Shown here: positions 1-64,000 of the stretch, piece after piece
How positions within the stretch are numbered: position 1 is the first letter of the stretch
How the letters are laid out: every line of letters begins with the position of its first letter
Assembly (NCBI GenBank): GCA_029259175.1
Contig: JAPDJH010000002.1
Coordinates: 64,001 to 128,000, forward strand
Reading direction: 5' to 3'
Length of the DNA: 64,000 bases
Source of the DNA: Hadesarchaea archaeon
GTDB lineage: Archaea; Hadarchaeota; Hadarchaeia; Hadarchaeales; Hadarchaeaceae
Program-made: the position numbers and the translations under genes
The notes under the pieces: generated by a model
Told to the model about the DNA's origin: nothing
The model's database searches: none
What the model saw: only the letters and a program-made list of their open reading frames with translations

Positions 1-1
1 G

Positions 2-73
2 TTCCATCCCGAGTCAATTCTGACGAAGCACGGAAAACAGCTCCTTCGCAACTTCTTGGAGGTGAGCCGATGA
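2..73 (+). CDS. trpG: anthranilate synthase component II, C-terminal end (partial)
   Basis: Frame 2 reads [23 protein letters not shown], the class I glutamine amidotransferase HPE motif; the stop overlaps the trpD ATG (ATGA). Confidence 0.9.
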
Positions 74-1125
74 GCGAGTTCAAACCGATACTGGAGAAGA
101 TACTCACCCATCAAGATCTGTCAGAGCGGGAAGCGGCTTCTGCTATGCGTTTGCTGATGTCCGGCAAGCTCGAGCCCGTTCAGATAGCCGCTTTTCTCAC
201 AGCCATGCGGATGAAGGGCGAAACGATCGAGGAAATCACCGCATTCGCCAAGGTCATGCGGGAGTTTGCGTTACCTGTCCGCCCCAAGGTTCAGGGGGCG
301 CTGGTGGACGTGTGCGGAACGGGAGGCGATTCTCTCAAAACTTTCAACATCAGCACGGCCGCGATGTTCGTGGCAGCAGGAGCGGGCGTGCGCATTGCCA
401 AGCACGGAAACCGTTCGGTGACCAGCAAGAGCGGCAGTGCCGATGTGCTGGAGGCCCTTGGAGTGGTTATAGATCTTCCTCCTGCAGAGGTCGAGCGTTG
501 CATCGAGAGCGTAGGGATAGGTTTCATGTTCGCTCCCCGGTATCACCCGGCGATGAAATACGCGACGCCCGTGCGCCGGCAAATCGGGATTCGGACGGTA
601 TTCAATATTCTGGGCCCTTTGACGAATCCTGCGGGAGCCACCGCTCAACTCATGGGAGTTTTTGATGGCGCACTCACAGAAAAACTAGCCTGGGTGCTGC
701 ACCGACTGGGCTGTGCGCGCGCCATGGTGGTCCACGGGCTCGACGGTTTGGACGAGCTGTCAACGATTGGAAAAACGCAGATCTCAGAACTGCGAGACGG
801 CGAAGTGTCCACGCACGTGCTCAGACCCGAAGATGTGGGCCTAAGCACGGCTTCCCCATCTCAGCTCGCGGGAGGAGACGCTCGCGAAAACGCCCGGCTG
901 ATACTCAAGGTGTTTCGGGGCGAACGTGGACCCAAACGAGATATCGTGGTCCTCAATGCAGCGGCTGCTATCTGCGTGGGAGGGCGAGCACAGGATTTGC
1001 GCGAAGGACTCGAGATAGCACAGGAGTCCATCGATTCAGGCGCGGCTTATCAAAAGCTTCGCGATTTTATCAAGGCAACGGGCGGCGATTTCGCCAAACT
1101 TCAGCAACTGGAGGATCAGCTATGA
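70..1125 (+). CDS. trpD: anthranilate phosphoribosyltransferase
   Basis: [12 protein letters not shown] and [15 protein letters not shown] motifs; trp operon context. Confidence 0.98.
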
Positions 1126-1886
1126 ATATTTTGGACAGAATTGTGCGTGATGTTGAGCAGGAAGTGAAGAGAAGACTGGAGACACGCCCTTACGAGCACA
1201 TAAGGCCACCGCGCCCTAAACTTAAGCTCTCTCGAGCCATTTCTGAGTCTCCCATTCTTATTGCCGAGGTCAAGCGGGCCTCACCATCGCTCGGGGGTAT
1301 CCGGCCGAACGCCGATCCTCTCTCGCTGGCTGCGGAAATGGTGGACGGCGGTGCTGGAGCGCTCTCAGTTTTGACGGAGCGGATTCACTTCCAGGGGGAC
1401 CCGCTGTTTCTTCACCGTCTTGCCAAGCACGTACAGGTCCCTTTGTTGATGAAGGATTTCGTGATCCACCCGTACCAGCTCGAGGAGGCCTATCGCTTGG
1501 GAGCGGATGCTGTGTTGCTCATAGCGAGGGTTCTGGACGACCGTTTACCGGAGTTTGTGGACCGAACTCTCGAACTCGGGATGGAACCATTGGTGGAAGT
1601 GTTTGATGAGGCCGAGCTTCGTCGGGCCCTGCAGACGAGGGCGCAGCTCATCGGAATAAATAACCGCGACTTGGCGACCATGAGAATCGATCTCGGCAGG
1701 ACCGAGCGTCTCGCCCCTCTGGTTCCCCAGGACAGAGCGGTGATAAGCGAGAGCGGTATTGCGACTCCTGCAGATGTCAAGCGGGTGCTGCGTGCTGGGG
1801 CGAGAGCGGTTCTGGTGGGAACCGCTATAATGCGGGCCCCCGATATCAGGTTGAAAGTGCGAGAACTGGTGGAGGCGATTTCGTGA
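1122..1886 (+). CDS. trpC: indole-3-glycerol phosphate synthase
   Basis: [26 protein letters not shown] and SESGI motifs. Confidence 0.97.
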
Positions 1887-2527
1887 TCATCAAGGTGTGT
1901 GGTTTCACACGATCCAGAGACGTCGAAAAAGCTTGTGAGCTGGGCGTCGACATGATCGGTGTGATCTTGGTGGAGGGATCGAAACGCCAAGTCGATGTGG
2001 ATCAAGCGAGAAATCTTTTGTCGAGTGCAACAGCGAAAAAAGTTGTTGTCTGCAAGCCATCGAGCGTTGAAAATCTGCTGCTGCTGGAGCGGACGTTAGA
2101 GCCCGATTATTTTCAGCTCCATCCGAGCCTATCAGTTCAGGAGCTCCAACGCGCTCGCGAGTCCCTTGACGCCGGGCTCATTCTTGTAGTTCCAGTCCCA
2201 CCAGCTGGAGCCGAAGCGGAGCAACTGGTTGAGCAGGCAAAGGAGCTGGAGCCCTTGGCCGACTATCTGTTGATAGACACGAAAGGCCCTCATGGAGGCG
2301 GGACGGGGATCACGCACGATTGGTCCGTGAGCAGGCGGATCGTGGAGAGGTGTGACACGCCCGTTTTGCTTGCCGGGGGTCTGAACCCCTTCAACGTTGA
2401 GCAGGCGATCCGTACAGTCAGACCGGCGGGCGTAGATGTGGCGAGCGGGGTCGAGCAAGCACCCGGAATCAAAGACGAAGAACTCATGCGGGAGTTTGTT
2501 GAAAAAGCGCGTAAGGTGAGCGCGTGA
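1883..2527 (+). CDS. trpF: phosphoribosylanthranilate isomerase
   Basis: IKVCG, QLH, GGTG, LAGGL and GVDVASGVE motifs. Confidence 0.97.
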   Translation: MIIKVCGFTRSRDVEKACELGVDMIGVILVEGSKRQVDVDQARNLLSSATAKKVVVCKPSSVENLLLLERTLEPDYFQLHPSLSVQELQRARESLDAGLILVVPVPPAGAEAEQLVEQAKELEPLADYLLIDTKGPHGGGTGITHDWSVSRRIVERCDTPVLLAGGLNPFNVEQAIRTVRPAGVDVASGVEQAPGIKDEELMREFVEKARKVSA

Positions 2528-3693
2528 GGGGACGGTACGGTCGTTTCGGTGGCCGCTATGTGAGCGAAGTGCTGATCCATGTGCTGGAGGAATTGGAGGA
2601 GGCATTTGAGCGCATTTATCCAACTCCAGAGTTTCAACAGGAATTTCACCATTTGCTGCGTACCTACGCTGGACGTCCAACGCCCCTTTACTATGCCCGA
2701 AGGCTAAGCGAGCGAACGGGACTCAAAATTTACTTGAAAAGGGAGGACTTGGTCACGGGAGGATCCCACAAGCTCAACAACTCACTGGGTCAGGCCTTGC
2801 TGGCCAAGCGAATGGGCAAGCGAAGGATAATCACCGAAACAGCGGCTGGACAGCACGGTCTTTCCGCCGCAATGGCCGGCAACGTGGTGGGCTTGGAGGT
2901 GGAGATCTTCATGGGTGTCAAGGACATGGAGCGGCAGGCTAGCAATGTCAAGCGGATGCGTCTGCTGGGGGCCAAGGTGACACCGGTGACCACGGGCACT
3001 GGCGTGTTGAAAGATGCGGTTTCGGACACCCTGCGGGAGTGGGCCAAGACGAGCCGTACAACGCACTACTTGATGGGCTCCGCTGTTGGCCCCGCCCCGT
3101 TCCCGGAGATAGTGGCGACCTTTCAGAGCGTTATAGGGGAAGAGCTGAGACGCCAGATATTGGAGTTCGAGGGGCGCCTTCCGGATGCAATAGTTGCTTG
3201 TGGGAGCGGGGGGAGTAACGCCATAGGCGCCTTTCGCCCGTTCTTGTCGGATTCAGATGTGCGCCTCTACTTCATCGAGGGCGGCGGTGAGTCGCTGGAT
3301 GCGGATAACAGTGCGGCGGCCTTTGTTCTCGGAAGACCCGGTGTTTTGCACGGGGCTCTGATGCAGATCATGCAAGACGAGGACGGACAGATAAAACCCT
3401 CCAAGACACGTGCAGCTGGGTTGAACTATCCAGGCCGTGGCCCGGAGATCTCGTACTTATGCGAAACGGGGAGGGTGAAGCCGGGGTACGCCTTTGATCG
3501 GGAGGTGTTCGAGGCTGTGAAGACCACCGCCGAGTGTGAGGGTCTGATTCCAGCACTCGAGACGGCGCACGCGATAGCGTACGTGCTGAATCACCCAGAA
3601 GAGTTCGATCGCGGCGAACTGGTGGTGATAAACTTCTCGGGGCGCGGAGACAAGGACTTGGACGCTATCATGAGGTACTTCTATGAGGATTGA
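2524..3693 (+). CDS. trpB: tryptophan synthase beta chain (TrpB1 type)
   Basis: FGGRYV, KREDL..GSHK (PLP Lys), GQHG, GGSNA and SGRGDKD motifs. Confidence 0.96.
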   Translation: MRGRYGRFGGRYVSEVLIHVLEELEEAFERIYPTPEFQQEFHHLLRTYAGRPTPLYYARRLSERTGLKIYLKREDLVTGGSHKLNNSLGQALLAKRMGKRRIITETAAGQHGLSAAMAGNVVGLEVEIFMGVKDMERQASNVKRMRLLGAKVTPVTTGTGVLKDAVSDTLREWAKTSRTTHYLMGSAVGPAPFPEIVATFQSVIGEELRRQILEFEGRLPDAIVACGSGGSNAIGAFRPFLSDSDVRLYFIEGGGESLDADNSAAAFVLGRPGVLHGALMQIMQDEDGQIKPSKTRAAGLNYPGRGPEISYLCETGRVKPGYAFDREVFEAVKTTAECEGLIPALETAHAIAYVLNHPEEFDRGELVVINFSGRGDKDLDAIMRYFYED

Positions 3694-4510
3694 ACGAAAG
3701 CTGCGACAGCTTCGGGAGCGCAGGGAAGGGGCTCTCATGCCCCACGTGTATTACGGCGATCCCACGCCAGAGTTCTCTTTCGAGCTTGTGCGAACTCTGG
3801 CCGCGAGCGGTGCGGATCTGCTGGAGGTGGGAGTACCGTTTTCGGATCCCATTGCCGACGGACCGGTGTTCACGGCGGCTTGTGAGCGGGCCCTTTCCAG
3901 AGGGATAAAACCACGCATGTGTATCGCAGCCATAGAACGGCTGAGATCCGAGGGTATAGACCTGCCCGTGGTTGTGACCGCCTACTACAATATCGTGTAC
4001 AACTGGGGAGTTGTGAGGTTCTGTGCAGATCTCCAAGCGGCTGGAGCGGACGGGATCATAGTGCCCGACCTGCCGGTGGAGGAATCGGAAGAGCTTTTGG
4101 AGGCTGCGAAAGACCGGGATCTCGACTTGATTTTTCAAGTGGCCCCCACAACTTCTGAGAGCCGGATCGACAAGGTGCTGAGAAAGGCTTCGGGCTTTGT
4201 CTATGTGATAAACGTCGAGGGGGTGACCGGCCCGCGCGGCGACATAGTCCCTTCCACTCTCCAGCTCATCAGCCGCGTGCGGGAGAGGACGTCGCTACCG
4301 CTGCTAGCTGGTTTTGGTGTTTCGTCCGCTGATCACGCCCGGCTTTTGGTGGCCAACGGTGCAGACGGTGTGGTGGTCGGAAGCGCCATTGCCGAGATTT
4401 ACTCAAAGAATCTCCGGAATCCGCACTCCACTCTAGAGCGAATCAGAAGCTTCGTATCGGAGTTGAAGGCCGCCTGTGTTCAAGGCATGCGCGAGCGAAA
4501 GAGGATATAA
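3683..4510 (+). CDS. trpA: tryptophan synthase alpha chain
   Basis: LEVGVPFSDPIADGP, YYN, VPDLP, GVTG, GFG and DGVVVGSA motifs. Confidence 0.97.
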   Translation: MRIERKLRQLRERREGALMPHVYYGDPTPEFSFELVRTLAASGADLLEVGVPFSDPIADGPVFTAACERALSRGIKPRMCIAAIERLRSEGIDLPVVVTAYYNIVYNWGVVRFCADLQAAGADGIIVPDLPVEESEELLEAAKDRDLDLIFQVAPTTSESRIDKVLRKASGFVYVINVEGVTGPRGDIVPSTLQLISRVRERTSLPLLAGFGVSSADHARLLVANGADGVVVGSAIAEIYSKNLRNPHSTLERIRSFVSELKAACVQGMRERKRI

Positions 4511-4518
4511 GCCGGCAG

Positions 4519-6066
4519 GTGTCCAGTATACTCGTGAAGCGCATCCGTTTGAGACTTAGACCCCTGGACATGGAAACCGGCCGCCACATAGTAGTGCTCC
4601 ACGAGCGGGACTCCCAGCAGCTGGGCCACATGCCGGGAAGCCGGATCAGGATAGGAGCCAATGGAAGAGAGTACGTGATGATCGCCAACGTTAGCGGTCG
4701 TTTGGTCGAACCCGGGGAGCTGGGCACGTTCATTGAGGCCACAGAGATTCTGGGATTGAAGCAGGGAGCGGAAGTGGAGGTCTCGCTTGCTCCGCAACCC
4801 GCTTCCATTTCAGCGATAAAGAAGAAGTTGCGCGGGGAAAGCCTCTCCGCCGAGGAAATTGGAACTATCGTCCGCGATATTGTTTCCAACAATCTTACGA
4901 CTACCGAGCTAACGGCTTTTATCGTTGCACAGTACACCCGTGGAATGTCGATGGAGGAAATAGTTGCTCTAACACGGCACATGGTAGAAACCGGCGAGAA
5001 ACTGGAGTTCGACACGAAACCCATTCTGGACGTCCACAGCATCGGCGGCGTTCCCGGAAACAAGTATGCCCTGCTGACCGTGCCCATTGTTTCAGCCGCC
5101 GGACTCAAAGTGCCGAAGACCAGCAGCAGGGCCATTACGAGCGCTGCGGGCACGGCGGATGTGATGGAGGTCTTGGCCCCCGTGGATCTGTCGCTGGAGG
5201 AAATCAAGCGAATAGTGAATCGTGTAGGGGCAGTGCTCGCGTGGGGGGGCGCCGTGCGACTTGCCCCCGCAGACGATATAATAATTCAGGTTGAACGCCA
5301 TCTCGGCATAGACCCTCGTTGCCAGCTCTTGGCTAGCGTCATGTCCAAAAAATTGGCCGTGGGTGCTGATCGGGTCGTCATCGACATCCCCACAGGTCTC
5401 GGGGCCAAAGTCTGTACGCGCGAAGAAGCCCGCGAGCTTGCCCACGACTTCATCGAGCTGGCCCGACGCGTGGACGTGCAGATGGAGGTGGCGGTGACCT
5501 ATGGCGGACAGCCCGTGGGCTACGCCGTGGGTCCAGCTCTCGAAGCAAAGGAAGCCCTCGAGGCGTTAAAAGGAGAGGGCCCGGGAAGTCTGATTGAGAA
5601 GGCCACGAGCCTCGCAGGCTTGATGCTTGAACTCGGCGAGGTGGCCCCACCCGGGCTGGGCAAGCAAATGGCCAAGGACATCTTGAGATCAGGACGTGCT
5701 CTGGAGCAGTTGCGAAAAATTATCGAGGCCCAGGGCGGGGATCCAAAGATCGATTCAGGTGATCTCCCGATAGGACAGTACAAGCAAGTGATAGAATCTC
5801 CAGCCTCCGGATATGTGAAACGCGTCTACAATGAGCGCATCAACGCCATAGCCCGAGCCGCTGGAGCGCCCATTGACAAAGGCGCAGGTGTTCGCATTCT
5901 CCTAAAAGAGGGGCGGAAGGTGGAACGCGGAGAACCTCTAGTAGAAATCTATGCCGAGCACGAGAACAAACTCGATGAGGCGATCGCGGTTGCCAAGCAA
6001 AACTTCCCGGTTCTGATCGAGGGGATGCTTTTGGAAAAACTCGCGCACCGCCCGCACCTAGAATGA
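4519..6066 (+). CDS. AMP phosphorylase (archaeal thymidine phosphorylase family)
   Basis: DVHSIGGVPGNK, PKTSSRAITSAAGTAD and SVMSKK motifs; N-terminal double-psi-barrel-like extension typical of AMP phosphorylase. Confidence 0.93.
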   Translation: MSSILVKRIRLRLRPLDMETGRHIVVLHERDSQQLGHMPGSRIRIGANGREYVMIANVSGRLVEPGELGTFIEATEILGLKQGAEVEVSLAPQPASISAIKKKLRGESLSAEEIGTIVRDIVSNNLTTTELTAFIVAQYTRGMSMEEIVALTRHMVETGEKLEFDTKPILDVHSIGGVPGNKYALLTVPIVSAAGLKVPKTSSRAITSAAGTADVMEVLAPVDLSLEEIKRIVNRVGAVLAWGGAVRLAPADDIIIQVERHLGIDPRCQLLASVMSKKLAVGADRVVIDIPTGLGAKVCTREEARELAHDFIELARRVDVQMEVAVTYGGQPVGYAVGPALEAKEALEALKGEGPGSLIEKATSLAGLMLELGEVAPPGLGKQMAKDILRSGRALEQLRKIIEAQGGDPKIDSGDLPIGQYKQVIESPASGYVKRVYNERINAIARAAGAPIDKGAGVRILLKEGRKVERGEPLVEIYAEHENKLDEAIAVAKQNFPVLIEGMLLEKLAHRPHLE

Positions 6067-6612
6067 TCAGAGAATGAAGACCGCAGCGGCCACGACGGTC
6101 GTCCACATCCCTTCCTTCACGAGCGCCGTCTGGGTGATGTTGGTAGTTCTGACTATCTTTCCCGAGATCTTCCATATCTGCTTTCTCTCATCCCAGCTTT
6201 TGTTTGGATCGAAGGGGAGCCCCAAGGAGCTCGCCAACATGGATGCTGCCAGATCCTCCGCGTACTCGCCCGCTTCCTTGGCTGTCTGACCGTATGCGTG
6301 GTGCTCACTGATGTAGCCAATGGTCTTCTTGTCGGCCGGTAGAGCACACCCGATGCTCGCCGATATCAGCCTTCGCCGCTCGTTGCTCGCACACCGCGAC
6401 ATCACCAAGAACACTATCTGACCATCGGACAGCATGGAGAGCGCTCTTTTTCTGGAGATGACCTTGCACCCCGGCGGCACTATGCTGGAGACCGGGACCA
6501 AGTTGAATCGGGCTATCCCGGCGTCCTCCAAGGCGTTCTCGAAAGATCTCAACATCTCTCTGTCGTGTCCCACACCCTTCGTTAGGAATAGATACTTGGG
6601 AACGAGGTTCAT
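6067..6612 (-). CDS. pdaD: pyruvoyl-dependent arginine decarboxylase
   Basis: SFENALEDAGIARFNLVPVSSI with the Ser-Ser self-cleavage site; GYISEH. Confidence 0.92.
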   Translation of the reverse strand: MNLVPKYLFLTKGVGHDREMLRSFENALEDAGIARFNLVPVSSIVPPGCKVISRKRALSMLSDGQIVFLVMSRCASNERRRLISASIGCALPADKKTIGYISEHHAYGQTAKEAGEYAEDLAASMLASSLGLPFDPNKSWDERKQIWKISGKIVRTTNITQTALVKEGMWTTVVAAAVFIL

Positions 6613-6621
6613 GCGAGTCCC

Positions 6622-8274
6622 TTATTCCTCTTCGCCGCCGCCCTCCTCTCCTCCGGGGGTCTCAGGGGACTTCGGGCCCTTCTCCTCCTTCTTGCTGGCC
6701 GCGATCACATCATCAATCCTCAGGATCATGATGGCAGCTTCGCTGGCGGACTTGATGGCCTGCGTTTTGGTTCTTAGCGGCTCAAGAACTCCGAGCTTCT
6801 TCATGTCCACAATTTTTCCGTTGTACACGTCGATTCCGTATGTCTTCCCATCCGGCTTTTCGTGCTTCGCCCTCAGCTCCACGAGCACATCGATCGCGTC
6901 TAGACCCGCGTTTTCCGCCAGAGTTTTCGGAATGACCTCCACCGCGTTGGCGAAGGCGTTGATGGCCAGCGCTTCCTTACCGCCAACCTTCTGGGCGTAG
7001 TTTCTAAGCTCCTTTGCGAGCTCCACTTCCGGAGCTCCACCTCCCATCACTATCTTCCCGTCCTCGATGGCTGCGGCCACTACCGAGAGCGCATCGTGAA
7101 GCGCGCGCTCGACCTCGTCCACCACGTGCTCGCTCCCACCGCGAACGAGGATTCCAACCGCCTTGGGGTTCTTGCACTTTCTCACGAAAGTCATTTTGTC
7201 CTCTCCAATCCTCACTTCCTCCACAAGCCCGGCGGATCCCAAGTCCTCAGCAGTGAGCTCCTCCAAGTTGTTGACTATGCGCCCCCCGGTGGCTCTGGCC
7301 AGCTTCTCCATATCGGATTTCTTCGCCCGCCTCACCGCATAGATTCCGGCTTTTGCCAAGTAGTGCTGTGCGATGTCATCGATCCCCTTCTGGCAGATTA
7401 CGACATTCGCTCCGGTGCTCACGATCTTGTCCACCATTTCTTTCAGGATCTTTTCTTCTTCCTCGATGAACGCGCGGAGTTGAGAAGGATCAGAAATTCG
7501 GATCTCCGCATCGGTTTCCGTCTTTTTGATTTCGAGCGGAGCGTCGATCAACGCAATCTTAGCGTCCTTCACTCGCTTGGGCATACCCGGGTGCACGCGC
7601 TCTTTGTCGACGATCACTCCCTCTACGAGTTCCGAATCAAAAGTGCTCTTGCCCGGTTTTTTCTCCACACCGATATAGTCGATGTCTATCACATAGCGGT
7701 CTCCCACTTTGTCGGCGATCTGCTTGACCGCCTTCACCGCCAGCTCCGCCAAGTATTCGCGGGCGCTTTCGGCCTTCTTTCCCGTCATGGCTGTCATGGC
7801 GATTTGCTTGAGGGTTTCCTCGTCCTCGATACTCACAGGGATAGCGACCTTGTTCAGAGTCTCCTGAGCCTTCTCGGCGGCCATCCGGTATCCAATCGCG
7901 ATTATAGTGGGGTGAATGGCCTGATCGAGCAGTTTCTCGGCTTCCTTTAGGAGCTCCCCGCCGATCACCACCGCGGTTGTGGTTCCATCACCCACCAGAT
8001 CATCCTGAGTTTTGGCAACCTCCACCATCATTTTTGCGGCTGGATGCTCTACCTCCATTTCCTTCAGAATGGTCACGCCGTCGTTTGTCACTATTACATC
8101 TCCCAGCGTGTCGACCAGCATCTTATCCATTCCACGGGGGCCGAGGGTGGTGCGAACAGCTTCGGCTATCACCCGGGCCGCCATGATGTTCATCCGCTGA
8201 GCATCACGCCCCACGGTCCGCCTCGTTCCCTCGGGCAGGATTAGAACTGGGCGTCCACCGAGTGTTGCACTCAT
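6622..8274 (-). CDS. ths: thermosome (group II chaperonin) subunit
   Basis: [20 protein letters not shown] and GGGAPE motifs; acidic Gly-rich tail; GAGGTGA RBS upstream. Confidence 0.98.
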
Positions 8275-8321
8275 AGAAATTCACCTCTATTTGTGAAGAT
8301 TTGGTCTCAGCCTTTTAAACT

Positions 8322-10775
8322 TTACGCTTGTTTTATTTCTGCGACTATCCTTCTCGCCGCTCTTTCTGGATTGCTGGTGTTGTATATCGCGCTCCCGGCT
8401 ATACAGATATCTGCACCGGCCCTCACAACCTCTTTTGCCACACCCTCTTTGATGCCGCCAGCGACGGCCAGCAGGAAGGGCCGGCACCGCTTTTTCGCTT
8501 CAGCGATGAGCGTGGTAGAATCGTAGATCCCTCTCCCCCTGAGTTGCTCGCTTATTCCTCGGTGCAGGCAGAATATCACGTGGTTTTCCCTTCCCTCAAA
8601 TTGTCTGGCGAGTTCTTCTATCAAGGCGATCGGGTCGGGACAATCGATGAAGTCGATGAGTATCGCTCTGTTCCACCTGATCGCCTCGCTGAGAGCTTCG
8701 AATATTTTGGTTCGTCCTCCGATGCCTAGAACGGCCGCTATGTCGGCTCCGGCCCTGAACGCGATCTTGGCCTCCAGATTTCCAACATCCATGGTTTTCA
8801 GATCCGCGACTATCAGCGCGTCTGGAGCCACCTTGCGGAGTTCTGGAATCAGACGATCGGTTCCGTGGCGTTTGAGGGCGGGCGTTCCCGCTTCAACGAT
8901 TTGAGCTCCGCCGCGATAAGCCGCGCGTGCTATCCTGACCACGGTTTTCAAATCCGCGTCTAGATCGAGGGCCACCTGAAGCGCCGGGCATCTGAGACGT
9001 TCGATTGGAGTGATCCCCACCGGAATCTCTTTTGCCCGCTTGGGTGTCTTTAACTTGAGCATTCTGCTCGGCACACCTCTCTTGCCCCATCCTCTGAGCT
9101 TGTAGTATCTTTGAAGCATTTGAGTGAGATCGAGCCCGAACTCCGCGGGTAGACGATCTTGGGCTGGTTCGAATCCCTCTCGCACGTTGAATCTCCGCTC
9201 TACGTCGTAGATACGCGCTCCCACCTCTCTCAGGTGTTTTTCCGTCCACATGACTCCAGTCAAAGCAGTGAGGAGCTCCGCGAAATCGTAGAGTTCGAAG
9301 TCCAAGGTGGAGAAGAGCGCCAGCGAATGATATTTGCACACGACCAGAGAATCGTAAACTGCCGACGCGTCTTGCAGTCGCTTCACCAGCTCGGGCTTGC
9401 CGTCTTCCGTTTGTGGATCCACGAACTCCGGATGGCCTAGAATCTCGGGGTCTATCGTGTACGCCCGCAGATGACATCCGCCGCGATTCGAAGTGGCGTA
9501 GGCGAGCGCTATTCCCTTTGCACCGCGGGGGTCATAAGCCGGGAGTTCTAGCTTTTTGCAATGAGGAACGAAGACCTTCAGCTTGAGCTTCTTTGCTGCT
9601 GCGACGGTTCCGAGAGAAAACGGAGACTTGCCGCGCCCGATGTCGTTCACCAGCCGAACCGCATCTTCAAAATTTCTGCAAATTCCAGCCTTCCTCGCCA
9701 CTCCGAGCGCAACACCCATCGATATGGTGTCGAGCCCCAGTTCATCGCAGATGGCGCTGAGCTTGGCAATCTGCTGGTAATCGAAGAAGCCGGCGTTGGG
9801 CCCAAGCATGACGATGCTTTCATATTCCGGTCCCTTTCCTTCCCAATTCTTGACCCGCACCCAGCGCCCGCAGCCAGTGGGACAGCCGAAGCAGGCGATT
9901 TTTTTGACCAGGTATCGTTCGCGCACCGTTTCGCCTGAGAACGGATCCACATCTTCGAAGCTCAGTTCCTTTCCGGAAAAATTCCAGGCTGGCAGCAATC
10001 CGCCCGCTGTGATGCGGTGGACGAGCATCGCGGTTCCGAAGCGAGCCAGGGTGCCATCTGTTCCCGTTATCGGATTGGTTTCTATGACTTTTCGCACCCG
10101 AGTGAGAATTTTCTGAAATTCGGGTGGATGAGCCACAGGCACGCGCTTGGTACCCCGCACGACAACGGCTTTGAGGTTTTTGGAACCCATCACGGCTCCC
10201 CCTCCGCATCGCCCGGCCACCCCCATCCGCCCTTCCCGGTTTCCCGTGACTACACACGCCATTCGGGCTAGGTTTTCACCTGCTGGTCCAATGGTTGCGA
10301 TAGAGAACTGCGGGTAACGGTCAAGCAGCTCCTCGATGGTCTCCAAAGTCGACTTGCCCCAGAGTTCCGTGGCGTCGTGTAGGGTGACTTTGTCGTCATC
10401 GATTTCAATATAGACCGGTTTTTTGCTTCTTCCCTGAACGATCAGCCCGTCGAAACCCGCCCGTTTGAGCCAAGCTCCGAAGAAGCCGCCCATGGACGAA
10501 TCAGCTATGGTACCCGTTAGCGGGGACTTGAAAACCACAGCTGTTCGTCCGCTTCCGGGAAAGGGTGTTCCGGTCAGCGGGCCCGTCATGAAAATCAAGC
10601 GATTAGCGGGTCCGAGTGGACCGGTTCCTCGTTTTAGCTCACGGTAAAGAATCCATGCGCCGTACCCTCTGCCACCCAAAAAATTGAACGCGATTTTCGG
10701 ATCGAGCAGTTCCGTGTTTATGGTTCCTGAATTCAAATCCACTCTCAGGAGTTTCCCGGCATAGCCACCCTTCAT
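8322..10775 (-). CDS. aldehyde:ferredoxin oxidoreductase (tungstopterin AOR family) fused to a C-terminal 3-hexulose-6-phosphate synthase domain
   Basis: About aa 1-575 is AOR-like (LRVDL, GGRG, KSPLTG, GPAGE, GAVMGSKNLKA, CFGCPTGC, EYE, DELGLDTIS, RGGCHL). About aa 599-817 is HPS-like (LQVALD, EAGTP, IVADLKTMDVGNLEA, HRGI, VAGGI, GSAI). Confidence 0.92.
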   Translation of the reverse strand: MKGGYAGKLLRVDLNSGTINTELLDPKIAFNFLGGRGYGAWILYRELKRGTGPLGPANRLIFMTGPLTGTPFPGSGRTAVVFKSPLTGTIADSSMGGFFGAWLKRAGFDGLIVQGRSKKPVYIEIDDDKVTLHDATELWGKSTLETIEELLDRYPQFSIATIGPAGENLARMACVVTGNREGRMGVAGRCGGGAVMGSKNLKAVVVRGTKRVPVAHPPEFQKILTRVRKVIETNPITGTDGTLARFGTAMLVHRITAGGLLPAWNFSGKELSFEDVDPFSGETVRERYLVKKIACFGCPTGCGRWVRVKNWEGKGPEYESIVMLGPNAGFFDYQQIAKLSAICDELGLDTISMGVALGVARKAGICRNFEDAVRLVNDIGRGKSPFSLGTVAAAKKLKLKVFVPHCKKLELPAYDPRGAKGIALAYATSNRGGCHLRAYTIDPEILGHPEFVDPQTEDGKPELVKRLQDASAVYDSLVVCKYHSLALFSTLDFELYDFAELLTALTGVMWTEKHLREVGARIYDVERRFNVREGFEPAQDRLPAEFGLDLTQMLQRYYKLRGWGKRGVPSRMLKLKTPKRAKEIPVGITPIERLRCPALQVALDLDADLKTVVRIARAAYRGGAQIVEAGTPALKRHGTDRLIPELRKVAPDALIVADLKTMDVGNLEAKIAFRAGADIAAVLGIGGRTKIFEALSEAIRWNRAILIDFIDCPDPIALIEELARQFEGRENHVIFCLHRGISEQLRGRGIYDSTTLIAEAKKRCRPFLLAVAGGIKEGVAKEVVRAGADICIAGSAIYNTSNPERAARRIVAEIKQA

Positions 10776-10776
10776 T

Positions 10777-10790
10777 TAACCATATGGTTA
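10777..10790. promoter_or_regulatory. perfect 14-bp palindrome (TAACCATATGGTTA), candidate operator of the AOR-HPS promoter
   Basis: Sits between a minus-strand TATA-like TTTTAGATA (about 10798-10806) and the ATG at 10775, in the divergent region shared with the GH15 gene. Confidence 0.5.
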
Positions 10791-10842
10791 TCACCGTTAT
10801 CTAAAAAGACATTTGCAGACGGAGTAGTGTTGGTGGCCAGCA

Positions 10843-11943
10843 GTGGAGGAATTTTTGAGAAAAGCGCGAGTTCTTCTTCGCGAAACCAAGCGGGTGTTCG
10901 CTGATTGCGCGACCAAGAGTGGCGGGATCCTGGCAGCCAATCCAGCCAAGCCGTATTATCCGAGAGGGGCTGCGAACTACGGGTATGTGTGGGTACGGGA
11001 CGCGTCTTTTGTTTGTGTCGCTGCGGACGTGTTGGAGTTGGGAATTCAGGAAAAGTTCTTTGAGTGGTGCATGCGGGCTGAGCGCTTTCCGGGAACCACA
11101 CTCTTTTGTCGCCGCTATCACCCGGATGGAACGGCTCTGGCCGCGGGCGAGGGCCTCGGAGGCGAAATCGAGAACCAGCTCCAGCCGGATCAGGCGGGGG
11201 CCCTGTTGTGGGCGCTGTGGCACCACTTCAGGGAGGATCCGTCAGAGGCGAGGGACTTCCGGCCGCTGATTCGCGAAGTTGCGGATGGGTTGTGCGAACT
11301 CTGGAAAAAGAACAGGTTTGACATGGTGGTGTTCGATGTGTGGGAGGAGCAGGCTGCCTTTCCAGACCTCGATGAGTTTTTTTCTTACACACTCGCGGCC
11401 TGTGCTGGTGGTCTCAGATATGCAGGCGCTCTGTTTCCGAATCCGCGCTGGCAAAAAACAGCGGATCAAATGGTCTCGGTTTTAAGAAGAACTCCCGGAA
11501 AGCGGTTTTTCCGAAGTTATGGGCGGATACCCGATCCGGAGGTGGACGCCTCTCTGCTTGGGTTGGTGTTCCCGTTTGAGGTTTTCTCACATGCTCATCC
11601 GAAAATCCGAAGGACGATTGCCGATATCGAGAAGGAGCTAGTGATCGGCGGAGGGCTTCATCGCTACCCCGGCGATAGATACGATGGCTGGGTGTACGAG
11701 GGAAAGATGTTGAGGCAGAAGGGCGGGGGCGCGTGGCCGCTGCTCAACTTTTGGCTGAGCGTGTGCCACGCGCGGGCAGGGAACAAGAGGAGGGCTCTTC
11801 GGTATGCGCGGTGGGTGCTTCGGCGCGTGAACAGACACATTCCGGAGCAGATTTTCCCTAATCGGTTGCAGGTTTCTCCATCTCCTCTGGCTTGGGCGCA
11901 CGCCATGTTTGTGCTGGCCATGCGAGAACTCAGGATCGTGTGA
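10843..11943 (+). CDS. glycoside hydrolase family 15 (glucoamylase-like) catalytic domain protein
   Basis: YGYVWVRD, QPDQ, DVWEE, VDASLL, RYPGDRY, W and PEQ...PLAWAHA motifs of the GH15 (alpha/alpha)6 barrel. Confidence 0.9.
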   Translation: MEEFLRKARVLLRETKRVFADCATKSGGILAANPAKPYYPRGAANYGYVWVRDASFVCVAADVLELGIQEKFFEWCMRAERFPGTTLFCRRYHPDGTALAAGEGLGGEIENQLQPDQAGALLWALWHHFREDPSEARDFRPLIREVADGLCELWKKNRFDMVVFDVWEEQAAFPDLDEFFSYTLAACAGGLRYAGALFPNPRWQKTADQMVSVLRRTPGKRFFRSYGRIPDPEVDASLLGLVFPFEVFSHAHPKIRRTIADIEKELVIGGGLHRYPGDRYDGWVYEGKMLRQKGGGAWPLLNFWLSVCHARAGNKRRALRYARWVLRRVNRHIPEQIFPNRLQVSPSPLAWAHAMFVLAMRELRIV

Positions 11944-11983
11944 GCGGAAAAAACTTATGAATGGTGCCAGAATTCTTTATCGG

Positions 11984-12061
11984 GCGGCAGTAGTCTAGCC
12001 TGGTCTAGGACACCAGCCTGCCACGCTGGTGGCGCGGGTTCGAATCCCGCCTGCCGCACCA
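11984..12061 (+). tRNA. tRNA-Gly(GCC), CCA genome-encoded, no intron
   Basis: Acceptor GCGGCAG/CTGCCGC, anticodon arm CCAGC-CTGCCAC-GCTGG, T-arm GCGGG-TTCGAAT-CCCGC, ACCA end. Confidence 0.98.
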
Positions 12062-12208
12062 TTTTGGAAGAGAACGCAATTGAATCACAAAGTTTATTAT
12101 TATGTGCACTCGATGCATCGAGTTGCTGGCAACCAGTGACGAACTGCTTGAGGGGTTTCGACTAACAGGGGACTCCCAGCCTCCAGTTGTGCTTGTTCAT
12201 CTCCTCTC

Positions 12209-12889
12209 TTACCACTCCCATCGAATCACGTACTGATAGCGCCGAGATTTCAACCTCCGCCACACAGGATAGATCAGCAACACACCCGCTATGAAACCTC
12301 CAACGTGCGCCAAGTAGGCAACCCCCGATTGAACTCCGAGCACCCACGTGAACGACGCAGAGAGCACCTGAAGCACAAACCAGAAACCGATGAGAAACAG
12401 CGCCGGGACTGCCACAATCTGAATGATGTAGAAAAACACCACGGCGGTGTGGACCCGAGCCCATGGATATAGAATCAGATACGCCCCTAGCACCCCCGAA
12501 ATCGCTCCAGAAGCTCCTATGGTGGGGATCTGGGAACTCGGGTTCGCGATCGCGTGTACCAAGCTCGCCGCCAGTCCACACACCACATAAAACAGAATGA
12601 ATCTGCGCTTGCCCAACACATCCTCCACATTATCCCCAAAGATCCACAGGTACCACATGTTGCCTACCACGTGCAGAATCCCGCCGTGCAGAAACATGGA
12701 GGTGAGGAGCGTGTGCAGCTCCCTCCCCGCCAGGATTTCCCGGGGACGCATCCCGTAGAGGTTCACGAGTTCGTCTAGCCGTCCCGCCAGCCAGCTCCCG
12801 AAAAATATTCCGAGGTTGATCGCAATCAGAGCGGCGGTCACCACGGGCCGGCTCCGGGTGGGGTTTTCATCCTTCAGCGGGAACACCAA
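12209..12889 (-). CDS. rhomboid family intramembrane serine protease
   Basis: PLKDENP N-terminus, SMFLHGG..H..GNM, GASGAISG (catalytic Ser) and AHVGGF (catalytic His). Confidence 0.96.
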   Translation of the reverse strand: MVFPLKDENPTRSRPVVTAALIAINLGIFFGSWLAGRLDELVNLYGMRPREILAGRELHTLLTSMFLHGGILHVVGNMWYLWIFGDNVEDVLGKRRFILFYVVCGLAASLVHAIANPSSQIPTIGASGAISGVLGAYLILYPWARVHTAVVFFYIIQIVAVPALFLIGFWFVLQVLSASFTWVLGVQSGVAYLAHVGGFIAGVLLIYPVWRRLKSRRYQYVIRWEW

Positions 12890-12918
12890 GTCACCTCGAT
12901 TGCTTTCTTCCGGCTTCT

Positions 12919-13005
12919 AGCTGGGTCTTTCCCTCGAGCATCTGAGGGGGCAAGAACCCCTGCTGATTGGAGAGTCCTTGTTCCTGCACGGTCACAGCCC
13001 CAGCT
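12919..13005 (-). ncRNA. candidate structured RNA / 5' leader (three-way junction)
   Basis: Minus-strand stems AGCTGGG/CCCAGCT, GCAGGAAC/GTTCTTGC and CCCTC/GAGGG; TATA-like TTATTTAT about 25 nt upstream. Confidence 0.4.
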
Positions 13006-13053
13006 TCTCCACAACACTTCGCTCACGATAAATAATATCATAACTGAGGAGTA

Positions 13054-13725
13054 GTGATGCTTCACCTCGTTCTGGCCGACTCGGAACTGGAACAGGTCCC
13101 TGCTGAGATCGCTACGCACAAGGTGATTCGCTATCTGGCGAGAAAACGCGGGCGCAAGCCAACCGAGCTTATTTTGAACTCGAGCCGGCATCACCCTGCC
13201 ATGCGCAAGCTGCCGCAGGCCGAGCGGCGCGGCCGTCCGGATATCGCTCACTTCGCCCTTCTGCAGGCGCTCGACTCTCCGGCCAATCTGGTGGGGGAGC
13301 TCCGGGTTTACGTTCACACACGCCACAACCGAGTGATTCGAGTAGATCCCCGCACCAGACTGCCACGGGCGTATGAGCGCTTTGAGGGTCTGATGGAACA
13401 GCTTTTCCTGACAGGAGCCGTACCGCCGGACAACCCCTTGTTGCTCCTAGAGGCGAAGACGTTAGAACAACTGGTTCAGGAGATCGCTCCCGACCGCGTG
13501 GTGGCGATGGCGGAGAGGGGAAAGCGAAAAAAACTCGCTGAGCTGTTTACAAGAGCTGACTCAAACGTGTGTGTGGTTATTGGCGGATTTTCGCACGGAG
13601 ATTTTCTGTCTCCTGTGAACCGGATCGCCGACGAACTCGTAAGCCTGTTTCCGCAGCCACTCACGGCCCCGCTGGTTGTTTCTAGGGTCCTTTCTGCGTA
13701 TGAGCAGGCCAAGGGGATTCTATGA
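13054..13725 (+). CDS. nep1: 16S rRNA pseudouridine N1-methyltransferase Nep1 (SPOUT)
   Basis: RGRPDIAH, RLPRAYERFEGLMEQL and IGGFSHG motifs. Confidence 0.95.
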   Translation: MMLHLVLADSELEQVPAEIATHKVIRYLARKRGRKPTELILNSSRHHPAMRKLPQAERRGRPDIAHFALLQALDSPANLVGELRVYVHTRHNRVIRVDPRTRLPRAYERFEGLMEQLFLTGAVPPDNPLLLLEAKTLEQLVQEIAPDRVVAMAERGKRKKLAELFTRADSNVCVVIGGFSHGDFLSPVNRIADELVSLFPQPLTAPLVVSRVLSAYEQAKGIL

Positions 13726-14030
13726 GTCGCACACGGCACCGAGCGAGGGAGAGAGCAATGGAGTGCGCGATAAAACTCCTAGATCTCGCTGACAAGAGGT
13801 GGTCATCGGACCCCTCGCTCTCGAGAAGATACGTGGAGCTGGCTTGGAGGCTGAAGACCAAGTTCAACCTCCGTTTTTCCCGTGAAGTGAAGATGCACTT
13901 CTGCAAGCGGTGCTTTACCATCTGGCGCCCCGGTGAGACGTGCAGGGTGCGTATCCGTGACGGAGTGCTGACCGTGACCTGCCTGAATTGCAACCGCGTC
14001 TACCGGCTACCCCTTCCAGCAAAACGTTAA
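13722..14030 (+). CDS. rnp4: ribonuclease P protein component 4 (Rpp21)
   Basis: RRYVELA; FCKRC...CLNC zinc ribbon; conserved position before S19e. Confidence 0.93.
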   Translation: MSRTRHRARERAMECAIKLLDLADKRWSSDPSLSRRYVELAWRLKTKFNLRFSREVKMHFCKRCFTIWRPGETCRVRIRDGVLTVTCLNCNRVYRLPLPAKR

Positions 14031-14057
14031 TATCGGGTAAAAAGAGAGATTTAAAGC

Positions 14058-14486
14058 GTGTCGATGAAAGTGACAAGCGTCCCGGCTGACAAGCTCATCG
14101 GGCGTTTGAAGGAAGAACTAAAAAAATACAAGGAGCTAGAGCCCCCGCACTGGGCCCACTTCGTGAAAACGGGTGCGCACCGCGAACGCCCTCCGGATCA
14201 GCCCGATTGGTGGTACATCCGGGCTGCATCCATGCTCCGCAGGCTGTATTTGGACGGCCCGGTAGGGGTCTCTCGGCTCCGCACATACTACGGGGGAAGG
14301 CAGAACCGAGGCCAAGCTCCTGAGCACTTTCGCAAGGGGAGCGGCAAGATAGTCCGCACTATCCTTCAACAGCTGGAGAAGGCGGGGCTAGTCATCAAGC
14401 TCGATAAGAAAGGACGGAAGCCAAGCAAAAAAGGAGTGGAACTGCTCGAGCGCTTGGCAAGCGAGGTGGGTGGTATAAGTGGATGA
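14058..14486 (+). CDS. rps19e: 30S ribosomal protein S19e
   Basis: W..FVKTG.HRERPP..DWWYIRAAS, YGG and LQQLE motifs; the start may be the ATG at 14064. Confidence 0.98.
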   Translation: MSMKVTSVPADKLIGRLKEELKKYKELEPPHWAHFVKTGAHRERPPDQPDWWYIRAASMLRRLYLDGPVGVSRLRTYYGGRQNRGQAPEHFRKGSGKIVRTILQQLEKAGLVIKLDKKGRKPSKKGVELLERLASEVGGISG

Positions 14487-14808
14487 AGCAGAACTCGAGG
14501 AGCTTAGGAGAAGAAAAATGCTGGAGCTCCAAGCAAGATTGCAAGAACAGCAGAGACAGGAAGAACTCCGCAGACAGTTGGAGTACCAGAAGCGTGCCGT
14601 GCTCCAGCAAATCTTGACACCTGAAGCACGCAGCAGACTTGCCAACATCCGGATGGCAAAGCCGGAATTTGCCGAACAACTGGAGCTGCAACTCTTGCAA
14701 CTCGCACAGAGCGGCCGTATAACTTCGAAGATCACCGATGAGCAACTGAAGAAGATTTTGGATCGGATAGTTTCCAGCCGCCGTGAAATAAGAATCAAGA
14801 GGTTGTGA
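14479..14808 (+). CDS. PDCD5-like DNA-binding protein
   Basis: ELEELRRRK...ILTPEARSRLANIRMAKPE; conserved location after S19e. Confidence 0.95.
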   Translation: MDEAELEELRRRKMLELQARLQEQQRQEELRRQLEYQKRAVLQQILTPEARSRLANIRMAKPEFAEQLELQLLQLAQSGRITSKITDEQLKKILDRIVSSRREIRIKRL

Positions 14809-14809
14809 G

Positions 14810-14965
14810 ATGGCGCGGAACAAGCCGTTTCCCAAGAAAAAGAGGCTCATCAAAGCGGGCAGACGAACGAGACGCGCACCTATGTGGGTAATAGTAAAAA
14901 CACGCGGCAAGATAAGGGCCAGCATGAAGCAGCGCCATTGGAGACGCCAGCGTATTAAGCCGTGA
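14810..14965 (+). CDS. rpl39e: 50S ribosomal protein L39e (not in the ORF track)
   Basis: Manual translation MARNKPFPKKKRLIKAGRRTRRAPMWVIVKTRGKIRASMKQRHWRRQRIKP*; RHWRR motif and synteny. Confidence 0.96.
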   Translation: MARNKPFPKKKRLIKAGRRTRRAPMWVIVKTRGKIRASMKQRHWRRQRIKP

Positions 14966-14976
14966 GGTGAACGACT

Positions 14977-15228
14977 GTGGTGGAGGAGCGCATTTACGTG
15001 GTGCCCCTACGCCGTGCAAAGCTGGCTGCCCGTTACAAGCGCACACCACGTGCGGTGCGCATTCTGCGCGAGTTCATAGCTAGGCACATGAAATCGGAGA
15101 ACGTGAAAATCGATGCGGCCCTCAACCAGCATCTCTGGGAGCGAGGAGCGAGGAAGCCTCCTTCTCGCGTTCGCGTTAAGGCCGTGAAACAAGACGATGG
15201 AACGGTTGTAGTTTCTTTAGCCGAATAG
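14977..15228 (+). CDS. rpl31e: 50S ribosomal protein L31e
   Basis: ERIYVVPL, KRTPRAV, RHMK and LN..LW.RG..KPP motifs. Confidence 0.97.
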   Translation: MVEERIYVVPLRRAKLAARYKRTPRAVRILREFIARHMKSENVKIDAALNQHLWERGARKPPSRVRVKAVKQDDGTVVVSLAE

Positions 15229-15236
15229 GTGTCTTC

Positions 15237-15887
15237 ATGCCAGTGCGTCGGATGGATTTCAATCGAATCCCGTTTATAGGAGCGTATTCCCTATGTACCG
15301 ACAAGCTGTGTTTAATTCCCGAGCACGTTCACTTACGCCCCGACAACACTCATGTTCTTGGCGTGCCCGTTATTCGGGCTTCCGTGTCCGATAGCCCTTT
15401 GCTCGGAATCTTGCTTGCTGGCAATTCCCAGTGTTTACTGTGCTCGGATCTTTTCGAAGTCCAGCTCCCATCCGATCTGGACGTGGACGTGGAATACCTG
15501 CCGGGAAAGCATACTGCGTTGGGCAACTTGGTATTGGCCAACGACAAGGGAGCGATCGTCAGTCCAGAGCTCTCGTCCTCCGTGGTGCGTATGATCGCTG
15601 ATGGTCTTGGAGTAGAAGTTGAGCGCGGCACCATTGCGGGTCACTCCACCGTGGGTGCTGTTGCGGTCGTGACCAACCGCGGGGCGTTGCTTCACCCAGA
15701 TGTGAGCGAGTCGGAGGCAAAGCTCGTGGAGGAAATCCTCAAGGTTCCGGTGGATGTGGGCACGGCATGCGGTGGCGTAAGCTTCTTAGGGCTGTGTGTG
15801 ATTGCAAATTCGAATGGGGCTCTCACGGGCTCCACAACCACCGGACCCGAGCTGGGGAGGATTGAGAGTTCGTTGGACCTGGTGTGA
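15237..15887 (+). CDS. eif6: translation initiation factor 6 (aIF-6)
   Basis: Repeated pentein motifs (LGN..LAND.GA, VG...V.NRGAL.HP); TTGPEL.RIE..L. Confidence 0.96.
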   Translation: MPVRRMDFNRIPFIGAYSLCTDKLCLIPEHVHLRPDNTHVLGVPVIRASVSDSPLLGILLAGNSQCLLCSDLFEVQLPSDLDVDVEYLPGKHTALGNLVLANDKGAIVSPELSSSVVRMIADGLGVEVERGTIAGHSTVGAVAVVTNRGALLHPDVSESEAKLVEEILKVPVDVGTACGGVSFLGLCVIANSNGALTGSTTTGPELGRIESSLDLV

Positions 15888-15896
15888 GGTGGGCGC

Positions 15897-16124
15897 ATGA
15901 AAAAAGTGTACAGAATTCGAGGATGGTTCAAGCAGGGATTGTGGAAACAGGTATTCACTAAAGAACTCGTGGCATTGAGTGAGCGGCAAGCCCTTGAGCG
16001 ATTGTTGTCCGACGTGGGAAGCAAGCACAAGGTCAAACGCAACATGGTGCGAATCGAAGAAATCCGGGAGATCCGACCCGAGGAGGTTAAAGACCCTCGG
16101 GTCTTAAGGATGTTGGAGGCGTAA
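15897..16124 (+). CDS. rpl18a: 50S ribosomal protein L18Ae/LX
   Basis: FTKE..A...A.E...S..GSKHKVKR..I.EI; synteny. Confidence 0.95.
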   Translation: MKKVYRIRGWFKQGLWKQVFTKELVALSERQALERLLSDVGSKHKVKRNMVRIEEIREIRPEEVKDPRVLRMLEA

Positions 16125-16125
16125 C

Positions 16126-16560
16126 ATGGCGGAGAGATCGTCACAAGACAAACTCCAAAGCTTATTAACACAGATCGGAAGCTACAGAGAGCTCATTCGC
16201 GTGCTCCAGCAACAGATTTCGAACTTAGTCGAGGCCCGTTCGGAGCTGTCGATGACCCTGAATTTCCTCAAGAACATGCGCCAGCTCAAACCAGATACAG
16301 AAGTTTTAATTCCGGTGGGCTCGGGGGCCTTGGTTCCGGGACGGCTGACGACTGTTGAGAAAGTGCTCGTTGAAATCGGATCCGGAGTGGTAGTCGAGAA
16401 GAGCGCAGAGGAGGCCGTCCAAGTCATCGAGAACCGGATAAAGGAGGTTGACGAAACGGTTGGCCGCTTGCAAAAGGACATCGCCGATATCCAAGAAAAA
16501 ATAGAGGCAATCAGGCCTGAAGCCGAGCAGCTGATGAAGCAGCTAGAGAGGGAATCCTGA
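16126..16560 (+). CDS. pfdA: prefoldin alpha subunit
   Basis: Coiled coils flanking two hairpins, LIPVGSG and VLVEIGSG. Confidence 0.95.
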   Translation: MAERSSQDKLQSLLTQIGSYRELIRVLQQQISNLVEARSELSMTLNFLKNMRQLKPDTEVLIPVGSGALVPGRLTTVEKVLVEIGSGVVVEKSAEEAVQVIENRIKEVDETVGRLQKDIADIQEKIEAIRPEAEQLMKQLERES

Positions 16561-16562
16561 AA

Positions 16563-17717
16563 ATGTTTGGTGCACTTAAAAAGAAACTGAGCAAGTTCAA
16601 GGAGCGCATAGTCGAGGCTATAAGCAAAAGAGAAGCGGAGGAAGTCGTCGAGCCTGCTCCGCAGACGGTTCGCGGGGAGGAGAGAGAAGTTCCTCCGGCT
16701 CCCATTCCGCCTCCGAAACCGGAAAAAGAAGCGAAGATCCCAGAACAAAAAGTGGAGGGAACTGTTGCGGAGCAGACCACTCCTCAGCCCACCGAGGTGT
16801 TCTTGCCTTCTCCCGAAAAGCCCAAGCGAGTAGTCAAGCGAGCTATAAAGCGGTTACTTGTTAAGAGGCTTTCTCCGCAGGACGTGGACGACATCATGTG
16901 GGATCTCGAGGTGGCCCTGTTGGAAAGCGATGTGGCTCTCCCAGTGGCAAACCACATTCTCGAAAAAGTGAGGAGCGAACTCACGGCGAGAAAGATAAGC
17001 ATCCGCGACGATCCCCGCAAGATCGCCGACGAGATTTTGCGCTCGGCTCTTCACGATGTTTTGACCCCAAGCTCGCGCGTGGACCTCCTCAGCGTGATCC
17101 GGTCCAAAAAATCGCGCAACGAACCAGCAGTTCTCGTGTTCGTAGGGATCAACGGACACGGCAAAACCACAACCATCGCCAAACTTGCCAAGTATTTGAA
17201 GGACCGTGGATTCAAAGTGGTGCTGGCAGCCGGAGACACCTTCAGAGCCGCCGCGATAGAGCAGCTCGAAATCCACGCACAGCGACTGAACGTTCCCCTC
17301 ATTAAGCAGAAAAGAGGGGCCGACTCAGCCGCGGTGGCATATGACGCCATCGCTTTCGCCAAAGCTCGGGGATACGATGTGGTTCTGGTGGACACAGCTG
17401 GCCGTATGCAGACCAATAGGAACCTCATGGACGAGATGCGAAAGATCGTCAGGGTTGCCAAGCCAGACTTGGTGTTGTTTGTTGGGGACGCGCTGACAGG
17501 GAATGACGCTGTCGAGCAGGCAAAGGCGTTCGATGAGGCAGTGGGAATTCATGGGTCGATTCTCTGCAAGATGGACGCGGATGCCCGTGGCGGTGCGGCC
17601 CTTTCTATCTCATACGTGACGGGCAAGCCCATCTTGTTCTTGGGAACTGGGCAGGGATATGACGACCTCGTGGAATTTAAACCCGAGTTAGTCATAAATT
17701 CATTACTGGGGGACTAG
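16563..17717 (+). CDS. ftsY: signal recognition particle receptor FtsY
   Basis: GINGHGKTTT, DTFRAAA, DTAGR, KMD and GTGQ motifs; Pro/Glu-rich N-terminal linker. Confidence 0.98.
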   Translation: MFGALKKKLSKFKERIVEAISKREAEEVVEPAPQTVRGEEREVPPAPIPPPKPEKEAKIPEQKVEGTVAEQTTPQPTEVFLPSPEKPKRVVKRAIKRLLVKRLSPQDVDDIMWDLEVALLESDVALPVANHILEKVRSELTARKISIRDDPRKIADEILRSALHDVLTPSSRVDLLSVIRSKKSRNEPAVLVFVGINGHGKTTTIAKLAKYLKDRGFKVVLAAGDTFRAAAIEQLEIHAQRLNVPLIKQKRGADSAAVAYDAIAFAKARGYDVVLVDTAGRMQTNRNLMDEMRKIVRVAKPDLVLFVGDALTGNDAVEQAKAFDEAVGIHGSILCKMDADARGGAALSISYVTGKPILFLGTGQGYDDLVEFKPELVINSLLGD

Positions 17718-17719
17718 GC

Positions 17720-19346
<1,627 letters not shown>

Positions 19347-19375
19347 CCTAATTAAGTCGTCAAGGTTTATTTTGA

Positions 19376-20455
19376 ATGATGATCGAGATCGATGGTTCGA
19401 TAGGAGAAGGTGGAGGATCCGTTGTCCGTGTGGCCGTGGCTTTAAGCGCTGCGAGCGGAAAACCCATAAGGATTTTCAACATCCGCGCTAAGAGGCCCAA
19501 GCCAGGACTCCAGTACCAGCATCTGAACGCGGTCAAGGCCGTTGCAAACCTGTCGAATGCGAGCATAGAGGGACTCGAACTTGGATCCACCGAGCTGGTT
19601 TTTCATCCAGGCCGTATTTCTGCCGGCAAGTTCAGAATCGATATAGGCACGGCTGGTAGCACAATGCTCGTGCTTCAAGCTCTCATGCCAGTCGCGGCCT
19701 TCGCTCCTGCTCCCGTAGAGTTTGAGATACGCGGCGGGACCGACAATCCGTTGGCACCTCCGGTGGATTATGTGAAAAACGTGACCCTGCGTGCGCTGGA
19801 AAAGTTCGGATATAGAGCAGAGTTGCAGTGTGTCAAGCGCGGATACTATCCGAGGGGAGGAGGAATCGTATTTGCGAGATTAAACCCAGTCGATCATTTG
19901 GCTTCTATAAATTTAGCAAAGGGTGGAGATATCTCGAAAATTGAAGGAATAGCTCACATATCCCAACTTCCGGATCATGTTGCGAGACGAATGGCACACT
20001 CCGCTACGCGTGAGCTAATTTCTGCCGGGTTTTCTAAAGTTCACATTCGATCCGAGAGAAGCGATTCCCTCAGCGTGGGGGGAGGAATAACTCTCTGGGC
20101 TATTTTTGAATCGGGCGACGCTGTTGGTGCAAGTCGGTTGGCCAAAAGAGGGGTACCGGCAGAACAAATAGGCCGAGAAGCCGCAAGGGACTTGATTTCT
20201 CAGTTCCGAACGGGAGCCCCAGTGGACAAGTATTTGGCAGATCAGCTGATCCCGTACATGGCGCTTGCGACAGGAAAGTCTACCATCTACTGTAGTGAGA
20301 TGACACTCCACACAGTGACAAACATCGCTTTGGTCGAGCGGATTCTTGGGGTCAAATTTCGTATCGATGGTGAGCTAGGCAAACCAGCCGTTATCCAGGT
20401 GGAGGGTCTCGGAAAATCCAATCCCTCTCTCAACGGTAAACGCGAGACGGGTTGA
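19376..20455 (+). CDS. rtcA: RNA 3'-terminal phosphate cyclase
   Basis: IDGSIGEGGG, NIRA.R..PGL..QH, GGTD, GYYPRGGG, ADQL and H..TN motifs. Confidence 0.96.
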   Translation: MMIEIDGSIGEGGGSVVRVAVALSAASGKPIRIFNIRAKRPKPGLQYQHLNAVKAVANLSNASIEGLELGSTELVFHPGRISAGKFRIDIGTAGSTMLVLQALMPVAAFAPAPVEFEIRGGTDNPLAPPVDYVKNVTLRALEKFGYRAELQCVKRGYYPRGGGIVFARLNPVDHLASINLAKGGDISKIEGIAHISQLPDHVARRMAHSATRELISAGFSKVHIRSERSDSLSVGGGITLWAIFESGDAVGASRLAKRGVPAEQIGREAARDLISQFRTGAPVDKYLADQLIPYMALATGKSTIYCSEMTLHTVTNIALVERILGVKFRIDGELGKPAVIQVEGLGKSNPSLNGKRETG

Positions 20456-20828
20456 AGAGACGCTTTCTGTATTTTACCAGCTTTCCGTTTCTCAGCTTCC
20501 TGAAGAAGCAAGACCGATACCCCTTGTGGCATGCGCCTCCGATTTGTTTCACATCGTACAGCAGCGTGTCACCGTCACAGTCCACATAAACTGCCTTCAC
20601 CAATTGAACATTTCCTGATGTCTCTCCTTTCATCCAGAGCTTTTTTCTTTCTCTGCTCCAGTAGTGCATCTTCCCCTCTGATAACGTCCTTCTGACAGCT
20701 TCTCGATTTTGCCACGCCACCATCAATACCTCTTTGTTCTGATAATCTCTCACAACAGCTGTTACGAGCCCCCGCCTGAACCTAAGATTTCTGAGAACGT
20801 TTTTCACTTGAGCAGTTTCTAGCTTCAC
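20430..20828 (-). CDS. hisI: phosphoribosyl-AMP cyclohydrolase
   Basis: YWSR.R..LW.KGETSG, DCDGD and ACH.GY.SCF motifs. Confidence 0.97.
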   Translation of the reverse strand: MKLETAQVKNVLRNLRFRRGLVTAVVRDYQNKEVLMVAWQNREAVRRTLSEGKMHYWSRERKKLWMKGETSGNVQLVKAVYVDCDGDTLLYDVKQIGGACHKGYRSCFFRKLRNGKLVKYRKRLFNPSRVYR

Positions 20829-21097
20829 CGTTTTCTCCTCCGTCTCAGTTCCTCCATCACATCCTCCAGCTCCACGTTCTTTTCAGCAAGCAAAATCATC
20901 GCGTGGAAAAACAAGTCCGCCGCTTCATGAATGATTTCGCTTTTTTCAGATGCTTCAATCAGTTCCTGTGCTTCTTCCATTATTTTTTCCTTTGTCTTTC
21001 CCGCGCGCAGGAGCCCAGCCACATAGGACTCCGGCTTGGGGTTTCGCTTTCTGTCTTTTATCACTTCGAACACTTCTTCCAAGATCTCAGTCCCCAT
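20825..21097 (-). CDS. hisE: phosphoribosyl-ATP pyrophosphatase
   Basis: SY...L, KI.EEA.E and EAADL.FH motifs. Confidence 0.96.
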   Translation of the reverse strand: MGTEILEEVFEVIKDRKRNPKPESYVAGLLRAGKTKEKIMEEAQELIEASEKSEIIHEAADLFFHAMILLAEKNVELEDVMEELRRRRKR

Positions 21098-22400
21098 CAG
21101 CTCCCTCCTGCAGTCTTATCCGAACGCTTAGCGCGTGCCCCGGTAATCCCTCCACGTTTGCTAACTGTTCTACCACCTCGGCGATACTCTCCAGCCCTTC
21201 TTTTGTGAGTTCTTGAACCGTTGGCAGTTTGAGGAAATGGAGGACCGAGAGACCCGACTGTCGTTTCGCAATACCCCCCGTCGGCAAAATGTGGTTTACA
21301 CCAACTCCCAAATCGCCCGCAGCAACTGGTGTGTAGTGGCCCACAAAAATTGACCCAGCGTTTTTTATCAGTCTCAGAAGCTTTCGCGGACGCTTGACCA
21401 TTAGCTGGAGATGCTCGGGAGCATAAGCATTTGCTAGTTCAACGGCTTCATCGAGGGTCTTCACGATTATTATTCGGCCGTATCTGGCTAGAGCTCTCAC
21501 TGAGATATTCCATCTAGCGCTACTCTTCACGATCTTTCTAGCTTCCTCCCTCACTCGCTTTGCCAGCGGTTCTGATGTGGTCACAAGAACGGCCGCCGCT
21601 TCTGGATCGTGTTCCGCTTGTGCGACCAAATCAGCAGCCGCAAACTTTGGATTCGCCGTTTCGTCAGCGATTATGAGCACCTCGCTTGGTCCAGCTGCGA
21701 AGTCCACCTCCACATCAGGCGCAACGATTTGTTTTGCAGCAACCACGTAGACATTTCCGGGTCCCACGATTTTGTCAACTTTTGGAATGGTTTCGGTGCC
21801 ATAGGCCATCGCAGCCACGGCCTGAGCTCCCCCTGCCTTGAAAACTTGCGTGACGCCCGCTAGCCGCGCGGCAACCAGAACGGCTGGAGAGATCTTTCCG
21901 TCTTGATTCGGAGGAGTGCACATGATTATTTGTTTAACCCCCGCAATCCGGGCAGGGATGGCTGCCATCAGCACGGTGGATGGATATTTTGCCAGACCTC
22001 CCGGGACATAAATCCCCACACTTTCCAGCGGGCGCACCAGCTGTCCAGCACGAACACCTTTTTCTATTAGCGTCCACCACTCGCGGGGCAACTGTTTTCT
22101 ATGAAATCTCTCAATAGCTTTCGCCAGTTTTTCCAGACTCCGGCGTATCTCTGGTTTTAACTGCTGAAACGCCAGCTCGAACTCCTCCTCTGTTACTGCA
22201 AGCTGGGCGGGATCCAATTTTACCTTGTCGAATCTCTCGGTGTAGTGCAGGAGCGCAGCATCTCCTTCTCTGCGCACATCCGCCACTATTTTGGTCGTTC
22301 GAAGCAAAACGGACTCAACGTCTACTACTGATCGCTTCAGTATCTCTTCTTTTTCTTTTGGAGTGCATTCCCACCACTTTATGATTTTCAGCGGCTCCAT
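21087..22400 (-). CDS. hisD: histidinol dehydrogenase
   Basis: YVPGG, GGAQA, GPGN, AGPSE, QAEHD, APEHL and NHILPT motifs. Confidence 0.98.
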   Translation of the reverse strand: MEPLKIIKWWECTPKEKEEILKRSVVDVESVLLRTTKIVADVRREGDAALLHYTERFDKVKLDPAQLAVTEEEFELAFQQLKPEIRRSLEKLAKAIERFHRKQLPREWWTLIEKGVRAGQLVRPLESVGIYVPGGLAKYPSTVLMAAIPARIAGVKQIIMCTPPNQDGKISPAVLVAARLAGVTQVFKAGGAQAVAAMAYGTETIPKVDKIVGPGNVYVVAAKQIVAPDVEVDFAAGPSEVLIIADETANPKFAAADLVAQAEHDPEAAAVLVTTSEPLAKRVREEARKIVKSSARWNISVRALARYGRIIIVKTLDEAVELANAYAPEHLQLMVKRPRKLLRLIKNAGSIFVGHYTPVAAGDLGVGVNHILPTGGIAKRQSGLSVLHFLKLPTVQELTKEGLESIAEVVEQLANVEGLPGHALSVRIRLQEGADGD

Positions 22401-22972
22401 CAGAGAACCCCTTTGGTGCTGGCGATCTTTCGCCTAGAAGTTTTTCCAGTGGCTCTGCGCAATGCGATTCCAAGAGCTTTGAAGACAGCCTCTGCTTTGT
22501 GGTGGTCGTTAAATCCCCGCATGATCTCTACGTGCAGATTGAACCTCCCAACCGTCGCGAAAGTCTGGAGCAGGTGTGTGAAGAGATCGCTGCTCAGATC
22601 GTCTAGTTGCTTCTTCCTGAACTTGCACCTGATGTCGGGATACGCTCGCCCGCTGAGATCCACAGCTACCAACACCAAAGCGTCGTCCATGGGTATGATG
22701 GCTTCTCCCATTCGCTCGATCCCTTTTTTGTCCTTTAGGGCTTTGGTTAAAGCCTCACCAAGCGTGATCATGACATCTTCTGCGATGTGGTGTGGCAGGT
22801 CTCCACTCGCTTTTACACTTAGATCGAAGCATCCGTGTTTTGCAAAAGCAGCTAGGAGGTGATTAAAGAATCGGATGGGAGTTTGAATTTTTGATTCGCC
22901 ACTTCCATCCAAGTTGAGTTTTACCTCGACTTCAGTTTCCTTGGTTTTTCTCCTCACTGTTGCCCTTCTCAT
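22400..22972 (-). CDS. hisB: imidazoleglycerol-phosphate dehydratase
   Basis: R.TKET, HH.AED, PMDD, NDHHKAE and STKG motifs. Confidence 0.97.
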   Translation of the reverse strand: MRRATVRRKTKETEVEVKLNLDGSGESKIQTPIRFFNHLLAAFAKHGCFDLSVKASGDLPHHIAEDVMITLGEALTKALKDKKGIERMGEAIIPMDDALVLVAVDLSGRAYPDIRCKFRKKQLDDLSSDLFTHLLQTFATVGRFNLHVEIMRGFNDHHKAEAVFKALGIALRRATGKTSRRKIASTKGVL

Positions 22973-23682
22973 CGATGCACCACCTCGAGCGCCTGTTTAA
23001 GTGTGAACTTTTTCTCATATAACGCCATTCCTACCACTGCTCCGTACGCACCGGTTTGTTTTACTTTCAGAAGATCATCCAAGCAGCCCACACCCCCCGA
23101 TGCGATAACGGGAGAACGAACCGCTTCTACGAGCTTGCGTATGGCCGAGATGTCCGGCCCCTTCATCCGACCTTCCCTGTCCACAGCGGTAAAGAGAAAG
23201 CCCCAAACTCCGATCTTTTCAAATCTCTGAGCCATTTGCTGGGGTTCTAGTTTCGTTTTTTTCCGCCACCCGTTCACGAGCACGCGGCCTTGCCTAGAGT
23301 CGAGAGCGATAGCGACCCTGCCTTTCCCGAACAGCTTAATTAGTTTCTCCACAAATGGTGGATTTTTCACAGCAGCGGTACCAACCACGATTCTTTCAAC
23401 ATTTGATTCTATCAGTTCTCTCGCTCTTTCTTCACTTCGGATACCACCACCAACTTGAACAGGCACATGAGCCTCTTTCACTATCCGTTTTATCACTTCT
23501 AGATTGTTTCCGATACCCAGAGCAGCATCTAAATCCACTACATGCAAAAGATTTGCTCCTTCTCTTTCCCATTTCCTTACCCATTTGAGCGGATCTCCGT
23601 AGTCATTTCTTGTTCTCGGGTCTCCTCCTACAAGCTGAACGCATCGCCCGTCCATGAGGTCGATACTCGGTATAACAAGCAT
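22969..23682 (-). CDS. hisA: ProFAR isomerase
   Basis: IPSIDL..G.CVQL, HVVDLD, QVGGGIR and ASGGV motifs. Confidence 0.94.
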   Translation of the reverse strand: MLVIPSIDLMDGRCVQLVGGDPRTRNDYGDPLKWVRKWEREGANLLHVVDLDAALGIGNNLEVIKRIVKEAHVPVQVGGGIRSEERARELIESNVERIVVGTAAVKNPPFVEKLIKLFGKGRVAIALDSRQGRVLVNGWRKKTKLEPQQMAQRFEKIGVWGFLFTAVDREGRMKGPDISAIRKLVEAVRSPVIASGGVGCLDDLLKVKQTGAYGAVVGMALYEKKFTLKQALEVVHR

Positions 23683-23691
23683 GCTGGAGCC

Positions 23692-24549
23692 TCACGGAAG
23701 AACTCGCTCGATGGGTAAAACCAGAATATCTTGGGCCCCGGCCTCTTTTGCCTGTCTGATGATTTTTTCTACTTGATCGGCCCACACAACAGCCTGAATC
23801 GCCAGCATCGGTGTTTCTGATTCAACTCTGGATATGGTTGGTCCAGCCATGCCGGGGACGATCCGCTTTACCTCTTCAAGTTTTTCTTCCGGGACATTCA
23901 TCAAGATGAGTCTCATACCCCGCGCACGGATTACGCTCTCAAGTGCTGTCCTGATTTGTTCTATTTTCGCCCGCTTTTTTTGTAGACTCTTCGGATTCGC
24001 CACAAGTCTAGCCGAGGTATCGAGGATCTCATCCACGATTTTCAGTCCATGCACTCGCAGGGTAGTCCCGGTGCTGACCAGATCCACTATGACATCTGCC
24101 ACTCCGATGAGAGGAGTAATTTCGGCCGATCCTGTAATCTTGGAGATTTGAACCCGGATTCCTTTTTCCCTGAAGTATCTCTTTGTAATGTTGGGAAACT
24201 CCGTCGCTATCCGTAGTGGTTGCTTTAGTTTTTTCAGGTCTCCCTTTGCTTTGGTGGCGATCACCATTTTCGCATTTCCAAATTTCAAGTCCAGCAGCTC
24301 CACCACCCTTGCTCCGCTTTCCACGATTAGATCGTATCCGGTGATCCCCAGATCCATAGCTCCTCTGGCAACCATTTGGGGAATGTCCTGTGCACGAACA
24401 AAAACAAGTTCTACAGTTTTGTCTCTCGTCCTCGCGAATAGCTGACGTTCTCCTCTATCTATCACCCCTATGCCGGCATCCTCTAGCAACTTGATGGCTG
24501 GTTCGCACAACCGCCCTTTGTTTGGCACGGCAATCTTAATTTGCACCAT
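23692..24549 (-). CDS. hisG: ATP phosphoribosyltransferase (long form)
   Basis: PNKGRL, R..DIP, DLGITG.D, GS.E, D.V.TG.TL motifs and C-terminal PG..GPTI regulatory domain. Confidence 0.97.
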   Translation of the reverse strand: MVQIKIAVPNKGRLCEPAIKLLEDAGIGVIDRGERQLFARTRDKTVELVFVRAQDIPQMVARGAMDLGITGYDLIVESGARVVELLDLKFGNAKMVIATKAKGDLKKLKQPLRIATEFPNITKRYFREKGIRVQISKITGSAEITPLIGVADVIVDLVSTGTTLRVHGLKIVDEILDTSARLVANPKSLQKKRAKIEQIRTALESVIRARGMRLILMNVPEEKLEEVKRIVPGMAGPTISRVESETPMLAIQAVVWADQVEKIIRQAKEAGAQDILVLPIERVLP

Positions 24550-25624
24550 ATTTCCTTCCCACCTTTCTGAGAGCTCTTACGAGTTTTAGGTTTTGATTTG
24601 GTGTGCCTACTGTAATTCGGACATAGCTTTTTCCGGCCCCCTTGAAACCAGACAGATCACGCACAAAGATGTTCTCTTTGGCTAACTCGTTGCAAAGAGT
24701 GGTAGCGTCCACACCCCACGGTCTCAACCCCACCATGACGAAATTCGCTAAGGATGGAAGAACTTGAAGGCCTAGCTCACGTATTTTGGAGCACAACCAT
24801 TCTCGCTGGATTTGAATCTTTTTGACAGTTTTCTGAACGTATTCGAGATCTGTCAGAGCCGCTACTGCTGCCTTCTGAGCAAATCGGTTTATGTTGAAAG
24901 GCGCGCGTATTTGTTCGAGCACGTCGATAATCTTTCGTGGTCCAACTGCGTACCCGATGCGTAGTCCTGCTAACCCGAAAGCTTTAGAGAAAGTTTTGAG
25001 CACCACAATGTTTCGACTTTGGGCAGCCAGCTGTGCTAGCGAAAAACCAGCGAATTCTCCATACGCTTCATCTATTACCACTAGTTCCTGAATTTTCGCC
25101 AAACGCAAAATAGTTTCAACACTTGCACAGGTTCCGGTGGGGTTGTTCGGTCTGCCTATGAACGCTATTCTTGTTTTTCTGCTTTTGGCAAGAAGGATTT
25201 TTTTCTCCCACTGAAAGTTCGGAAGTTTGCAGTATGTCGGAATCCCTCCCGCAATCTTGGTGGTTATTTCATAAAGGGCAAAGGTGGGCAGCGGGATTAA
25301 TACTCGTTCGTTTTTATCTATGAATGCCTTGCAGATTAGATCGATCAGTTCGTCCGACCCGTTTCCCACACATATGTTTTCCGGCTTTACTCCCAGATAA
25401 CTCGAAATTTTGTCTTTGACCTCCCTGCAAAGCGGGTCGGGATATGTGTTGATCTTATCCAACTCTTTTTTCAAAACTCTCTTCACGAGGGGAGAAGGCC
25501 CATAAGGATTTTCGTTTGATGCCAAGTTAACGATTTTTCGGTTTTTGATGTCATACCTGCTTGCCAGCGGGTATCTTCTCCGACTTTTCAAGTACTGTGC
25601 AACACGGGGGTTCAGCAGCCTCAT
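24536..25624 (-). CDS. hisC: histidinol-phosphate aminotransferase
   Basis: LASNENP, GNGSDE, PNNPTG, DEAY and TFSKAFGLAGLRIG motifs. Confidence 0.96.
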   Translation of the reverse strand: MRLLNPRVAQYLKSRRRYPLASRYDIKNRKIVNLASNENPYGPSPLVKRVLKKELDKINTYPDPLCREVKDKISSYLGVKPENICVGNGSDELIDLICKAFIDKNERVLIPLPTFALYEITTKIAGGIPTYCKLPNFQWEKKILLAKSRKTRIAFIGRPNNPTGTCASVETILRLAKIQELVVIDEAYGEFAGFSLAQLAAQSRNIVVLKTFSKAFGLAGLRIGYAVGPRKIIDVLEQIRAPFNINRFAQKAAVAALTDLEYVQKTVKKIQIQREWLCSKIRELGLQVLPSLANFVMVGLRPWGVDATTLCNELAKENIFVRDLSGFKGAGKSYVRITVGTPNQNLKLVRALRKVGRKYGAN

Positions 25625-26589
25625 CCCATCGACCTCCGCAGTAGTTCGTCCCTATCGGCGTACTTCTTCCACACGAATTCTCGTTCGAAAGTCAGCTCGC
25701 TGGGTACGCCCTCCTTTTCGAGTATCTGATGAGCCTCTTCCAGAGTATTCGTGTTGACCAGTTTTTTTGCGATTTGGTTCACATTTTCGAACACCACTTT
25801 GGGATCCAAGTAAAAAGTCAGAGCGGCCAGGGGGGTCAGCAAGACTTTACGATAACCTCCTCGAATTTCAATTTCCCCTATTTCTCCCTTTGCCGCACGT
25901 ACCGCAAGTTTGCTGGCTTCTGTCTTTGTTTTGGGGATGAGTTCTTCCAGTACTTGCACATCTTCTTTGGTTAACCCTCTCGCTCCTAGGAATCCCCCGT
26001 ACTTCGCAGTTTTAGCCAGCTGGTTCAAAATTTGCTCGAATGTGAGTTCGCCGTCTGTTCCCGCTCCCATCACCCCGAGGACAGAGGGCACCTTTAGATA
26101 ACACATTGCTGCGAGCATCATACTATCTGCCAGCATGCTGTGGAGCCCTTCTTCCTTTCCGCTAGCCAAGATGTCTCCTCCTACATCAATTCCTACGAAG
26201 AGCCGGGTTCCAAGTTTGTCTATCGCTTCGTTTAGCCCTCGGATCACGCCTCTCACCCCTTGATTGAGATCGACGAGTACTGTTTTTTCACCGAGAAACT
26301 TGGCGACAACGGATTCGGTAAATATCACTCCTTTTTTAGTTTTTGTTTCACTTGACGCTAGCCCGACTGTTTCTGAGATGATTTCTAAGTTCTCAATCTC
26401 CGAAAACTTTCTTGGACCGGGTTCGGGGTCGTTTACATAACGCTCCCAGCTCAATCCTCCCACCATGGGCTGTGCACCCAACTTTTTGAGATAGCGAGCG
26501 GTAGGGATGGTTCCGACCACATCTCCTCCACCGCCTACTCCGATTACCATCGCTCTTTCGCCGGGTTGGATAAGATTCTCCAGCACCAT
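25621..26589 (-). CDS. DUF1152 family protein, first gene of the his operon
   Basis: GGGGDV, WER...DP.PGPR, DVGGD and DGEL motifs; 4-nt overlap with hisC. Confidence 0.8.
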   Translation of the reverse strand: MVLENLIQPGERAMVIGVGGGGDVVGTIPTARYLKKLGAQPMVGGLSWERYVNDPEPGPRKFSEIENLEIISETVGLASSETKTKKGVIFTESVVAKFLGEKTVLVDLNQGVRGVIRGLNEAIDKLGTRLFVGIDVGGDILASGKEEGLHSMLADSMMLAAMCYLKVPSVLGVMGAGTDGELTFEQILNQLAKTAKYGGFLGARGLTKEDVQVLEELIPKTKTEASKLAVRAAKGEIGEIEIRGGYRKVLLTPLAALTFYLDPKVVFENVNQIAKKLVNTNTLEEAHQILEKEGVPSELTFEREFVWKKYADRDELLRRSMG

Positions 26590-26713
26590 ATGGACCGCTT
26601 AAATTTTGGGAAATTGGTATATAAAGTTTAGCTTTTATTTATACTTTGTAAACAAAATTAACCATATTGATAAAATATTTAAATAATGTTTTCGAAAATT
26701 ATGCTGGAAGAGC
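26590..26713. promoter_or_regulatory. AT-rich divergent promoter region between the his operon and an Lrp regulator
   Basis: Several TATA-like boxes (TATATAAA, TTTATA, TTTAAATA) and short palindromes (AAATATTT, TTTTCGAAAA). Confidence 0.6.
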
Positions 26714-27187
26714 ATGAATTCGGCATCCGAAAGTGAAAAAAATTTACTCGACAGAACCAACTTGAAGCTCTTGAAACTCCTCCAATCCGATTCCCAGCTT
26801 TCATACCGACAGCTAGCACGATTTCTCAAGATAAGCCCTGCGGCAGTTCATAAGCGAATACAGAAGTTGAAGAAGAGCGGTGTGATTTCGGGCTTTACCG
26901 TTCTGATAGATCCACAAAAAATAGGGAAGAAACTTAAAGCCTTCGTGGGGATCTCGACCAGTGCTGGTTCGTGTTCTGAAGTGATTGCGGTTCTAAAAGA
27001 AAGACCAGAAATTTTGGAAATCCACGAAATAGCTGGTGAACACGATCTTTTCGCCAAGATAGTGACCTCGGACACGGACGAACTTAACCGAGTTCTTCAT
27101 GAGATCGACAGGATTCCGGGTGTGGTTTCCACGCGAACTCTTGTAGTCCTAAAAACAGAAAAGGAGACTCTGTCGGTTCCCTTATGA
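26714..27187 (+). CDS. Lrp/AsnC family transcriptional regulator
   Basis: N-terminal HTH (LD.....LL..LQ.D...SY..LA...RI.KL...GVI) and RAM domain (GE.DL). Confidence 0.95.
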   Translation: MNSASESEKNLLDRTNLKLLKLLQSDSQLSYRQLARFLKISPAAVHKRIQKLKKSGVISGFTVLIDPQKIGKKLKAFVGISTSAGSCSEVIAVLKERPEILEIHEIAGEHDLFAKIVTSDTDELNRVLHEIDRIPGVVSTRTLVVLKTEKETLSVPL

Positions 27188-27222
27188 GTGTTGCTTATAT
27201 TGTAGATGCGAGTGTTTTTGTG

Positions 27223-27962
27223 ATGGAAGAGAAGCCTCCTTCCGCCCCCAGCTCTGACATCAAGCCAGTGGCGCTTCTGTTGGTGTTGCTAGGAGTGATT
27301 GCTGCAGCAATATATTTTCTTCCATCAGAGCCATCTGAAACGCTTTCCAAGGTCAAGATTCTCGAAACATTCGATAACCAAACTATAGAAGACTTGCTTT
27401 CCTCCGGATGGGTTATATGGTATAACCCCTCCATGGTTGAACTCACTGGGCTTTCAGTAGGTTATCCTGAGGAGACTTGGACTATCACTGAGCACGGTAT
27501 ACTGTGTGCGGACAAGGGAGCCGGAGGGCTCTTCTATATGGGCCACGAAGGGTCAGATTTTCGTCTGAGTGTTTCGACCAAGTGGGAAGGAGGCCCTTGG
27601 ATCGGTCTGGCTTTCCGTTGCGAGAACGACTGAGTTTCGGGAACTGTGGGGGGGGTGCTTCGTCTGGTAGTTGGTACTCGACGGGTTATTTGGTTCAATT
27701 GGGATATCAAAACTCGGTCAGATTGTGGAAGTTGGAGAATAGGAGTCCGCAGCTTTTAGCCGAGCAATCCTCCTCAGCAGAGGTCAGGCAGTGGCATCAA
27801 GTACAGGTAGAAGTCAAAGGAGCTCCCATCGATGTGTGGGTGGACAACCAGCTGGTTCTATCCGAAGTTGACACAAATCCGATACTCGGGCCGGGACGTG
27901 TTGGACTGGTAAACTGCAGTGGATATGTGTACTTCGATAATCTATTAATTGAAACCCTCTAA
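27223..27962 (+). pseudogene. membrane-anchored concanavalin-A-like/DUF1080-type beta-sandwich protein, split by a frameshift near 27620-27633
   Basis: Frame 1 (TM helix ... DFRLSV..K....GLAFR) stops at 27633; frame 3 continues with GYLVQL, W.QVQVEVKG..IDVWVD, GRVGL and FDN, completing one domain. Confidence 0.65.
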
Positions 27963-28006
27963 AACCCCTTTTATAAATGAAGATTCCACAGTTATAGGGA
28001 GTTGGT

Positions 28007-29914
28007 GTGGAACCGTTGAGTGAAAAATCAGCAGATAGCGGCGTTGGTCAGGAGATTGTGAAAAATCTGGCACTCTTGGAAGGCGAGGATGAGTACTTAA
28101 TGGAACTGGCAACCAAACTCGCACAACCTGTTCAAGTCCAATCACAATCTTCTGAGACCACGAGCATGGATCTTTCCGATTCTCTCGTCGAGGAGCTTGC
28201 ACAAAGATTAGAAAAAATGCAACCTTCTGCTCAGCCTTCTGTTGCCCAACCAGCTCAACCTACGGTTGCTCAGCCGGTCCCGCAACCCGCCGAGCTTCCA
28301 CCAGAACCAGAGGTTGATCTCCACGTAAAGATGCACGAGATGATATCGAGCATGGACGAAACCGTCCAGGAACTTTACACTAGAATTTCTGATCTTGAAA
28401 AACTTCGAGCTCCACAGGAGTTCACAGAATACTGTGTTTTTGAGCCTCCGCCAGGGTACCAAGAACTTGAACGTTATTGGATCCACAAGCCTTTCGTGTG
28501 GGCAGCGATTTTGTATTCCCCCGAACGCAACGAGCGGATGTACTATTTGGTAGAGCCGGCCCTTACGGTTGGTGAAAAAACTGCTCTGGAAATTCTCTAT
28601 CAAAACCTTTTAGAACGGATAACCTATGATCCTCGAATTAAAGATCGTGACAGGTTGTTGGAAGCGAAGGTCAATGAGATTTTGAGAGAGTATGGGATTG
28701 TCATGACGAAGAAATCCATTCAGAAACTCCTCTATTATCTCAAAAGGAACTATATCGGCTATGGTCGAATCGATGGTCTTATCCGGGACCCAAACATTGA
28801 GGACATCTCCTGCGATGGATGGAATGTTCCAATATTCGTGTACAGCAGGAAGTACCAAAGCCTGAGAACAAACATCATTTTCACAGATCAAAATGAGCTG
28901 GATTTGTTTGTTATTAGGTTGGTGGAGCGAGCTGGCAAGCAGATCACGTTGGCCAAGCCCACCGTGGACGCAGCTCTGCCCGAGGGGTACCGTTTGCAAG
29001 CCACATTGGGGAGTGAGGTCACGACGCGAGGAAGTTCGTTCTCCATCCGAAAGTTCGCAGAAGAACCGTTCACACCAATAGATCTCTTAGCGTATGGAAC
29101 GTTTTCTTCAGAGATGCTCGCATATCTATGGTTGGCCACCGAGAACAAGAAGAACATTATGGTCATCGGCGGTACTGCGAGTGGAAAGACATCGACCTTG
29201 AACGCACTTTCCATGTTTATCTGGCCCGATGCTAAAATTGTCAGTATCGAAGACACGCGCGAATTGGCGCTGTATCAAGAAAACTGGATTCCAAGTGTTA
29301 CGCGCCCAGCCCCTGGGGATCGGGCGATAGACATGTACGACTTGCTTCGGCAGGCGCTCCGGCAGCGACCGGAGGTAATTATTGTAGGTGAGGTTCGAGG
29401 AAAAGAAGCCCTTACCCTCTTCCAAGCGATGTCTACCGGCCACACGTGTTACGGAACCATGCACGCTGGTTCGATCCAAGAGATGGTGCACCGTCTCGAG
29501 GGGGAGCCAATAAACGTTCCCCACCACATGCTTGCAGCACTGGATATTGTGTGTCTCCAGTTACTCACGTATTTCAGAGATCAACGTGTGAGGCGGAATC
29601 AGAGTGTGGTAGAAATAGTGGGAATAGATCCAGCCACTGGGGCTCTAAGAACTAACAGAGTTTTTGAGCGCAACCCGCTAACCGACGAATTTGAACGGGT
29701 GGGAGAATCGCATGTGCTCAGAGAGATCGCTAAGGAGCGAGGTTGGAGCGCACTGGAGCTGGAGCAGGAGCTCACTAGGAGACGACAAGTGTTGGAGTAT
29801 CTGCACAGAAACAATATCCGCCGATTGAATGAGGTGGCGAGCGTGTTCCGCCAATACTATTATGAGCCAGAAAAAGTCATGGAGCAAATAGCTTCTGGCA
29901 AGCTGAGGGTCTAG
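28007..29914 (+). CDS. type IV pilus / type II secretion ATPase (PilB/ArlI-like)
   Basis: IEDISCDG, Walker A GGTASGKTS, SIEDTRE, RQRPE.IIVGEVRG and TGH...TMHA motifs. Confidence 0.95.
   Translation: MEPLSEKSADSGVGQEIVKNLALLEGEDEYLMELATKLAQPVQVQSQSSETTSMDLSDSLVEELAQRLEKMQPSAQPSVAQPAQPTVAQPVPQPAELPPEPEVDLHVKMHEMISSMDETVQELYTRISDLEKLRAPQEFTEYCVFEPPPGYQELERYWIHKPFVWAAILYSPERNERMYYLVEPALTVGEKTALEILYQNLLERITYDPRIKDRDRLLEAKVNEILREYGIVMTKKSIQKLLYYLKRNYIGYGRIDGLIRDPNIEDISCDGWNVPIFVYSRKYQSLRTNIIFTDQNELDLFVIRLVERAGKQITLAKPTVDAALPEGYRLQATLGSEVTTRGSSFSIRKFAEEPFTPIDLLAYGTFSSEMLAYLWLATENKKNIMVIGGTASGKTSTLNALSMFIWPDAKIVSIEDTRELALYQENWIPSVTRPAPGDRAIDMYDLLRQALRQRPEVIIVGEVRGKEALTLFQAMSTGHTCYGTMHAGSIQEMVHRLEGEPINVPHHMLAALDIVCLQLLTYFRDQRVRRNQSVVEIVGIDPATGALRTNRVFERNPLTDEFERVGESHVLREIAKERGWSALELEQELTRRRQVLEYLHRNNIRRLNEVASVFRQYYYEPEKVMEQIASGKLRV
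28220..28290 (+). repeat. imperfect tandem repeat encoding a QP-rich linker (QPSAQPSVAQPAQPTVAQPVPQP)
   Basis: Recurrent GCTCAGCC/GCCCAACC/GCTCAACC units. Confidence 0.6.
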
Positions 29915-29951
29915 TTTTATTTATTGTGCTATGATAAGATAGTTCGAGATA

Positions 29952-31787
29952 ATGAAATACAGTCACTTGGCGTTCAGATTGTTTGGCAGGTTTACTCGGG
30001 GAAAGAGATACGTGTCTTTACAGGAAGCTTTGAGAAAAGCCAGGATGCCAACGACAGCAGATGTGTATGTCTCGATGGCTTTCTTGTCGGCTTTGCTGGC
30101 GTCGGCTGCGGGAGTTGGTCTCGGATTCGTGGTGGGCTCTCTGCTGGGCTTGTCCACTTTAATGGTGGTCCTTTTGGTGATTTTGGTCGGCGCCTCGCTG
30201 GGAGGGCTAACATATCTTCTCACAATTCAGTATCCGGGCATTCTAGCCAGTGAGCGAGCGCGTAACATTGACTTGGCTCTCCCCTACGCTATAAGTTTTA
30301 TGCACGCACTGAGTAGAAGCGGGGCAACTGTAGTAGATATCTTTCGGGAATTGAGCGCGCGAACCGATGTGGGTGAGATCCAGAAAGAGGCCCAACAGTT
30401 CATGCGCGACATCGAATACCTCGGCAGGGATCCTCTTACAGCATTACGATCGCTCGCTCGCAGCACGCCTTCAGAGAAATTCAGAAGCTTCCTGGAAGTG
30501 CTGATTTCGATTGTCGAGACAGGAGGAGATATTGGTCCATACTTGGCTGGCAAGGTATCTGAGTACCACATGGGGATGAAAGAAGAAAACAAAAAGACCG
30601 TCTCCACCATGGAGCTCTTGACCGAAATTTACATCATCATAGTCCAATTTCTACCATTGCTCATGATGGCTATTTTTATTTACATGGGCTTCATGCCTGG
30701 CCAACAGATGAACATCTTTCTTCTCCAGTTGATGGCTTATTTGTGGGTTCCTCTAGGATCAATAATCTTCGCGATTCTGCTGGCTACTATCCCTCCCATA
30801 GAACTCAGGGGTCGCCCCCTGCTTGTTCGCTTGACGAGTCCATTCAAAGGCATCCCGGTGATTTCGGGTGGGGAATACGATCGACGAATTCTGAAAAAAC
30901 TGCGAGGAGGCATGCTAAGCATGAAGATAAAGAGGTTTCTCTCCAACCCCTTCAGACTATTCACACAAAATCCATCGTACGTGCTGTTCTTTAGTATTCC
31001 AGCAGGGATCCTTTATCTTCTTTACACTCCGCTGAGAACGTTAACTCTTTGCATAGGATTTTTGATCATGGTTGTACCGTATACGATTTTTTATGAATTC
31101 CGGTCTAGACGAGCAACACAGCTAGAACGATCTCTTCCCGACTTTTTGAAATCTCTTTCCAGCGCTTCTCGGTCGGGTCTGCCTCTCGCAAGAGCGCTCC
31201 AGGTAACATCAGGGGCCGAACTGGGAGTTTTGAGCCGAGAACTGGATCAAGTAGGTAGGGAGATCCAGTGGGGATCCTCGGCAACCGAAGCTCTCTCTAA
31301 ACTGGAAGCCCGGGTGTCTATTTCACCGACGACAGCACGTACCATCACTTTGATTCGAAGGGCAAGCGAAGCGGAAGAAGATATCTCGGATGTGATCGAT
31401 ATTGCTTTCAAGGATGTTCAGACCCGTCAAGAAATAGCGAAAGAGAGGAAATCGGCCATGAGTATTTATCGAATGATCATCTTAATGAGCTTTGTGATCT
31501 TCATTGTTACCATCTTTTTCATAGTCCAAAGCTACATGATGATGCCTATCAGTATGGAAGCAGGAGAAGTCAAAATCCAAGGCCTACCTCCCATGGACGT
31601 AAAGCTTCTCCTATATCGGTTAATGATATTTCAAGCGATGTTTACTGGAATTATTGCGGGACAAATTGGGAGCGGAGACGTAAAGAGTGGTCTCAAGTTT
31701 GCCATCTTGTTATTGTGCATAGCGATTTTGATGTTTGAGCTGATCATATTGCCTATGGGGCCTGCCCCCTCTGCTGCGACAGAATAA
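29952..31787 (+). CDS. type II secretion system F family membrane platform protein (TadC/PilC/ArlJ-like, two T2SSF domains)
   Basis: ID..LPYA...M..LS.SG, TPS..F..FL...GG and a second LPDFL..L....SG repeat; multiple TM segments. Confidence 0.93.
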   Translation: MKYSHLAFRLFGRFTRGKRYVSLQEALRKARMPTTADVYVSMAFLSALLASAAGVGLGFVVGSLLGLSTLMVVLLVILVGASLGGLTYLLTIQYPGILASERARNIDLALPYAISFMHALSRSGATVVDIFRELSARTDVGEIQKEAQQFMRDIEYLGRDPLTALRSLARSTPSEKFRSFLEVLISIVETGGDIGPYLAGKVSEYHMGMKEENKKTVSTMELLTEIYIIIVQFLPLLMMAIFIYMGFMPGQQMNIFLLQLMAYLWVPLGSIIFAILLATIPPIELRGRPLLVRLTSPFKGIPVISGGEYDRRILKKLRGGMLSMKIKRFLSNPFRLFTQNPSYVLFFSIPAGILYLLYTPLRTLTLCIGFLIMVVPYTIFYEFRSRRATQLERSLPDFLKSLSSASRSGLPLARALQVTSGAELGVLSRELDQVGREIQWGSSATEALSKLEARVSISPTTARTITLIRRASEAEEDISDVIDIAFKDVQTRQEIAKERKSAMSIYRMIILMSFVIFIVTIFFIVQSYMMMPISMEAGEVKIQGLPPMDVKLLLYRLMIFQAMFTGIIAGQIGSGDVKSGLKFAILLLCIAILMFELIILPMGPAPSAATE

Positions 31788-31824
31788 AATAGGCAAACTG
31801 AGCAACCTAGATAAGGGTGTGTGA

Positions 31825-32691
31825 GTGGTAGGAGGACTAGGAAAAACCCTTGCTCTGTTGGCAATTCTTACTTTCATTTTACTAGGAGTCGGCACAGCTG
31901 TAGGATACTTGTTGGGAGTGCCTCCAACGTATTCTCTCGGAATAGCTCTGATGTTGGCTCTCGTTATGAATGCCAGCCTCTACTATGCTGCGGACAAATG
32001 GGTACTCAGATTATATCATGCACGAATAGTTAGCGAGAAAGAGGCACCGGTTCTTCATCGCATTGTGGAGCGTATTGCTCAAAACGCGAAAATACCCAAA
32101 CCGAAAATAGCAGTCATCCCTATAGAAACTCCAAATGCTTTTGCTACCGGTCGTTCCCCAGCACACTCCGTGGTGGCCGTGACTCGAGGAGCGCTTGAAC
32201 TTTTGAGTGAAGAGGAGCTCGAAGGAGTGATAGGGCATGAGATGGCTCATATCAAGAACCGCGACATGCTGATCAACACGCTTGCAGCAGTAATAGGCGC
32301 GGCTGTTACATATCTGATGTATTTCTCATTGTTTGCTGGAAGCGGTAGAGATCGGGAAGGATCCAGCAGCATTTTAGCAATCTTGGCCATAATCGTTGCA
32401 CCGTTTGCTGTGATGCTTGTGAGATTTGCAATTTCACGTGCCAGAGAGTTTGAGGCCGACAAGAGTGGAGCTACTTTTTCCAGAAAACCCTTGGCCTTGG
32501 CAAGCGCGCTTCGCAAGATAGAGTCTAAGGTGAAAACACAACCAATCACTGGTGGGAATCCTTCCACTTCGCATCTCTTTATAATCAATCCGTTTCGTGG
32601 TGCTCGGCTGAGTTCGCTTTTCGCGACTCATCCTCCCACAGAGGAGCGGATAAAAAGACTGGAGTGGCTTGCCAAAACGGGACAATACTAA
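31825..32691 (+). CDS. htpX: zinc metalloprotease HtpX
   Basis: PNAFATGR, HEMAH (HExxH), SRAREFEAD and THPP..ERI motifs. Confidence 0.96.
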   Translation: MVGGLGKTLALLAILTFILLGVGTAVGYLLGVPPTYSLGIALMLALVMNASLYYAADKWVLRLYHARIVSEKEAPVLHRIVERIAQNAKIPKPKIAVIPIETPNAFATGRSPAHSVVAVTRGALELLSEEELEGVIGHEMAHIKNRDMLINTLAAVIGAAVTYLMYFSLFAGSGRDREGSSSILAILAIIVAPFAVMLVRFAISRAREFEADKSGATFSRKPLALASALRKIESKVKTQPITGGNPSTSHLFIINPFRGARLSSLFATHPPTEERIKRLEWLAKTGQY

Positions 32692-32870
32692 AATCCGAGA
32701 AGAGAGGGGCCTACAAATCGAAGGGCTATCTCAAAGAGGATCACGCCGATAATGAAATAGAGCATGTGTTTTGGCTGTATCTTTATCCCGTGTCCTTCTT
32801 CCTCAAAGTACCGGATCAGTCCTGCACCACTAACCGGCATTCTCTCTTGTCTTCTCCGCATCCTTCTCAC
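32688..32870 (-). CDS. secG: preprotein translocase subunit Sec61beta/SecG
   Basis: SGAGLIRYFEEE..GIKI.P followed by one TM helix; the exact start is uncertain (GTG 32870 or ATG 32861). Confidence 0.92.
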   Translation of the reverse strand: MRRMRRRQERMPVSGAGLIRYFEEEGHGIKIQPKHMLYFIIGVILFEIALRFVGPSLLGF

Positions 32871-33396
32871 TAAGACTTTGGTTTCTTTTTATTAATCTTT
32901 GTAGAATCTCTTCCTGAGTTCGTAATACATCGGTGCGTGTTCGTGCCCTTTGATACATGTGAAGTGGCTCAGCGTTTAGATGGAGGAATGTGTTGCCCCA
33001 TTTGAATGGTCGCAGAAGATCACGAGCTAGCTCCTCATATCCCAGAATGTAAAGCGCGGCAGATAGCGCTTCGGCTGTACTAAGTCTGGTGGGCCGTCCG
33101 TAGTTGATGGGATTGGCAGCCACCAAGTACGGAAGTGCACGTGGATGAACCCGCTTCCAGAGTTCCTTAAATGCTCGGATGTTGTGCCACGAACAATCGA
33201 TAGCGGTTATCCCAAACCTGTCTGCAATTGGTTTGTCTTCTGGCGAGAAGCATATCTCCGAGTGCGGATCAAGCAGAATGCTGGAGCGGGGCACACGGCG
33301 ATAGTGAACGGGAGTGAGAAGTCCTTGGTTGATCAGCCGGCGTGCCGTGCATTTTTTTGGATCGCATTCGTGAAGATGGAGAACATAAAGCTTCAT
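32830..33396 (-). CDS. tsr3: 16S rRNA aminocarboxypropyltransferase Tsr3 (DUF367)
   Basis: CDPKKCTA..L, DCSW, RALPYLVAANPINYG and LSTAEA...FKWG..FL.LN motifs. Confidence 0.96.
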   Translation of the reverse strand: MKLYVLHLHECDPKKCTARRLINQGLLTPVHYRRVPRSSILLDPHSEICFSPEDKPIADRFGITAIDCSWHNIRAFKELWKRVHPRALPYLVAANPINYGRPTRLSTAEALSAALYILGYEELARDLLRPFKWGNTFLHLNAEPLHMYQRARTRTDVLRTQEEILQRLIKRNQSLSEKDAEKTRENAG

Positions 33397-33404
33397 CGAC
33401 GTAC

Positions 33405-34376
33405 CTATGCTTCCATGATGGATTTAATATATGCAGTTTCCTTCTGCAGAAGCTCTTTTCCCTCTAAGACCTGTTCGACACTCTTGAACGCCGTTTCAAG
33501 GACAATGGTCTCGACGCCTTTCCTTTTCACGATTCGTGCATATCTCTCCAAGTTGGCTCTCTTGAGCAATCCCCATTCTAGGTGTAGAGGAGGATGAAAC
33601 ATTTTCTCACCAGGCACATAGTCGTTCAAGTGGAGCTCTTTGATGAAATCTGCTGGGATTTCCTCCATTATATTTTCTGGTGGGTCTGGCACGTCTTTGC
33701 CATTATCAGCACGGGTAAACCAGTGCCCGATATCGAAGTTCAAGAATATTTCGACATCCTTTTCTCTCATTTCTCGGACGACTCGAATGCAGTCTGGGAG
33801 TTCGCTAAAAATTTCATCAAAGGCGGTGTTGTTTTCGAGGTGGAGAGCAATCCCTAAATCATTGCACATTTTTCCGAGCTCCTCCAAACTCTTTTTAAGA
33901 GATTCCGTTATGAGATTGAGATACCATCCCACTCTATGCCAGAAGGGCGCTGTTCCTGGATGGGTATTCACATAGATCGCTCCTACGTCCGCCGCGAATT
34001 GAATGCATTGTTTGTGGATTTTCACAGCAATTCTCCGATCGCTTTCCTGCGGGGCACATATGCTTCCTCCGACGTAGGAGTAGGGAAGATGGAGAGAGAG
34101 AGTGACATCATAAGATTTTGCTAGTTCTCGGATGTGTTGTCTTTCTTCCTTGCTCATATCTAAGTATGGATTCGGAGAATCCCCATCCAATTCTACGTGA
34201 TTCAATCCCAGCGCTTTTGTGATTTCCAGTTGAAGTTTCACATCTTTCTTCGCTTTCTCGAGAGCCAGCGCATTCATGGTTCCAAGGTCTATCTCTCCTC
34301 GCCGAAAAGCGGCCTTTTGTTCTTCAGACAGATGGTCATATACAAGACAGTTCGTGTAGTCTCTTCCCAGTCGCAT
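33405..34376 (-). CDS. xylose-isomerase-like / AP endonuclease 2 TIM-barrel metalloprotein of unknown substrate
   Basis: LSLHLP, HPG, LEN, FDIGH, ELHLND and LE metal-ligand pattern; true start taken as the ATG at 34376, since the ORF-track extension runs into the IS. Confidence 0.8.
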   Translation of the reverse strand: MRLGRDYTNCLVYDHLSEEQKAAFRRGEIDLGTMNALALEKAKKDVKLQLEITKALGLNHVELDGDSPNPYLDMSKEERQHIRELAKSYDVTLSLHLPYSYVGGSICAPQESDRRIAVKIHKQCIQFAADVGAIYVNTHPGTAPFWHRVGWYLNLITESLKKSLEELGKMCNDLGIALHLENNTAFDEIFSELPDCIRVVREMREKDVEIFLNFDIGHWFTRADNGKDVPDPPENIMEEIPADFIKELHLNDYVPGEKMFHPPLHLEWGLLKRANLERYARIVKRKGVETIVLETAFKSVEQVLEGKELLQKETAYIKSIMEA

Positions 34377-34456
34377 TCTACCGGTGAAGGTAATTCCATA
34401 GAATATTAAAAACTTCTGGATAATTCGGGCTTGGGACAAAAATCGATAGCGTGAGT

Positions 34457-34774
34457 TCAAGTTTCCTTCGCACGCCGGCCCGCAAGCCCCAGCACGCGCT
34501 CGTCCTGCGGTCTGAGTTCCACCGTCCACTCGTGGACTTCCGCCCGATGCCGCTTTAGGAACTCGACGACCCGCGGACCGTCCTCCTCCCGCACCAGCAC
34601 CACGTTTCGCATCACCCGCACGTGTGGGATCCCGCTCAGGAAGCCCGGTCTGAAATACCGGTACCGCCCCCGGTTCGAGTAGTCTGTGTACCCGTAGAAT
34701 TGCTTGCAGAACCGCATGACCTCCGCATGCTTCACGCGCCCGTATAGCTTGAAGACTATCAGTCGTCCACGCAT
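34457..34774 (-). CDS. IS-encoded small basic protein of unknown function
   Basis: 105-aa ORF inside the TIRs, with a TATA box about 30 nt upstream; beta-alpha pattern and F...FYGY.D.S..G.Y.Y.R.G.L..IP signature. Confidence 0.8.
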   Translation of the reverse strand: MRGRLIVFKLYGRVKHAEVMRFCKQFYGYTDYSNRGRYRYFRPGFLSGIPHVRVMRNVVLVREEDGPRVVEFLKRHRAEVHEWTVELRPQDERVLGLAGRRAKET

Positions 34775-34778
34775 TTCC

Positions 34779-34810
34779 TACGGTTAGATATTAACCGTAA
34801 GATTTATATA
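34779..34810. promoter_or_regulatory. inverted repeat TACGGTTA-N5-TAACCGTA plus a bidirectional TATA box (TTTATATA)
   Basis: IR at 34779-34799 and TATA at 34803-34810, lying between the two divergent IS start codons. Confidence 0.7.
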
Positions 34811-34831
34811 CCTTTGGGTAGGGTTTTCATC

Positions 34832-35881
34832 GTGCCACGATTCGATCGAAAGCAGCGAGAGCTCAACCGGCTGATCCGCGAGATCAAGAGCAGGCGCTTT
34901 CCATACAGACCGCGCGAGGGGCGCGAGATCGACTGGTCGAAGTACGATCAGGCACAGCTCCGCGAGATCAACGACATGCTGCTCACGATCCGCGACGCGG
35001 TCGACGAGGCCGCGCTCAGGCTCGGGCTCGAGGAGTGGCACCCGGAGGGGCCAGGGAGACCGCCCTACCCTCCGGCGGACATGGCGAAGGCCCTGCTGAT
35101 CCAGCAGTACTTCGGAGTGTCCAACCGGGTAGCAGCCGGGCTGGTTCTCCTCTTCAGGGAGAAAATGGCGATCAGAGAAGCCCCCTCCTACAAGGCGATT
35201 GAGCGCGCTTACGAGTATCCGGAGGTGCTCGCGATTTTGGAGGAGGTGCTCAGGCTCACCCAGGAGCCGCTGAAATCAGTCGAGCACAACTTCGCGGCCG
35301 ACGGGACAGGCCTCCCAACCTCCGTCAAGCACAACTGGGAGCGCGACAGAGACGACGAACAGGAGCGAGCCAGTTTCCAGAAGCTCGTCGCGATGGTGGG
35401 AACCACGTACTCGCTGGTCTCTGCGGTCGAGTTTCCCGAGAACCCCTATGCCCACGACTCGCCTTTTCTCGAACCACTGCTTCACCGGACATCCGCTGTC
35501 TATCCGTCGATCGGGGTGGTCAGCCTCGACGAGGCGTTCCTGTCAAGAGAAAACTGCGAGCTGATAAATGCCGTCGGCGGAATTCCCCGCATAAGCCTGA
35601 AGCAGGGGATAACGCTCAAGCAAAAGGGGAGCCCCGCGTGGAGGCAAATGCTGCTGAGCTTTCTGACACGCCCTCAGGAATGGCTGCGTGAGTACCACAT
35701 GCGCTCGGTTGTTGAAAGCGTGTTCTCCGCGTTCAAGCGCAAATTTCAAAGGCCGTTGATGCGTCGCATCTCGAAGCGGAGGCGCACCGAGGCGCTGGCC
35801 CGGATCTGCACGTACAACCTTAGACGGCTGTGCTATCTCAGGTATCTCGAAGGCTTGGATGTTGGATGGGGAGCTAGCTAA
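34832..35881 (+). CDS. DDE transposase (IS4/IS5/ISNCY-like)
   Basis: GRPPY, ADGTG (D), HDSP, SLDEAF (D) and Y..RS.VES.FS..KR (E) motifs; GTG 34832 preferred over TTG 34814 from TATA spacing; stop abuts the right TIR. Confidence 0.93.
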   Translation: MPRFDRKQRELNRLIREIKSRRFPYRPREGREIDWSKYDQAQLREINDMLLTIRDAVDEAALRLGLEEWHPEGPGRPPYPPADMAKALLIQQYFGVSNRVAAGLVLLFREKMAIREAPSYKAIERAYEYPEVLAILEEVLRLTQEPLKSVEHNFAADGTGLPTSVKHNWERDRDDEQERASFQKLVAMVGTTYSLVSAVEFPENPYAHDSPFLEPLLHRTSAVYPSIGVVSLDEAFLSRENCELINAVGGIPRISLKQGITLKQKGSPAWRQMLLSFLTRPQEWLREYHMRSVVESVFSAFKRKFQRPLMRRISKRRRTEALARICTYNLRRLCYLRYLEGLDVGWGAS

Positions 35882-35903
35882 TTTCGTCCCAAACCCGGAT
35901 AAT

Positions 35904-37703
35904 TCAGGACCCTTTGGGTTCTACCCACTCAAACTTTCGCTGAAGGGTTTTTGGATATATTTCGCGCCAATCATAGTTGAGCTTTTTGGCCCAGTAAAAG
36001 AAGGCTCGAGGGTCAATGTAGCTTTTGAGAGAGGTGTTGAGATTGTAGTTCTTTGTAGATTTTGCGATTTCGTATTTCACTTTGGCTATCAAGATTTTTT
36101 CACGATACCTTTTGACGCGCTCAAGATGTTTCATTTTCCTTTGTCTGGTTTTTTCCTTAAACTCTCTTTTCATTTTTCTTATTTTCTCCTTTTCTTCTCG
36201 AATTCTCTTCCTTAGCTTTTGAATGATTTGTTTTCTTCGAGGCGTTGTTTTTTTCTGTTTGAGCTCCTCGAGCCGGGTTTGAAGAGTGGCTAAGTGTTGC
36301 TCACGTTTTTTCAGTTTTTCAGTAAATTTCTCCCGCCGCTTTTTTTCGTCTGATTCGTATTTTTCTATAATAGAGCGAAGGGTTTGTTGTAGTTTTTTTA
36401 TTCGCTCGGCTTTTTTCTGAAGCGACTCTCTCCAATTTTTTGGAAGTTTTCGTTTGTGATTGCATTCGATGGCGGCATTGAGATTGGCTCGCACGGCGGC
36501 AAATTTTTTCATGATGGGGTGTTCGTCCGGCTTTACAGGATGTGTGTTGAGATATTCCTCAACGATTTTGGTCGCGTGGTAAGTGCGGAATACTTTTGCT
36601 GTGAGTCCCGGCATCACTTCTGAAAGAAAGGCATTTACCAACTCGGATCGAACTCCGTCGAAAATTCGCTCTCTTGGTGTTTTGATGAAGGATTTTAAGT
36701 TGGATAGAACTTTTTCTGGCAATTTTACTGTTTTGACCCACCTCACCGAATCTTTCCCCAAGAAATCGAATCTCACCGTACCGTCGGAGTTTATCTTCAC
36801 ATGTGATCCCCGAAGCGTAGTTGCACCAACCGTATCGGCTTCGTCTTTGTCTTTTTCGTCTCCCACCCGCAGCTTTAGCTTGTCTATTAAGTAGGCGACC
36901 GTTGCTATTTTGCGCCTCAGCTCATCCGGCGAGTCCAAGTTTTTCCAGATGTGCTCTCGAACTCTTTCAATATATTGCTCCAGTTTCCGCGCGGTGTCGT
37001 ATTTTTCTTTTTCCCTTAGCTGTCTGAACTCGAAGCTTTCGGATATCCACACGTATTTCATCTTCCCAGTAAGTTTGTCTCTCCATTTGGCTATCCATAG
37101 GGCCTTTGGATCGAAGACCCTGCCACCCCATTTTTCGCCCCGAGGAGTGGGAGGGGTCGGGGCGTTTGGGGAAAGATTGAGAATGATATCGGAGTAATAG
37201 ACTCTGGGCTTCCATCGCCCGCGCAACGGATGCTTTCCCCGACCCATGAATATGCCGGGCGGTTCAACGGTATAATTTGCGATTTCGACTCGTTGTCCGT
37301 TTATGATGGCATACCCATATCTTTCTTTGTTTTCTTCCCGTTGTTTTTTCCTCAGCTCGCTCAGGCGTTTTTTCTCCTCTTTTGTTAATTTTTCCTTTTT
37401 CTTCTTCTCCCTTTCCAACCACCGCTGTATGCTTGAAAAGTCGAAATCTTCGGGGCGCGCAACCGCTTTCAGCCCCAAAGCTTTTGAAAAATCCTTGAAA
37501 AAGTTTTTCACAAATACCGGATCTTTCACATACTCGGTCTCGAGCTTTTTTACCCAAGCGACTGCCATTTCTTCCTGCTCAGGATTGAGCCTGAGCCTTC
37601 TTCCTTTGTATTTTATGGAAAAGCCCACTGGTTCATACTCAGGAATAAGAACTCCGTTGTGTATGAGTTCCTTCATCTGAAACGAGTTGTTGTTTGGATC
37701 CAT
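35904..37703 (-). CDS. eukaryote-like DNA topoisomerase IB
   Basis: HNGV, EPPGIF.GRG.HP.RG, LRVGDEK (R), FLGKDS (K), AKVFRTY (R), CNH (H), a coiled-coil linker and TSLKSYIDPR (catalytic Tyr). Confidence 0.96.
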   Translation of the reverse strand: MDPNNNSFQMKELIHNGVLIPEYEPVGFSIKYKGRRLRLNPEQEEMAVAWVKKLETEYVKDPVFVKNFFKDFSKALGLKAVARPEDFDFSSIQRWLEREKKKKEKLTKEEKKRLSELRKKQREENKERYGYAIINGQRVEIANYTVEPPGIFMGRGKHPLRGRWKPRVYYSDIILNLSPNAPTPPTPRGEKWGGRVFDPKALWIAKWRDKLTGKMKYVWISESFEFRQLREKEKYDTARKLEQYIERVREHIWKNLDSPDELRRKIATVAYLIDKLKLRVGDEKDKDEADTVGATTLRGSHVKINSDGTVRFDFLGKDSVRWVKTVKLPEKVLSNLKSFIKTPRERIFDGVRSELVNAFLSEVMPGLTAKVFRTYHATKIVEEYLNTHPVKPDEHPIMKKFAAVRANLNAAIECNHKRKLPKNWRESLQKKAERIKKLQQTLRSIIEKYESDEKKRREKFTEKLKKREQHLATLQTRLEELKQKKTTPRRKQIIQKLRKRIREEKEKIRKMKREFKEKTRQRKMKHLERVKRYREKILIAKVKYEIAKSTKNYNLNTSLKSYIDPRAFFYWAKKLNYDWREIYPKTLQRKFEWVEPKGS

Positions 37704-37752
37704 TTGGCCACACCAGATTTTTTATTTTTTCTCTAAGGAATTATATGCTTAG

Positions 37753-38736
37753 TTGGCGATAGAAATGGTCAGAAAATTAAAAGTGGAGGAGGCAGTTGGA
37801 CATCGATTGGCTCACGACGTTGTTCAGTATGGGCCGAATTTGAAGGCCGTTATCTTTAAGCGCGGCCACTTGATTAGAGCCGAAGACATAGAGCGTTTGA
37901 AGGATTCCGGAAACTATTATGTGTATGTCGAGGGTGGAGAAGAGCAAGGGATTCACGAAGACGAAGCAGCCATCCGCTTGATGAGAGCTGCAGCCGGAAA
38001 GAACGTTTTTTTATCACGACCCAACAAGGGAAGGGTTGATGCATTCGCGTCTATCCCTGGGATCCTGCGCGTCAACGTGTCTCTTTTGAGAGAAATCAAT
38101 TCGATAGATGGTTTCATATTAGTGAGTAGAAAGGATTACTCGCTTGTAGGAAAAAGCGAGCTCGTAGCGTCGGGCAAGATAGTTCCCTTATTCATTTCAG
38201 AAATAGAGTTGCGGCGGGTAGAGAAGACTCTCAGATCGCAGACACCTGGAATAGAAATCTTTCCTCCACAAAAGAGAGCGGTGTGTGCAATCATAACTGG
38301 AACTGAAGTGTACGAGGGTCGCGTAAAGGACGGTTTTGTTCCGGCCATAAATACTAGACTAGAAAAAGTGGGGCTGAGATTGAGCAAGATCTGTTATGTG
38401 CCCGACGACGTAGAGCAGATAAAGAGCGCAATTCTGGATAGCGTGAAAACCGCTGATATTGTGTTAGTCGGGGGAGGAATGGCGGTTGATGCTGGCGATG
38501 TTACTCCGGAAGCGATCAAAGCAACTGGAGCAAAGGTAGTTTCGAGAGGAATTCCGGTGTTTCCCGGTGCAATGTTGATGGTCGCTTATCTCGACTCCAT
38601 TCCGATTCTTGGCCTTCCGGCATGTGTTATTCCGGACAGATTGACCAGCTTTGATTTGCTCCTTCCAAAGCTTTTGCTTGGCGAACCGATCACGAAAGCG
38701 ATGATTATAGAACTTGCACACGGGGGGTTGCTTTGA
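37753..38736 (+). CDS. molybdopterin-binding protein (short MoeA-like)
   Basis: AVG..LAHD...FKRGH, HEDEAA, TG.EV..G...D, GGM.VD..D.TP and P.FPG.M....GLP.C motifs. Confidence 0.85.
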   Translation: MAIEMVRKLKVEEAVGHRLAHDVVQYGPNLKAVIFKRGHLIRAEDIERLKDSGNYYVYVEGGEEQGIHEDEAAIRLMRAAAGKNVFLSRPNKGRVDAFASIPGILRVNVSLLREINSIDGFILVSRKDYSLVGKSELVASGKIVPLFISEIELRRVEKTLRSQTPGIEIFPPQKRAVCAIITGTEVYEGRVKDGFVPAINTRLEKVGLRLSKICYVPDDVEQIKSAILDSVKTADIVLVGGGMAVDAGDVTPEAIKATGAKVVSRGIPVFPGAMLMVAYLDSIPILGLPACVIPDRLTSFDLLLPKLLLGEPITKAMIIELAHGGLL

Positions 38737-39308
38737 TTGGCGCCGTAATACTGGCTGCTGGAGAATCACGGAGAATGGGAAAATTCAAGCCCTTAATCGA
38801 GATTGAAGGAAAACCGATGCTTCAGCACGTGATTGAAAACTTTCAGCCTCTCGTCGAAAAAGTTGTGGTGGTGTTAGGATTTAGCGCAGATTTGCTCATT
38901 CCCTTAATACAACGACTCGGTGCGGAGTACGTGATAAACGAGTCTTATCGGAAAGGGATGGCCTCCTCTTTTAAGAAAGGATTGGAGCAATGTCTTGACT
39001 GTGATGCAGTTTTTCTGGCTTTAGGAGATCAGCCTTACGTGGATCCACATTATCTGCGAAGAGCCATTCAGACCTGGAAAAATAGCGCAAAAGTGGTGAG
39101 TCCCGTTTATCAGGGGAAGAAAGGTCATCCTGTTCTAATCGACAAATCTCTATTCAATGAATTTCTAAGCATTTCACCAGAAGAACAGCTCCGAGATGTA
39201 CTTCGTCGTCATTCTGCGGATCAAGTGCTTTTAGAGGCGGGCAAGTGGGCGATCGTTGATTTGGATTTCCCGGAAGATCTCAGCTTGATCAGAACCGGAG
39301 AGCTTTGA
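38733..39308 (+). CDS. molybdenum cofactor cytidylyltransferase-like nucleotidyltransferase (MocA family)
   Basis: ILAAG.SRRMG..K, GM.SS...G, LGDQP, GHPV and DLD.PED motifs. Confidence 0.85.
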   Translation: MIGAVILAAGESRRMGKFKPLIEIEGKPMLQHVIENFQPLVEKVVVVLGFSADLLIPLIQRLGAEYVINESYRKGMASSFKKGLEQCLDCDAVFLALGDQPYVDPHYLRRAIQTWKNSAKVVSPVYQGKKGHPVLIDKSLFNEFLSISPEEQLRDVLRRHSADQVLLEAGKWAIVDLDFPEDLSLIRTGEL

Positions 39309-40377
39309 CAGGACAAACGGTTACACAGAGGCCGCATCCGTAGCATTTCGAAGTGTCGACTCTAGCTACTCTTCCCACAACGTGGATCGCATCATATGGG
39401 CAGTGTTTTTGACAGAGCCCGCACGCGGTACACCTAGAGGCGATTACTTCCACGGGTTTGGCCGAAACTCGCAGGGGCTCGTCGCGCAGATGGGGCAGAG
39501 CTTTTCCTTTTATATCTGCAATGGCAGAGTATCCCTTTCGTTTCATGAACTGTGCTAACTGGTCGGCTATGATCCCGTATATCTGAGGCCCCCTCACGAT
39601 AGCAGCTGTACACACCTGAACTGCTGATGCCCCGACCATGAGGAACTCGGCCGCATCGTTGCCCGTAGAGATACCTCCCACTCCAATCACTGGTATGTCT
39701 ACTGTTCGGGCAATGTCAGCAACGCAACGCACGGCTAGTGGTTTGATTGCCGGTCCGGACAACCATCCATATCCGTGTGGTGAGCCCATGTATGGCATGG
39801 CTGTTTCGATGTCGACTGCCAAGCATGGACCGAGCGTGTTTATTGCTACTATTCCGTCAGCTCCAGCTTCTGCAGCGGTTTTTGCGAAGATCTTTATATC
39901 GAGCACGTTTGGGCTTAACTTGACGAACACCGGGACCTCAACCACCTCTTTTGCAGCCTTTACTGCTGCCGCTACCGGAGATGGATCGTTGCCCAGATAG
40001 TGGGTGGACAGTTCAAGAGCGTCGGCTCCCGCATCCACGACTTTTGGGGCGACCTCCTTTATCTCCTCAGCTTTATACCCTACGCTGGCGATGAGCGGCA
40101 AGCCAGTCTTTTTAGCCTTTTTGTACTCCTCTTTAACCCACTGTTCAAGGGGCAGATCCGACCAGAGCTCAGCATTGAGTAAACTATCTTTTATTTTAGC
40201 TATGCATGGCCTCGGGACTTGAGCTGGGGCCACGCTCACCGTTTTTGCAACTAGACCTCCAGCTCCACCCTCGGCAGCTTTTACTAGCATATCGCCGTTC
40301 CACACGTTTGGCCCAGCAGCTGGCATCACAGGATTTCGAAATTTCAGCCCCACGATCTCTACGGACAAATCCACCAT
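39289..40377 (-). CDS. dihydroorotate/dihydropyrimidine dehydrogenase-like FMN enzyme with C-terminal 2x[4Fe-4S] domain (PreA-like)
   Basis: F.NP...AAGP, KT, VKLSPN, INT, G.LSG..IKP, GVGGI and VQV motifs; two CxxCxxCxxxCP motifs. Confidence 0.85.
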   Translation of the reverse strand: MVDLSVEIVGLKFRNPVMPAAGPNVWNGDMLVKAAEGGAGGLVAKTVSVAPAQVPRPCIAKIKDSLLNAELWSDLPLEQWVKEEYKKAKKTGLPLIASVGYKAEEIKEVAPKVVDAGADALELSTHYLGNDPSPVAAAVKAAKEVVEVPVFVKLSPNVLDIKIFAKTAAEAGADGIVAINTLGPCLAVDIETAMPYMGSPHGYGWLSGPAIKPLAVRCVADIARTVDIPVIGVGGISTGNDAAEFLMVGASAVQVCTAAIVRGPQIYGIIADQLAQFMKRKGYSAIADIKGKALPHLRDEPLRVSAKPVEVIASRCTACGLCQKHCPYDAIHVVGRVARVDTSKCYGCGLCVTVCPVKALRF

Positions 40378-40381
40378 TTGC

Positions 40382-41719
40382 TCACCTCCTCTTTCCTATC
40401 CGCGTCCACAGTTTTGCTGCTGCACGTCTTGACACAGTAGTTACATAATCTTCAGCGATTGTTTGCATCTTGCGTTCCTTCATGACTATTTTTCCTCCTA
40501 TGATTACCGTTTCCACATCACTACCTGAAAATGTGTTTACGAGGTGTCCTAAAACGGTGGTGGTGTTTACTGGTGTTGGGGCTCGCGAAGTGTCCAGAAT
40601 GATCAGATCAGCCCATTTACCTTTTTCGATTGATCCTAGTTTGTCGCCCATTCCATACAATTCTGCCCCTTTGATTGTAGCCATTTCTAACACTTGTCGA
40701 GGAGTAATCACTCTCGGATCTCTGGTGTTCACCTTATGAATCAAATAGGCCGCTCGGATGTTTTCAAAACCGTCAAAAATGTATCCGTCATTTCCCAGAC
40801 CCACAAGAATTCCTTCTTTTAGCATTCTAGGTACAGGAGCCACTCCTACCGCATTGAGCATGTTACTCATCGGGTTATGCGCGACTCTTGCCCCAGTTTT
40901 TTGTACGATCTTCAATTCGTCTTCGTTTAGGTGGACGCAGTGTGCTAGTACAACATCTTCCTTGAGCAGCCCCACATCATTTAATCGTTCTATAGTTCGC
41001 TTTCCATGATGAATGTAATTGTAGTAGACATCTACAAGCCCTTCGGAAGTGTGAATGGTCAGGGGGACGCGATATCTGCTAGCAACTTCACGTCCATATT
41101 GGAGAAGTTCGTCGGAAACGGTGAACGATGCGTGGATGCTAACCATGCCGAAAAGGTGTGTTGAGCGATTTTTTCGCATTTTTTTAATGAACCTGATGTT
41201 TTCTTTCATGCCTTTGGCTCCCTCGGTGCTTGAGTTTCGCTCGGTACTTTCGAAAGCGAGTATTCCCCTCATTCCGACCTTCTCAACAGCTGAGCCGATT
41301 TTATCCAGTACTCCAGAAATCGCGTTGGGTCCGGAAAACGTGTCTGCAAATAAAGTGGTTCCGGTTTTTACGAATTCAAGGCTCGCGGCCAAAGCACTCG
41401 CGTACGCATCTTCTTTGTTCATCGCCTCGTCCATTGGCCACCACACCCGTTGAAGAATTTGAGCAAAATCGGTGGGTGGTTCAATTTTCAGAACGGCACC
41501 TCTTAACAGGATGCCGTAGAGGTGGGTGTGAGAGCATATCAGTCCAGGCATCACGATTTTGCCCTGAGCATCGATCACCTCGTCTGCAGAACCTCTTGCA
41601 TTTCCTTTGGACACGAACGAAATTTTTCCGTCTTCAATTCCAATGGAACCCTTTGGAATAATAGTACACCCAGAATCCATCGTCACTATGAGAGCGTTTT
41701 TGATCAATATATCAACCAT
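40382..41719 (-). CDS. metal-dependent amidohydrolase (SsnA / deaminase family)
   Basis: PGLICSHTH, HASFT, H.SE, AHCVH, HNP.SNM and LGNDG motifs; start taken at MVDILIKNA (41719). Confidence 0.88.
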   Translation of the reverse strand: MVDILIKNALIVTMDSGCTIIPKGSIGIEDGKISFVSKGNARGSADEVIDAQGKIVMPGLICSHTHLYGILLRGAVLKIEPPTDFAQILQRVWWPMDEAMNKEDAYASALAASLEFVKTGTTLFADTFSGPNAISGVLDKIGSAVEKVGMRGILAFESTERNSSTEGAKGMKENIRFIKKMRKNRSTHLFGMVSIHASFTVSDELLQYGREVASRYRVPLTIHTSEGLVDVYYNYIHHGKRTIERLNDVGLLKEDVVLAHCVHLNEDELKIVQKTGARVAHNPMSNMLNAVGVAPVPRMLKEGILVGLGNDGYIFDGFENIRAAYLIHKVNTRDPRVITPRQVLEMATIKGAELYGMGDKLGSIEKGKWADLIILDTSRAPTPVNTTTVLGHLVNTFSGSDVETVIIGGKIVMKERKMQTIAEDYVTTVSRRAAAKLWTRIGKRR

Positions 41720-41795
41720 TCTATCATTACTCCAAAAACGTGAACAATATAAAGTTTTATGGCGCTCTGAGAATACGCTGATGCGGAGTGAGCGG

Positions 41796-43124
41796 ATGCC
41801 AGATCTCGTGATAAGAAACGCTCGTCTAGCATTGCCCGAGGGGATCGTGCGTGCTGAACTCTCAGTCACCGATGGAAAGATAGACAAGATAGCGATTTCT
41901 GGGATACCTAAAGGGGAAAATGAGATTGATGCCAAAGACCGAATTGTCATTCCAGGGGTGATCGATTCTCATGTGCATATTCATGATCCTCGATTTCTTC
42001 GCCGAGAGACCTTTAGAACAGGGAGCATAGCTGCGGCAGCGGGCGGAGTCACTACGGTGTTGGTGATGCCTCTGGATACGCCGGTAACCGATGTGCAAAG
42101 CGCAAAAAAAATTATTGCCGCCGGGCGCCGAGCGAGTCTAATCGACTTTGCCCTTCACGCTGGAAACATGACGGAGGAGTCGATCGAGAACGTTGAAGCG
42201 TTGGCGGCTTTGGGTATAAAGTCTTTCAAAGCTTTCACGTGTTCGCCCTATTATCTCCGCTCAGAAGCGATGGAAGCTCTGATGGATCGAATAAAGGCCG
42301 TGGATGGAATTCTTTTCGTTCATGCGGAGGATGAGCAGACTTTGCAGGCACAACGTGCCAAGTTAGGCGAGCGAAGAGATCCTTTGGCACATCATGAGTG
42401 TAGACCCTCTGAAGCTGAAGAGCGAGCTGTTAGAGACGTCCTAGAGCTTGTAAAAAAACACGAGTGTAAAACCCATTTTGCCCACATCACCACGCGCAAA
42501 GCAGGCGAGCTCATCAGAGATGCAAAGCAAAATCACCTACCCGTTACGGCTGAGACATGCATTCACTATTTGGTCTTTACTCGAATGGATGTTGCGGAGA
42601 AGGGGCCGTATTTGCGTGTTAATCCTTCTCTCAAAGATGTAGAGGATCAGAAAGCGTTGTGGGAGTTCTTGAAAGCTCACATTATAGATGTGGTCGCTAC
42701 TGACCACGCACCGGGGACAAAAAAAGAGAAAGAAATTGGATGGGAGAGCATATGGAAGGCTCAGATCGGTATTCCGGGGGTCGAGACTCTCCTTTCGCTT
42801 CTTTTGACTTTTGGGGTCGGTTCGGGGCGGCTCACCTTAGATAGAATGGTCAACGTGGTTTCGACACGGCCAGCTCAGATATTTGGGCTCTACCCTCGCA
42901 AAGGAGTGATCCGAGAGGGAAGCGATGCCGATTTGGTGATTCTGAACTTTAGAAAGAAGAAAATCCGAGCCAAGAATCTGCACTACAAGGTCGGCTGGTC
43001 TCCGTATGAGGGGTTGATGGTGAATGGGTATCCGCTTATAACTGTCTCTCGTGGTGAGATCATATACAAAGATGGGGAAATCTTAGGGAAGCCAGGCAGG
43101 GGACAGTTCCTATCTTTGAGCTAG
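41796..43124 (+). CDS. cyclic amidohydrolase (allantoinase / dihydropyrimidinase / dihydroorotase family)
   Basis: PG.ID.HVH, AAAGGVTT...MP, FK, HAED, H, ETC.HYL, NP.L and TDHAP motifs; start taken at MPDLVIRN (41796). Confidence 0.9.
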   Translation: MPDLVIRNARLALPEGIVRAELSVTDGKIDKIAISGIPKGENEIDAKDRIVIPGVIDSHVHIHDPRFLRRETFRTGSIAAAAGGVTTVLVMPLDTPVTDVQSAKKIIAAGRRASLIDFALHAGNMTEESIENVEALAALGIKSFKAFTCSPYYLRSEAMEALMDRIKAVDGILFVHAEDEQTLQAQRAKLGERRDPLAHHECRPSEAEERAVRDVLELVKKHECKTHFAHITTRKAGELIRDAKQNHLPVTAETCIHYLVFTRMDVAEKGPYLRVNPSLKDVEDQKALWEFLKAHIIDVVATDHAPGTKKEKEIGWESIWKAQIGIPGVETLLSLLLTFGVGSGRLTLDRMVNVVSTRPAQIFGLYPRKGVIREGSDADLVILNFRKKKIRAKNLHYKVGWSPYEGLMVNGYPLITVSRGEIIYKDGEILGKPGRGQFLSLS

Positions 43125-44330
43125 AGCACTTAGACCTTCTGCAAATGACCAGAGGCTCGTGAAGATATCTGGACGGGAAAGTTCCTTCTCAGTCAACACG
43201 CATAAACTCGAGCTTAATTTCGCATTTGTGATGCTATCTATCAGTTTTTTCTGTACATCTTCTGGGGCAAACCGAGTGTCGATAATGATCAGAGCTAGAT
43301 TCACATCAGTTTCTTTTGCGAGCAAATCGAGCGCAACTCGCCATTTTTTCTGCTCTAATGTGACCAGGATAAAAACTCCTGGAGCGTGAATTTGAAGTTC
43401 TCGTACCTTTTTCCTCATTTTCTGCAATGCCTTTTCGGCGATGGGTGCAGGTTTCAGATTTTTCACGCGCGAGAGCACCGCGAGACAGAGGGTTTTTGAG
43501 TTTGATATCAACACGATTTTTCGTTCTTGCTTTGGTATTCGATCAAGATGTTTGGCTCCCGATGCAAAAGCAGGTAAGCCAGATATGAAAACACCACCAG
43601 CTTGACGGACTGCAGCTCGGAACAAAGACGAGGTTTGGTTACTAGAGAACACAAGAACGTGCTTCTCCTTTCCGATTTCTGTCAGGGAATCAAAGAAGGC
43701 CCTTCCCGAGCGAAGTTGGTGGACATGTAATGCTAGAACATTTGAGTGTTCGTCTTTGCCAAGCAACTGGATGAGAGTCTCGGGCAACGGTTTATCACCA
43801 ACACAGAAGGCACTGCTGATTCCGACTTTCAAGTCTTTGAAGCACTTCAGGATCTCGCCCGAGATGTCTCCCATGTGTGTTAAGAGAACGATTTTTCCAT
43901 TCGGTAGCGGAGGGTAGGGTGATAAAAAAACTTTGTTTCGAGGAACCATCAGTCCTGCAGATCCAGGTCCCAACACCCATATTCGCTTGTTGGCTCGCTC
44001 CAACTCTCTTTCAGTCTTTTGAGATATGGTGGGCGTGAAGAGAACCAGAGCACGAGCCGTTCTCGAGATTATCTTTCTTATGTTTTTTTCGAGCACAGGC
44101 TCAGGCAAACACACTCCAACGATATCGCATTGCTTCGGAATCTCTGACACACTTTTTCCGCAATCGGGTCTTTTTCCACTCAAGTCGATGGGAACAAACT
44201 TCTTGAATTCTCTCATGTTTGAGAGAATTCGCTCGAATATCTGGCGGTACTGGGGCGCGAGCTTCTTCTGTTCCCAAATACCCACCAGCCCTATTTGCTT
44301 GGGATTGAAGAGCCGGTCGATTTGTTTCAT
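43110..44330 (-). CDS. degenerate acyl-CoA synthetase (NDP-forming) alpha-subunit-like protein
   Basis: LFNPK.I..VG N-terminus, LGP..AG, GIS....VG and F.AA..QAG; the phosphohistidine SHTG segment is absent; 4-nt overlap with the beta subunit. Confidence 0.7.
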   Translation of the reverse strand: MKQIDRLFNPKQIGLVGIWEQKKLAPQYRQIFERILSNMREFKKFVPIDLSGKRPDCGKSVSEIPKQCDIVGVCLPEPVLEKNIRKIISRTARALVLFTPTISQKTERELERANKRIWVLGPGSAGLMVPRNKVFLSPYPPLPNGKIVLLTHMGDISGEILKCFKDLKVGISSAFCVGDKPLPETLIQLLGKDEHSNVLALHVHQLRSGRAFFDSLTEIGKEKHVLVFSSNQTSSLFRAAVRQAGGVFISGLPAFASGAKHLDRIPKQERKIVLISNSKTLCLAVLSRVKNLKPAPIAEKALQKMRKKVRELQIHAPGVFILVTLEQKKWRVALDLLAKETDVNLALIIIDTRFAPEDVQKKLIDSITNAKLSSSLCVLTEKELSRPDIFTSLWSFAEGLSALAQR

Positions 44331-45046
44331 TCGTTGCTCTCTCCCAATCCTATTCTGGCGTCCACAGCTTTGACTCCTTTTCCTTTCTCAAACACGAAGA
44401 GCGGGTTGATGTCAAGTTCTTTGATTTGAGGGAATTCCGCCACGAGATTTCCAACTTTTACAATGGTGTCCGCGATGGCTTCAATATCGGTTTGCGGCCG
44501 TCCTCGGTATCCGGAGAGGAGCGGATATCCTTTGATCTCGCGAATCATTTCTAGCGCTTCCCCAGAGTTCAAGGGCGCGAGCCTGAAGCTAATGTCTTTC
44601 AGCACCTCCACCCAGATTCCTCCGAACCCGAACATCACTGTGGGGCCGAAGGATTTATCTTGCAGCCCTCCCACGATAACCTCTGCAGCTGGCGATAGAT
44701 GCTCCTGCACAGCTACTCCAAGGATCTGTGCTTTCGGGTTGTAAGCACGAATGTTGTCGAGGATCTCTTGATAAGCCCGTCGTAGTTCAGTTTCTGATCC
44801 AATACCGACACGCACACCACCACAGTCGCTCTTATGGGTAATATCTGGAGAAACTATTTTCAAAACCACGGGGTAGTTGATTTCTCTTGCGAGTCTTATG
44901 GCTTCGTCGAGGTTTGTGGCCAATTGGGTCTTGTTTACGGGAATTTCGCAAGCTTGGAGAACTTGCTTGGCTTCCGGCTCAGTAAGGATTTTACGCCCCT
45001 CGGTCTTGGCCTTTTCCAATATTTCGACAATTGTCGATTTATCCAA
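44327..45046 (-). CDS. acyl-CoA synthetase (NDP-forming) beta subunit, ATP-grasp
   Basis: E.EAK..L, YPVVLKIVSPDITHKSD.GGV, FGP.VMFG.GG..VE, GYRG, ELDINP and DAR motifs. Confidence 0.94.
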   Translation of the reverse strand: MDKSTIVEILEKAKTEGRKILTEPEAKQVLQACEIPVNKTQLATNLDEAIRLAREINYPVVLKIVSPDITHKSDCGGVRVGIGSETELRRAYQEILDNIRAYNPKAQILGVAVQEHLSPAAEVIVGGLQDKSFGPTVMFGFGGIWVEVLKDISFRLAPLNSGEALEMIREIKGYPLLSGYRGRPQTDIEAIADTIVKVGNLVAEFPQIKELDINPLFVFEKGKGVKAVDARIGLGESNE

Positions 45047-45095
45047 CCTCTCAACCCCTGTGCATCTTTCAAATGTTATATAAATCGTTTTTGGA

Positions 45096-46010
45096 TTACG
45101 AGTTTTGACGAAAATGAGACGGCAAAATCTTTTTTCCAGCTTTTAGTCCTAGAACTAGACCCAACATAAGATCCGATCCAGATGTTTCGCCCAGTTCCAA
45201 CACGCGGCGCGCGGATCTCTCAACAGAAGGAGGGTCTCCCGCGAACACGGATTCCAATAGCTCCTCTACCGCTTTGTTTGCTTGTCCTTGGAAACTCTGT
45301 TTAAGAAGTTGCGAACTCAGCAAAGTGGTTCTGGATGAGCATCTGTCCACACTTTTCTTTAAGCTACTCAGCCCGGGACAAGAAGCTCTCGTTGTGTTTG
45401 CGATCCAAACGAGGGAACAGCCCAGCCCGCACAGGAAATCATCTCCGGAGGGGGTCAGGCCCGGACCCAGACCTATTAGATTGCCCGTGTCACGTTCGTC
45501 GGGTTTTTCTCCGTTCTCGATTTTTTGAACAAGTCTAAGTATTGCTTCGAAAGCCCGTGCGAGAAAGGGATCTGAAGTATTGAGTTTTTCACCTTCTACA
45601 AGGGACGGGTAAAGAGAAAGAAGCCCGCTCTTTTTTGTGTTTTTTATGAAATCCTGCAGGGCCCGATACCCGATGTGGAACTTTTTCAAATCTAGCTCTG
45701 TAACACCAGTCTTTGGCTTCCATATAATCGCTTGACTGAAATCAATTGCTATGTGACCGCTAAGCGTGATTTTCTTATTTCTTATTTTCACATCGGAGCC
45801 AGCAGCTATACCAATGGTTTTGAACGTGTCGATATTTGCTATTAAACTAATGGGATTCAGAATAGAGCGACTGGTGAGAACCCCCACTAGCTTATCCTGA
45901 AACCGCAGGTTGAGCGCGTGTTCGAAAGTGCTGTGAACCGTGCCGCGTGTTTGAGAGCACAGAGTTTCCAGAGCGCAGCATCCGATTTCCAGAGCTTTGA
46001 TGTACCGCAT
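45096..46010 (-). CDS. DUF2877 family protein (YlbF/AllH-like)
   Basis: G.VHS.F....N, LIGLGPGLTPSGDDFL.G, TT..S and G.TSG.D motifs. Confidence 0.85.
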   Translation of the reverse strand: MRYIKALEIGCCALETLCSQTRGTVHSTFEHALNLRFQDKLVGVLTSRSILNPISLIANIDTFKTIGIAAGSDVKIRNKKITLSGHIAIDFSQAIIWKPKTGVTELDLKKFHIGYRALQDFIKNTKKSGLLSLYPSLVEGEKLNTSDPFLARAFEAILRLVQKIENGEKPDERDTGNLIGLGPGLTPSGDDFLCGLGCSLVWIANTTRASCPGLSSLKKSVDRCSSRTTLLSSQLLKQSFQGQANKAVEELLESVFAGDPPSVERSARRVLELGETSGSDLMLGLVLGLKAGKKILPSHFRQNS

Positions 46011-46056
46011 CCCAAATAAGAAGAAGAGAAGGGAGACAAAAAGTGTTTGTAGATGT

Positions 46057-46647
46057 TCAGCCTAGGAGCTCTCCGACCAGTTTTCCGGCCTTTATCCGAT
46101 CCCACTGCTCCTTGGTCATGGTCTGAAGCATGGTACCAAAGTGGCTGACTTTATCCGGATGCTCGGTGAATCCATAGGTTTTGAAGAGCTTTCTGGAACC
46201 GATGGGAGTTTCGGCACTGGCCTCCACCACATCCACGCCCAAGACATCGAAATAGTGCTCTAGCTTGCAGGGCCAGAGATATGCGCCAATCTGCAACCCG
46301 CGGATCAGAGTGTTAGTGTGAAGACTACAGCCGATTTTCGGATCTCTCAGCACCCCGTTGGTCACTCCTACAACCTTGCCCTCCACTCTGCCCACGAGAC
46401 AGAAGTGAGTTTCCGGCGGGCATCCCCACATAGGTCTGTTCTCTCGCCACAGATAGAGTTCCGTGATTATCTCGGAGCTCACCAGATCGAAAAGGTCTTG
46501 ATGGTATGTAACGTTCTTAACTAGAGCGTCAGCCACTTCCTCAATTTCGTCCTTGGTCATGCTGGTGACCACCATTTCGTCTCCGTTTGGTAGCGTGATT
46601 CTTCTTCCTGGATAGGGTTTCATGATTTTGCTCCAATCAACGCTCAT
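46057..46647 (-). CDS. GNAT-fold-like protein
   Basis: GGAGGTGA RBS before the ATG at 46647; LVGRVEGKVVG, RGLQIG and S..LF..YGF segments match GNAT motifs D/A/B. Confidence 0.6.
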   Translation of the reverse strand: MSVDWSKIMKPYPGRRITLPNGDEMVVTSMTKDEIEEVADALVKNVTYHQDLFDLVSSEIITELYLWRENRPMWGCPPETHFCLVGRVEGKVVGVTNGVLRDPKIGCSLHTNTLIRGLQIGAYLWPCKLEHYFDVLGVDVVEASAETPIGSRKLFKTYGFTEHPDKVSHFGTMLQTMTKEQWDRIKAGKLVGELLG

Positions 46648-46746
46648 GTTTTCACCTCCTGTTTTTAGTGCGAACACTCGCCTTTAAGTTTTGCGTAGAC
46701 CTATGGCCGAAATTGATTGAATTTCTGACTGGAAAAATTTGGAAAC

Positions 46747-46777
46747 TTTAAATACATGTAGGTAAGATATATCTTAC
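46747..46777 (+). promoter_or_regulatory. TA promoter: TATA box plus perfect 16-bp palindromic operator GTAAGATATATCTTAC
   Basis: TTTAAATA at 46747-46754; palindrome at 46762-46777, just before the antitoxin ATG. Confidence 0.75.
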
Positions 46778-46787
46778 TGGTAGAGAA

Positions 46788-47048
46788 ATGGCTATAGACA
46801 TGACACGATTATCCGAAAAGGGACAAGTTGTTATCCCGAGCGAGTTACGAAAACAAATGAAGCTGAAAAAGGGAGCGAGATTTATTGTGATAGGAATGGA
46901 AGACTTCATCATTTTGAGAAAGTTGGAGATTTCCAAAGAGCGAATGGAGCTAAAACGTCTCTTGCAGCGTGCGCGAAAGCAGGCAAAACGGGTTGGTTTT
47001 ACACAAAAGGAGATAGATCGATTGATTCACTCTATCAGAAAGGTTTGA
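46788..47048 (+). CDS. AbrB/MazE/SpoVT family antitoxin
   Basis: S.KGQVVIP.E.R......G motif; overlaps the downstream PIN gene. Confidence 0.92.
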   Translation: MAIDMTRLSEKGQVVIPSELRKQMKLKKGARFIVIGMEDFIILRKLEISKERMELKRLLQRARKQAKRVGFTQKEIDRLIHSIRKV

Positions 47049-47503
47049 GGATGAAAATAGTCCTTGATACCAACGTGCTCGTTTCGGCATTTATATCTAA
47101 ACATGGAAAACCGGCGGCGTTGTTAGATCTTATTTTGACATTTCCGGAAGTTCAGCTGATCACTTCGAAACCGATTCTGGAAGAACTCGAGAGTGTCCTT
47201 CGCAGAAAGGAAGTGAGAGAAAGGTTTGGCTATTCTGTGTCCGATATCGAATCGTTTGTTCACGCAGTTCAAAAAGTTTCACTCGAGGTAAAAATAAAAT
47301 CGGATTTCAAAGTGGTGGCAGAAGATCCGAAAGACAACCTCGTTTTAAGCACCGCTTATGATGGAAAAGCAGATTATGTGGTTTCGGGGGACAAGCACTT
47401 AAAAGGGTTGAAGAAATTCAAAGGAATTAAAATAGTGAATCCGGCCCAGATGATAGAGATTATTCTAAAGGAGTTTGAGAAGTTCATTTTGCAAGGCCTG
47501 TAG
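47045..47503 (+). CDS. PIN-domain toxin (VapC-like)
   Basis: VLDTNVLVSA, EL and DPKDN......G.ADY.VSGD.HL motifs. Confidence 0.93.
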   Translation: MRMKIVLDTNVLVSAFISKHGKPAALLDLILTFPEVQLITSKPILEELESVLRRKEVRERFGYSVSDIESFVHAVQKVSLEVKIKSDFKVVAEDPKDNLVLSTAYDGKADYVVSGDKHLKGLKKFKGIKIVNPAQMIEIILKEFEKFILQGL

Positions 47504-47563
47504 AATGTATCAGAAGAAATAACGGTGGAATTGGAAGTAGGTTTTTCAGTCTTGCGTAAGACT

Positions 47564-47899
47564 TTAGAGGGGCTGAAACTTGAAGCCCTCGATATCTCTG
47601 CCCCGAAGTTTCCGCAAGTGCCCCCACACGGGCTTGACACGCATTCCGGTCTTTGGATCGTCGGTCATTACCTGACCCAATACGTGAACTTCGCCGAACT
47701 TGGCAATTCCGAGGGTAAGCGGCGGCATTTCGATACCTTCTGGCGGAAAGTAGAGTTTAGTCCAAGTAATGAGAGTTCCTTCTTGCGGTAGCTCAACTTC
47801 CTCGAATTCCTCTCCCTTGCATTGCAAGCAACGGTCGTGTTTGGGCAACATGAGCTTGCCGCAAGCTTTACACCGATACGCTACCCATTTCTGCTCCAT
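47564..47899 (-). CDS. DUF35 Zn-ribbon/OB-fold protein (thiolase partner)
   Basis: CKACG....P....C..C, G...TWT and G.RV motifs; start taken at MEQKW (47899). Confidence 0.9.
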   Translation of the reverse strand: MEQKWVAYRCKACGKLMLPKHDRCLQCKGEEFEEVELPQEGTLITWTKLYFPPEGIEMPPLTLGIAKFGEVHVLGQVMTDDPKTGMRVKPVWGHLRKLRGRDIEGFKFQPL

Positions 47900-47901
47900 C
47901 T

Positions 47902-49062
47902 TTACCAGCCTCTTTCCAAGATGTGAATAACCGTGTTGTTTCCGAATCCTCCGAAGTTGCAAGCCAACGCTCGCTTGGGATCTTTTACTTGGCGCTCACC
48001 GCATTCCCCTCGGAGTTGCCATGTGAGCTCAACCACTTGAGCCACCCCCGTCGCTCCTACCGGGTGTCCTCGCGCTTTGAGACCGCCTGACGGGTTAATG
48101 GGCAAATCTCCGTTTATGCTAGTGACCCCCTTTTCAACGGCGAGATGAGCAGTTCCCTTTTCGAAAAATCCTATGTCCTCGCTCTCGGCCAATTCTAAAA
48201 TTTCGAACGCATCGTGGAGTTCAACTACATCGATATCCGACGGTCCACACCCCGCCATCTTGAAAGCGCGTTCTGCCGCCAGTTTTACCGATTTCAGCAC
48301 AGCGGGATCTTCTCGTTCTTGCAGAGCCTGAACGTCTGTTGCTTGTCCAAAGCCAGCAACCCTGACCGGCTTGTCTGTGTATTTCTTCGCTTTGTCCAGC
48401 GGGCACAGCACCACCGCAGCTGCCCCGTCGCTTATCGGGCATACATAGTAAAGCCGCAGCGGATCGGAGATCATGCCTGAACTCATCGCGCCTTCAATCG
48501 TGCACGCACGCTGAATGTGGGCATATGGGTTCTTGAGACCGTTTTCATGATTTTTTACAGCAATCATGGCCAGATGGCGTTCAGTGACTCCATATCTTTC
48601 CATATAGATACGGGTAAGCATGGCCGCCATCGCCGGAAGAGTAACCCCGTGAATATACTCTGCCGTTGGGTGGGTCATGGTGGCCACGAGATCAGTGATT
48701 ATGTCCGTGTCGGCGGTGCTCATTTTTTCTCCACCAGCGACCAAAACCAAGTCGTAATAACCCGAAGCCACGGCCAGAATTCCATTTTTCAAAGCCGATC
48801 CTCCGGCAGCTGGTCCGTTTTCTACTCGATCTGCAGCTGCCGGAATTAGATTGATGCGGTCAACCAGCGAGCTGGCAACGGCGGTCTGGAAAACCGTTTC
48901 GCCGGCCATCATGTTCGCCACGTACACTGCATCGAAGTCTTCTTTTTCGACGTGTGCATCCTTTATGGCTTTGAGGGAGGCCTCGGCTAAGAGATCCATC
49001 AAATCTTCCTTTCGCCTCCCAAACTTCGTCATTCCACATCCGATTATAGCAACGTCTCTCAT
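47902..49062 (-). CDS. thiolase-superfamily protein (archaeal/SCP2-like) lacking the nucleophilic Cys
   Basis: V.IIG.G.T.FG, GGEKM, KNH.NG..NP.A, P.SDGAAA, ELHDAF and NPSGGL..GHP.GATG motifs. Confidence 0.92.
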   Translation of the reverse strand: MRDVAIIGCGMTKFGRRKEDLMDLLAEASLKAIKDAHVEKEDFDAVYVANMMAGETVFQTAVASSLVDRINLIPAAADRVENGPAAGGSALKNGILAVASGYYDLVLVAGGEKMSTADTDIITDLVATMTHPTAEYIHGVTLPAMAAMLTRIYMERYGVTERHLAMIAVKNHENGLKNPYAHIQRACTIEGAMSSGMISDPLRLYYVCPISDGAAAVVLCPLDKAKKYTDKPVRVAGFGQATDVQALQEREDPAVLKSVKLAAERAFKMAGCGPSDIDVVELHDAFEILELAESEDIGFFEKGTAHLAVEKGVTSINGDLPINPSGGLKARGHPVGATGVAQVVELTWQLRGECGERQVKDPKRALACNFGGFGNNTVIHILERGW

Positions 49063-49153
49063 CGCCCTCCCCCATCCGAGATGGTTTTCTTTCTATATAA
49101 TCTCACCGGAATGAAGAACCGATAGCCTATAACTGCCGTGAGGTCACTATAGA

Positions 49154-49522
49154 ATGATGTCCGCCGAAGCACTTCGGTACATCGAATACGTGTTTGCGGG
49201 TGTTCTGTTTTTGGTGATCGTGTCGTCAGCGATTGTGCTGTTTCAACAGACCGCAAGCAAAAACGCGTTTTTTGATGATGTCCAAGGCTTGGTGCTGGTT
49301 ATAAACTCTATGAGCAACCCCGGCACAATTCAATACTATTCTCTTAAAATCCCAGATGGAGCGCAAGTGGTTTTTGATGACCGCGTTGTCTCAGCACTGA
49401 TAAACGGTGACTCCGAAAATTTCAACATAGAGGTCCCGGTGATCCCCATAGTGTTATCAGAAGGAAATTATGACTTGAAACTCGTGCGAGCCGAGAACGG
49501 GGTGGAAATCATTGTTAGGTGA
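49154..49522 (+). CDS. hypothetical membrane-anchored protein, pilin-like architecture
   Basis: Short leader, Glu then a hydrophobic helix, followed by a small beta-rich domain. Confidence 0.6.
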   Translation: MMSAEALRYIEYVFAGVLFLVIVSSAIVLFQQTASKNAFFDDVQGLVLVINSMSNPGTIQYYSLKIPDGAQVVFDDRVVSALINGDSENFNIEVPVIPIVLSEGNYDLKLVRAENGVEIIVR

Positions 49523-50543
49523 AGAAAGGGGTGCACACGAAGTCCCGCTGATAGTGATTTTTGGAGTTTTCCTAGCGTTTCTGCTTATGCTGATTTTTGT
49601 CAATGTTTACTCACAGCAGGCAGGGGCGCGCGTCGACGAAGAAGCCAATTCATTGCTTGAGCAGTTGTCTCAAACCGTCTTCCAGTCTTTTTCTACCCAA
49701 ACTGTCTCATCAGTGCAACTTCCGCTCACTTTGGGTGGGTGCCAGTACGTGCTAGAGGTAGTTGATAACTCCAATTTGATTGTCCGTATCCTTTCCGGGC
49801 TACGAGCTGGTTCGGAGTACATCATAATCAGCCAGATTCCTCTTTCCCCCGACAACTCAGCCTATCAGCCGGGAACCACGCTTTATTTTGGATCTTCCGA
49901 CTCTTCTGTCCTCTTGTCCCAGAAACCAATCGAGATAACAGAATCTGAGTCACCTCAGTTTGCTGGAACACCTCCTCCGGAGTTTTACTATTTCGCCAAG
50001 AAACATCCGGTGGAGGCGGCGAGCATTCTCGAAGCGTTTTTCGTTGTTCGCGAGAATCTTGAGGTAGCAGATGCTTCCAGATATGCTTACGAGGAAAACT
50101 CCGTGCTGGTTGAATTGAGGTTGGAGAATGATGATACTCTTCTGGTAAAAGCGAAGCTAGTTCTTGATACTATGAAAGTCGGTGCCGTGGAAAATGCTGT
50201 TGTGGTTTCGGCCGTGGAATCTCACGCAGGGGAACAAGGAGAGCTAGTGGGGTGTCCGTCCGTGGATAATGCTTGGATGTCTGGATGGGTCTATTCACCG
50301 TCCGAGGTCCTCGCGCACTTGAGTTCCAGAACGTGGAAAAATGAGAACGATGTGGCGGTGTCCCTTTCTTCTGATGCACGCGTCTCAGCGGCAGCGGTCA
50401 CCACTAATGTTGGTCAGTACCCCGCTTGGCGCGTCGAGTCTCCCCCGTACGTGATTTATTATAGAGCCATGCCGTGGTGGGAGCTGGAAAATGAGCCCGG
50501 CTTTCTTTTCCAATCCTATCCTCCGCTGGAACCAGTAATTTAG
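49512..50543 (+). CDS. hypothetical protein with a possible class III (prepilin) signal peptide
   Basis: MLGEERG|AHEVPLIVIFGVFLAFLLMLIF; acidic Ser/Val-rich extracellular domain; overlaps the upstream ORF. Confidence 0.6.
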   Translation: MLGEERGAHEVPLIVIFGVFLAFLLMLIFVNVYSQQAGARVDEEANSLLEQLSQTVFQSFSTQTVSSVQLPLTLGGCQYVLEVVDNSNLIVRILSGLRAGSEYIIISQIPLSPDNSAYQPGTTLYFGSSDSSVLLSQKPIEITESESPQFAGTPPPEFYYFAKKHPVEAASILEAFFVVRENLEVADASRYAYEENSVLVELRLENDDTLLVKAKLVLDTMKVGAVENAVVVSAVESHAGEQGELVGCPSVDNAWMSGWVYSPSEVLAHLSSRTWKNENDVAVSLSSDARVSAAAVTTNVGQYPAWRVESPPYVIYYRAMPWWELENEPGFLFQSYPPLEPVI

Positions 50544-51748
50544 AATAGTTCTACTTCTACACTCTCTCCCTTACGCAGTCCTTCTATATTCTCTGGTATT
50601 AGCACAAAACCATCCGCGTTTACTAAAGAACTCAGAATTCCAGAACCAGTGATCCTCATCGGCTCAGCCAAGACTTGCTTACCAGCTTTTCGAATCTTTA
50701 CTCGCAAGATGTCCGTTCTTCCCACTGTTGATCCTACATCGCTTGTTAGAAGTGCTTTGACTGTTTTCTTCCCATACTGAGGAGGAAGACCGCGGAGTTT
50801 CATAATGACTGGCTTCACAAATACATGAAAGGCAAGCAACGAGGCAACGGGGAAGCCGGGCAAACAAAAAACGGGCATGCCTTCGATCAATCCAAAGGCA
50901 GTTGGCGATGCGGGGCGCATAGAGACCCCATGAAAAATAAGCTTTCCTAATCTTTGAACACATTCTGGGGCATAGTCCCTCTTACCGACCGAAGTGCCAC
51001 CCGAGATGATTATCAAGTCACATTCGGTTATTCGTAGGAGCTCTTTTTCGAGCAGCTTGGGATCATCCGAAACCCTTTTCATCGAGACAAGATGTGCTCC
51101 ACACTCGCTCACCGCGCTGGAAAGAGAATAACTGTTCACATCGATCGTTTTGTTTTTTTCGACTTTCCACGGAGAGACTAGTTCATCGCCGGTCGTTATA
51201 AGAGACACTCGGGGCAGTGGGTGAACCCTGACTTTGAGTTTCCGAAGCTGAGCTAGCATCCCGATTTCCTGTGGACGAAGCAAAGTCCCCGCTCTCATGA
51301 TCAGCTCCCCCTTTTTCACATCCTCTCCTTTTCTGGACACATTCCTTCCGGGAGCTAGTGGTCTGAGAACTTGAAGGATATCACCTCGTACTATTGTATG
51401 TTCCAGCATTACCACTGCATCCGCGCCAGAAGGAAGAGGATCTCCCGTCGTTACTTCCATGGCTTCTCCCTTTTTCAGTCTTTTTCTTTTGCTGGCTATT
51501 CTGAGCACTGCGGGCTTGTTTTGACTTGCCCTATAGGTGTCCGAAGCTCTGACAGCATATCCGTCTACAGCTGATCTATCAAATGAGGGAACATCTTCTG
51601 TCGCGACGATGTCTTCAGCCAATACGAGCCCATGCGCATTATGAAAGACCACTGAGTGAGGGGGGAGAGGGCTCACGTGGGAAAGCGCGTTCTTTAAGGC
51701 AACAGAGAAGGGAATGTATTCTTGGAATCCTTTTCCTCGTACCTTCAT
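50540..51748 (-). CDS. moeA: molybdopterin molybdotransferase
   Basis: P.FDRSAVDGYA, TG..LP.GADAVVM.E, TGDEL, SGG.SVG..D and LPG.P motifs. Confidence 0.96.
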   Translation of the reverse strand: MKVRGKGFQEYIPFSVALKNALSHVSPLPPHSVVFHNAHGLVLAEDIVATEDVPSFDRSAVDGYAVRASDTYRASQNKPAVLRIASKRKRLKKGEAMEVTTGDPLPSGADAVVMLEHTIVRGDILQVLRPLAPGRNVSRKGEDVKKGELIMRAGTLLRPQEIGMLAQLRKLKVRVHPLPRVSLITTGDELVSPWKVEKNKTIDVNSYSLSSAVSECGAHLVSMKRVSDDPKLLEKELLRITECDLIIISGGTSVGKRDYAPECVQRLGKLIFHGVSMRPASPTAFGLIEGMPVFCLPGFPVASLLAFHVFVKPVIMKLRGLPPQYGKKTVKALLTSDVGSTVGRTDILRVKIRKAGKQVLAEPMRITGSGILSSLVNADGFVLIPENIEGLRKGESVEVELF

Positions 51749-52258
51749 CTACTCACGCGCGTGTTTTACTAAATGTGGAAGCTCTGGGGCTATGATCCGC
51801 ATAGCGATTTTAACGGCATTGGGAGCACCGGGAAGACAAAAGATCAACCGCCCTTGGAAAACCCCTGCAGTCGCTCTCGTGAGCAGGGCGGGGGCACCGA
51901 CTTTTTCATAACCGATTCTTCTTAACACTTCTCCAAAGCCCGGGAGCGTTTTTTCCAATTGAGGTTCGATGGCTTCTATGGTTATATCCCGACGTGTTAT
52001 TCCCGTTCCTCCGGTGAAGATTATCACGTGTTTTTTCTTAATCATTCGTTTGAGAGCTCGCAAAATTTTCTTTTTGCTGTCGGGGACGACAACGCGTTCT
52101 GTTTGATGCCCCCTGCGCTGCAACAAATCCACAATGATTTTTCCTGAGACGTCCGTATCCCTCCCTTTTTTCATGGACTCGTATCGAGAATCACTAACCA
52201 CCACAACCCCGATTTTGAGACGTTTTGGTGCCTCCTTCCTGTGTTTTTGGAAACTCAT
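51749..52258 (-). CDS. moaB: molybdopterin adenylyltransferase MoaB/MogA
   Basis: VSD....D.SG, TGGTG...RD.T.EA, PGFGE, RA.AG and LPG.P motifs. Confidence 0.94.
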   Translation of the reverse strand: MSFQKHRKEAPKRLKIGVVVVSDSRYESMKKGRDTDVSGKIIVDLLQRRGHQTERVVVPDSKKKILRALKRMIKKKHVIIFTGGTGITRRDITIEAIEPQLEKTLPGFGEVLRRIGYEKVGAPALLTRATAGVFQGRLIFCLPGAPNAVKIAMRIIAPELPHLVKHARE

Positions 52259-52692
52259 TGCTTCACCTTTTCTACGACTTTAATTTCTCTGATCGCCGTG
52301 GTGGGATATTGGCCCTGCTCATTCTTTTCCAATCCTTTGGTCATATCCCAAATCGTGAGCAAACCTATGGCGACACCCGTTAGCGCTTCCATTTCCACAC
52401 CAGTTTTCCCAATGCTTTTTACTTCCACTTCCATCTCCACACCATCGTCCAGCAGAGATGTTCGAACGTTCACTCCGGTAATGTGTATGGGGTGTGTCAG
52501 CGGGATAAGTTCCGGAACTTTTTTTACAGCTAAAATAGCCGACGTTTTTGCAACACCTAGAACATCTCCTTTCGGAACTTTTCCTTCAGATATCAGCTTC
52601 ACAGTTTCAGGCTTGAGCTTGATGAAACCTTTGGCTCTAGCAATCCTCACTACATCTCTTTTATCACTTATGTCGATCATCTGAATCTTCAT
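52255..52692 (-). CDS. moaC: cyclic pyranopterin monophosphate synthase
   Basis: M.DIS.K, KGDV, LIPL.HP, TGVEMEAL and DM.K motifs. Confidence 0.97.
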   Translation of the reverse strand: MKIQMIDISDKRDVVRIARAKGFIKLKPETVKLISEGKVPKGDVLGVAKTSAILAVKKVPELIPLTHPIHITGVNVRTSLLDDGVEMEVEVKSIGKTGVEMEALTGVAIGLLTIWDMTKGLEKNEQGQYPTTAIREIKVVEKVKQ

Positions 52693-52704
52693 GGGCTCAC
52701 AAAT

Positions 52705-52989
52705 TTAGTAATACATGCAGTTGGTCAAAAATTCTTCGATTGGACACCAAGCTTGTACTCTTCCAATACGCGTTCGCTTGACCTTTCCCCAAGATTCGAG
52801 AGTTTTCAAAACTTGATTGACTTCTCTGACTCTCCAGTTTAGCACGCGCGCGATATCGCGGCTTCTCATTACTCCATATCGGCGCAATATGAACTCAACA
52901 ATTTCGTGGCGCGCACGCTCTAACCATTCTTCCCCATCCATCTCCATTTCAATGTCTTCTTCGTACCCCAGCGGCTGGATGCCGACCAC
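52705..52989 (-). CDS. small winged-HTH protein
   Basis: I...L.......DIAR.L......V...L..LE..GKV.R.......W pattern. Confidence 0.7.
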   Translation of the reverse strand: MVGIQPLGYEEDIEMEMDGEEWLERARHEIVEFILRRYGVMRSRDIARVLNWRVREVNQVLKTLESWGKVKRTRIGRVQAWCPIEEFLTNCMYY

Positions 52990-53030
52990 CTAATTGATGT
53001 GATGACAGGGGATAAAATAAGATTTTTGGT

Positions 53031-53453
53031 TTACCGCAGTTTTATGATCGACTTTGCGAGTTCTGCCATGTGTTTGAAATGCTCCTGAGTGAGTGGTGCG
53101 CCGAGGCCGATGCCTGGACAGTCTTCCGAGACTTCAAACACTAGACCACCGTCATTTTTTGATACCAAGAATGGGTATAATCGACAAACGGTGGGACGTA
53201 TATCATATATCTGGCATGCTTTGTTTTTCAAGAAAATACATACTCCGTTGCGTTTTTTCATTTTGTATTTGAAATTGCCCAAGCCCGAGATAGGCGACGC
53301 AAATTCCAGTGGTTTTAAACCGGTTTTCTTTGATATTTTTTTGACCTCGCTTTCCAACAAATAGATGATGCGGCCACGATGAGGAGTATCTCCACAACAT
53401 CGGGCGCAACGCTGGCACTCAAATCGCACGTTTTTCGGCGCGCGAATGTTCAT
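53031..53453 (-). CDS. YkgJ family cysteine-cluster protein
   Basis: F.C.RC..CC, C.FL....C.IY..RP..CR.YPF and CPG motifs. Confidence 0.92.
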   Translation of the reverse strand: MNIRAPKNVRFECQRCARCCGDTPHRGRIIYLLESEVKKISKKTGLKPLEFASPISGLGNFKYKMKKRNGVCIFLKNKACQIYDIRPTVCRLYPFLVSKNDGGLVFEVSEDCPGIGLGAPLTQEHFKHMAELAKSIIKLR

Positions 53454-53562
53454 AGCACCTATCTTTTTTTTGTTTTCATCGTTTTTATACTCGTAGCCAA
53501 CACTCGTTTTTGCTCGTTAATGTATTTTTTAAGGCATTCAATCTAAAAGTAGTTGAGAGAAC

Positions 53563-53793
53563 ATGCAGGTGATAGTGTATATCCGCACGGAGCCGGGCAA
53601 GGCGCTAGACATTTTGGGAAAAATAAAAGGTCTGCCGGGTGTGAAATTCGCCGCTGCAACCACCGGTCGCTTTGATATCGTCGCCCGACTAGAAGTCGCT
53701 GATGTGGAAGGAATCGGAAAATCTGTAGTTGGCGAGATCCAGCAAATCCCAGGTGTCCGATATACTGAGACTTCACTGATCGTGGCCACCTGA
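53563..53793 (+). CDS. stand-alone Lrp/AsnC ligand-binding (RAM) domain protein
   Basis: 76 aa, TG.FDI......I..IPGV..TET with no HTH. Confidence 0.9.
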   Translation: MQVIVYIRTEPGKALDILGKIKGLPGVKFAAATTGRFDIVARLEVADVEGIGKSVVGEIQQIPGVRYTETSLIVAT

Positions 53794-53846
53794 TTTAAAT
53801 AACTTGGTTCGAGAGAAGTCAGGGGATCGCTCTGACAACAGTCTCC

Positions 53847-54791
53847 TTGGTGAGCAAAGTTGGCCGGGTTAGAGTATACAAGGTCAGCAATCCCGCGCTA
53901 CCCAAGCGGAGTTTTATACTCTCGATTCCATGGGCTCAGCGGATAATTTATGATCCTAGCATATGTGGTCTTAAACTTGAGGACTTGGCGAAAAAATGTA
54001 GTGAAGAATTCCTCCGAGTTGCGTGGGAACTCGTTCCTCTCTTCAGACGATTGAGAAACTTTCAGATTGCCGAGTTGGTGGTTCTTAGGGGAAGTCTGGG
54101 TTATCACTTTGATCAGGCATACCGAGCGGTATTTGGCAGATATTTGCCCCGATGTTTTGTAGGCGCCAAGCGGTATCGAATTTCAGGTGGGGAATTTGGA
54201 GCCAACATCTTTTACACCAATTTTGATTCTCTTCCAAGTCGAGGTCTTTTGTTTACAGGGGACACCATCGCTACGGGGGTCTCACTTTCACAGACTCTTG
54301 CGGTTACGCGGAGCGAACTCAGGAATAGAGATTACGATATTTCTGCCCTGCTCGTTTTCACGATCGCTGGTTCTTTCCGTGGTTGTTCTAGGCTATTAGA
54401 ATGGGAAGAAAGATACCGCGAATGGTGGCCGAACTTCCGTGTGTATTTGTTTGCATGCGAGGCCTTGTTTGGTCTGGCCCCCAATGGGACAGATTTGCTT
54501 TTTGCTCATCCCGAAGCTATTCTGCCAGCAGAGACCAAACAGAGAGTGATTCGAAGATATGGGGACCTTGATTCTGGATACCTGCCAAGCCGGATATGTG
54601 CAATATTCGACTGGGGAGATCGAAACTTCAAACCTGACCGTCACTTGGAAGATCTGATCAAGTTTTGTCGCGAGCATTTGCGCAGAACGCGAGAGCCACA
54701 AGCCAGAAGAGTACTTCAAAAGCTCGTGAGTAAAGCCAAAACCGAGCTCAAAAACATTCGCGGAAGAAACCAGTTATACAAACCGAAGTGA
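53847..54791 (+). CDS. divergent type I phosphoribosyltransferase-like protein (UPRT-like)
   Basis: VVLRGSLG and LFTGDTIATGVSL resemble the UPRT ILRAG motif and the PRPP-binding loop. Confidence 0.55.
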   Translation: MVSKVGRVRVYKVSNPALPKRSFILSIPWAQRIIYDPSICGLKLEDLAKKCSEEFLRVAWELVPLFRRLRNFQIAELVVLRGSLGYHFDQAYRAVFGRYLPRCFVGAKRYRISGGEFGANIFYTNFDSLPSRGLLFTGDTIATGVSLSQTLAVTRSELRNRDYDISALLVFTIAGSFRGCSRLLEWEERYREWWPNFRVYLFACEALFGLAPNGTDLLFAHPEAILPAETKQRVIRRYGDLDSGYLPSRICAIFDWGDRNFKPDRHLEDLIKFCREHLRRTREPQARRVLQKLVSKAKTELKNIRGRNQLYKPK

Positions 54792-54828
54792 TTAAAACCA
54801 CGCTTTCTAAACTTTCCTTTTGGTCATA

Positions 54829-57531
54829 ATGAAGCACGAGTTGCCGAAAGATTACGAGCCTCTCAAAGTCGAACCGAAATGGCAGAGAGAGTGGATGGAG
54901 TGGAAGATTTACGAGTTCGATTGGTCTGATCGAACCCGGCCGACTTACGTGATAGACACGCCTCCCCCATATCCGTCCGGCGAATTTCACATGGGAACTG
55001 CTCTGAACTGGACCTACATGGACATTGTTGCTAGGTACAAGCGCATGCGTGGTTACAATGTTTTCTTCCCGCAGGGATGGGATTGTCATGGATTGCCCAC
55101 TGAGGTGCAAGTTGAGAAGAAATACAAAATCAGAAAATCTGATCTGCCTCCAGAGAAGTTTCGAGAACTCTGCGTCAAGCTGACATTAGAGAACATCGAG
55201 CACATGAAAGAGGAAATGAACTCGTTGGGTTTTTCAATCGATTGGTCAACAGAATACAAGACAATGGATCCGGAGTATTATGGTCGAACTCAGCTCTCCT
55301 TTGTGAAATTATATAAGAAGGGTGTTATCTACCGAGGAGAACACCCCGTGAACTGGTGTCCTCGGTGTGAAACTGCGATTGCCGACGCCGAAGTGGAGTA
55401 CGAGGATCGTGAAACGAGATTATACTATATTGACTTTGAGCTGGTCGGTGGCGATAAAATAACTATTGCCACGACTAGACCAGAATTTCTGCCTGCTTGT
55501 GTAGCGATAGCGGTGCACCCCAGCGATGAGCGGTATCGCGGACTGATTGGCAAAAAGGCACGCGTACCACCGTTGGGACAAGAAGTAAAGATAATCTCCG
55601 ATCCTGAAGTAGATCCTGAGTTTGGAACGGGTATTGTGATGATCTGTACATTTGGTGACAAAACCGATGTTAGATGGGTTAAGCGCCACAAGCTCTCGAT
55701 CGTCAAGTTGCTGGACGAGCGAGGGAAAATCACTGAGGCTGGAGGCCCCTATGCAGGCATGGATATAGAAACGTCAAGGCGAAAAATCATAGAAGATTTG
55801 AAGAAAGCAGGACTTGTGAGAAAAGAAGAACCACTTCAGCAAAGTGTTGGTGTGTGCTGGCGTTGCAAGACACCAGTAGAGATTTTATCGAAACCTCAAT
55901 GGTTTATGCGCGTTCTTGATCTCAACGATTTAGCAATCCAGAAGGCAAAGGAGGTCCGCTGGGTTCCATCTCATATGTTAACGAGGTTCGTGGATTGGGC
56001 TCGGTCTATGGACTGGGACTGGGTGATCTCTAGGCAACGTGTATTTGCTACTCCTATCCCGGCTTGGTATTGTAAACAATGTGGAGAGCCATTGGTGGCC
56101 GACGAGCAACATTTGCCCATAACTCCGGGTAAAGATCCGCCTCCTTTTGAGAAATGCCCTCGATGCGGTGGAAAAGAGTTTGAACCAGAACGAGACGTGT
56201 TGGATACTTGGATGGATAGCTCCATCACGATTGCTGTTCATGCTGGTTGGCCCAATATGGATTCGCGGTTGTTTCCAGCCGATTTGCAGCCCAATGGTAC
56301 AGACATCATTCGAACTTGGGATTATTACCTGATGGTTCGACACCTTGCCTTGCTTGGTGAGGCGCCTTATCGCACGGTCTTGATAAACGGAATGGTAGTT
56401 GGAGATGACGGACGAAAGATGTCAAAGTCTCTCGGCAATTACGTGGATACTACTTACGCACGAGGAAAGTGGGGCGCTGACGCGCTGAGGCAGTGGGCGG
56501 TTATTGCTGCCTCGACGGGTGCCGATGTTCCATTCAATTGGAAAGACGTTGAATTTGGACACAGATTCATGCGCAAGTTCTGGAACGCGGCGAGATTTGC
56601 TTACCCTTATCTAGAGGGCGCATCGAAGCTCAAGCTGGAAAAGGTGAAACTCCGTTTGGTCGATCGATGGATTCTCAGTAGATACAATCGATTGGTGAAA
56701 GAGGTCACCGAACATCTTGAAAACTTCGAGTTCAACCATGCGTTACGGAAGATTCACACCTTTGTGTGGCACGAACTATGTGACATGTATATCGAAGAAG
56801 TAAAACATCGTCTGTACGAATCCGCTGAGGACTCGGATGGGGCGCGGGCCGTGCTTTACCATGTAATATTAGGATGCGTACAGATGCTGGCTCCCTTCAT
56901 ACCCCACTTCGCTGAGGAAGTTTTTCAACAAGTTTTCAAGCGCGAGGAAGTATTTGCCTCTATTCAGAGTGTCCACCTATTGTCTTGGCCTTCTTATGAT
57001 GAGAAATGGATTGACAAGCAGACGGAGCGGGCTGGAAAACTTCTTAACTCCGTGGTTTCGGCCGTGCGACAATTGAAAGCCAAAAAACGTTTATCGTTGG
57101 TTCATCCCGTGGAGGAGCTGCAAATTCACACTCCTGACCCCTCCTTGCGAAAGATCATTGATGAGTTGGAGAAGGATATCTGCGGAACTCTCAAAGTTGG
57201 CAAGCTCATCTACTTAGAAACGGCTCCGGCAATCGAGCACACCATCCAGTCGGTTAGCCTAAACTATGCAACGGTTGGACCAAAGTATCGTGGCAAGCTG
57301 AAAATGCTCGAACACGAGTTGCAAAAGCTGACTCCCCAAGAAATTGTTGAAAAAATTAAAGATGGAAAATTGGTTCTGCAAGCGGCTGGAGAAATTTTCG
57401 AGCTTGGGGTTGACGACTTGATAATAAACAGAGAGGTAAGAGTCAAAGAGAAAGATGTCGACGTGGTTGAGACAATAGGTTTTCCGATTGTACTTATCGT
57501 TAGATTAAGTGCCACCGCTTCGAAGAATTGA
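54829..57531 (+). CDS. valS: valine--tRNA ligase (archaeal type)
   Basis: IDTPPP..SG.FHMG, GWDCHGLP, ATTRPE, GTG.VM.C, WVISRQR, DTWMDS and KMSKS motifs. Confidence 0.97.
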   Translation: MKHELPKDYEPLKVEPKWQREWMEWKIYEFDWSDRTRPTYVIDTPPPYPSGEFHMGTALNWTYMDIVARYKRMRGYNVFFPQGWDCHGLPTEVQVEKKYKIRKSDLPPEKFRELCVKLTLENIEHMKEEMNSLGFSIDWSTEYKTMDPEYYGRTQLSFVKLYKKGVIYRGEHPVNWCPRCETAIADAEVEYEDRETRLYYIDFELVGGDKITIATTRPEFLPACVAIAVHPSDERYRGLIGKKARVPPLGQEVKIISDPEVDPEFGTGIVMICTFGDKTDVRWVKRHKLSIVKLLDERGKITEAGGPYAGMDIETSRRKIIEDLKKAGLVRKEEPLQQSVGVCWRCKTPVEILSKPQWFMRVLDLNDLAIQKAKEVRWVPSHMLTRFVDWARSMDWDWVISRQRVFATPIPAWYCKQCGEPLVADEQHLPITPGKDPPPFEKCPRCGGKEFEPERDVLDTWMDSSITIAVHAGWPNMDSRLFPADLQPNGTDIIRTWDYYLMVRHLALLGEAPYRTVLINGMVVGDDGRKMSKSLGNYVDTTYARGKWGADALRQWAVIAASTGADVPFNWKDVEFGHRFMRKFWNAARFAYPYLEGASKLKLEKVKLRLVDRWILSRYNRLVKEVTEHLENFEFNHALRKIHTFVWHELCDMYIEEVKHRLYESAEDSDGARAVLYHVILGCVQMLAPFIPHFAEEVFQQVFKREEVFASIQSVHLLSWPSYDEKWIDKQTERAGKLLNSVVSAVRQLKAKKRLSLVHPVEELQIHTPDPSLRKIIDELEKDICGTLKVGKLIYLETAPAIEHTIQSVSLNYATVGPKYRGKLKMLEHELQKLTPQEIVEKIKDGKLVLQAAGEIFELGVDDLIINREVRVKEKDVDVVETIGFPIVLIVRLSATASKN

Positions 57532-57705
57532 AACAAGCATCAATACTAAAACGAAAGTGAGTAAAAGCAGGATGTTTAGAATTCGTGTTTTTCGCAACTT
57601 GGCTTGTTGCCGTTTGAAAATTTCTTCACAGGAAGGAGAACATATGTATTTTTCTGGCGGCGTGGGTTTGCCGCAAACAATGCAGTGTCTGTGATCTTCA
57701 ACCAT
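57505..57705 (-). CDS. DUF2116 family Zn-ribbon membrane protein
   Basis: H.HC.VCG...P....CS..C followed by a C-terminal TM helix; directly after pyrH. Confidence 0.88.
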   Translation of the reverse strand: MVEDHRHCIVCGKPTPPEKYICSPSCEEIFKRQQAKLRKTRILNILLLLTFVLVLMLVSILRSGGT

Positions 57706-58397
57706 TATTTCACCGGCTCTACGGTTGTTCCTGAATGTGAAGCACCTGCGACGATTTCAGGTAGTCTCGGCACATCGGTTGCTGGCAACACAAAAGTTTT
57801 CAACTTGTATCTGTCTATCAGCTTGACGGCAATGGGATCAAGAACTATTTTTATGCCCGGTTTTTGACGAACATGACCAAACATTTTGACGAGTTCTTTC
57901 GTGGTAAGGCGCAGAATTTTTTGCGCCTCGGGGTTCGTTTTCGGATCAGCGGTGTATATCCCATCTACGTCGGTGATAAATATCAAAAGCTCCGATCCGC
58001 TTGCATTGGCGAGGAGCGCTGCGACGGCGTCAGTTGTTTGACCGGGAGCAGTACCTCCCATCACAGGGATTTTACCATGCATGGCTTGTTCAAGCGCAGC
58101 TTCTATGGTGGTAGGGACTTCTCTCCCAATTTCGCTACCCAGCAGGAGTGAGAGAAGCTTGGCATTTAGCCGCGTCGTCCATATGCCGATTTCGTCCAAA
58201 AGACTGGAAGACAAGTGAAGTTTTTTTCCAGCCTCCATATATTTTCGAGCAGTTTCTCCTCCTCCAACGACCACGTAAACCAAGTGCCCTTGACGTTTCA
58301 GGGTCTTCACAGCGCTAGCGATCTCTGAAAGTAATTTTACATCGAGTTCTCCATTTTTGGCGAGAATCGAGCCACCGATGTTTAGGGTAATCCGCAT
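57705..58397 (-). CDS. pyrH: uridylate kinase
   Basis: IGGS, VVGGG..AR.Y, D.IGI..TR.NA, MGGT.PG.TTD and VDGIY..DP motifs; start taken at 58397. Confidence 0.95.
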   Translation of the reverse strand: MRITLNIGGSILAKNGELDVKLLSEIASAVKTLKRQGHLVYVVVGGGETARKYMEAGKKLHLSSSLLDEIGIWTTRLNAKLLSLLLGSEIGREVPTTIEAALEQAMHGKIPVMGGTAPGQTTDAVAALLANASGSELLIFITDVDGIYTADPKTNPEAQKILRLTTKELVKMFGHVRQKPGIKIVLDPIAVKLIDRYKLKTFVLPATDVPRLPEIVAGASHSGTTVEPVK

Positions 58398-58478
58398 TGT
58401 CTCCTCTCTTCTCTGATTTCCGCATATAAAAATCCTTGATGTTTTTAACCGTTGAATAAAGAGGTATTCCCGATTGGT

Positions 58479-59732
58479 ATGCCCGCCGACTCCAAAACGA
58501 TGTATCACTTCCGAAAAATGCTCGAGGAGCTAGAGAGTAAGAAGGGACGAGGCACCGAGCTTATTTCAGTTTATATTCCTCCGGATTTCGAGCTAGCCAA
58601 AGTTTTACAGCAACTTCGTGAGGAACAAGGAACCGCTGCGAACATCAAGTCTAAATCTACCAGAAAAAACGTGCAAGGCGCTCTCGAGCGAATTATTCAG
58701 TTTCTCCAAGCATATATGCGGACCAACAAAAAACCACCCAAGAACGGGCTGGCGATTTTTGCCGGCAATGTAGCGGGGAGAGATGATTACGTGGATATCC
58801 AGCTCTATTGGATCGAGCCTCCGGAGCCCGTGAGAGTCCGGATGTATCGGTGTGATCAGCAATTCGTCTTGGATCCTCTCAAGGAAATGCTAGAAGTAAA
58901 AGAAACCGTCGGTGTGGTGGCGATCGATGGGAAGGAAGCCACCATCGCGACCGTGAGAGGGAAAAATATTGACATCGAGCGCTCTTTGACGTCGGGGGTT
59001 CCTAGCAAGCACGGCAAGGGTGGACAATCCGCTAGGCGATTTGAACGCTTAAGGGAAATCGCAATTCATGAATACTTTAAGCGAGTCGCTGAGGCCATGA
59101 ACTCCATATTTTCGAACATTCCTGATCTGAAGGCAATTCTTGTGGGTGGTCCTGGTCCAACGAAAGAGGATTTTCTGAAAGAAGAATTGCTTCATCCAAA
59201 TATTCGAGAAAAGATAATTGGAGTAATCGACACTGGATATGCGGACGAACAAGGAATAAAAGAAATCGTGAACAAAGCGGGAGAAATACTCGGCGAGCTA
59301 GAAATCATGAAAGAGAAGAATTTGATGCAGAAGTTTTTGCAGGAACTGGTTATTGGATCTGGATTGGCTGTTTTTGGTGAAGAAGAAGTTCGGAAAGCTC
59401 TAGAAGTTGGTGCCGTTGATCGATTATTAATCTCTGAAGCTTATGGAGAGACGCGAGCGCAATTGAAGTGTATGGGGTGTGGTTACGAATTCGAGCAACG
59501 TACCAAGAATTTCAAGATATTTCAGCAACAACTTCCAATGAAAGCTTGTCCCAAATGTGGTGAAAAAAAGCTAACCATTGTGGGAGCTCATGATATCGTC
59601 GAGGAGTTTCTCGAAATGGCGGAGCAAAAGGGTTCAAAAGTGGAGTTCATCTCGACCCAAACAGAGGAAGGCAAACAACTTCAGCTAGGTTTTAAAGGAA
59701 TAGCGGCGATCTTGCGGTTCAAGCCGGGCTAA
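58479..59732 (+). CDS. prf1: peptide chain release factor aRF1
   Basis: GRGTELIS, NIKS, YRCD and GGQS motifs; Zn-ribbon insertion in the C-domain. Confidence 0.98.
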   Translation: MPADSKTMYHFRKMLEELESKKGRGTELISVYIPPDFELAKVLQQLREEQGTAANIKSKSTRKNVQGALERIIQFLQAYMRTNKKPPKNGLAIFAGNVAGRDDYVDIQLYWIEPPEPVRVRMYRCDQQFVLDPLKEMLEVKETVGVVAIDGKEATIATVRGKNIDIERSLTSGVPSKHGKGGQSARRFERLREIAIHEYFKRVAEAMNSIFSNIPDLKAILVGGPGPTKEDFLKEELLHPNIREKIIGVIDTGYADEQGIKEIVNKAGEILGELEIMKEKNLMQKFLQELVIGSGLAVFGEEEVRKALEVGAVDRLLISEAYGETRAQLKCMGCGYEFEQRTKNFKIFQQQLPMKACPKCGEKKLTIVGAHDIVEEFLEMAEQKGSKVEFISTQTEEGKQLQLGFKGIAAILRFKPG

Positions 59733-60970
59733 GTCCCCATCTCCCAAGAGCGCTGATATTCTTGTTGTTCGGGAGTGAGTGGCTCGAGTTCTACTCCCAT
59801 TGCCTTTAGCTTGAGAGTCACTACTTTCCGATCTATTTCGGGTGGAACGTTGTAGACCCCGGGCTCCATCTGGCTGCCATACTTTGCCAAGTACTCGACA
59901 GACAATGCTTGTAATGAGAAACTCAGATCCATTATTTCGATGGGATGCCCCAGTGATCTTCTGCCGGCGAGGTTCACCAACCGCCCCTCCGTGAGCAGAT
60001 ACAATCTTCTGCCGTTTCGCAACGTGAATTCTTCCACGTCTTCCATAATCTTTCTGCGTTTTTTGCTGATTTGTGCGAGTCCACCGATGTCTATCTCCAC
60101 GTTGAAGTGGCCAGCATTGCAAAGAATGGCTTTGTCCTTCATTATACGGAAATGCTCTTTGCGGATCACGTGGTAGCTGCCGGTAGCAGTAATAAAAATG
60201 TCTCCCACTCGTGCGGCGTTTCGCATTGGAAGCACTTCAAATCCTTCGAAAGTAGCTTCTAGGGCCTTCACGGGATCAGATTCCACCACAACGACCCTAG
60301 CCCCCAGACCTCTAGCTCTCGAGGCAATCCCTCGTCCCACGAAGCCAAAGCCGATAACCACCACTTTTTTTCCCGAGATTTGAGTGTTCGTGATGCTCAT
60401 CAGAGCTTGCAGAGTGGACTCTGCTGTTCCGAACCTGTTATCAAAGTACCGTTTACCCGGCGAATCGTTGACGGCTATCACGGGGATTCGCAATACTCGA
60501 TCCCGTTCCATAGCTTTCAAGCGTATGACTCCGGTGGTAGTCTCCTCTGAGGCACCCAGGATCTGAGTTATCAACTTGGGTTTTTTGTGTGCGAGCACTA
60601 TGAGGTCTCCACCGTCGTCGATCAAAATATCTGGCTTGGTAGCCAAAACTCGGTTCAGATTCTTATAATATTCTTGCTTGCTTTCACCACGTTTGGCGAA
60701 CACCTGTGCTCCCTCTCCGGCGAGAGCCGTAGCCACTTCATCTTTGGTTGAGAGAGGATTGCAGCCTGTGATCGCGACTTTTGCACCACCCTCAATGAGT
60801 GTTTTCATCAGGACAGCCGTTTTTGCTTCCACATGCAGCGCCGCACCGATTTGCAAACCCCTGAGCGGCTTTGTTCTAGAAAAATGAGACATGATTTGGC
60901 TCAAGACTGGCATGTGGAGCTTTGCCCACTGAATCATTTGCCTACCAACTGTTGTTTTGTCTCGTTTCAT
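59729..60970 (-). CDS. ahcY: S-adenosyl/S-inosyl-homocysteine hydrolase
   Basis: LHVEAKT, CNP.ST, DDGGD, EETTTG, FDN..GT, GHFNVE and GHP...MD.SF motifs. Confidence 0.97.
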   Translation of the reverse strand: MKRDKTTVGRQMIQWAKLHMPVLSQIMSHFSRTKPLRGLQIGAALHVEAKTAVLMKTLIEGGAKVAITGCNPLSTKDEVATALAGEGAQVFAKRGESKQEYYKNLNRVLATKPDILIDDGGDLIVLAHKKPKLITQILGASEETTTGVIRLKAMERDRVLRIPVIAVNDSPGKRYFDNRFGTAESTLQALMSITNTQISGKKVVVIGFGFVGRGIASRARGLGARVVVVESDPVKALEATFEGFEVLPMRNAARVGDIFITATGSYHVIRKEHFRIMKDKAILCNAGHFNVEIDIGGLAQISKKRRKIMEDVEEFTLRNGRRLYLLTEGRLVNLAGRRSLGHPIEIMDLSFSLQALSVEYLAKYGSQMEPGVYNVPPEIDRKVVTLKLKAMGVELEPLTPEQQEYQRSWEMGT

Positions 60971-62265
60971 CCGGCTCTCTCCACTAAATCCATTGCCATT
61001 TCTTGTGCACGAGAGAGAACTAGTGATTCATCCATAGTCAATACTTGTCGATCCTTCATGATGATTTGTCCGTCGCAGATTACGTCGCTGACGTCGCCAC
61101 CGTTAGCAGCATATACCAAGTGCGAGACCACATCGTGCATTGGTGCTAGGTGAGCCGATCGGAGATTTACCAAAATGATGTCTGCTTTTTTTCCTACCTC
61201 AATACTTCCGATTTCATTTTCCAAGCGCAGAGCTTTGGCTCCTCCAATGGTGGCCATTTCGAGGGTTTCCCACGTGTTCACAACCGTGGGATTGTTTTCT
61301 CTGACTTTGGCAATCAAGCTGCAGATTTTCATTTCTTCGAACATGTCAAGATTGTTGTTGCTTGCTGCGCCGTCCGTTCCAATCCCTACCGTGATCCCTT
61401 CACGTAAATAGCGGGCGATTGGAGCAATCCCGGAAGCCAGCTTGAGATTGCTCACGGGGTTGTGGGCGATCTTTACGTTTCTTTGTTTTAGTATTCTCAT
61501 TTCTTCATCGTTCACTTTTACGCAGTGAGCAGCGAGGACTTCTGGACCGAGAAATCCTATTTGTTCCAAAAACTTGATGGGACGCTCTCCTTGAAACTCG
61601 ATAGTGTTTTTGATATCTCCTTCGCTTTCGGACACGTGGATGTGAATCCCCACGTTATGCTTGCGCGCGAGCTCCTTCACCTCTAACAAACACTCCTTCG
61701 AGCACGTGTAGGGCGCATGGGGGCCATACATGGTGAGAATCCGCCCGTTGGCTTTTCCGTGAAATTTTTGCACGAGTTCTGTTCCTTTTACAATTTCCGA
61801 TTTTCGCCTTTCCGGATCTCCAAGTTCGATTATCCCGTAAGACAATACCCCTCGTATGCCCGATTCTTTTACTGCTTTTGCGACCCGATCCATGAAGAAG
61901 TATTGGTCGGCAAAGCATGTTGTTCCGCTTTTGATCATCTCAAGGCAGCCGAGCATTGCGCCCCAGTACACATGGTCGGCAGTCAGGTGAAGCTCCATTG
62001 GCCAAATCTTTTGTTCCAGCCATTCGATTAGCTCCATATCGTCGGCAACACCTCGGAAGAGAACCATTGCTAAATGGGTATGAGCGTTGATTAATCCCGG
62101 TAATACGGCTTTTTGGCGGGCGTCTATTTCGATATCAGCTTTCTGTTTTACTTCCCCGATTTGAGCTATTTTTCCATCTTGGATTAGCACGTCAGTGTTT
62201 TTCAGAACTTGCCGCCGTCCATCACAAGGAATGACAGTTCCCTTCTTGATGAGGATGCTCTCCAT
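60967..62265 (-). CDS. mtaD: 5'-deoxyadenosine / MTA / SAH deaminase
   Basis: NAHTH.AM...RG..DD..L.EWL...IWP.E, PHAPYT, H.SE, SNLKLASG and GTDG..SNN motifs. Confidence 0.93.
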   Translation of the reverse strand: MESILIKKGTVIPCDGRRQVLKNTDVLIQDGKIAQIGEVKQKADIEIDARQKAVLPGLINAHTHLAMVLFRGVADDMELIEWLEQKIWPMELHLTADHVYWGAMLGCLEMIKSGTTCFADQYFFMDRVAKAVKESGIRGVLSYGIIELGDPERRKSEIVKGTELVQKFHGKANGRILTMYGPHAPYTCSKECLLEVKELARKHNVGIHIHVSESEGDIKNTIEFQGERPIKFLEQIGFLGPEVLAAHCVKVNDEEMRILKQRNVKIAHNPVSNLKLASGIAPIARYLREGITVGIGTDGAASNNNLDMFEEMKICSLIAKVRENNPTVVNTWETLEMATIGGAKALRLENEIGSIEVGKKADIILVNLRSAHLAPMHDVVSHLVYAANGGDVSDVICDGQIIMKDRQVLTMDESLVLSRAQEMAMDLVERAG

Positions 62266-62269
62266 TTTT

Positions 62270-62791
62270 TCACCTAAGTGCTTTCACAATGGCACGACCG
62301 AATTCGCGGGCAGCTGGAGGGCCATTGGCTGTGATTATCTTCCCGTCGATTTCTACAGATTTTCCAGTATACGTTGCCCCTCCTGCTTCAAGAATTTCGA
62401 TGAACTGACCGTTCCAGATTGTGGCTTTTTTGCCTTTGAGAACTCCAGCTTTTGCCAAGATTCCGGGAGCGATACAAATGGCTCCCAGCACTTTGCCTAG
62501 CTTGGCGGCTTCTCTAGCAATTCGGTGGGCTTCCCGATCTTCGTAATATACGGATGCTCCGGAGCCTCCGATGAAAATCACCGCATCGTATTGAGCGGTG
62601 TCTACCTCGCTGAGCAGGATCTTAGCTTCAGCGGTTCCTCCAAGCATTCCGCGGATAGTTCCACGCTTGGAGCTGGCCACCGCGGTTTCGATTCCAGCTT
62701 TTTCTAGCTCTTCTTGGGTGTGGAACAACTCCTCATCTCTGAAGTTTGCCGGCGCGATTATTAACAACGCCTTCATGAGCTCAAACGACAC
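62270..62791 (-). CDS. DJ-1/PfpI family protein
   Basis: F.DEE, GG.G, AIC.AP..LA.AG and ITANGP motifs; the start may be the ATG at 62776. Confidence 0.94.
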   Translation of the reverse strand: MSFELMKALLIIAPANFRDEELFHTQEELEKAGIETAVASSKRGTIRGMLGGTAEAKILLSEVDTAQYDAVIFIGGSGASVYYEDREAHRIAREAAKLGKVLGAICIAPGILAKAGVLKGKKATIWNGQFIEILEAGGATYTGKSVEIDGKIITANGPPAAREFGRAIVKALR

Positions 62792-62920
62792 TATTCGTTC
62801 AAAATTAAATGTGTTTAGGATAAAGAGCTAGGTTTTCGTCGTCCAAGAAATCGTAAATTACAAAAGAACCAAGGCTCTATTCTATAGGGGAGGCTGGGGC
62901 CGAGGTATCTCGGTGATGAG

Positions 62921-63766
62921 GTGAAGCTAACCAAAACCTTGGCCTCGGCCGCCCTAGAGCTGGCTCAGGAACTCGGAGCCAAGGCCATTTTAGTTTCTAC
63001 TCAAACTGGACGGACTTATCATATGTTAGAACACATGACCCATGGCCCGCGTGTTATCGCCGCTACCGTTAATCGATCAACCTTTGAACGGCTGAGGGCC
63101 GAGGGTGCCCAAGTTATCTTGATGCCTAGCGGCACAAGGATTCCTCAACTTCAACATGCCATCGGTAGAGCTTGCGTTGAGGGCCTAGTTCAAAGAGGAG
63201 ACGTGCTGGTTTGTTTGATAGGTGAACGACCGGGAGCAGAAGCAGATACTCTTTTCGTTCATCAAGTCAACGGACTGGAAGGTCAGCCTCTCGCTGGTCT
63301 AGATCGTGTTGCCGAAAATGTGATCGAACTTTCGATAAAAATGGCACGCGAGGGAATGGATGGCAAGCCAGTTGGGACTTCCTTCACGATTGGCGATGCT
63401 GGAAAAGTTATGCGGCTCTCGGCCCAAATTGGCATAAACCCCTTCAAGAGCTACAGGATTTCGGTCTTGGATAGAAAGAGCTGGTACCCCATCCGAAGAT
63501 ATGCTCTGGCATGTGAGGGGACATTCGTTGTACGCTCAAATGGTTTGATTGTTGGTGCCGACCGATATCTAAAAGCCGACCATGTTCGTGTTTCCCTACC
63601 CAGCGGCCTCGGAACCAGACATCGTGCGATAGCTCGAATAACCAAAGTCACACGAGCCGTGGGCGTAGTTGTTTCCGAAAGTGATCGCCAAGTTAGGGTT
63701 TTCCGGGAAGGCAAGCTAATCGCCACCATAGACCCGCTTGGCAAGTTGTGGGCCGAGGTTGCGTGA
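62921..63766 (+). CDS. dacZ: DacZ-type diadenylate cyclase (pyruvate-kinase-C-like N-domain plus DisA_N domain)
   Basis: REG..G..VGT.F.IGD, NPF, GLGTRH and VSES motifs; the canonical DGA appears as EGT. Confidence 0.82.
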   Translation: MKLTKTLASAALELAQELGAKAILVSTQTGRTYHMLEHMTHGPRVIAATVNRSTFERLRAEGAQVILMPSGTRIPQLQHAIGRACVEGLVQRGDVLVCLIGERPGAEADTLFVHQVNGLEGQPLAGLDRVAENVIELSIKMAREGMDGKPVGTSFTIGDAGKVMRLSAQIGINPFKSYRISVLDRKSWYPIRRYALACEGTFVVRSNGLIVGADRYLKADHVRVSLPSGLGTRHRAIARITKVTRAVGVVVSESDRQVRVFREGKLIATIDPLGKLWAEVA

Positions 63767-63783
63767 GCTATACATCGTTTTAA

Positions 63784-64000
<217 letters not shown>

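What the first reader, a model, noticed from the sequence alone, without database searches (positions are those of the whole stretch)
8322..10775. Tungsten aldehyde oxidoreductase fused to hexulose-6-phosphate synthase: candidate formaldehyde-channelling enzyme
Seen: one uninterrupted 817-aa ORF. It has an AOR-family module (CxxCxxxC plus a distal Cys, DELGLD, EYE), a basic/Pro linker, and a full HPS TIM barrel (nt 8325-8981; LQVALD, EAGTP, ADLKTMDVGNLE). Known: archaea run the RuMP pathway in reverse, where HPS cleaves hexulose-6-P to ribulose-5-P plus toxic formaldehyde. The fusions I know are Fae-Hps (methanogens) and Hps-Phi (Thermococcales). This HPS resembles the Fae-Hps type, but an AOR replaces Fae. 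Inference: a methanopterin-independent route that oxidises released formaldehyde to formate and reduces ferredoxin. Run the other way, it could reduce formate to formaldehyde and fix it. I do not know of a description of this architecture.
Basis: partly seen in the sequence, partly recalled or inferred. Interest (0 to 1): 0.88.

Follow-up and report, generated by a model that had tools for sequence, protein, structure and literature searches.

The report
Tungsten aldehyde oxidoreductase fused to hexulose-phosphate synthase
One archaeal gene joins the enzyme that splits a six-carbon sugar phosphate into a pentose phosphate plus toxic formaldehyde to an enzyme that can oxidise aldehydes, a widespread but apparently undescribed pairing that suggests how these archaea get rid of the formaldehyde.

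Summary
Window 8322..10775 (-) is one 817-aa frame: AFOR_N + AFOR_C + an HPS-type OMPdecase barrel. It is not an assembly artefact: an independent contig spans it with no gaps, and 75 of 84 database relatives share the architecture. Cofactor and catalytic positions of both modules are invariant in 114 fusions.

The fused AOR modules form their own clade. A single clade of the fused HPS domains is not rejected.

In the window's phylum the fusion is the only HPS in 19 of 20 carrier genomes, PHI is present in 19 of 20, Fae in 1 of 20 and Mch in 0 of 20. In a Bathyarchaeia sample Fae is in 2 of 19 carriers against 144 of 232 others. However, Mch is present in 15 of those 19, so "H4MPT-less" does not generalise.

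Best reading (about 0.6): a reverse-RuMP HPS whose formaldehyde is oxidised to formate by the fused AOR. A tunnel, formate assimilation and the metal are untested. Ten literature searches found no description. I file it as a new variant of a known kind (alongside Fae-HPS and HPS-PHI).

The parts
8322..10775 (-). Whole AOR-HPS gene, 817 aa plus stop codon
   Evidence: independent contig without gaps
10149..10757 (-). AFOR_N domain (residues 7-209)
   Evidence: Pfam PF02730, E 1.4e-80, 270 bits
9063..10109 (-). AFOR_C, domains 2 and 3 (residues 223-571)
   Evidence: Pfam PF01314, E 8.1e-93, 312 bits; AF2 model superposes on 9mqx_D and 1aor_A at TM(target) 0.89
9870..9893 (-). C295-x2-C298-x3-C302, three of the four putative [4Fe-4S] cysteines
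   Evidence: invariant in 114 of 114 fusions; aligned to the same motif of 9mqx and 1aor. The ligand role is recalled from the AOR literature.
9336..9338 (-). C480, the distal fourth cysteine
   Evidence: invariant in 114 of 114 fusions
9819..9827 (-). E317-Y-E319, AOR active-site motif
   Evidence: E317 and E319 invariant; aligned to GPEYE of 1aor and 9mqx
9471..9473 (-). H435 in the NRGGCH motif, AOR active-site histidine
   Evidence: invariant; aligned to NRGGCH of 1aor and 9mqx
8985..9062 (-). Linker, residues 572-597 (basic, with prolines)
   Evidence: lies between the Pfam domains; pLDDT blocks 87 and 80 in the AF2 model; bridged by the X5 and X6 contigs
8325..8984 (-). HPS-type TIM barrel (residues 598-817)
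   Evidence: PF00215, E 1.2e-24; TIGR03128 positions 1-202 of 205 at 132.5 bits, below cut-off 200; best solved relatives are HPS chains 9lj9 and 3ajx
8787..8804 (-). D658-x-K660-x-x-D663, the suprafamily DxKxxD motif of the HPS domain
   Evidence: invariant in 114 fusions and in the canonical HPS set compared
8550..8564 (-). H738-R-G-I-S742: conserved His followed by the group-specific Ser where canonical HPS has Asp
   Evidence: H738 invariant; position 742 is S in 89% of group 1 against D in 100% of 25 canonical HPS; residues 742-744 are the only stretch with pLDDT under 50

Best explanation
The gene encodes a bifunctional enzyme of the ribulose-monophosphate pathway run in the pentose-forming (reverse) direction. 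A separately encoded PHI converts fructose-6-P to hexulose-6-P. The C-terminal HPS barrel cleaves hexulose-6-P into ribulose-5-P and formaldehyde. The N-terminal pterin/[4Fe-4S] AOR module oxidises that formaldehyde to formate and passes two electrons through its cluster to ferredoxin. Fusing the two keeps them at 1:1 stoichiometry and close together, removes a toxic product, and pulls a cleavage whose equilibrium favours condensation. In this role the AOR module does what Fae does in Fae-HPS, but without a C1 carrier.

Shown here: the architecture, conservation of the catalytic positions of both modules, monophyly of the fused AOR modules, co-occurrence with PHI, complementarity with Fae, and the lack of hits for other pentose routes in this genome.

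Inferred: the substrates, the direction, the electron acceptor, the metal (W or Mo), and any direct hand-over of formaldehyde.
For: 1. Both modules look catalytically competent. C295, C298, C302, C480, E317, H435, D349 and D475 (AOR) and Q600, D604, E628, T631, P632, K635, D658, K660, D663, E668, D708 and H738 (HPS) are invariant in 114 of 114 full-length fusions.

2. The HPS domain is HPS-type. Solved HPS chains score 113.8 and 101.6 bits against 41.7 for OMPDC and 32.4 for KGPDC. In one search's list of the columns conserved at 80% or more in 25 canonical HPS, group 1 keeps the canonical consensus at most and is flagged as different at 8.

3. Pathway context in the window's genome (90.9% complete). 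Stand-alone PHI scores 198.5 bits, over its cut-off. RpiA scores 226 bits. This ORF is the only HPS hit. There are no transaldolase, transketolase_N or Fae hits.

4. The window's phylum (66 genomes). There are 20 genomes with a verified fused gene: 19 with frames of 800 aa or more, plus G058, which is cut by a contig start. Of these 20, PHI is in 19, Fae in 1, Mch in 0, and no other HPS scoring over 45 bits occurs in 19. The 14 genomes of genera g9, g18 and g19, which have no HPS, also have no PHI.

5. Independent replicate in 251 sampled Bathyarchaeia. There are 19 fused carriers. Fae is in 2 of 19 against 144 of 232 others.

6. The fusion is old and maintained. All 27 fused AOR modules plus 3 fission forms make one clade (support 97) among 78 non-fused AORs (SH-aLRT 93). 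A single clade of the fused-type HPS domains is not rejected (p-AU 0.80).

7. The AF2 model of the whole chain has pLDDT 94.1 and pTM 0.90, with the linker blocks at 80-87. By inference, a pTM that high for a 575 + 220 residue protein implies a defined placement of the two modules relative to each other.

8. AOR-clade enzymes can use formaldehyde well: Km 93 uM and Vmax 25 U/mg for the Thermoanaerobacter X514 AOR (PMC10816221, Table 2, passages seen).

9. The same logic is in print for Fae-HPS: the fused Fae 'might immediately capture formaldehyde' (PMC5241800, passages seen).
Against: - The HPS part is below the curated TIGR03128 cut-off (132.5 against 200 bits). It carries group-specific changes at positions that canonical HPS conserves: D742 to S, R718 variable, T690 to K.
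- Coupling is not obligatory. The same HPS subtype stands alone in G043, G028 and G052 with no AOR in the fetched flanks. G043 (same genus, 95% complete) has no AOR match at all, and G028 and G052 have only 46% and 35% paralogues.
- The AOR module is closer to broad-range AORs than to FOR, and nothing here shows a preference for formaldehyde.
- No sink for the formate was found in the own genome: no Fdh-alpha, no PurP, and PurT only 63 bits against a cut-off of 502.
- The tungstate-binding protein WtpA was not found.
- In Bathyarchaeia 15 of 19 carriers have Mch, and 6 of 19 have a second, canonical HPS gene. There the fusion is neither tied to loss of H4MPT nor always the only HPS.
- No pathway-related neighbour is conserved across lineages.
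- RNA-library contigs cover parts of both modules, but none bridges the linker, and such libraries can hold DNA.
Confidence: 0.6

Rival explanations
1. Formaldehyde sink with two outlets. Both modules use free formaldehyde as a shared substrate. HPS fixes it onto ribulose-5-P and the AOR oxidises the rest, as protection against environmental or metabolic formaldehyde rather than as a product-to-substrate relay.
For: HPS is reversible and is widely read as a detoxifying enzyme (PMC8065059, passages seen). The runs that hold this DNA are labelled hydrothermal vent and marine sediment metagenomes. 6 of 19 Bathyarchaeia carriers also have a canonical HPS gene that could serve biosynthesis.
Against: In the window's genome and in 19 of 20 fused genomes of its phylum the fusion is the only HPS. 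The window's genome gives no transketolase or transaldolase hits, so the cleavage direction is needed for pentoses.
Confidence: 0.15
2. The group 1 HPS-like barrel has drifted to another sugar-phosphate/aldehyde pair, releasing an aldehyde other than formaldehyde, and the AOR oxidises that aldehyde.
For: The score is below the cut-off. The clade sits on a long stem of 0.59. D742S, R718 and T690K differ from canonical HPS. Four group 1 type Bathyarchaeia carriers (G075, G087, G093, G099) keep a separate canonical HPS.
Against: The metal-binding and catalytic core is intact. PHI co-occurs in 19 of 20 fused genomes. No other HPS is present in those genomes. Eight fused Bathyarchaeia HPS domains reach the HPS cut-off at 200.0-207.1 bits.
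Confidence: 0.1
3. Co-expression only. The fusion fixes stoichiometry or stability, while the AOR works on general aldehydes (for example from 2-keto-acid metabolism), with no kinetic link to HPS.
For: The module is nearest to broad-range AORs. Fission forms (562-571 aa AOR alone) and stand-alone HPS forms arose repeatedly. Forms of about 600 aa keep only a remnant of the AOR.
Against: The fused AOR modules form a separate, old clade kept across several archaeal phyla. The fusion is complementary to Fae in two lineages. The genome has four other AOR paralogues for general duties.
Confidence: 0.1
4. Assimilatory direction. Strongly reduced ferredoxin drives the AOR to reduce formate to formaldehyde, and HPS traps it at once as hexulose-6-P.
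For: AORs are described as the only known enzymes that reduce non-activated acids (abstract of PMC9295118, search listing only). HPS condensation is favourable (recalled).
Against: No Fdh-alpha hit to make formate from CO2. No evidence of C1 growth. Formate reduction by ferredoxin is uphill (recalled redox potentials). The genome needs the opposite direction for pentoses.
Confidence: 0.05

Closest known systems
Fae-HPS (bifunctional formaldehyde-activating enzyme / hexulose-6-phosphate synthase of methanogens; NCBIfam PRK13307)
   Same: An HPS barrel is fused to an enzyme that takes formaldehyde, read as immediate capture of the formaldehyde released when pentoses are made (PMC5241800, passages). 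Phyletically it is an alternative to the AOR fusion.
   Different: The partner is Fae, which needs tetrahydromethanopterin and conserves the C1 unit. Here the partner is a roughly 575-aa pterin/[4Fe-4S] oxidoreductase that would burn the C1 unit to formate and yield reduced ferredoxin. There is no Fae domain in the ORF or the genome.
HPS-PHI (bifunctional enzyme of Thermococcales; PDB 9lj9; NCBIfam RuMP_HxlAB)
   Same: This is the best solved relative of the HPS domain (113.8 bits). It belongs to the same pathway run in reverse for pentose synthesis.
   Different: It is fused to the preceding enzyme (PHI), not to one that consumes the by-product. Here PHI is a separate 198-aa gene on another contig.
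Aldehyde:ferredoxin oxidoreductases sensu stricto (P. furiosus AOR 1aor; 9mqx; C. autoethanogenum 9g7j)
   Same: Same three-domain fold (TM to target 0.88-0.89, rmsd 1.9-2.2 A), 37-41% identity, and the same cluster and active-site motifs.
   Different: Those are stand-alone chains of about 605 aa. The window's group lacks a loop of about 13 residues after P543-F546 and about 17-19 residues around 362-405 that they and the group 2 fusions keep. No solved chain covers both modules: the best TM normalised to the query is 0.66.
Formaldehyde:ferredoxin oxidoreductase (FOR, P. furiosus 1b25)
   Same: Same family, and it oxidises formaldehyde in vitro.
   Different: It is a more distant relative than the AOR type (299 against 403-424 bits), and it is not fused.
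HPS-MenG/RraA-like fusion (NCBIfam PRK07028; Mhun0647)
   Same: Another natural HPS fusion. Its model gives the highest NCBIfam score for the HPS part (142.1 bits).
   Different: The partner domain has no known function (PMC5241800). No such domain is present here.

Membership tests
AOR family (Pfam AFOR_N + AFOR_C tungstopterin oxidoreductases) | Both Pfam domains above their gathering scores | tested here: met
   270.2 bits (cut-off 29.8) and 312 bits (cut-off 27)
AOR family (Pfam AFOR_N + AFOR_C tungstopterin oxidoreductases) | Four cysteines for the [4Fe-4S] cluster (CxxCxxxC plus a distal Cys) | tested here: met
   C295, C298, C302 and C480 are present and invariant in 114 of 114 fusions. 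The ligand role is recalled.
AOR family (Pfam AFOR_N + AFOR_C tungstopterin oxidoreductases) | Active-site Glu and His and the two pterin-binding Asp motifs | tested here: met
   E317, H435, D349 and D475 are invariant and align to the same motifs of 1aor and 9mqx. Residue roles are recalled from the P. furiosus AOR literature.
AOR family (Pfam AFOR_N + AFOR_C tungstopterin oxidoreductases) | Three-domain AOR fold | tested here: met
   AF2 model against 9mqx_D and 1aor_A: TM(target) 0.89, rmsd 1.9 A
AOR family (Pfam AFOR_N + AFOR_C tungstopterin oxidoreductases) | Tungsten (rather than Mo) bis-pterin cofactor; ferredoxin-linked aldehyde oxidation | not testable with these tools
   MoeA lies beside an AOR paralogue. 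WtpA was not found. The metal and the activity need biochemistry.
AOR family (Pfam AFOR_N + AFOR_C tungstopterin oxidoreductases) | NCBIfam equivalog PRK09849 (aldehyde ferredoxin oxidoreductase), cut-off 868 bits | tested here: not met
   216.8 bits, matching the N-terminal 227 residues only. The protein is not a member of that particular equivalog.
3-hexulose-6-phosphate synthase (TIGR03128 RuMP_HxlA) | Score at or above the curated cut-off of 200 bits | tested here: not met
   132.5 bits and 136.5 bits. Eight fused HPS domains of Bathyarchaeia do reach 200.0-207.1 bits.
3-hexulose-6-phosphate synthase (TIGR03128 RuMP_HxlA) | Full-length match to the model, and HPS as nearest characterised relatives | tested here: met
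   Model positions 1-202 of 205. HPS chains score 113.8 and 101.6 bits against OMPDC 41.7 and KGPDC 32.4. Fold: TM(target) 0.87 to 3ajx.
3-hexulose-6-phosphate synthase (TIGR03128 RuMP_HxlA) | Conserved catalytic and metal-binding core (Glu of ExGTP, DxKxxD, His of HxG) | tested here: met
   E628, D658, K660, D663 and H738 are conserved in all groups compared. One canonical position is changed, D742 to S. Roles are inferred by homology to KGPDC residues named in PDB entry titles (K64, E112, H136).
3-hexulose-6-phosphate synthase (TIGR03128 RuMP_HxlA) | Genomic partner PHI present | tested here: met
   Own genome 198.5 bits, over cut-off 160. 19 of 20 fused genomes of the phylum.
3-hexulose-6-phosphate synthase (TIGR03128 RuMP_HxlA) | Hexulose-6-P aldolase activity | not testable with these tools
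   Needs an enzyme assay.
Fae-HPS (PRK13307) | Fae domain (PF08714) in the same chain | tested here: not met
   No Fae hit in the protein or in the genome. PRK13307 matches only its HPS half, 139.7 bits against a cut-off of 274.
HPS-PHI (NF041755 RuMP_HxlAB) | SIS/PHI domain in the same chain | tested here: not met
   No SIS hit in the protein. NF041755 scores 138.8 bits against a cut-off of 500. PHI is a separate gene.

The most novel reading that the evidence does not exclude
The two active sites are joined by a closed intramolecular path, so that formaldehyde never leaves the protein. Because both half-reactions are reversible, the same enzyme, given strongly reduced ferredoxin, takes formate to formaldehyde and fixes it at once onto ribulose-5-P. 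That would be a natural one-protein entry of formate into sugar phosphates. The pTM of 0.90 for the whole chain, the group-specific loop deletions in the AOR module, and the retention of the last part of AOR domain 3 plus the linker in degenerate forms all allow a fixed interface. Nothing here tests a tunnel or the reductive direction.
Probability: 0.07. Interest if true: 0.9.

Novelty: new variant of a known kind. Interest (0 to 1): 0.62.

Why it matters
Three reasons.

1. Most AOR-family enzymes have no assigned physiological substrate. A fusion acts as a Rosetta stone that links one whole AOR clade to a defined metabolite, the formaldehyde coming from HPS.

2. Archaea that make pentoses by the reverse RuMP pathway must dispose of one formaldehyde per pentose. 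For methanogens the answer in print is Fae (PMC5241800). For lineages without Fae, the papers I could read only suggest separately encoded AORs in general terms (PMC8065059, PMC11291895). This protein makes that idea directly testable with a single recombinant enzyme.

3. The family is widespread. By the labels of the source records it occurs in Hadarchaeota, Bathyarchaeia, Nezhaarchaeales, Methanomethylicales, several Asgard groups and some DPANN-labelled MAGs. Public databases name it only generically, so metabolic reconstructions of these uncultured groups probably mis-score it as 'an AOR' or 'an HPS'.

If the reaction proves reversible, it would also interest people engineering formate assimilation.

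Tried and rejected
- **Docking of the two modules as separate chains (complex prediction).** No verdict: scores 0.17 and 0.15 against a mark of 0.32, and the controls were not run. It counts neither for nor against binding.

- **Formate feeding formate-dependent purine enzymes.** PurP (PF06973) was not found. PurT scored only 63 bits against a cut-off of 502. The idea is dropped for this genome.

- **PanB as a functional neighbour.** PanB lies divergently next to the fusion in 11 of 18 loci of the phylum and in L038. It is absent from the window and from the 8 fused loci of other lineages. I read this as lineage synteny.

- **PHI adjacency.** None of 25 fused loci has a true PHI in its flank. 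L026 and L037 give one identical 34%-identical SIS-like hit.

- **Whether fission halves stay adjacent.** Not resolved. G143's contig ends just after the AOR, and G154 is a plain non-fused AOR.

- **First AU test (p 0.0285).** Discarded because the constraint left out P0097 and P0098, which nest inside group 2. The repeat with them included gave p-AU 0.80.

- **RNA evidence.** X9 and X12 contigs cover 8300-8566, 8548-8700, 8742-9002, 9170-9339, 9556-9760 and 9745-9950, but none crosses the linker, and DNA carry-over is possible. Expression is therefore not shown.

- **'The fusion marks H4MPT-less genomes'.** True in the window's phylum (0 of 20). Rejected as a general rule by Bathyarchaeia (15 of 19).

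- **WtpA.** Not found.

- **Tools and files not available.** Supplementary files were not requested. The cluster tables of PMC11237513 and the AOR tree of PMC11291895 (its Supplementary Fig. 17) could list this architecture, and I could not see them.


Full report
**The observation.** Window 8322..10775 on the minus strand is one open frame of 817 codons with an ATG start. Pfam places AFOR_N at residues 7-209 (E 1.4e-80), AFOR_C at 223-571 (E 8.1e-93) and the OMPdecase/HUMPS barrel at 598-810 (E 1.2e-24). NCBIfam matches the C-terminal part over the whole HPS model (TIGR03128 positions 1-202 of 205), but at 132.5 bits, under the curated cut-off of 200. Three fusion models that contain HPS score alike through their HPS halves: HPS/RraA-like 142.1, Fae-HPS 139.7 and HPS-PHI 138.8 bits.

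**Not an artefact.** A search with residues 585-817, restricted to proteins of 449-1430 aa, returned 84 hits, and 75 of them carry AFOR_N + AFOR_C + OMPdecase. A search with residues 1-575 listed 120 best hits, and 111 of them also carry OMPdecase. Public runs of three studies hold near-identical DNA. One 3177-base contig of run X6 covers 8200-10900 with 35 substitutions and no gaps, and an X5 contig bridges the linker without a difference. The 35 changed codons are 21 synonymous and 14 non-synonymous, with no new stop. RNA-library contigs of X9 and X12 cover pieces of both modules, but none crosses the linker, so transcription of the fused message is not shown.

**What the modules are.** Against all PDB sequences, the AOR part is nearest to 9mqx_D (424 bits), P. 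furiosus AOR 1aor (403), 9g7j (392), 8c0z (346) and WOR83 (343). FOR 1b25 scores 299 and WOR5 169. The HPS part is nearest to the HPS-PHI chain 9lj9 (113.8 bits) and M. gastri HPS 3ajx (101.6). OMP decarboxylase reaches 41.7 and KGPDC 32.4.
- An AF2 model built on 114 fusions has mean pLDDT 94.1 and pTM 0.90. The linker blocks are at 87 and 80. The only stretch under 50 is residues 742-744, a loop just after H738.
- Foldseek finds AOR chains (TM to target 0.85-0.89) and HPS chains (0.87-0.88) separately. No solved chain covers both modules, and the best TM normalised to the query is 0.66.
- By inference, a pTM of 0.90 for a 575 + 220 residue chain means that the predictor is confident about how the two modules sit relative to each other. 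The separate two-chain docking job gave no verdict and is not used as evidence.

**Conservation.** In 114 full-length fusions (alignment A2) these positions are invariant: C295, C298, C302, C480, E317, E319, H435, D349 and D475 in the AOR module, and Q600, A602, D604, E628, G630, T631, P632, K635, D658, K660, D663, E668, D678, D708 and H738 in the HPS module.
- Against 25 canonical HPS sequences, the window's group keeps the catalytic core. It differs at a few canonically conserved positions, notably D742 to S (canonical D in 100%), R718 (variable) and T690 to K.
- The window's group ('group 1', 52-76% identical over the full length) also lacks a loop of about 13 residues after P543-F546 and about 17-19 residues in the 362-405 region. 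The PDB AORs and the second group of fusions ('group 2', about 43-48% identical) keep both stretches.

**History of the fusion.**
- In a tree of AOR modules, group 1 and group 2 together form a clade (SH-aLRT 93) apart from the genome's own four AOR paralogues and two 598-aa relatives. The 562-571-aa non-fused forms nest inside group 1.
- With 70 further non-fused AORs from a scan of species genomes, all 27 fused modules plus 3 fission forms make one clade (local support 97, FastTree), and the label changes only twice on the tree. These fused modules include Methanomethylicales, Methanosuratincola, Bathyarchaeia, Asgard-labelled proteins and three AOR-HPS-HPS proteins of about 1000 aa from MAGs labelled Nanohalarchaeota, Aenigmatarchaeota and uncultured archaeon.
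- In the HPS tree, group 1 is a strongly supported clade (100) on a long stem of 0.59. It also holds five stand-alone forms and five forms of about 600 aa. Group 2 nests in the archaeal HPS/HPS-PHI cluster.
- Holding all fusion-type HPS domains in one clade gives a better likelihood than the short free search (lnL 26 higher; p-AU 0.80). An earlier test that left out two nested rows gave p 0.0285 and is disregarded.
- Both modules are therefore compatible with one old fusion. It was followed by fissions, loss of the AOR, degeneration of the AOR (P0066 aligns to the family only from residue 459 of the window's protein onward) and duplication of HPS (P0094).

**Genome context.** The window's genome (1.31 Mb, 23 contigs, 90.9% complete) has:
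- this ORF as its only HPS hit;
- a stand-alone PHI over its cut-off (198.5 bits) and RpiA (226 bits);
- five AFOR_C hits including this one;
- no hits for Fae, transaldolase, transketolase_N, Fdh-alpha, PurP or WtpA.

Flanking genes are a thermosome subunit, a pyruvoyl arginine decarboxylase, a thymidine/AMP-phosphorylase-family protein, a GH15-like protein and a rhomboid. None belongs to the pathway.

**Phyletic pattern in the window's phylum (66 genomes).** The nearest relatives carry Hadarchaeota labels.
- 26 genomes have the fusion-subtype HPS domain. 19 have it in frames of 800 aa or more, and G058 is fused but cut by a contig start. G043, G028 and G052 have it alone. G006 has a frame break, and G029 and G045 are cut by contig ends.
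- Of the 20 fused genomes, 19 have PHI, 1 has Fae (G058), 0 have Mch, and 19 have no other HPS scoring over 45 bits.
- Fae occurs only as Fae-HPS, in 7 genomes, and 6 of those have Mch.
- Eleven genomes have a canonical stand-alone HPS scoring over 200 bits, with neither Fae-free AOR fusion nor an AOR in the flanks of the five I fetched.
- These genomes are related to one another, so the counts are not independent events.

**Replicate in Bathyarchaeia (251 sampled genomes).**
- 19 genomes carry the fusion. The AOR match and the HPS match lie in one open frame of 752-905 aa.
- Fae is found in 2 of these 19 (G085, G115) and in 144 of the other 232.
- Mch is found in 15 of the 19 and in 172 of the other 232.
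- Six carriers also have a separate canonical HPS: five in 436-453-aa frames at 227-235 bits, and G093 as a 181-aa piece at 205 bits. Eight fused HPS domains reach the TIGR03128 cut-off.
- So the fusion is an alternative to Fae. It is not a marker of genomes without the H4MPT pathway, and in this class it is not always the only HPS.

**Mechanism proposed.** Fusions usually join consecutive steps. Of the two HPS cleavage products only formaldehyde is an aldehyde, and it is a workable substrate for AOR-clade enzymes (Km 93 uM for the Thermoanaerobacter enzyme; PMC10816221, Table 2). My reading is:
- fructose-6-P is converted to hexulose-6-P by PHI;
- hexulose-6-P is cleaved to ribulose-5-P and formaldehyde by the HPS domain;
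- formaldehyde is oxidised to formate, with two reduced ferredoxin equivalents, by the AOR module;
- RpiA then makes ribose-5-P.

Oxidation at a very low potential is practically irreversible and would pull the aldol cleavage. The potentials and the equilibrium are recalled, not computed here. The fate of the formate in this genome is open. I put this reading at about 0.6. The rivals are a two-outlet formaldehyde sink (0.15), a diverged barrel with another aldehyde (0.10), co-expression without coupling (0.10) and formate assimilation (0.05).

**Literature.** Ten full-text searches found no paper that describes an AOR-HPS fusion.
- I read passages of ten papers.
- The survey of fusions and fissions in Archaea mentions only Hps-Phi in its text (PMC11237513).
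- Kono et al. name Fae-HPS and HPS-MenG (PMC5241800).
- The Brockarchaeota and Atabeyarchaeia papers propose separately encoded AORs for formaldehyde oxidation.
- Supplements, subscription journals and domain-architecture databases were out of reach, so 'not described' means not found in these searches.

**Verdict.** This is a new variant of a known kind, a third type of HPS fusion in which the partner removes the by-product. It is widespread in uncultured archaea and is testable with one recombinant protein. A tunnel, the metal, the electron acceptor and the reductive direction remain untested.

Noticed in passing
L034:8172-9071 (+) and the matching gene in 10 other loci of L020-L036; also L038:5142-5942 (-): Ketopantoate hydroxymethyltransferase (PanB, PF02548, E 2.7e-116) is transcribed divergently right next to the fusion gene in 11 of 18 loci of the phylum. 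PanB also handles a C1 unit at the formaldehyde oxidation level. It is not next to the fusion in the window or in 8 fused loci of other lineages, so it may be plain synteny.
   Followed up: partly
L048:425-3421, L058:4393-7416, L063:305-3370; protein P0094 (992 aa): AOR-HPS-HPS proteins of about 1000 aa, with two HPS-like barrels behind one AOR, occur in MAGs labelled Nanohalarchaeota, Aenigmatarchaeota and 'uncultured archaeon'. The genome behind L063 (G070, 0.9 Mb) gave no PHI match.
   Followed up: partly
proteins P0066, P0068, P0089, P0090 (602-610 aa) and P0067 (666 aa): In these forms the HPS barrel is preceded by about 380-435 residues with no Pfam hit, or only a weak AFOR_N hit. P0066 aligns to the fusion family only from residue 459 of the window's protein onward, that is the last part of AOR domain 3, the linker and HPS. 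This looks like a degenerate AOR kept as a scaffold.
   Followed up: partly
G043:C4:32752-33390 (locus L010), same genus as the window: This genome has the fusion-subtype HPS as a 242-aa stand-alone frame, 57% identical, and no AOR-family match anywhere with the AOR query, at 95% completeness. Close relatives can therefore do without the AOR module, or any AOR.
   Followed up: partly
own genome contig C6, locus L009:4147-9598: Another AOR paralogue (658 aa) lies beside MoeA (pterin metal insertase). The stand-alone PHI gene is about 1.6 kb further on the same strand, with an Rce1-like gene and a small p27-like gene in between.
   Followed up: partly
window 4519-6066 (+), 6067-6612 (-), 6622-8274 (-): A 515-aa thymidine-phosphorylase-family protein lies two genes downstream of the fusion, after a pyruvoyl arginine decarboxylase and a thermosome subunit. 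Its length and N-terminal extension recall archaeal AMP phosphorylase of the pentose-bisphosphate route, but that is recalled and was not tested.
   Followed up: no
window residues about 362-405 and 543-547 of the ORF (nt about 9561-9692 and 9135-9149): Group 1 fusions, including the window, lack about 17-19 residues and a loop of about 13 residues (consensus EPxPxGPxKG in group 2 and in solved AORs). These could reshape the dimer surface or the substrate entrance. Structure was not analysed at that level.
   Followed up: no
G006:C14:11894-12549: The fusion gene has a frame break inside the HPS domain: a 680-aa frame holding HPS positions 1-61, then a 185-aa frame holding positions 60-203. This is either an assembly error or a pseudogene.
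   Followed up: no
G013, G016, G022, G024, G025 (genus g6), e.g. G025:C1:761384-762004 (L019): A distinct HPS-like protein, 216 aa in G024 and 238 aa in the other four, scores only 53-63 bits on TIGR03128 and 31 bits on my fusion-HPS profile. These genomes have no PHI at E <= 1e-20, and two of them (G022, G025) have Mch. Its function is unclear.
   Followed up: no
L026:3286-3819 (the same hit appears in L037): Directly downstream of one Hadarchaeota fusion gene, a 399-aa frame carries a stretch 34% identical to the window genome's PHI (SIS-like). That genome gave no PHI at E <= 1e-20.
   Followed up: no
L042:5594-5884 (-): A 96-aa ThiS/MoaD-family gene lies immediately upstream of the group 2 fusion in the Methanosuratincola locus, and fumarate hydratase alpha and beta subunits lie downstream. 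The small sulfur-carrier-like gene may relate to pterin cofactor synthesis.
   Followed up: no
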